Shown: in pieces, positions 1 through 35,514 of the stretch
Numbering within the stretch: the first letter of the stretch is position 1
Layout of the letters: every line of letters starts with the position of its first letter
Assembly: GCA_002269645.1 (NCBI GenBank)
Contig: NIVC01004766.1
Location: forward strand, 1 to 35,514
Length of the DNA stretch: 35,514 nucleotides
Source: Macrostomum lignano
Lineage: Eukaryota
Direction of reading: 5' to 3'
The notes under the pieces: generated by a model
What the model was told of the DNA's origin: nothing
Seen by the model: the letters and a program-made list of their open reading frames with translations, nothing else
The model's database searches: none
Translations under genes and position numbers: made by a program

Positions 1-126
1 ATCTTATTAAGTAAGAATTAACTAATCTAGAAAAATCGTTTTGGAATTTTTCATTGATGAATAATTTTCTGTATTTAAGCTACTATTAGTAGGAATTCGA
101 AATTCTTTGCTTCATTTTATTTCCAG

Positions 127-550
127 TCGGATTCCACGTTGCTTCGCCAGGCCGCTGAGCTGTCTGGCGGTTTCTATCTTCGCCTGCCCCGGCCCAGCGC
201 TCTGCTGCGCAGTGCCTGCTCAGCCTGTTCTTAGCCGAGCCGGCCGTCAGGCAGGCCTCCTTAACTTTGCCACCATCGTTGGGGCCGAGCGACTCTCGGC
301 GCGGCCTGTTTCTGGCCATAGAAAGCTGGTGTCAATCGCTCACGTCTGCTCCATCTGCCTGTCCGTGTACTGCAGTTACACTCCGCTTTGCACAACTTGC
401 CATGCCACTTTTCCCAAGCCTCAGCTGCCGGCTTACTTCAATGCTGGCCAGGGCGCCTGGCAAGGGCGGGGCGGCGGCGGCGCGGCGGCGGCGGCGGCAA
501 GTCAAAGCGAACAGCAAGCCTTGATTGGAATTTTGTTTTGTTGCGGCTGA
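127..550 (+). pseudogene. GTF2H3: Terminal exon of TFIIH subunit p34 (GTF2H3/Tfb4), frameshifted three times (pseudogene or assembly indel errors); upstream exons lie outside the window
   Basis: Acceptor ttccag at 121-126. Stitched translation is [94 protein letters not shown]. This matches the recalled human p34 C-terminus [35 protein letters not shown]...[40 protein letters not shown] (C4 zinc finger). Requires removing extra bases at about 208-209, 300 and 315. Stop TGA at 548-550. Confidence 0.88.
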
Positions 551-595
551 ATGAATTTCTTGGAATTCTGACCTGTTTGGTACGAACGTACATGG

Positions 596-1066
596 ATTGA
601 TGGGTTAGTTTACTAGTTGATTGGGTGGTTGATTGATTTATTGGCTGATTGATTGATTGGCTGGTTGATTGATTGATTGATAAATTGGCTGGTTGATTGA
701 TTGATTGATTAATTGCGGTTGATTGATTGATTGATTGATTGATTGGCTGGTTGATTGATTGATTGATTGATTGGCTGGTTGATTTATTGATTAATAGATT
801 GATTGATTGGCTGGTTGATTGATTGATTGATTGATTGGCTGGTTGGCTGATTGATTGGCTGGTTGATTGATTAGCTGGTTGATTGATTGATTGATTGATT
901 GATTGGCTGATTGATTGATTGGTTGATTGATTGGCTGGTTGATTGGCTGGTTGATTGATTGGCTGGTTGATTGGCTGGTTGATTGATTGGCTGGTTGATT
1001 GGCTGGTTGATTAATTGGCTGGTTGATTGATTGGCTGGTTGATTGATTGATTGATTAATTCGCTGG

Positions 1067-1098
<32 letters not shown>

Positions 1099-1474
1099 CT
1101 GGTTGGTTGATTGATTGATTGGCTGGTTGATTGATTGATTGATTAATAGATTGATTGATTTGTCTGGTTGATTGATTGATTGATTGATTGGCTGGTTGGC
1201 TGATTGATTGGCTGGTTGATTGATTGATTGGTTGATTGATTGGCTGGTTGATTGATTAATTGATTGGCTGATTGATTGATTGATTAATTGGTTGATTGGC
1301 TGGTTGATTGATTAATTGATTGGCTGATTGATTGATTGATTAATTGGTTGATTGGCTGGTTGATAAGTTGATCGATCGGTTGGTTGGTTGATTGATTAGT
1401 TGATTGGTTGGGTGGTTGATTGGGTGGTTGATTAGTTGATTGATTGATTGATTGACTGGCTGGTTGATTGATAG
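596..1474. repeat. Compound (GATT)n / GATTGGCTGGTT microsatellite
   Basis: Continuous gattgatt runs interspersed with ggctggtt variants. Confidence 0.95.
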
Positions 1475-1946
1475 ATTTTTTTTAATCATTTGGATGACTA
1501 AGCAGCTGATCAAGCTGTGTTGACGAATTGATTGATCAGACGGATTGCCTAATCGATGGGATAATCAGTTAATCTGAATCCCACAGATTATTGGCCATGC
1601 CGCCAATCTGGGGCATCAAAGCTGCTCATGCTAATACCGGTTCTGTTATCCATTTTCATTCGTTAGATCAAAGTAAATCAATGCCTCTGTGCTATATGTG
1701 ACCTAGTTGTGTGCAATGTGCTCGTGTGAGGTTGCACATCATGCCACCCTGTTGCATTCAAGTTCATGTACCGTAAATTCCTGATATTCCATTACTTACT
1801 AAGTAGTATGTTAAAAATTAAACCAGCGTTTTTTAATGCGCCTATGGTGGAATTCTTTGCGGCATTTTTTCTGTGCGTTATTACAATTTCTGCCTTTTTT
1901 TACTTATTAAAAAGTTACAATTAAGATTCTTTAATGATCATATCGT

Positions 1947-2966
1947 TTTCTTAGAATAAGCGCCCCAGTTTTTTTGGAATAATCGCCCCGGATTTCTTGG
2001 AATAATCGCCCCAGATTTCTTAGAATAAGCGCCCAGATTTTTTGAAAAAATTGCCCAAGATTTTTTGGAATAATTGCACCATATTTTAGAATAATGGCAA
2101 CCGTTTTCTTGGAATAATCACCATAGTTTTTTGGAATAATCGCCCCGGATTTCTTAGAATAATGCCCCAGATTTCTTGGAATAATCGCCCCAGATTCTTG
2201 GAATAGTCGCCCCCAGATTTCTTAAAATAATCGCCCCAGATTCTTGGAATAATCGCCCCATATTTCTTGGAATAATCGCCCCATCTTTCTTGAAATAATC
2301 GCCCCATCTTTCTTGAAATAATCGCCTGTTTTCTTGGAAAAATCACTCAAGATTTCTTGGAATAATTGCACCATATTTCTTAGAATAATAGCAACCGTTT
2401 TCTTGGAATAATCGCCCCCGTTTTTTAAGGATAATCGCCATATTTTTTTGGAAAAATCGCCTCCGTTGTTTGAGTAAGTCTTCAGCTTTCAAGATTAATC
2501 GCCCCCGATTTCTTAAAATAATCGCCCCAGATTTCTTGGAATAATTTCCCTAGTGGAATAATCGCCTAGATTTATTAAAATAATCGCCCCAGATTTCTTG
2601 GAATAATCGCCCATATTTATTGAATTATCGCCCCAGATTCTTGGAATAATCACCCAGAATTCTTGGAATAATCGCCCCAGATTCTTGGAATAATCACCCA
2701 GAATTCTTGGAATAATCACCCAGAATTCTTGGAATAATCGCCCCAGATTCTTGGAATAATCGCCCCATATTTCTTGGAATAATCGCCCCATATTTCTTGA
2801 AATAATTGTCTCATATTTCTTGGAAAAAATGCCCAAGATTTCTTGGAATAATTGCACCATATTTCTTAGAATAATAGCAACCGTTATCTTGGAATAATCA
2901 CCATAGTTTTTTGGAATAATCGCCCACGATTTCTTAGAAAATCATCATAGTTTTCTTGGAATAATT
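1947..2966. repeat. 20-21 bp minisatellite (consensus ~ttcttggaataatcgccccagat)
   Basis: About 50 degenerate tandem units. A variant block (ggaataattgcaccatattt...agaataat.gcaaccg) recurs near 2068, 2359 and 2846. Confidence 0.95.
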
Positions 2967-3001
2967 CCTCGGCAACCCCGCAGCACCAGCAGCAACCGAA
3001 C

Positions 3002-3310
3002 ATGCCACTGTGCGGAGGAACCGGAGAGGCTCGCCAGCCGTCACCCGAAGAGGTCGAACTCCTAGTTGCCATGCGACCCCATGTTGAGTCCCGCCTCGGC
3101 CGTTCGGTCGAACAATTTGAGCCTCGCCTAGTTGCCACCCAGGTGGTGGCCGGAACCAACTACTTTGCCAAGGTGCACATTGGCAGCGATTCGTTTGTCC
3201 ACATCCGCGTGTTCAAGCCGCTGCCGCACACCAACGAGCCGCCGGCTCTGCACGGCATTCAGGCCGAGAAGTCCGCTAGCGATGAGCTGGCATTCTTCAG
3301 CTCCGAGTGA
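3002..3310 (+). CDS. Type-1 cystatin (stefin; cystatin A/B-like cysteine protease inhibitor), single exon, 102 aa
   Basis: N-terminal CGG, the diagnostic QVVAGTNYF motif, second loop PLPH, C-terminal DELAFF, no signal peptide. AATAAA at 3375-3380. Confidence 0.95.
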   Translation: MPLCGGTGEARQPSPEEVELLVAMRPHVESRLGRSVEQFEPRLVATQVVAGTNYFAKVHIGSDSFVHIRVFKPLPHTNEPPALHGIQAEKSASDELAFFSSE

Positions 3311-3478
3311 GCGAGCACCTTAATTACCTGCTAATTGGTCTGGGGGGGGGGGCTGATTTCAATACAAACTAAACAATAAAATTGATCGGAGCCCAGTTTG
3401 ATTGCTGCAAAATCCCAATTATATTATTCCGTTTTTTACCACTGCTTGCTACTGACCAGCAGTGCGTAGTAGTGTGTT

Positions 3479-4128
3479 GAGGGGCGTCGCCACCGGGGGG
3501 GGGACAAGGAGGTTATGTCCTGCAAGTAAAAGCTATGGGGGGTGGGGGACATGCCAATGTTTTGTCCCCCACCCAACCTTCTAACCAGAAATCAATAATC
3601 AATAATTTTGCGTTAAATTGAGTGTCTGCGGCGCCACAATGAGTGTCTGCGGCGCCACAATGAGTGTCTGCGGCGCCACAATGAGTGTCAGTGGCGCTAA
3701 AATGAGTGCCTGCGGCGCCACAATGAGTGCCTGCGGCGCTAAATTGAGTGTCTGCGGCGCCACAATGAGTGCCTGCGGCGCCACAATGACAATGAGTGTC
3801 TGCGGCGCCACAATGAGTGTCTGCGGCGCCAAAATGAGTGTCTGCGGCGCCACAATGAGTGCCTCCGGCGCCAAAATGAGTGCCTGCGGCGCCACAATGA
3901 GTGCCTGCGGCGCCAAAATGAGTGCCTGCGGCGCCACAATGAGTGCCTGCGGCGCCAAAATGAGTGTCTGCGGCGCCACAATGAGTGCCTGCATCGCCAC
4001 AATGAGTGCCTGCGGCGTTAAAATCAGCGCTGACAACACCGATTCTGAAGAATGTACATTTACAATTGTACATCTAGAATTCTTGGCTTTGTCCCCCCCC
4101 CACCATAAAATCCATGGCGACGCCCCAG
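3479..4128. mobile_element. Non-autonomous DNA transposon (MITE) with 12-bp TIRs ggggcgtcgcca / tggcgacgcccc, enclosing a minisatellite
   Basis: Perfect 12-bp inverted repeats at 3481-3492 and 4115-4126, plus subterminal ggggggg-aca / tgt-ccccccc motifs at both ends. No clean TSD visible. Confidence 0.6.
3619..4020. repeat. 21-bp minisatellite (aatgagtgtctgcggcgccac), about 19 copies
   Basis: Direct tandem units. They explain the repetitive ORFs on both strands at 3513-4181. Confidence 0.95.
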
Positions 4129-4496
4129 TCTTGGTAAATTGTGTCGATTTTTTGTTTAATTTCTCATTAGCAATATCATGATTTTTTTCTATTTATTCTC
4201 GCGATTAATCGATCGATTTTTTTACTGTAAATCGGCACTCTAAACGGTAATAAAAGTATGCAACTTATTCAGTACCTCAACTATTATATGAGGCATCCTT
4301 ATAAATCAAATCCTTGTCTCGAGTTCTCTCAATGATAAATTGCCTATTTTTTTCATTTTCTCATCCTTCGCAATCGGGAGTTGGGTAATCGATCAATCAA
4401 TCAATCGATTGCACCCAAGTCGTTGGGATTAGTTTTCAAGATCTCTGCTAGCTTCGGGCACTGTGCCATTTTATGTAACTAAAGCTGTGGGATCTT

Positions 4497-4620
4497 ATAT
4501 TTTGTTTCTTTTTATCTGAGCATTGCCGTGGCAAAATTTAGCGCACACAAGTCCCGAATATTTGTGGGGCCGCGCAGGGAATCGAACCAAGAAACCCTTT
4601 GACTGCTGAGCTGCTCTGCC
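4497..4620 (-). mobile_element. Degenerate short tRNA-derived SINE fragment
   Basis: Minus strand has a degenerate A box (agctcagcagtc), a B box (ggttcgattccc) and an A-rich tail (aaaaagaaacaaaa). It does not fold as a full tRNA. Confidence 0.45.
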
Positions 4621-4674
4621 TTCCTCCAATTAAATTTTCTAAATGTCCATCACGTCGGTCGCAACTACGAGCGG

Positions 4675-5586
4675 ATCTATCAATCCATCTATCCATCTAT
4701 CTATCTATCCACCTGTCCATCTATCTATCCATCTATCCACCTGCCCATCTATCTATCCATCTATCCATCTATCTATCTATCCACCTGTCCATCTATCTAT
4801 CCATCTATCCACCTGTCCATCTATCTATCCATCAATCCACCTGTCCTTCTATCTATCCATCTGTCCATCTATCTATCTATCCATCTATCTATCTATCTAT
4901 CCATCTTTCCATCTATCTATCTATCCATCCATCTATCCATCTATCCATCTGTCCATCTATCTATCCATCTATCCACCTGTCCATCTATCCATCTGTCCAT
5001 CTATCCACCTGTCCATCTATCTATCCATCTATCCACCTGTCCATCTATCTATCCATCTATCCATCTGTCCATCTATCTATCTGTCCATCTATCTATCCAT
5101 CTATCCACCTGTCCATCTATCCATCTGTCCATCTATCCACCTGTCCATCTATCTATCCATCTATCCACCTGTCCATCTATCTATCGATCTATCCACCTGT
5201 CCATCTATCTATCCATCTATCCATCTGTCCATCTATCTATCCATCTATCCATCTGTCCATCTATCTATCCATCTGTCCATCTATCTATCCATCTATCCAT
5301 CTACCTATCTGTCCATCTATCTATCCATCTGTCCATCTATCTATCCATCTGTCCATCTATCTATCCATCTATCCACCTGTCCATCTATCCACCTGTCCAT
5401 CTACCCATCTGTCCATCTATCTATCCATCTGTCTATCTATCTATCCATCTGTCCATCTATCTATCCATCTATCCACCTGTCCATCTACCCATCTGTCCAT
5501 CTATCTATCCATCTGTCCATTTATCTATCCGTCTATCCATCTGTCCATCTATCTATCCATCTGTCCATCTATCTATCTATCTATCT
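4675..5586. repeat. Compound (CTAT/CCAT/CTGT)n tetranucleotide microsatellite (GATA/GACA family)
   Basis: Continuous tetranucleotide runs, the source of the SIHLSIY ORFs. Confidence 0.95.
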
Positions 5587-6007
5587 GCACAGCATGCTAG
5601 CTATTTTCAGATATGCAAGAACGGCTGCAGCTCATTCATCTCGTTCTTGTGATATAGGCAGTTCAGTTTTGTATTACAAAAGATTATTTATGCGATGCGA
5701 TTGACGGATTCGCTCCCGAACATCCGGGATTACTGAAAACCTGTCAAATTTTGCTTTAGCTCGTAAAACTCGCATCGATCTGAAAGGCCTTTCAGCGCCT
5801 CATGAAGCGTCAATGGCGCAGCACAGGCGCGAAGCAATCACACACTGCTGTATAGAATACTCTCTATACTCTACATGTATTTTGGCAGCCCCTGACAGTG
5901 TCCACAGAATTTGGGTTTGAAGCAAGCAATATAAACAGTGTAACAGTGCGTTAGCTATAGATCTACACGACGCCAAGCACTTGATCAGCAGGTGTAAATA
6001 AATATTT

Positions 6008-6577
6008 GCGTGTGTACACAGACAGAGAGCGCTGTGTGTACATAGACAGAGCAGGTGTGTGTACACAGACAGAACAGGTGTGTGTACACAGACAGAAGGT
6101 GTGTGTACACAGACAGAACAGTTGTGTGTACACAGACAGAACAGTTGTGTGTACACAGACAGAACAGGTGTGTGTACACAGACAGAACAGGTGTGTGTAC
6201 ACAGATAGAACAGGTGTGTGTACACAGACGGAACAGGTGTGTGTACACAGACAGAACAGGTGTGTGTACACAGACAGAACAGGTGTGTGTACACAGACAG
6301 AACAGGTGTGTGTACACAGACAGAACAGGTGTGTGTACACAGACGGAACAGGTGTGTGTACACAGACAGAACAGGTGTGTGTACACAGACAGAACAGGTG
6401 TGTGTACACAGACGGAACAGCTGCTGTGTGTACACAGATAGAACTGGTGTGTGTACACAGACAGAACAGGTGTGTATATACAGACGGAACAGGTGTATGT
6501 ACAGACAGAACAGCTGTGTGTACGCAGACAACAGGTGTGTGTACACAGACAGGACAGCTGTGTGTACACAGACAGAA
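6008..6577. repeat. 21-bp minisatellite (gtgtgtacacagacagaacag)
   Basis: About 27 tandem units, the source of the CVHRQNR/VCTQTEQ ORFs. Confidence 0.95.
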
Positions 6578-6981
6578 CCACCATCACCACAATTTGGAGT
6601 TGCATAGCGTCGCAGAGCTGCTGTCCAGCCCTGTTGCAGGCCAACTTGCACTTGCGCAGAGATATTCAGCAAAATTTCCGATTGTATTGCAACGAGCCTG
6701 CAGTAGCCAGCTGCGATATAAATATAGACAGGATTCCCGCTTCTATCATAAATTTCATGCTCCTAAATCAACAGCTGACAGTGGCAGTCTGCTTATCCAT
6801 ATTTGTCTATTTTGTATGTAATGATCATACGCGTGTACTTCTGTGAAATATTTCTTAGGATATTCTAGCTACAGTGTCCAAGTAATCAATGCAGTCTGAG
6901 TGCATGAGAATACGAAATGAGTTAAAAGAAGGATGGTTCTGGTAGACACCTAATGATCATGCTACAGTATATTCCAAATTG

Positions 6982-7792
6982 ATCTGGTAGACTCCACAGT
7001 CATCTGGTAGACTCCACAGTCATCTGGTAGATTCCACAGTTATCTGGTAGATTCCACACTTATCTGGTAGCTTCCACAGCCAGCTGGTAGATTCCACACT
7101 TATCTGGTAGCTTCCACAGCCATCTGGTAGATTCCACAACCATCTGGTAGATTTCAAAGCAATCTGGTAGATTCCACAGCCATCTGGTAGATTTCAAAGC
7201 AATCTGGTAGATTCCACAGCCATCTGGTAGATTCCACAGCCATCTGGTAGATTCCACAGTCATCTGGTAGATTCCACAACCATCTGGTAGATTTCAAAGC
7301 AATCTGGTAGATTCGACAGCCATCTGGTAGATTTCACAGCCAGCAGGTAGATTTCACAGCCATCTGGTAGATTCCACAGCCATCTGGTAAATTTCAAAGC
7401 AATCTGGTAGATTCCACAGTCATCTGGTAGATTCCACAGCCAGCAGGTAGATTCCACAACCATCTGGTAGATTTCACAGCCATTTGGTAGATTCCACAAC
7501 CATCTGGTAGATTTCAAAGCAATCTGGTAGATTCCACAGTTATCTGGTAGATTCCACAGCCAGTTGGTAGATTCCACAGTTATCTGGTAGATTCCACAAC
7601 CAGCTGGTAGATTCCACAGTTATCTGTAGATTCCTCAGTTATCTGGTAGACTCCACAATCATCTGGTAGATTCGAAAGTTATCTGGTAGATTCCAAACTC
7701 ATCTGGTAGATTCCAGTCATCTAGTAGATTCCACAGTCATCTAGTAGATTCCACAGTAGATTCATCTCGTCGACACCCCGGTGCTCTGGTAG
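6982..7792. repeat. 20-bp minisatellite (catctggtagattccacagc)
   Basis: About 39 tandem units with a recurring caatctggtagat...ttcaaag variant. Confidence 0.95.
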
Positions 7793-8465
7793 ATCGGTTT
7801 CCATTCAAAGGCATAAGTTTCCAAGAAGCAGAAAAATACCCGTCATTCCAACCCCAGAGCCATCTACGGTTTCCAAGTAGGCGAACTGCCCATCCAGCTT
7901 TAATTATCAACCAGCTTGAAAAGCTAAAGGTGCAAAAATGCAGTACAAGTATTTTTTCTATCAGCTTCGCTAAAAGCAGCACTGTAATTAAGGAATTAAT
8001 GGCGCAAGAAATGGACCCGTGTAGAAATCGCGGAAGGACAGCAACAGAAGTTGCGCAGGCAGAGCGTTTAGAAATCAAGCCATAAAAGTAAGCTGCAGGT
8101 CTGCATGCGTTCGTCGAACTGCCTGCCTGCTTCCCCCAGACAGCATGGCCGACTTTCCTGCAGACCGCAAGTTAACCGCGATCTCTTGGCTCTCTGTTAA
8201 TAAACGGAAAGTTCTGGACCACTGGCCAGGCCTATACATCTACATGATATGTATATACGTTAGGTACAGGAACAGACTACTGGTAGAAGCTGAAGAAATT
8301 TTCTAAAACGCAATAAATTCCTAATTTTACTCTCCTTAATTCCGTCCTCAAAATTTTTGGTCCGCTGGCACGAACGCACACAGGGCATCATTCGTAATTA
8401 GGTGTGACCAGGTTGTGGTGACAGCTCCTCTACAATCCACGTATATATTAACCTGCTCAAAGCTA

Positions 8466-10357
8466 CCTTCCGATCGAGACATTCCTTTGAACCTACAGAC
8501 CTTCTGATTGAGAAATCCTTTAAACCTACAGACCTTCTGATTGAGAAATCCTTTAAACCTACGGACCTTCTGATTGAGAAATCCTTTAAACCTACGGACC
8601 TTCTGATTGAGAAATCCTTTAAACCTACGGACCTTCTGATTGAGAAATCCTTTAAACCTACAGACCTTCTGATTGAGACATTCCTTTAAACCTACAGACC
8701 TTCTTTCTGATCGAGACATTCCTTTAAACCTACAGACCTTCTGATCGAGACATTCCTTTGAACCCACAGACCTTCTTTCTGATCGAGACATTCCTTTAAA
8801 CATACAGACCTTCTGATCGAGACATTCCTTTGAACCTACAGACCTTCTTTCTGATCGAGACATCCTTTAAACCTACAGAACTTCTGATCGAGACATTCCT
8901 TTGAACCTACAGACCTTCTTTCTGATCGAGACATTCCTTTAAACCTACAGAACTTCTGATCGAGACATTCCTTTGAACCTACAGACCTTCTTTCTGATCG
9001 AGACATCCTTTAAACCTACAGAACTTCTGATTGAGACATTCCTTTGAACCTACAGACCTTCTGATCGAGACATTCCTTTAAACCTACAGAACTTCTGATT
9101 GAGACATCCTTTAAACCTACGGACCTTCTGATTGAGACATTCCTTTGAACCTTGCAGACCTTCTGATCGAGACATTCCTTTAAACCTACAGAACTTCTGA
9201 TTGAGACATTCCTTTAAACCTACAGACCTTCTGATTGAGACATTCCTTTAAACCTACAGAACTTCTGATTGAGACATTCCTTTAAACCTACAGAACTTCT
9301 GATTGAGACATTCCTTTAAACCTACAGACTTCTGATTGAGACATTCCTTTAAACCTACAGAACTTCTGATTGAGACATCCTTTAAACCTACGGACCTTCT
9401 GATAGAGACATTCCTTTAAACCTACAGACCTTCTGATTGAGACATTCCTTTAAACCTACAGACCTTCTTTCTGATCGAGACATTCCTTTAAACCTACAGA
9501 CCTTCTGATCGAGACATTCCTTTGAACCTACAGACCTTCTTTCTGATCGAGACATTCCTTTAAACATACAGACCTTCTGATCGAGACATTCCTTTGAACC
9601 TACAGACATTCTTTCTGATCGAGACATTCCTTTGAACCTACAGACCTTCTTTCTGATCGAGACATCCTTTAAACCTACAGAACTTCTGATCGAGACATTC
9701 CTTTGAACCTACAGACCTTCTGATCGAGACATTCCTTTAAACCTACAGAACTTCTGATTGAGACATCCTTTAAACCTACGGACCTTCTGATAGAGACATT
9801 CCTTTAAACCTACAGACCTTCTGATTGAGACATTCCTTTAAACCTACAGAACTTCTGATCGAGACATTCCTTTGAACCTACAGACCTGATCGAGACATTC
9901 CTTTAAACCTACGACCTTCTGATTGAGACATTCCTTTAACCTTGCAGACCTTCTGATCGAGACATTCCTTTAAACCTACAGACTTCTGATTGAGACATTC
10001 CTTTAAACCTACAGACCTTCTGATTGAGACATTCCTTTAAACCTACAGACCTTCTGATTGAGACATTCCTTTAAACCTACAGAACTTCTGATTGAGACAT
10101 TCCTTTAAACCTACAGAACTTCTGATTGAGACATCCTTTAAACCTACGGACCTTCTGATAGAGACATTCCTTTAAACCTACAGACCTTCTGATTGAGACA
10201 TTCCTTTAAACCTACAGAACTTCTGATCGAGACATTCCTTTGAACCTACAGACCTGATCGAGACATTCCTTTAAACCTACAGACCTTCTGATCGAGACAT
10301 TCCTTTAAACCTACAGACCTTTCTGATCGAGACATTCCTTTGAACCTACAGAACTTC
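8466..10357. repeat. 34/39-bp minisatellite (gacattcctttaaacctacagaccttctgatcga), about 1.9 kb, with higher-order structure
   Basis: About 54 units, with 34-bp units alternating with 39-bp units that carry an extra tttct. Confidence 0.95.
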
Positions 10358-10378
10358 AGGGTATACTTCTATGCACAA

Positions 10379-10667
10379 GGGGGCTGTAGCCCAGTGGGTA
10401 AAACGTCAGACTCACGACTGAAAGGTCGGGGGTTCGATTCTGGGCTCAACTCGAAACAGTTTGTGTCCTTGAGCAAGACACTTAACTCTGCATTGCTTCA
10501 GCTTACCCAGCTGTAAAATGGGTGCCAGCATTAGCTGGGGTAATTGAGGGTGCCCAGTCCTTGGACTGAACAGCCGTACGCAGCCTTCAGATGCGCCGCG
10601 CAATAGCTGCGGCTGAGCTGTCGGTTGCACATCTGCCCATTAGGGCAGATGTATAATTAATTAATAA
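10379..10667 (+). mobile_element. tRNA-derived SINE with CORE(MIR)-like central domain and 3' stem-loop
   Basis: A box gtagcccagtgg and B box ggttcgattct. CORE-like tgtgtccttgagcaagacacttaactc...ctgtaaaatggg. Perfect 10-bp hairpin at 10629-10652, then an AT-rich tail. A second copy lies at about 30355-30665 on the minus strand. Confidence 0.85.
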
Positions 10668-12317
10668 CTATGCTTTACAGACCTTCAGGAACCACTCGTA
10701 AACTGAATGTGTACACATGCACTACCACAAACCCCTTTAATGTATATTTGTAGAAGTTTTATGTTGGACTTTTCAACAGAGTCGCTGCTTTCAGTAAATC
10801 ACCCTACGGCTACTGCATTTTCTGGCACAATGACGAATTGTTTTCTGTTAGCAAGAATGCGAGCGGCAATTATTACAAAACCGGACTTAAAGTTCAATTA
10901 TTTTTGTTCCAGAAACTTTTTTGTTTTGTTGGCCTGCCGGCTTTCTGCTGTAATGCCAGTACGAAATTCCACCGGACCAAGATGAAGAATGATGACGTCT
11001 GAAATGAATTTGCACTAATTTGTACTATTGAGGCTGGGCCCAGTTCGGCTAGCTAATGGTTATAGTGAGTGTCTGCACTGCTTAGACAGGCTTTGTGCTA
11101 CACTACGATAGTGAAGAGATATATGGCGCTAAGCTACATGTATGCATTTAGTTGCAACAGTCTGGTTCAGTTAGACGTTGGATGCATCTTCGTGAAAAGT
11201 CGACGGTACCCGTAACCTATATTTGAATGCCCATCATTTATCATTATCTGACAGTAAGTCCAGTCACTTGATTGCAAGGAAGCTGCAGATGTTTGCGAAA
11301 TTGTTTTTTTTATAAACTTTTATTAATCCAATTTGAAATTAATATAGTTATGCATTTAGTTATTCATGGATGTCGCCATGGATGTTTTATAATCAATTTG
11401 TAACGATTGGGTCTTACGGAGGCGTCTTTCGGAGCTGGCGAAACCCTTTGAAAATTGCATGTAGAGATCGTAGCAACATGGTAGAATTCCCCTCAGGGGA
11501 TTCCTGAGTGCGAACTCAAACAGACACTGGAGTATTTTTCGGGTAGCTAATAGTAGTCCTTGGGGATAGTCTGCTGTATCAATTTGAAGATAAAATAGAT
11601 GAACTGCACCCAAAGTCCAAAAAAGAAGCATTCAATCAATTTTATTAAACGCAGAAGTTTTCAACAAGAGTCTGTTGAACTCAGTCTGCAAAAAAGTACA
11701 TTGATTATCAGTATTTCAGTAGATAGTTAATCTACAATTTATGAGTGAATTCTGCAAGCTTGGAATTCCATGTCTTCGAAATCGTGTGAGTTGTGAGCTA
11801 TCAAAAGTGGTTAGTGACACTTTTCGAGCTTGTGAACTTGATTCGAGCTTGTTACGTTTCGAGGTTGCGAAACGCTCCTAGTGGGATTAAAAGTTGGCCA
11901 ATTTTTCTCGAGTGTAACGCCCTATAGCGACCACTAGAAGCTACCATGCTCCCGTTGAGATCGTCATAAAAAGCAAAACTTCGCTCCCCCTGCGGTTGTA
12001 TTTCAATTTGCTTTAGCAGGTCAACAGCTGATTGAGATTGGTCACCAGTGCAGTACTCTCCTCCCTATTCCGGCCATTTCTTCCCTAGCTTTGGATCTGC
12101 AGGCCACTCAGCGTTCGCCAAAAGCTCGGCTTATGCAGCTGCCGAGCCCAATGCGGGGTGGGCAAGGCGGACTGTTTTATATACGATGCAGGCCCCGTCG
12201 CAGCAGCCGCGGTCGTGAAATGCTTCTTCCCTGCGGAACCAGATCTGGGACCTTATAATAATAATAAAGAACCTTTGAAGGTGCGAAAGAGCATCGCGAA
12301 AAAAGGGTAGCTGAGCC

Positions 12318-14891
12318 ATGACTTTCCACGAAGTTTTCCAGCAGTTCTGCAGCAGCACTTCGCTGCGCGGAGCCGGTCGGCTTGTGAAAGCGCCAACTCG
12401 ACATCTGCGGGCGATCTGGGCTGGCTACCTCTGCCTGATGGCGGCCGCCCTCATCGCCTGCGTGTGCTTCATCGCCAAGGACTACCTGCAGTACAAGACC
12501 ATCATCCAGACCACTATCGTCCTGAACGACCCCACCATTGCGATACCGGCCGTGACCGTCTGCAATCACTACCCATTCTCGAAGACGGCGGCGACTCTGT
12601 GGAGCAGCGGACAGGTTCTCTCGCCAACGAATTTCTCGCACGAACTGCGTCGCACAGCGTTTCAGCTGTTTAATTCGAGCGAGTTCTTGATGGCGGAGAA
12701 CGTACTGGCGAGCGACACCAAGAAAGTCTATTACCAGTCGCTAGAGCACAACGATGCCGTTAATCTCAGCTTCTCTGTGCCGCAGTTGTTCATCTTCTGC
12801 GTCACGGGTGTCGGGCCGTTCGTCGAGATCAGCAATTGGAAAGACTGCAGCCTGCTGTTGAAGCGAGTCAGCCTGCCGTCTTACTTCAACTGCTATCAGG
12901 TAGTTTGATTGCAGATCGCCTATACATGTGGCTGTTACACACCTGTGGCATGAGGTCGTAAATTCACCTGGAGGGAGCGAACGGCGGGAACTGAATTACA
13001 GACCGCCCGTGTGCATGTAATAAATTAACATCTGGGCGCCTAGCTAGACTTTTGTACACCGAATGACCTGGAGTGGAGGCATTTGCATACATTATAGAAA
13101 ACAAAAAGTTTGCCTGTTTTACAATGGACGGCATTTCTTAGCTGGACTAAAGCTATAAGTGAAATTACCGGATGCACTTTTTAAAACTAGGGTCAAGATC
13201 TTTTAAAACTTTTTTTGCTCTGCCAATCAGAGAATTCGGTGGATCTTTCAGTTCGTTGAGTAGGTTGCACTAGGAAGTCAGTGAAAGTACCTTAAAAGTA
13301 CCAAAAAAGAGGGTAAACCGAGTTTCTCACAGGCAACTCCATACAACCTACTCAAAGGTGCAAGCTCCGCGAGACATCGACTGGCTGACTCTGGTGCTCC
13401 GCGTCTCCAGCGCGGTGCCAAACGAGTACGAGGAGGCCTTTGTGCAGGACATCTTCGAACAGGCCGACGGCATTCGGCTAGAGGTGCACGAGAACGACAC
13501 TTACCCGGAGCCGACTCTGAAGGGCATCCACGTGGAGCCGGGTAAGTTAGTCGAGATCAGCTACAAGACGGAGCGCTGGGCCGAGGTCGACAGCCCAGCC
13601 GACGCCTGCATGTCTGCCGAGGCGGCGAGTCAGCGAAAAATTCGCGACCTGGACGAAGAGTTCGCCTACTCGTACGAGGCCTGCCTGAGGCAGGAGCTTG
13701 GCAAGCTGGCGTTGGAACGCTGCGGCTGTCACTACGTCAAATACCTGCGCTCCTCGGTGCCAAACGGCAGCCATCCGTACTGCGGAGACACCCGCATTGG
13801 CATGCGAAAGATGCTGGCCAACATCGACTGCCTGAATCGGCTCAACTTGGACTCCGAGCGGGAGCGCCTTAGCAGAAGCGTGTGCCTGATGCCCTGCCAC
13901 TTTCACTACTTTGACACGGTGGCCTCAAAGACTGTCTGGCGAGCTACTCAGTGGCAGCTGCACTGGCTGATGCAGCACTCGCGCTGCTTCCGCGATCTTG
14001 ACGAGGCCAGCAAGCGGCTGGAGATGGGCGGCCTGCCGCCAGACGAGGAGCGCCGATTGAGAGAAAAACTGGAGCAGGCCAGCGTAACCATGAAGACGTT
14101 CTTCGAGACTGCGAACATCACCAAGGCGGCGTCGGCAGACGGTGGCACGAATGGCTTTGACGAATCGGCGGAGGAGAAACAACAGACTCTGGACCAAGTG
14201 ATGCCCAAGTTAGAGGCTGCTTTGGCTATAGTTGGGTGCAAGTAACAACTGGTACTGAGAGGGCTGTTTTACATGCAGATCCTTTCCCGTACAGCGTACA
14301 TCGATTTGATGCCAGCGACTTCGGCTGTACTTTTACTTTTACATTACATCGACGGAAAATGACGTCATACGTCGGCTAAACGTCGATGCAATGTAAAATT
14401 AACGTCTAGATAGACGTCTTGTCCCCTTTCATGCCCCCATGTTTAACACTGCGGGAAGGATCAGAAAGTCAGGGCTGCTAGAGACACCCTGTGTAAGCGA
14501 GTGCCTGGGTACTTATCCATGCGAGTGCTCAGGGATCAGCGTAATGGGCCTGACTGCTGGTCGCCTTTGATGTGCTGGAGTGCCCCACCCCCCTCCCTCT
14601 GCAATGCAGCCTCGCTAACACCAGCTCCCAATTCGGACATTCCTCAGAGACGACACCAACTTTGCCTACGTCACGATCCGTCGGCAGTCGAGAAACACGG
14701 TGCAAAAGACGGAGATCCTGTCGCTGGGATTAAGCGCCTTGATGAGTCAAATTGGCGGTCTGTCCAGCCTGTTTCTCGGCCTCACCTGCGCGGTGGCGGT
14801 GGAGCTGCTCGAACTCTGCCTGCTGAGGCGCTACCAGTCAAATCAGAAGCGGAAAGAGAACCAGCAGCAGCTGCCGCAGCAAGTTTTGTGA
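12318..14891 (+). CDS. DEG/ENaC/ASIC-family (amiloride-sensitive sodium channel superfamily) subunit, 3 exons, 558 aa
   Basis: Exons 12318-12899 (phase 0), 13358-14208 (phase 2) and 14648-14891; total 1677 nt, in frame, GT-AG junctions. Motifs: FCxxTSLRG, TM1, PAVTVCN, NCY, GIRLEVH, Cys-rich thumb (YSYEAC...CGC...PYC...CLMPC), NFAYVTI, TM2 LMSQIGGLSSLFLGLT...ELLE. AATAAA at 15141-15146. The exon-2 acceptor (ctcaaag at 13351-13357) is the least certain junction. Confidence 0.92.
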
Positions 14892-15781
14892 AGTTTGGCT
14901 TTAGAAAAATGTTCATCTTCGAGATGCCTGCCTGCCTGCAACATTTTAATTATGAATTCGTATTTAAATATTCGCTGGTTGAATCGCGGTCAAGTGCAAA
15001 AGTACTTTTATTATACGCTTATGCTTGCTTGGTGCAATAGGAAAACAAGAGCGCGACTGCTGTCTCTAGGGAGGCTGAAGCTGCAGAACGTTGCAGGCGC
15101 GCATCCCTTATTTTGCCCTACTAGCGTTTCTTGAAATACCAATAAAATATAAAGTTGGCAAAGAAGAAACAAAATAGCAACAGTAATTACTACGTGTACA
15201 GCATGGTACTCAGGTTGAATCAATAAGCTAATTATGATTAAATATATAAACAAATAATCAAACAAATAAAATAAAAATTGGAAACAGATAAAAACTTTTT
15301 AGCAAACGTGCTTGCAAGCATTCAATAATCGGATAGACAAGGTATATACTATCCCATGCATTCTTTTGCATTTTTTTAATATTATAATTATACATATTAT
15401 TAGATTATTATTCTTAGAAATGACCCCCATGCCGGTAACGGGGAACGCATATTTGTCGTATTGCTAGTGCATTTACGTGTTCTCTCAACCAGATCGAATA
15501 GCGCTGATTAATAGGGTTTTTCCGTGGACAAATTCTAGTTGAAAAAATCCGATTTCTACAAAATCACAAGTTCTTTGAAAGTTTCTTACTCAGTTATATT
15601 TAGAAAATTACAAAAATTTGCTGCATGAATAGACTGATACTCAATTTAAATATAGCAAAATGCTTGAAAGCAAAATTATCAGTCGGTTCGCTTTTAGTAG
15701 AGAAATACAGAATTGATCCAGATTTTGCTGGAGACCGGCTTTTATTGCACTTTTTATTGGCGGGACAAAATATACGAGCTG

Positions 15782-16085
<304 letters not shown>

Positions 16086-16271
16086 CCTGTCTGTGTGTTT
16101 AGTCCTCTTCTTCTTCCTCTTCGTCCTCTAACAAAATGATGATGCAACAAACTTAAAGAAATCTGATATTTAAAGCTCAGTACGTCAATTAAAACTAATT
16201 TACATTTATTTGTTTTGTCTATAAAAATGCGGGTTCTACAGTTCAAGCCTGTAAACCTACTATAAGTAGCA

Positions 16272-18753
16272 CTAAGCAGGTTTATTGCAAAAGTTTTGAT
16301 AGCTCATTTCGGAATCGTGGGAAACAGTGATTGGCTGCAGACCATCGCATATTGAGCTGGACAGAGGCGCCAGTTCTGTGAATGCTTCTAAAGTCACGTG
16401 ACTGCCTGCCCCGCCACCGCGGCGCTGCCAGGCCACGGCGGCCACGTGACCCAGAGGCAGCCGGTGCTCCTCGAACAACCAATCAGAGCTCGCCGAACCG
16501 TCAATGTACACGATGGATCGCGAGGTCGTGAGAGGAAGGTCTGTGGCGTCGAACAGGAAGTCGGGGTCGGGCTGGCAGTTCAGGCGGGACAGGCTGAACC
16601 CGATCCCATCGCCTGTGGCCTTCACGACCGACTCTTTGAGACACTGCGGACAAGCATTAGAAACTGCAGAAATTGTCACGGGGTGCACTAATTAGAGTGT
16701 CAGGAGATGCACTAATTAGGTGTCAGGAGATGCACTAATTAGGTGTCAGGAGGTGCTCTAATTAGGGTGTCAGGAGATGCACTAATTAGGTGTCAGGAGA
16801 TGCTCTAATTAGGGTGTCAGGAGTTGCTCTAATTAGGGTGTCAGTGGTTGGCACTAATTAGGGTGTCAGGAGGTGCACTAATTAGGTGTCAGGAGATGCA
16901 CTAATTAGGTGTCAGGAGGTGCTCTAATTAGGGTGTCAGGAGATGCTCTAATTAGGGTGTAAGGGGTTGGCACTAATTAGGGTGTCAGGAGATGCACGAA
17001 CTAGGGTGTCAGAGGTGTACTTATTAGGGTGTCAGAAATTGCACTAATTATGGTGTCAGGGGCTGGCACTATTAATAAAAATAGGTGACACAAGGTTACC
17101 AATGATTTCAGGGAAGATTTCTCCCCCACAAAAGAACTCGCTACACAAGTTCTCATGGCGCATCCGCACTCACCCAGATCCTGTAGAACGCAGCCAGCTG
17201 CTGAGAGTCTCCGCCATGCGACCTGACGAAGCGCCACTCATCCTCAGTCAGCTGACGGCGCATGATGCGGAAGAACGACTCGGCAGACGATTCGCCTCCT
17301 GTTGATTTCGGATTGGAAAATATTAGATTAAAAATGCGCTTGACTTGCCTACTACGAGTAGTTGAATGAGGAGCAGAATGTGGGTTAAAGTTGCGTAGAT
17401 TGGAGATTTTAAAGACTGGGGATTTTGAAGTTTGGGATTGTGAAGCTTGGAGATTGTAAAGCTTGGAGATTTTGAAGATTGGAGATTGTGAAGTTTGGGG
17501 GATTGTGAAGCTTGGAGATTGTGAAGCTTGGAGATTGTGAAGCTTGCGGATTGTGAAGCTTGGAGATTGTGAAGCTTGGGGGATTGTGAAGCTTGCGGAT
17601 TGTGAAGCTTGGAGATTGTGAAGCTTGGGGGATTGTGAAGCTTGGAGATTTTGAAGCTTGGGGATTGTGAAGCTTGGAGATTGTGAAGCTTGGAGATTTT
17701 GAAGCTTGGGGATTGTGAAGCTTGGAGATTGTGAAGCTTGGGGGATCGTGAAGCTTGGAGATTTTGAAGCTTGGAGAATGTGAAGCTTGGAGATTTTGAA
17801 GCTTGGGTATTGTGAAGCTTGGGGATTGTGAAGCTTGGAGATTTTGAAGCTTGGGGATTGTGAAGCTTGGGAATTGTGAAGCTTGGAAATTGTGAAGCTT
17901 GGAGATTGTGAAGCTTGGGGATTGTGAAGCTTGGGCATTGTGAAGCTTGGGCATTGTGAAGCTTGGGGATTGTGAAGCTTGGATATTGTGAAGCTTGGAT
18001 ATTGTGAAGCTTGGGGATTGTGAAGCTTGGATATTGTGAAGCTTGGGCATTGTGAAGCTTGGGCATTGTGAAGCTTGGATATTGTGAAGCTTGGAGATTG
18101 TGAAGCTTGGAGATTGTGAAGCTTGGAGATTGTGAAGCTTGGGGATTGTGAAGCTTGGAGATTGTGAAGCTTGGGGGATTGTGAAGTTTGGGATTTTGAA
18201 GCTTGTCACGCACTCATAGAGCCGTTCACACAGGGTGTACAGCGTCCCTGACTTTTGAATCGTCTGGCATGTACACTTTCTCTGGCTTGTGGGCTCCAGG
18301 GGTGGCCTAAGAGTAGGACGCGTTTACCGCTCAGTCAGTTGCTCTGCCCCCCACCCCAAAATCTTTGAGATTTCTAATAAAGAATTACGCACTGGGCAGG
18401 GTGGCCTTCATCACATCGCAGCCAACACGGAGCCCTGGCCCGCAGACACCGCACAGAATGAGCACGTCGCCCTGGTGGCTGATGTTGAAGTCGGCCTCAA
18501 AGCCAGCCAGAAACGGGCGCCCCTTGTCGCTGCGCTGCAGGCAGGCGGTCAGCTGCGAATTGTCCAGCCCAGTGGCCGAGGTGCCGAAACGCCGGGCCAG
18601 CAGGCGGCTGGCGAGAGCAGCTTTGCTGTCGCGTCGGTGCAGGAACTGCTCGACATGCCGACGCTCCTCGGCCGACACACAGCTGAGGCAGAGGCGCCAA
18701 TCGTCTTTGCTTGGCAGCCAGGCCGACGTGCGAAAAAGCCAGCGGATTGTTGG
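16272..18753 (-). CDS. AASDHPPT: L-aminoadipate-semialdehyde dehydrogenase-phosphopantetheinyl transferase (Sfp-type PPTase); 3 exons found, start codon absent from these exons
   Basis: Exons 18753-18393 (phase 1), 17298-17174 and 16643-16272, all GT-AG and in frame. Motifs: RWLF..WLPS..DW, EERRHVEQF...DSKAAL, KGRP, FNISHQGD, VGCDVM, FFRIMRRQLT..EW, FYRIWCLKESVVKATGDGIGFSL, W.FEE. AATAAA on the minus strand at 16210-16205. Confidence 0.93.
16678..17072. repeat. 23-24 bp minisatellite (gggtgtcaggagatgcactaatta) in an AASDHPPT intron
   Basis: About 16 tandem units. Confidence 0.95.
17398..18204. repeat. 16-17 bp minisatellite (ttggagattgtgaagc) in an AASDHPPT intron
   Basis: About 50 units, most containing aagctt. 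Source of the PSFTIPKLHN ORFs. Confidence 0.95.
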
Positions 18754-20760
18754 CTAAAGTGCATACAATGTACTTTGATTTTTAATATTATTGTAATATA
18801 AAAAAATAAAATATGAACAAAAATTTTAGCAAAATTATGCTTATTACATTTCTAATAGCATTGAACTACAAGCAGTAGGCTACTTAGAGTCTTCAATTAC
18901 TTGGGCTATATGCTTCTAGTTTATTGCAAGTTTCAAACTTATGTTATAGGCTAAATAACAATTCTTACTTAAAAAGCATATTTTAATTTTGTTATCTATC
19001 TAGTAAGTTACTCATTGCAATAGCAATAAATTTGATAAAATATTTTATAACATTTTAAATAGCTAGGAATGTCAAACATTTAGGAAGATATATGTCAAAC
19101 ATTTAGAAAGATATAAATAGTACTTTAATATTCTTATGAAAATTCAAAAGATTCTTGCTTACTAAGTTGTTTATTAGTGTCAGTACCAATGACCTAACTT
19201 TTCAATACATGTATATATAGGGCCTACTCATATAAAGCTAGGTAAATAGTTTTTTATTAGAATAAAAATGGAAAATAAGATATGACTTTATATCTTTAGT
19301 ATTATTTTAGGATCTATTTTCAAATCTCCAAAAATGGGTACATCCTTTTGTATGACAAAATTAAATAAGCAATTGATATTGATTTAAAAAATTATATTCT
19401 ATTTAGAAACATTTACCATTAATTATAATAAGGGCCCCATATTAATTTGATATTTTTTAGAATATAAAAAAGAAGAATAACAGCAACAGTGAACAGATAA
19501 ATATAGATTTAAAATATTGATAAATAATGAACTTATTATCAATAATACAGCTAGAAAGTGTATATATACTATATAGGATGACTTATCTCAAGTAATTTAA
19601 GTTACTATTCTATTTTAGGAAAGATATAAAAGAAAGAAGGCTAATTAGATTTACCTTTCTAATTAATAAAAGGTTTATAACTGTTTATCAATATTTATTT
19701 CCTTGCATACATTTATTTGTTTGCTTTTTGGCCAAAACTAGTCTTTGAGACACAAACACTTATCTATGTCTATGTCTATGGATGCTCACAAATTTGGCAA
19801 CAGAAATTCACCATGGACAATATCGGCAAAAGCAAATCCAGCAACAATCTAGGCAAATTCAGCGAAAAGTCTTTTTCTATAATTATAGCTAAATACTAAA
19901 AATGGTCTGTCGGTATCTAACTATCTTTATAGCTAAAGTTAAAGAAAATTATATGTAATAAGGTTTTTTAAAATGCTCGTGAAAGTTCCATTCTTCCCGA
20001 AATTTGGCTTTGCATTTCTGTCCACTTCCTTAAAGCCATTGGCACTGTAAAGATACTCTTTTGCACTTAAATAATTGCAAATAGATTATTATAGCTTAAA
20101 ATGACAAAAGTACTTTAATAGAAATAAATTCCAAAGCTTAAACGCTGATACAAACAATGCAAATAATTATGAAAAATTTATGAAGTGCTTGATATAAGCA
20201 GTAGTAAACAAGCGATGCAAACATCATCATAAAAACATGGCACATGCACATGGCAGTTACCACATTAGCTGTGAAAGTTGTAAAAGTGAATAGATATTGC
20301 TGTAGAATTATGTATGCCCAATAAGATTAGAGTCAAATTAATTATAGTTCATCAGTGCGCACAGTCCGTTGATGACAACTCTGCATAGTCAACTTAATAT
20401 GGTTGTTTGTTTGGTTTGGCTTAGCTAGCCAATGTATACATTCGAGGAAAGCATGGCTTTTAAATTTTAGCAAACAAAGCGAAAAAACAAAGAAATCAGC
20501 AAAGAAAAACATTCACATATAAACAAAGCAAAACAGCAGAACAGTTACTATTAGAACTTGATCTTTCATTGGCACAAAATCAACTTAAATAGCTTGTGAG
20601 TTATGATTTCCTACGGTACTACTATTCGAAACTCAAAATGTTCAGCTAAGAATGAAACATTATTCATCCTGATTCTTCTACTTCTGGTACTATAGTAGCA
20701 ACATGTAAAATAAATTTTAATGATATACATACAGAAGTGAAAGAATAATATAAGAATTGA

Positions 20761-21014
20761 TCGAAAAGGCACAAGCTCTAACCCTAACCCTAAATCCTAA
20801 CCCTAAGGCCCCAACCCTAACCCTAACCTATAAGCCTAAACCCTAACCCTAACCTATAAGCCTAAACCCTAACCTTATGAGGCACAAGCCCTAACTCTAA
20901 CCCTTTTCGACTCGAAGGGTTAGAGGTCGAGCTTATGACTTTTCGAGCTTGTCATTAAGCCTAAATCACAGGCTTCTAAATCAGTTTTCGACGATGCGAC
21001 TTTTCGAGCTTGTA
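20761..21014. repeat. Interstitial telomere-like (CCCTAA)n tract bracketed by 18-bp inverted repeats; probable non-autonomous element
   Basis: Degenerate ccctaa run at about 20777-20905. IR pair tcgaaaaggcacaagctc (20761-20778) and gagcttatgacttttcga (20929-20946), 16/18 match. Confidence 0.7.
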
Positions 21015-21064
21015 TAATGTGACTCTCGATTGAAAATGAAATTTTGCCAATCTGAAATGCGCGT

Positions 21065-22337
21065 CAGGTGTTTGTGAGCTCGTTTAGCGATTGTTGAATC
21101 AGCATTCAGCGCCGGGTTGACAACTTGACGTATTTCCATCGCAACTGGAGCGAGTACATATGTACGCGGCCGGATTCGGAGAAGGGCAGATGAAAACCAC
21201 TGCTGGCTGGTTGTGTACTAGCTTGCATGATGCATGTAAAAGTTTTTAAACATATAGTTCGTTAATTATGTTGGTCTCAGGATGTAGTCAATAAGTAATT
21301 TTATACATTATTGCAGGTAGGCTTAATCTGATGCAGTGTTAGTGTAACAAACACATTTCTGATGTGACATGTATATTATCCGTTACTTGTCCAATTGCTG
21401 GTGGGACAAGTTAACTCAGAATGAACTAACACTTGAAGCTAAATTTACGATTTATCGTAGCTAACGTAGCAACAGGCGGACAGTGAAAGTTTTTTAACGG
21501 TCGTGAAAGTTGTTAAAGAAGTACATGTAAACCGAGGCGATCGGGCGGGCCTAAATTATCGATTGTTCAACTATCATACGAAACGTTGGGGGGCCAACAC
21601 ACGCAAACAATACATAAAGAGATTAGGAAATTATTCGATTATTGTTGGTTATGCCTAACTCTGACACCTTTCAAGAGCTATTTTTTTACGACTTATACGT
21701 CTGGGGCGGTGAAATCCTTGTCTGGACTAAATAAATTTAGTTCTTGGTGGATTGCGCTACTAATATATAGTTATTGCTATATTACAGTAGCTACTGGTTT
21801 TCTGAACCCTCGAAGTTTTAAAGATCGTCAACAATCTAAAATACAGAATTACATGTACGATGGTTCGTTGATGTACAGGACAAATGACCTAAATCGATTT
21901 TTGCAGGCCTGCGCACCATGCACTCTCTCACCTCATGGCTGTTTGGTCGAGCTCTTCGCATTCGAATGCGGCTGTGGAACGGTACGGAGTACCGAGTTGA
22001 CTACTCCAGCTTCTCTGTTGCCAGCGAGGCTGATAAGTTTCGGCTGAACATATCTGGATTTCACACCAGCGACCCGACTGTGGGAGACAGCATGGCAATG
22101 AGCAATGGGATGACGTTACGTTCGATTCGGATAACGACGCGTATGCTGGCGGCAGTTGCAGTGTTCAATACAAAGGGTTGTTGGTGGTACCAAGCTTGCC
22201 ATGCGACAAATCCAAACGGACTGTACTTTAATCCACCCGCCGCACTCAACGTGGCAGATTATGCTGTGGGAATTGTATGGCAATATAACTTTGGATTTTA
22301 TTATTCACTGATAGAATTTGAAATGCTGATTCAGTGA
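21065..22337 (+). pseudogene. Fibrinogen-related domain (FReD; ficolin/angiopoietin/tenascin-like) gene with multiple lesions
   Basis: Exon A (about 21065-21210) reads QVFVSSFSDC*ISIQRRVDNLTYFHRNWSEY/AAGFGEG/DENHCWL, with an in-frame TGA at 21095-21097 and indels. Exon B (21907-22337, acceptor ttgcag) reads GLRTMHSLT...YSSFSVASEADKFRLNISGF...GDSM...NGMT/TFDSDND...C/GCWWYQACHATNPNG...VW. These are typical fibrinogen C-terminal domain motifs. Confidence 0.88.
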
Positions 22338-23694
22338 TTCCGATCGCTCGGGTTTTCGGGGAGCACAAAACCTACAATTTAGTGTTTTTTTTTTTTAGAA
22401 ACCTTTAAAAATGTAGTTCATTTAAAAAGTTTCTCTTTCCTATTTTTACTTTGCTGTGGTTATATATGCTTCTCTTATAAACTGTGTCTAATGAAACGAA
22501 ACATGTACTTTATCTATCACAGTAGGCGGGTATTCTGACTATAGCGGCTATATATTTACAATAATGTAGTTAATGTATTTTTCTTTCATGCTGTTCTCAT
22601 GCAGTAAAAGAAGTTTTTAGATTCGATAGATTCGAGTTGATTCTGAATAAATCAACTTTTTACATTGATGTTATACTTATATGTTTACTTGAAGTACATC
22701 TAGCTACCTAATATTAAAATCGGAAATTTTTATGGTCTTCAAATCTATATCTGCTCGTGTATATTGTTGCTATACTTTTATTATTTTTGTAATCAAAAAG
22801 TTTTAAATAAAAAGTTCGAACTTCCGTCAGCTATTGGTTATTATACTACTGCTAGTAGCAAATAACCATTCATAAAAAATGGTTATTTGCTACTATCAGT
22901 AGTTACAACAATTTACAACAATTAAATAGAATTAAATTAATTAAATAGAATTTACAACAATTCACATTAATTGACAGACGTATTTGATCGAATTTTACTT
23001 AAGTTGAGGGTAGTAATTACGTTCATATCTACAAATATAAGTAAAACAAAACCACAAAGGTGGGATTGAAAGCTTGTATATAAAAACTAACAGGTAACAG
23101 CTACTATATGTAAGGGTAAATAAATTTACTGACTAAACAGTGCACGTGCTCTATTAATTTAGTACAAGTTAATGCATTTAGCTATAACTTAAGGCACAAA
23201 TTAATAAGGCACAAGGCACTATATAATTTTTAGAGAAAGTAATCACGCGTATAATTCGCCTTTTCAAAAGACATTCCCTAATTTTTGAAAAAAAAGGTTT
23301 TACTTGTCAAAAGTATAAAAACAACGTCAGTTGAATTCTCAGGCCTCGATAAAAAGATTTTTGTTTGAACTGTTACGCCCGAAACTCAAATGATAAAAAA
23401 CTGGCTTCATATACATGTAAATGTGTTTTCTTTGCCTAATAATGGCAAATAGTTTAGTCAAGTGAGACCATGAGATCAGCATGCAATTATCAGAGATGAT
23501 AAAATCAAAGATTCGGTTATTCAGACTTAGAGACAGTGTTGTTCATCACCTATGCTTATAAGGCTTGAAATACCTCACTCGAGCAGGATGATGGTATATC
23601 GGTAGCTTTTAAATGAGTTTCATTTAAAGTATAAAGATCGCAGCAGACTCGCTGCTGCTGGGACAGCTGTGACAACAAACTCAATTTTTTTTAA

Positions 23695-26600
23695 TTAAGC
23701 GGTAGCCGACGCGGTGACATTTCTCACCGCCCAAGGTGGCAGTTCACGGAGTCCGAAGATGGCCGGAGCGTAGCTAATCGTTGCCACGGCAACCAAGGAG
23801 TTGCTAAGCAGCCACATGACGACGCCGGTTCTCAACTAGAATATAGAATTGTTTAATTTTCTTGAAATTGAAACACAGTTAACAACCCCTATTGGTCTCT
23901 GAATCAAAGTCTTGTACATTTGTAGGTCATTTAGCACGACAACTGCAGAGACAGTTTCGGTAATAACAACTTATTAATACACCGTGACTAGCTAGATGGG
24001 ACTTGTTGTCCTTTGTTGCTTCACTGATTACGTTTTCTTTGCTGCAGTACGAGGTGTTTAAGTAATTTGGCCATATTGTCATTGTAGGCAATAGCTAGCT
24101 AGGCTTACCATATCCACGGCCCTCAGGTAGCCCCTGGAGAACACCAGAATATTTGCCGGCGTAGAAATCGGCAGAATGAAGGCGAATGAGCACGAAGCGG
24201 TGGACGAAAGCATCAGGTAGAACGGGTGCACGCCGATGTTTTGGCTCTGCAATTAAGCGAGCATATACAGATATTTACACAGACAAGCTTACATGCATGT
24301 AGGGTTAGGATTTCGGCGCCATATTCCATATTCTAGGACACCTGTTCACTATTGAACTCATACTACAACCGATAAGTACATGTGCGGATGTACACAATGT
24401 ACTTACAAAGCTGGCCAAGATAGGCAGCAATATAGTTGCGGCCGTGCCGTTTGAAGTCCACTCCGTCAGCAGAGCGGAGAACAGGCAGAAGATGAAGATC
24501 AGAGCCTCCAAAGGTACAACTTTCAGGTGCAACAGTTGCTGACCAATCCAGTCTGACAAACCCGACACCTGTGAATGAATATATCAAGTCAGTAAGAAAG
24601 AAACTCAGGTGATGAGTTATATTATTATTAGCAAGGATGTCTGATGATGAACGCAAGGACCACTAGAAGTTACCGTTAACGGTAACTTCTAGTGGTCCTT
24701 GGATGAACGTCACTGAATACTACAGCACTTGTGCTGCAGAAACCAACCAACCCTTGAAGTGTCAGCCAGAGCGAATCCAGCGCCCAGCATGAGCACAATG
24801 TTCCAGGCTACTCGTTCCTGCATCAACCGCCAGGTCATCATCCTGTCCGGTCGGTCGTCAATCTGCACAATCAGGTTCGGCTCAACCGTGACTTCGCGGG
24901 AATAGGTGCGTCTCCGTCTACGACTGGACGATTTGCCACAGCGCTGTGGGCACTTGCAGGTGCAGCAGCTAAAGGGATTCTTGGACGGCAGGAAGAAGAG
25001 AAGTATGGCCGATAGGATGACTGGCTGAGCGTCGCTAGTGAAGGACATGGTGTTGCTCGTGTTTTTAGGGTCCGGGCCGAGGAAAAGGGCCGACCAGCCG
25101 CGAACTCCGGGCTCCCGGCTGATCCAGAGACAGATGGTAAGCACAAAGAGCAGAATGACGTTCACTTCAGCGTACCTGTCACGAGGTTTATAGTTCGACA
25201 TGAGGTTATTGGGGTTCACTACCAGATCGAATTAAGCATCGACTTGATGATACTTTACTCACGAGATAGGCCCGAGTTTCTGATACTCCCTGCGCAGTGT
25301 CGCCTTGATTCGCTCCTCGTCACTTTTTGGCAAGGTGTTCGGTCGCACAAAGCTCCTGGATGAGTGTTTGAAGAGTTGTAGCTAGTTAGTCCATGGGGCA
25401 TGAACAAGTACGTACCGATATTTATGATTGTGAAGTATAGACAGAGCGACGTGGTTTTATTGTTTTACAGGACTAAAAGTGCGCATGTCAGGGCTGCTGT
25501 AAATCATGTGCAAGTGTGGGCTTTGCCACACAGGGTTACCCCTGCATACTCTCGCATGACTGACTAATCAATGCTCAATCATTGCTAGCTAAAGCAGAAT
25601 AAACACGAACCTGAACCCCAAAAAGCTGATCTGCAGCCAAACCCAAGCGATGAGCAGAGTTACAACGGCCAGCGGCAGACCATAGAACAACCAGCTGCTG
25701 TAGTTTAGCGACGTCTCCGAGCCGAAGTATTCGGCCACGATGCCGTTCAAGATTACGTTAGGAGCCGTGCCGGTCAGGGTGGCGACCCCGCCGAACACGG
25801 CGCCGTAGGACACGGAGAGCATCAGCATGCGGCAGATGTTGGCAAACTCGGCGTTGCGCTTGTCGGCAATGAACTCTTTCATGGGCACGCGCATGTCGAC
25901 GTCGTGCGCCGAATCAATCTCCGCATCCACGTGCCGATCTTCGGCAACGATTTCGTCGTCGTCCAACTCTTTAGCTGTCTGTCCCTCGACGTCGCTCTCT
26001 GGTGCGAAGTCTTTGTCGCCACAGCCAGCATCGTGATTGCCGATTCCAGACGCGACCGTTGTCTGGTCGCTGCTCGACGAAGCGGCCGACATTTCGAAGG
26101 CGGGATTCACTGCGCCAGTCTCCACGGCACCCCCCTCGAAATCTCGGCGCCCCTCTGACATTTTGGCTGCCGTTTCAACGTCTAAAGCGTTGCTATGACG
26201 GCGCTGGTGAGAGTGCCTGGAATGCGCGGCTTGGTAGTGCTTGCGCAGCTCCACCAGCACGGCCTCCGCTATGGGGAGCATCATGGCCACCGTGGCGGTG
26301 TTGGAGATCCACATCGACAGAATCCAAGTGGGAATGAGGAAGCCAAACAGAAGCCTGCCAGTGAGTTTTGGGCATCATCAATTTGAGTTGGAGATTTGAC
26401 AAATATGAGAACAGCCTGAGTATTTTGAAAGTCGGCGTAACTGATATTTAATGTCGCTAAATTTGACCGAAAACTTGCACCATTGTTATATACGAGTATA
26501 TACTGTACTTTGATTCTTTGAAAGTCAAAATCCTTCGCTGGGCGTTACATCAGAAAGTCAAACGTAAAAAACACCTGCTCAAACATTAAGGATTTGATAT

Positions 26601-29042
26601 CTCTGCTTTCTGAGATTAGGAACTGATTATGTGCAGTTCAAAATTAAAAACTCGCTATTATAAACTTATTAAGTTAAGGTACTTTATCTACGCTCGTATT
26701 TCTGTTTAAAAAAATCTTGAGATATCTCTAGTAACTATCTCTAGATATCTCTAGTATCTCTAGATATCTCTAGGGTCTCGCTGCTGACTGCTGACAAAAG
26801 AAAACTAAAAGCACTTGTATAAGTATAAAAGACGCTTTTAAGTGTCGGAGTCTACTTTTTAAAAGAATAGTTTTTATGTGAAAGACTTGAGCTTATAACT
26901 ACAATATAATTGATAAAAGCTGGCATTTTCTAGTCTGGGAGACGGCCTGAGAGAGAAGCGGTTCAGACCAGTTCTCCAGACTATGAGACTCGAGCGATTG
27001 CTTTTTTGAAACACTGCTCTGGCTCTTTACGAGAACAATCAGTTCTAGCTTTTCATTCCTAACACCGAACTTCACAAACCAAAGCAGGTAAAAAGCAGGG
27101 ACCCTTTTAAGACACACAAAGGTCCTGATTTAAGTTAAGCACTAATTGAAATGCGAGTCAATAGACATTATCAAAGAGAATATTTGTCGTAAACTTGCTA
27201 AATTAAACGGTTGGAATTTGGAGAAGGTCCTGCAGAGCTCATATTTAGAAGATTGGTGCATGTCAACATTGTCAAGGATGTCTAATTTGATGTGCGCTGC
27301 TTCTGTTAAAATTAACTAACTGTTTTTATTTATAGGGTGATCCGGAATGGTCTCCTGGATAACAAAACCGAGTTTTCTCTGAACTTGCTTGGTCGATTTA
27401 GATTGGGCAGAAAGTTGACCTGCTTCAACCTTGTGTTCTGATGATATTCTTTACTTTATAATCTTGCTGCTTGCTTCAAAAAGCATGAAGTTTTCTTAGA
27501 AAAAACACCCGCTTCACTAACTGACGTAACTACACTGCATTTCAGCTCCATGGTTGACACGCCAGTTGAGAGATTCGAAATGGCATCCTGGCTTTAAGAA
27601 GTTTGAATAAGCCCTCAGGCAGACTTACACAGACAACAAGGGCCATCATGTTGAGCAGTGACTGACAGCTTTCATAGCAGATGGATACAACTGTGATAAA
27701 CACGGCTAAAACCCGGAAATTACCAAGATTTTTAAGTAATAAACACCATCCATCAGAACACAAGGCTTCAGCAGGTCACGTTTCAGCTTAATTCATCCAC
27801 CTAAGTGCAGAGAAAACTCGATTTGTCAGCCGGCAGACTTTTCTGGACCAGTCCTGTACATTGTATTCCGACTGATTGTCGACCCGGTGACTCACCATCT
27901 GGGCTGCACGCCGCACAGCAGCAGAACTTTGAGCGCAACTCTCTTATGAAGATCCCAGATCTCGATGGAAACTGCTAGAATTAGGCCGCCGAGGAACAGC
28001 ATGTTTGAGTCCTAGAATAGGATAGGAAAAAGACAATTATAGTTACTTGGGGAGCAGAGGGTTTTTGTCGTGCGATTCACACCCATGCTCGATGATTAGA
28101 AAGGCGGGGCCGATGTACACCCTGTGTGAGCAGTACACACAGTCTGTGCCTTTGTGGTTGACCCTTGGGGGCTTGAGTTGCGTGAAGTCTCCGTGCACAA
28201 ATTCCAAAATTACATAAGAAGGCTAAAAGTGGTTTCGAATTCAAGAAGAGCCTTTGGGACGAGAGTCAGGCACGTTGGCTCTAAAATTCGGTTTTTAAAA
28301 ATTCGATTATTTCTTTTAAATTTCAAAAGTACATTTCAAAACCTTAAAATAGGCCGGGCAGATGTCTCTGCTAGGCATGATGCCAAGCGCTGGCACCAGC
28401 ACCACGGGCAGCAGGGCCGTGATTCCCAGCGGAACAACTTCGAAGTTCCAATAGAACGACATCGTGATGATTACAAATGCGGCTTTGGCCTCCTGAAATC
28501 GAGAAATTGGAAAGGCTTGAAGCTACTACTCTAAATAGTGGAACCACAGATGCGAAGATAGTAAACTATCTGATGTCTTATATGGCATCCAAAAGGTGCA
28601 CCCCTGACGTCTAAAAGATCGTTCACACCACCATAAATTCACACATCATCCAAGGTAACGCTTAATGAAAATACGCCTAAAGGTGGCGCCCTGACATCTT
28701 CTAAGATGGCGTCCATGAATCATAATTTGACATTAAATAAATAGAGAGCACCTTCTGAAATGCAGCTAGCCAAACACCGGTCTCAAACTCATCGAGCATA
28801 AGCAGATGGTTACGCAATATTCGCCAGTATAGCCGAGTAAACAATCTCGCAGCAAAGCAAATGGCAAAGCAAAGAATTATTACACAACTAGTGCAAACCT
28901 TGGTTCCAACATAGAAGATGAGCGGCAGGAGAGCCAACGGCACCAGAAAGGTGGCAATCACTGCCCGATGACGCAGCAACGTCTTCAACACAAGGAGACA
29001 TCGGTTCGGCGCTTTCGCTGCAGCAGATTCTCGCTCCGACAT
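23695..29042 (-). CDS. SLC13/DASS-family Na+-coupled dicarboxylate/citrate/sulfate transporter (Indy-like), 9 exons, 703 aa, intact
   Basis: Exons 29042-28899, 28492-28343, 28011-27896, 26354-25611, 25355-25263, 25175-24752, 24568-24407, 24246-24109 and 23835-23695; total 2112 nt, all GT-AG, phases consistent. Motifs: [99 protein letters not shown]. Confidence 0.96.
24646..24709. mobile_element. 48-bp perfect palindrome (head-to-head 24-bp TIRs) flanked by an 8-bp TSD gatgaacg
   Basis: caaggaccactagaagttaccgtt|aacggtaacttctagtggtccttg at 24654-24701. gatgaacg is present at both 24646-24653 and 24702-24709. Confidence 0.85.
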
Positions 29043-30354
29043 GGTGCCTGCTCTGCTGATCGCGGCTGAAGACTCTGCGCAGCGAATCTCGACTGCCTGT
29101 TGGGCTTCCGAAATTATATATAATCGGAGAAGCAAAGCACCGAGAGGACCCAGTTCTGACCCAATGGATGCGTTTGCTTGTGTGCCCGCATGCGACCCAT
29201 ACCGGTTTATGAGAGATTCCAAATTTAATAATATGAGCCCCCGTGTGCACTGCTCCGCCGTACGCATTGTGCCCGCCGCAATGTGAAAGAGAGCCGTGCC
29301 CCCTCGCCCCTCCTCAGCTCATCTGGTTCGACAGTCCAAGCCCCCCCCCCCTCGCCGCAACCAGAATGAGCAAACTCAACCCAGAATCCAGTCGTCATTT
29401 TAAGGTGGGTATTCTCAATTCCACCCCCTCCCCTCCTCACGCTGACCTCTTGCACGCGTCGTGCTGCAATTTCTATTTGAGTATTTAATTGAGAATAGAA
29501 ACTTTCTATTCACATAGCCCAGACGAAATTTTGACAACCGAAAAACACCTGGAATTGGGCCACAAGTGAAGCAGATTTCTGTCTCTAATTGCGATGCGGT
29601 TGCTTGAGCCTGTCTGCTACCGATTAACAAGTATTTTGATTTTATAATCTTATGGATGGTTGCTTGAAAATTGCCATTTAGTGCAAAGAAGTTTCGACAG
29701 CGCCTCTATCGGTGACTGACAGTTCTGACAGCATGGTCTCTATACGTCTTTGATAGGCATCTATATGCTTTTAACTTTTAACATGTGTTGTACATATTTA
29801 GAATTTTAGATGCCATTATTATAATAACTGTCAGTATTCATTAGTCTGCAGGGTCATTTTAGATCGTATTTAACAGGCATTGCTTCCCACACAGGCATGA
29901 ACTATGGACACTTTTCAGTCTGTATTTGAAGATTTGCTTAATATTAAATAAGCAATTTTTGCAAGAAAAATTTTCTGTGACTGCTTTATCCTGTCACAAC
30001 AAGTTTCTACATTAAACGTTTCTTTCTGCAGTTTGAAAATTGACCTCAAAGCAGAGCTTACAGAGAGGAAAGACTTTGCAGAGTGGGTTGCAGTATTGTT
30101 CAGCATTTCACCTGAGCAACTTGTTATTAAATAGCTTTAGCTCATGTACACTGCTGTTGGTATAGCTGACACTAAATGCCATGCCGTGTTATTGTTTACA
30201 CAGCGGCAAAGTGTGTAACACAAGTGATAATTCTAGAAATGTTTAGATTTTTGTATTTAGCTCAAAATCATAGACCCCTTGAAGCCTTGGCATCTCCAGC
30301 TTCTGATGTACGTCAGATATGAATGCATGCGAATATAAGTCTGTTAAACTAGGC

Positions 30355-30665
30355 TGAAGATAATAATAGTAATGATAATATAATAGTAATAATAGTAATA
30401 ATAATTGTCTGATTAGATCCGCACTAAAAGGCAAATGTGCAACCGACAGCTCAGCCGCAGCTTTGCCCGGTGCATCTGAAGGCTGCGTACGGCTGTTCAG
30501 TCCAAGGACTGGGGGGTCGCCACACCCCAGCTAATGCTGGCACCCATTTTACAGCTGGGTGAACTGAAGCAATACAGAGTTAAGTTCTTGCTCAAGGACA
30601 CAAACTGTTCCAAATTGGGTCGAGAATCGAAGACAAGAGGTCTCAGCCTCACCTGGTCGCTTAGT
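30355..30665 (-). mobile_element. Second copy of the CORE-type SINE, with (TTA/TTACTA)n tail
   Basis: Its reverse complement matches the body of the 10379-10667 copy (aacagtttgtgtccttgagcaaga...cagctgtaaaatgggtgccagcattagctgggg...ccagtccttggactgaacagccgtacgcagccttcagatgc...gctgcggctgagctgtcggttgcacat). Simple-repeat tail at 30360-30404. Confidence 0.85.
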
Positions 30666-31254
30666 GAAGCCTTTATTAAAATGTTTTTCACTCATTTTAA
30701 AGTATATAACATTCATTATTCATTCAACACTACTCTTAGTAACAAGAATAGCTTTTTTGTACAAATTATAAAATCAAGAGAGGAAGAATTTACTTTAGAC
30801 TAAAATATTCAAAGGCGATTGAAAAACACGAGGAGAAATGAGATTCTAGAGAGATAGAGAAAGAGAGACAAAGAGAAAGAATGAGATTAGAGATATAGGT
30901 CGAAAATATCCCTCAGAGAGACAAAAATCGGAGGTCAACACATCGATATACGCAGAAGGAAAATTGCAAGCAGTTTTTGAAATGTCGCAAGATTTTGCTG
31001 AATTGTAAATGCCACGCTCGTAGTCTATTTTTCGTATTTATTGCGTTTGTTCTTTTATTTATAGACTAATTTACAAATTTATATATTCAGAAGTTGGTTG
31101 TCACTCGTTTTTTAAATTCTAAATCAAAACCTGCTTCTTGCTACGGTCCATCAGGCACCAATGCTTCAAGCGTCCTAAGAAAATCATTAAGAAGCTTGCC
31201 GTTTCACCTGCTCGAAATACTTCGTGTCCAGAGTTGTCTGTGGTTGGTTGATAG

Positions 31255-32010
31255 TTTTCAGCCCCCCCTCTGTAGCTGGCGCCCCCTCTGTAGCTGGCGC
31301 CCCCTCTGTAGCTGGCGCCCCCTCTGTAGCTGGCGCCCCCTCTGTAGCTGGCGCCCCCTCTGTAGCTGGCGCCCCCTCTGTAGCTGGCGCCCCCTCTGTA
31401 GCTGGCGCCCCCTCTGTAGCTAGCGCCTTACTCTGTACCTGGCGCCCCCTCTGTAGCTGGCGCCCCCTCTGTAGCTGGCGCCCCCTCTGTAGCTAGCTCC
31501 CCCTCTGTAGCTGGCGCCCCCTCTGTATCTGGCGCCTTACTCTGTAGCTGGCGCCCCCTCTGTAGCTGGCGCCCCCTCTGTAGCTGGCGCCCCCTCTGTA
31601 GCTGGCGCCCCCTCTGTAGCTGGCGCCCCCTCTGTAGCTAGCGCCTTACTCTGTACCTGGCGCCCCTCTGTTTCTAGCTCCCCCTCTGTAGCTGGCGCCC
31701 CTCTGTAGCTGGCACCCCCTCTGTAGCTGGCACCCCCTCTGTAGCTGGCACCCCCTCTGTAGCTGGCGCCCCCTCTGTAGCTGGCGCCCCCTCTGTAGCT
31801 GGCGCCCCCTCTGTAGCTGGCGCCCCTCTGTAGCTAGCGCCTTACTCTGTACCTGGCGCCCCTCTGTTTCTAGCTCCCCCTCTGTAGCTGGCGCCCCCTC
31901 TGTAGCTGGCACCCCCTCTGTAGCTGGCACCCCCTCTGTAGCTGGCACCCCCTCTGTAGCTGGCACCCCCTCTGTAGCTGGCGCCCCTCTATACTCGACG
32001 CCCCTCTGAC
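31255..32010. repeat. 18-bp GC-rich minisatellite (gcgccccctctgtagctg)
   Basis: About 41 tandem units, source of the SVAGAP/LQRGRQ ORFs. Confidence 0.95.
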
Positions 32011-33742
32011 AATTGTTAGGGCAGATTGGAAATTCTCATGAATTCCCTTCGCTGACGAAAAAGTAAAAAACAATCGAGATTGTTAGTTTAACAAGATCAG
32101 CGCCCAGCCACTGAAACTTGGTCGCTAAGTTTCGCTCGCATTTTTAATTAGCACCCTATCCCATCCCTTCCCACTATGCTGCAACACATGACTTTTTTCC
32201 GTAACCTTTTCGTTCAGCAAGTTGCAGCCAAGCACGCAGTTAGCAAAAATTTCCTGCAGTTTCCACTGCATTCCTGGAAAATGTCATCTAGCCACACACG
32301 CAGTAGCGCGGGATTGTCTGCGCTACACATGCAGAATGCAAGTGCATCGCGCAAGGAGGCTTAATATTTTGAAACCCCAAAAAATCCTACACTGTACTTC
32401 TACATAGATGGTGCTATGGATGAAAAGTGTCGAAGCTCTAACAACTTTTTACACGTGCCTTTCAAACAACGTCTTCATCAAGTCTTCGCTGCCTTCAACT
32501 GCCAAGCGCTTAAGTGGGTCTTTTTTATTCGACGAGGCAGGAGGGCTGTGTGCACCCTGGCGCATTTTAAGCGACATTGTCACACAACCGGCAAGTGACA
32601 TTCTTGCCCATTCCGCCGACTCCCCTGAGCAGGCGCTCAAGCGCTCTGATACGTACGCAGTCATACGCACAGGCACACACTCACACAGGAGTGTACAGTG
32701 GCCCTGACTTTATTTATCGTTAGGCATGTACACTTCACTGTGCCTTGGGTGTTGGCACTCAAGGCTGTTAATTGCACGAGCAGAGCCAAGCCGAGATTCC
32801 AATTTGCCCCCAAATTGATGTGACTCATCATCGATCGATCCTGGGCCGATCACATCAGAGCGCCACACTGGACCAACACCATGGGCTACGGCCACAATCG
32901 CCTAAGTGGATCATTGCTGCTTCTCTGGCTAGCATTGAGAAGTATAATCGTAGCCATATGACTTTGATTGGAGTTTGATGAGCAGTCGATGGCGCCACAA
33001 CAAAACGTGAACTTTCGTGTCGACCAAATATCTGGTTAGAAATTCCGCAACTCTTACGAGCGCATAAGTCAGTGTGCCATGGATAGATAGAGGTAGAGAG
33101 TTCCGAATGTCGAAAGTGATTTCGGGTTTACTTGGGGATTGAAGGGCGCAAAGCCGGGAAAAGAAGGCAAGCTCCGAAGCCGCATCTGACGCTACGAAAT
33201 CTCTGGGGAGTTGCCGCCTACCTGTCCAAGCAGGCCGAATAGTGAACCGAGCGTGAACTTTCGATTGCGTGGGTCGAGTCGTAGACTTTTCGTTCGCATA
33301 AAATATTTTATTTATTCCCCTCGGCTGTGGCAGGTAGACCGCCACAGAGCCGTGTTTGTTTTAAGAGAAGGCAGACGGAAATGTCAGTGGAGGCTTCAGG
33401 GGCTGCATCTGTCTGTCCCTTGTACAATTTTACGGGTTCCACTGCGTGGGACAGCGTGGCAGAGAGTTGGCGACTTCTGTTAGCCGTAAACTGGGGTGGC
33501 TCTGTTGATGCAGGCTTTATTGAGAGTCAATGCCGATTCCCGATCCGTGAGGTGGTCGGGTTGAATCAGAAAACTCTCTCCATATTGCGTTTATTTTCTC
33601 TGCGGCAACCAAGTTGAAACTCGATTTATCCCTACGCAAAGCACCTGCTGGTAAACTGGCATGCGAGCTGTCCATCAGTGAATTGTTTTTATAATATTTC
33701 CCGATTAGTTTTGCCCATTAAGTTCACCTCAGGTAAACTTGG

Positions 33743-33879
33743 GACACAGCAGCTGAGGCAATGGTAGACACAGCAGCTGAGTCAATGGTAGACAGAGCAG
33801 CAGAATCAATGGTAGACACAGTAGCTGAGGCAATGGTAGACACAGTAGCTGAGGCAATGGTAGACACAGTAGCTGAGTC
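33743..33879. repeat. 27-bp minisatellite (cacagtagctgaggcaatggtagacac), about 5 copies
   Basis: Direct tandem units. Confidence 0.9.
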
Positions 33880-34129
33880 AATATACGCTTAGTAATCCGA
33901 AATTTCCCACCCAAATCAGCCCTCTGCATGGCATGACCCGAGGAGAATTGATAGCAGTAAACATGTGGCATCTGTCACGTTGAGAGCTCTGCCGATTTTC
34001 CACCGTAAGCAATTAGTTTCTGGGGGAGACAAATTGCTGCTTGCATGACAGAAAGACAAATTGGCTTCGTTTCTTGGAATCAATTTTGATGGGTATTTTA
34101 GGGAAATTTTAAAGCACTGACCGATTAGC

Positions 34130-34179
<50 letters not shown>

Positions 34180-34180
34180 C

Positions 34181-34218
<38 letters not shown>

Positions 34219-34238
34219 TGACAGACAGACAGACAGAC
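34130..34238. repeat. (GACA)n microsatellite
   Basis: Nearly pure gaca run. Confidence 0.95.
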
Positions 34239-34810
34239 TCATGTTGTCAAGTCTGCTCTGCACTCCATAAAGTTATGGCAGGATACCCAATATTGTTTCG
34301 AACTTCCAAGCTCAAAGGCGGCACGGCTCGTCTTCAGATTTTTATTGTTCAACAAGCCGCAGCAGCAGCCCCTCGGCAGTTCAAGCAGTTAACAGACTGC
34401 CTGATCTCCTGATTTTGCTTCAAGGGATTTTTATTGCTGCAGCGACAAATTCTGCCAAGGCGAGTGCGGGGAAGGCCGTGTGGAGTTGGAAGCGAAATCG
34501 CGACCCCGAGGAGCAGAGCAGCTGTTGGTTTTAACTTTGCTTCCAGCCAGCTAAAGCAGAAGCTTGGCTGCATCCTGGTAAAGGCCAGGGAGTGCTGCAA
34601 GTTCGTGTTATTGCGTCTTTACGGCATTCCTGGTGGCGCCTTCAATCATGCCTGCCTTTCAATAAGTCTGCGTAGGCAGCCTGCTTTGGGTGCCCGCTGG
34701 GTTTGATTCAACAAATTTTGGAGGGAGTTCGCAGATTGAAAGTTGAAAGTCGTCGTGAAACAGCAACAACTTTTGTGGACTGCTGCGACTCTTTTGTACA
34801 GAGGATAAGA

Positions 34811-35300
34811 TAGGGAGAGAGGGAGAGGGGGAGGCGAGAGAGAGAGGGAGAGGGGGAGGCGAGAGGAGAGAGAGGAGAGAGGGAGGCGAGAGGGAGAGAG
34901 GGAGGGGGAGGCGAGAGGGAGAGAGGGAGAGGGGGAGGCGAGAGGGAGAGAGGGAGAGGGGGAGGCGAGAGGGAGAGAGGAGAGGGAGGCGAGAGGGAGA
35001 GAGGGAGAGAGGGAGGCGAGAGGGAAGAGGGAGAGGGGGAGGCGAGAGGGAGAGAGGGAAAGGAAGAAGAAGGAGAGAGAGGGAGGAGAGAGAGAGAGGA
35101 GGGCACCTCCAATCTCAGGCCTGACACGGTAGAAAGGACTGACAAAAGTCAATTTAGTTGGATTGCCGATAATTCGAATCAGATAAATTCTTCGTCAGGG
35201 CTAAAAAGAGAGAGGGGGGGAGAAAGGGAGAGAGGGAGAGAGGGAGAAGGAGAGAGGAGAAAGAGAGGGGGGGAAGGGAGAAAGAAAGAGAGAGCGAGCG
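34811..35300. repeat. Polypurine (GA/GGA)-rich low-complexity tracts (34811-35103 and 35207-35300)
   Basis: gagagggagaggggggaggc units, the source of the PSLPLAS ORFs on the minus strand. Confidence 0.92.
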
Positions 35301-35514
35301 AATACAAAGTAATGAGGAGATTTTGGGAGAAACTTGAAGTTCTCATAGCCGCAAAGTATCTTAGTGATAATTCTCAATGAAATTAGCCGGCATGTATCGA
35401 AAACAAACTTATTTTGCACTCGTGTCCAAAAAATGAAACTAAAATTACAATTATACTAGTCAACCCATTAAAACGCTTAGCAGAACTTCTTAGTGGTGGA
35501 TTATCATGGGACTT

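What the first reader, a model, noticed from the sequence alone, without database searches (positions are those of the whole stretch)
18730..18830. AASDHPPT lacks its own start codon: candidate for an initiator AUG supplied by spliced-leader trans-splicing
Seen: on the minus strand a U-rich tract ends in ...tgcactttag|CCA ACA ATC CGC TGG (acceptor AG at 18755-18754, exon from 18753). The in-frame codon before it is TAG, and the only in-frame ATG in this 120-codon exon is near its end (DVMK). Homology starts at the fourth codon (RWLF), about where orthologs begin. About 2 kb of very AT-rich DNA lies upstream with no recognisable coding exon. Known: flatworm spliced leaders end in a conserved 3'-terminal AUG that can act as initiator Met (shown in Schistosoma), and Macrostomum trans-splices. 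Inference: SL-AUG plus this phase-0 exon gives MPTIRWLF..., a 286-aa enzyme whose translation would depend obligatorily on trans-splicing.
Basis: partly seen in the sequence, partly recalled or inferred. Interest (0 to 1): 0.75.

Follow-up and report, generated by a model that had tools for sequence, protein, structure and literature searches.

The report
Flatworm enzyme gene without start codon
The Macrostomum lignano gene for the enzyme AASDHPPT has no usable start codon of its own and most likely borrows the AUG at the end of the trans-spliced leader, a trick already documented in other flatworms, so this is a tidy new example and not a new mechanism.

Summary
On the minus strand, an AG at 18755-18754 is followed by an open frame, CCA ACA ATC CGC TGG. 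The in-frame codon before it is TAG. The first in-frame ATG is codon 115.

The window is a whole Macrostomum lignano scaffold. The gene has three exons and is a clear AASDHPPT ortholog (285 genomic codons).

Adding one Met gives MPTIRWLF. That puts the conserved Trp at residue 6, the commonest position among 82 homologs.

The two other genomic copies fetched show the same acceptor and the same lack of an ATG. One of them has a 1-nt deletion that is probably an assembly error. GenBank annotates all three copies as 5'-partial, with coding starts 2-18 nt after the AG.

The published M. lignano spliced leader ends in ATG, and 30-39% of its genes are trans-spliced. Use of the leader AUG as initiator was shown in Schistosoma in 2006.

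No read-level evidence could be reached, so trans-splicing at this acceptor is inferred, not shown. One chance-level upstream exon candidate (21961-21932) remains as a rival.

Verdict: leader-supplied start is the best explanation (about 0.75). It is a new member of a known kind, of modest interest.

The parts
18754..18755 (-). Candidate trans-splice acceptor AG. It forms the last two bases of the in-frame TAG at 18756-18754.
   Evidence: Identical in L001 and L002. It matches the Y-T-N-x-A-G part of the published motif but has T instead of C at position -3.
18393..18753 (-). AASDHPPT exon 1, 361 nt in phase 0 from its first base. It encodes PTIRWLF...DVMKATLP plus the first base of an Arg codon. 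It holds the AASDHPPT_N domain and the start of the ACPS domain, including the catalytic Asp in GCDVMK.
   Evidence: Donor is CCCA|gtgcgt.
18762..18764 (-). The nearest upstream ATG. It is out of frame, 11 nt before the exon start, and opens an unrelated 71-codon ORF.
   Evidence: The 11 nt between this ATG and the exon start are identical in all three genomic copies.
17174..17298 (-). AASDHPPT exon 2, 125 nt (acceptor caacag|GA, donor TGG|gtgagt).
16272..16643 (-). AASDHPPT exon 3, 372 nt including the stop TAG at 16274-16272. It holds the WCLKESVVKATG catalytic motif.
   Evidence: The GenBank coding sequence ends at 16272.
17397..18205 (.). Tandem array with a 16/48-nt period filling most of intron 1. 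It is not coding.
21932..21961 (-). The only upstream ATG-started open frame on the minus strand that ends in phase at a consensus GT[AG]AG donor (MRRARPNSHE|gtgaga). This is the formal candidate for a cis-spliced first exon, the rival explanation.
   Evidence: It lies antisense within a fibrinogen-like ORF and is kept in L001 with one amino-acid change. About one such site is expected by chance, a rough estimate that was not computed.

Best explanation
The pre-mRNA of M. lignano AASDHPPT, the animal 4'-phosphopantetheinyl transferase, is trans-spliced at the AG at 18755-18754. The 35-nt spliced leader (SL), CGGTCTCTTACTGCGAAGACTCAATTTATTGCATG, is joined directly to CCAACAATC... Its terminal AUG then becomes codon 1 of a 286-aa protein, MPTIRWLF...NKPA. 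The gene has lost, or never had, a genomic start codon, so a full-length two-domain enzyme can only be made from the trans-spliced mRNA.

Shown here: the sequence, frame and phase; the gene identity; the fit of the N-terminus to orthologs; the same arrangement in the other copies; and the 5'-partial annotation.

Taken from the literature: the SL sequence, and the precedent for SL-AUG initiation.

Inferred: that the SL is joined at this AG, and that ribosomes start at its AUG.
For: 1. Exon 1 is open from its first base. The preceding in-frame codon is TAG, and the first in-frame ATG is codon 115.
2. Starting at codon 115 would remove the whole AASDHPPT_N domain and the Asp of GCDVMK, which aligns with the Asp of GIDIMK in human AASDHPPT.
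3. Homology to human AASDHPPT starts at residue 3.
4. In 82 homologs whose Trp aligns with the M. lignano Trp, the commonest Trp position is residue 6, as in MGSVRWAF and MSRIRWVF. SL-AUG plus PTIRW gives exactly that, so only the Met is missing.
5. The acceptor, the frame and the lack of an ATG are identical in a second, diverged copy (L001). They are also present in L002, apart from one 1-nt homopolymer deletion of the kind that makes up most of the L001/L002 differences outside the tandem arrays.
6. The RNA-seq-based GenBank annotation calls all three copies 5'-partial, with coding starts 2, 15 and 18 nt after the AG. The transcript models therefore contain neither the upstream TAG nor any upstream exon (pipeline described).
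7. The M. lignano SL ends in ATG. Between 30% and 39% of genes are trans-spliced, and these are enriched for genes conserved with human.
8. Precedent: the SL AUG is in frame in 28% of trans-spliced S. mansoni mRNAs and is required by more than 40 cDNAs (citing Cheng et al. 2006).
9. No exon-like GC island on the minus strand was found in the 4.9 kb upstream. The GC islands checked belong to a plus-strand fibrinogen-like pseudogene or to a telomere-like repeat.
Against: - No transcript or read joining the SL to this exon could be examined.
- The acceptor is TAG, not the preferred CAG.
- The annotated 5' ends are ragged (2, 15 and 18 nt after the AG) and do not all sit on the acceptor. The annotation therefore shows that no upstream exon was modelled, but not that an SL cut was recorded here.
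- One copy (L002) has a 1-nt deletion at codon 4 that would break the SL-AUG frame if it is real.
- The SL AUG has a weak context, with U at -3. This is read from the SL sequence and is my inference.
- The three copies differ at too few sites to test selection on the coding sequence: 2 synonymous and 1 non-synonymous difference.
Confidence: 0.75

Rival explanations
1. A cis-spliced upstream first exon, missed by the annotation, supplies the ATG and perhaps a few codons, and joins the same phase-0 acceptor. The concrete candidate is 21961-21932 (MRRARPNSHE|gtgaga). It would give MRRARPNSHEPTIRWLF across a 3.2-kb intron.
For: The acceptor would look the same for a cis-spliced internal exon. One ATG-started, in-phase consensus donor exists upstream and is retained in L001. 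Some orthologs carry N-terminal extensions of 10-50 residues.
Against: None of the three RNA-seq-based gene models includes an upstream exon. Only 5 GT[AG]AG motifs occur on this strand in 4.9 kb, and one in-phase candidate is about what chance gives (the chance estimate is rough and was not computed). The candidate lies antisense inside a fibrinogen-like ORF and shows an amino-acid change between copies. The modal ortholog N-terminus needs no extra residues.
Confidence: 0.12
2. Translation starts within the genomic exon, without the SL. It would begin either at a near-cognate codon (ATC at codon 3, ACG at codon 9, CTG at codon 13) or at the internal ATG of codon 115. The latter gives the 171-aa protein predicted in UniRef.
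For: In-frame near-cognate codons exist. Two UniRef models start at MKATLPRG.
Against: A start at codon 115 deletes the AASDHPPT_N domain and the catalytic Asp. A CTG or ACG start deletes the near-invariant R-W...W-P motif. An unspliced leader would also carry the out-of-frame ATG at 18764, which opens a 71-codon overlapping ORF.
Confidence: 0.05
3. Assembly artefact. A 1-nt deletion error in the 11 nt between the ATG at 18764 and the exon start hides an in-frame genomic start. For example, AGCC read as AGCCC would give MHFSPTIRWLF.
For: The assembly is built from long reads. Copy L002 shows about ten single-base homopolymer deletions in 4.2 kb relative to L001, one of them at codon 4.
Against: The 11-nt stretch is identical in all three separately assembled copies, including the more diverged window copy. 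The same error would have to occur three times. The gene models also start downstream of this ATG.
Confidence: 0.03
4. The locus is a non-functional duplicate that has lost its start, and a functional copy lies elsewhere in the genome.
For: M. lignano is a hidden polyploid with many duplicated genes. Divergence between copies is too low to show purifying selection.
Against: All three copies found have intact splice sites, an uninterrupted 285-codon frame and conserved catalytic residues. The protein searches found no other M. lignano AASDHPPT with its own ATG.
Confidence: 0.04

Closest known systems
SL-AUG-initiated mRNAs of Schistosoma mansoni and other flatworms (Cheng, Cohen, Ndegwa & Davis 2006, J Biol Chem 281:733; called 'slORFs' in PMC9851317)
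   Same: A flatworm spliced leader that ends in AUG. An acceptor in phase 0 with the main ORF. No genomic start codon that would give the full-length protein. The leader is expected to supply the initiator Met.
   Different: The species (a free-living macrostomorph) and the gene differ. Here neither the trans-splicing event nor initiation at the SL AUG has been shown. In Schistosoma both cDNA evidence and translation assays exist, according to the papers that cite that work.
Human AASDHPPT (PDB 2BYD, 2C43, 2CG5), a group II Sfp-type phosphopantetheinyl transferase
   Same: The same two-domain architecture (PF22624 plus PF01648), E 1e-45, aligned over residues 3-241. FNISHQGD, G-x-D-[IV]-MK and W-x-LKE-[SA]-x-x-KA are conserved.
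   Different: The human gene has its own ATG, with a 13-residue extension before M14-EGVRW. The M. lignano gene has none.
Downstream genes of SL-resolved operons in M. lignano (Ustyantsev & Berezikov 2021)
   Same: A same-strand gene, an SLC13 Na/sulfate symporter, lies upstream, and AASDHPPT begins at a candidate trans-splice acceptor.
   Different: The gap is 4.9 kb, against the published repeat-adjusted threshold of 1 kb. It also holds an opposite-strand fibrinogen-like pseudogene. Operon membership is therefore not supported.

Membership tests
Flatworm mRNAs that take their initiator Met from the SL 3'-terminal AUG | The organism has a spliced leader that ends in AUG. | not tested
   Not tested on sequence here; taken from the literature. 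The M. lignano SL is CGGTCTCTTACTGCGAAGACTCAATTTATTGCATG (PMC8629364), and PMC10468722 calls its final ATG a translation start codon. The window itself holds no SL RNA gene.
Flatworm mRNAs that take their initiator Met from the SL 3'-terminal AUG | The mRNA is trans-spliced at the acceptor in question. | not testable with these tools
   No reads or transcripts were reachable. The only indirect support is that the three 5'-partial gene models start 2-18 nt after the AG.
Flatworm mRNAs that take their initiator Met from the SL 3'-terminal AUG | The SL AUG is in frame with the main ORF, with no intervening stop. | tested here: met
   The exon is in phase 0 from 18753, so ATG plus CCA ACA ATC CGC TGG reads MPTIRW.
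Flatworm mRNAs that take their initiator Met from the SL 3'-terminal AUG | No genomic in-frame AUG can give the full-length conserved protein. | tested here: met
   The in-frame codon just before the exon is TAG. The first in-frame ATG is codon 115, which lies after the N-terminal domain and the catalytic Asp.
Flatworm mRNAs that take their initiator Met from the SL 3'-terminal AUG | Translation actually initiates at the SL AUG. | not testable with these tools
   This needs ribosome profiling, N-terminal proteomics or a reporter assay.
AASDHPPT / Sfp-type (group II) phosphopantetheinyl transferases | Two-domain architecture: AASDHPPT_N plus ACPS. | tested here: met
   PF22624 at E 3.5e-21 (residues 11-102) and PF01648 at E 3.7e-17 (residues 109-218).
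AASDHPPT / Sfp-type (group II) phosphopantetheinyl transferases | Conserved catalytic and Mg-binding motifs, and closest solved relative. | tested here: met
   The best solved-structure hits are human AASDHPPT (E 1e-45), followed by Sfp (E 6e-9). D107, E160 and K164 are invariant in a 25-sequence alignment.
Downstream gene of an SL-resolved operon | A same-strand upstream gene within about 1 kb, after subtracting repeats. | tested here: inconclusive
   The upstream SLC13 coding sequence ends at 23695, 4.9 kb away. The gap contains a plus-strand fibrinogen-like pseudogene and a telomere-like repeat. No repeat-adjusted distance was computed.

The most novel reading that the evidence does not exclude
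In the Macrostomum lineage the ancestral start codon of the animal phosphopantetheinyl transferase has been lost exactly at codon 1 and replaced by the spliced leader's AUG, in every genomic copy. Synthesis of this housekeeping enzyme would then depend completely on trans-splicing. If so, this locus, in a flatworm that can be made transgenic, is a ready natural test case for measuring SL-AUG initiation in vivo. It also suggests that many of the '5'-partial' proteins in the M. lignano annotation may be complete proteins whose Met was trimmed away with the SL.
Probability: 0.7. Interest if true: 0.35.

Novelty: new member of a known kind. Interest (0 to 1): 0.3.

Why it matters
If confirmed, this adds a conserved housekeeping enzyme in a free-living, transgenesis-capable flatworm to the list of genes that need the spliced-leader AUG.

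It would explain why GenBank labels all three copies 'partial' and why UniRef carries a truncated 171-aa model. The practical annotation fix is to keep the SL's ATG when calling ORFs in Macrostomum.

It does not reveal a new mechanism.

Tried and rejected
- **Published identifiers.** I searched for the gene identifiers (Mlig013812, Mlig031350, Mlig020684) and for AASDHPPT in paper texts and in the held supplements of Wudarski 2017 and Grudniewska 2018. Nothing was found. The Ustyantsev 2021 supplements are not held.
- **Exact protein look-up.** I looked up the 286-aa (with Met) and 285-aa proteins, in both allelic forms, among 15 billion proteins. They are absent, so no public transcript-derived model with the Met is on record.
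- **Close relatives.** No congeneric Macrostomum orthologs or Logan transcript fragments of this gene appeared in either protein database. A profile search returned mainly vertebrates and other phyla, with no flatworm among the named top 120 hits. I therefore could not test whether related species share the ATG-less acceptor.
- **SL RNA gene.** The window holds no SL RNA gene and no Rfam family hit.
- **Key papers.** Cheng 2006 and Wasik 2015 are not held and could not be read directly. Their content is cited second-hand.
- **Selection test.** The copies differ at only 3 coding sites, too few for a test.
- **Segment comparison.** It used exon limits that were off by a few bases. One search supersedes it.
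- **P0008.** This 667-aa model is a chimeric gene prediction and carries no information on the 5' end.
Full report
**What the window is.** The protein encoded around the finding matches GenBank PAA46631.1, 'hypothetical protein BOX15_Mlig013812g1, partial [Macrostomum lignano]'. That protein sits on a 35,514-bp contig, NIVC01004766.1 of assembly GCA_002269645.1, which is the window itself.

Two further copies exist in the same assembly:
- PAA47131.1 on NIVC01004563.1 (locus L001).
- PAA50958.1 on NIVC01003527.1 (locus L002).

**Checking the observation.** On the minus strand the sequence reads gtacattgtatgcactttag|CCAACAATCCGCTGGCTTTTTCGC.
- The AG is at 18755-18754, and the in-frame triplet 18756-18754 is TAG.
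- The frame is then open for 120 codons, to a donor CCCA|gtgcgt.
- The ATG at 18764-18762 is 11 nt upstream, so it is out of frame. It opens an unrelated 71-codon ORF.
- The full model has exons 18753-18393, 17298-17174 and 16643-16272. That is 858 nt and 285 codons, with canonical CAG acceptors and GTGAGT/GTGCGT donors at the two introns.
- In-frame ATGs occur only at codons 115, 133 and 275.
- Upstream DNA is 19-36% GC for about 2 kb, against 63-69% in exon 1.

The long U-rich tract sits 40-70 nt upstream and does not abut the AG. The acceptor is TAG, not the CAG of the published trans-splice motif.

**What the gene is.**
- Pfam finds AASDHPPT_N (E 3.5e-21) and ACPS (E 3.7e-17).
- The best solved relatives are human AASDHPPT (E 1e-45, aligned from query residue 3), followed by Sfp.
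- The motifs FNISHQGD, GCDVMK and WCLKESVVKATG are conserved. Asp107, Glu160 and Lys164 are invariant in a 25-sequence alignment.
- A profile search returns named AASDHPPT orthologs from across animals.

This is the M. lignano ortholog of the animal phosphopantetheinyl transferase.

**Is anything missing at the N-terminus besides a Met?** I collected 118 homologs that start with Met and are of normal length, and aligned their N-termini.
- In 82 of them a Trp aligns with the Trp of PTIRW.
- The commonest position of that Trp is residue 6 (13 sequences, for example MGSVRWAF, MASVRWAF, MSRIRWVF). The range is 4 to 52.
- SL-AUG plus PTIRW gives MPTIRW, the modal form.
- Two transcript-like contigs of more distant orthologs read ATG-GAG-GGC-AGC-GTA-CGG-TGG and ATG-TAT-CGA-TGG.

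So the genomic exon starts at what is codon 2 in many orthologs. A start at codon 115 would remove the N-terminal domain and the catalytic Asp. The 171-aa UniRef models are therefore not credible enzymes.

**Other genomic copies.**
- The 300 nt upstream of the acceptor, the acceptor itself and exon 1 are almost identical in the window, L001 and L002.
- L002 has ATCGC where the others have ATCCGC, which would shift the frame at codon 4.
- Outside the tandem arrays, L001 and L002 differ almost only by single-base homopolymer deletions in L002, about ten in 4.2 kb. This one is most likely a long-read consensus error.
- The window and L001 differ at 3 coding sites, 2 synonymous and 1 non-synonymous. 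That is too few to test selection.

**What the public annotation implies.** The Mlig_3_7 annotation was built from RNA-seq. Spliced-leader (SL) sequences were trimmed from reads and transcripts, and ORFs were called with TransDecoder.
- All three AASDHPPT copies are labelled 'partial'. Their coding regions start 18 nt (window, at 18735), 15 nt (L001) and 2 nt (L002) after the AG.
- A 5'-partial ORF call means the transcript model does not contain the in-frame TAG just upstream. It also contains no upstream exon.
- The ragged ends mean I cannot tell whether the pipeline recorded an SL site here.

**The leader.** The published M. lignano SL is CGGTCTCTTACTGCGAAGACTCAATTTATTGCATG.
- Between 30% and 39% of genes are trans-spliced, and these are enriched for genes conserved with human.
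- The Macrostomum genome paper of 2023 calls the SL's final ATG a 'translation start codon'.
- In flatworms generally the SL ends in AUG. In S. mansoni that AUG is in frame in 28% of trans-spliced mRNAs and is needed by more than 40 cDNAs (all citing Cheng et al. 2006, which I could not read directly).

**Looking for a rival first exon.** The same-strand upstream gene, an SLC13 Na/sulfate symporter, ends at 23695, which is 4.9 kb away. The GC-richer islands checked in that gap are explained in two ways:
- A plus-strand fibrinogen C-domain fragment (Pfam E 9e-19) with a frameshifted upstream piece.
- A telomere-like repeat.

On the minus strand there are only five GT[AG]AG motifs. Exactly one ATG-started open frame ends in phase at one of them: 21961-21932, MRRARPNSHE|gtgaga. 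It is retained in L001 with an Asn-to-Asp change. By a rough estimate that was not computed, that is about what chance would give, and no gene model uses it. It is still the specific alternative to test.

**What could not be done.** No reads, transcripts or congeneric genomes were reachable. The window holds no SL RNA gene and no Rfam family.

**Conclusion.** The most likely mechanism is trans-splicing of the SL at 18755-18754, with the SL's AUG serving as initiator to give a 286-aa enzyme, MPTIRWLF... (confidence about 0.75).

The rivals, with my estimates, are:
- An unannotated cis-spliced first exon (0.12).
- Non-AUG or internal initiation (0.05).
- A silent duplicate (0.04).
- An assembly indel that hides the ATG at 18764 (0.03).

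The mechanism is already known in flatworms and is anticipated for Macrostomum. This is therefore a new member of a known kind, with practical value mainly for annotation and as a possible in vivo test case.

Noticed in passing
window 21918-22337 (+), with a further piece near 21125-21250 (+): An unannotated fibrinogen C-terminal domain fragment (Pfam PF00147, E 9e-19). The piece upstream of it (FHRNWSEY / AAGFGEGQ) is split across two frames, so this looks like a decayed or mis-assembled fibrinogen-related gene. It lies on the opposite strand, between SLC13 and AASDHPPT.
   Followed up: partly
window 20778-20874: An interstitial telomere-like repeat, (CCCTAA)n, about 15 imperfect copies, in the region upstream of AASDHPPT.
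   Followed up: no
window 17397-18205, 16674-17060 and 15784-16068: Both AASDHPPT introns are largely filled by tandem arrays: a 16/48-nt unit in about 50 copies, and a 24/47-nt unit in about 16 copies. An (AGAC)71 microsatellite lies just downstream of the gene. In L001 a 119-aa 'gene' is called in the corresponding downstream stretch and may simply be a repeat-derived ORF; I did not look at its sequence.
   Followed up: partly
L002 971-985 and the whole of L002 versus L001: Outside tandem arrays, scaffolds NIVC01003527.1 and NIVC01004563.1 differ almost only by single-base homopolymer deletions in the former. One of them, at codon 4 of AASDHPPT, changes the annotated N-terminus to NNRWLF. 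This is probably consensus error in the long-read assembly.
   Followed up: yes
UniRef A0A1I8JFX7 and A0A1I8J641 (P0006, P0007) and P0008: Public protein models of this gene are either truncated to 171 aa, starting at the internal Met of DVMK, or fused into a 667-aa chimera. All appear to follow from the missing genomic start codon.
   Followed up: partly
window 3500-10400 and 34600-35200: Much of the rest of the scaffold consists of long tandem arrays that produce long spurious repeat ORFs (for example LSIYLSIH and VCVHTPVLSVYTH repeats). The comparison with L001 and L002 shows variable copy number around 8465-10357.
   Followed up: no
window 16283-16288 (-): An AATAAA hexamer lies a few bases before the AASDHPPT stop codon, and another lies about 60 nt after it. 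This suggests a very short 3' UTR.
   Followed up: no
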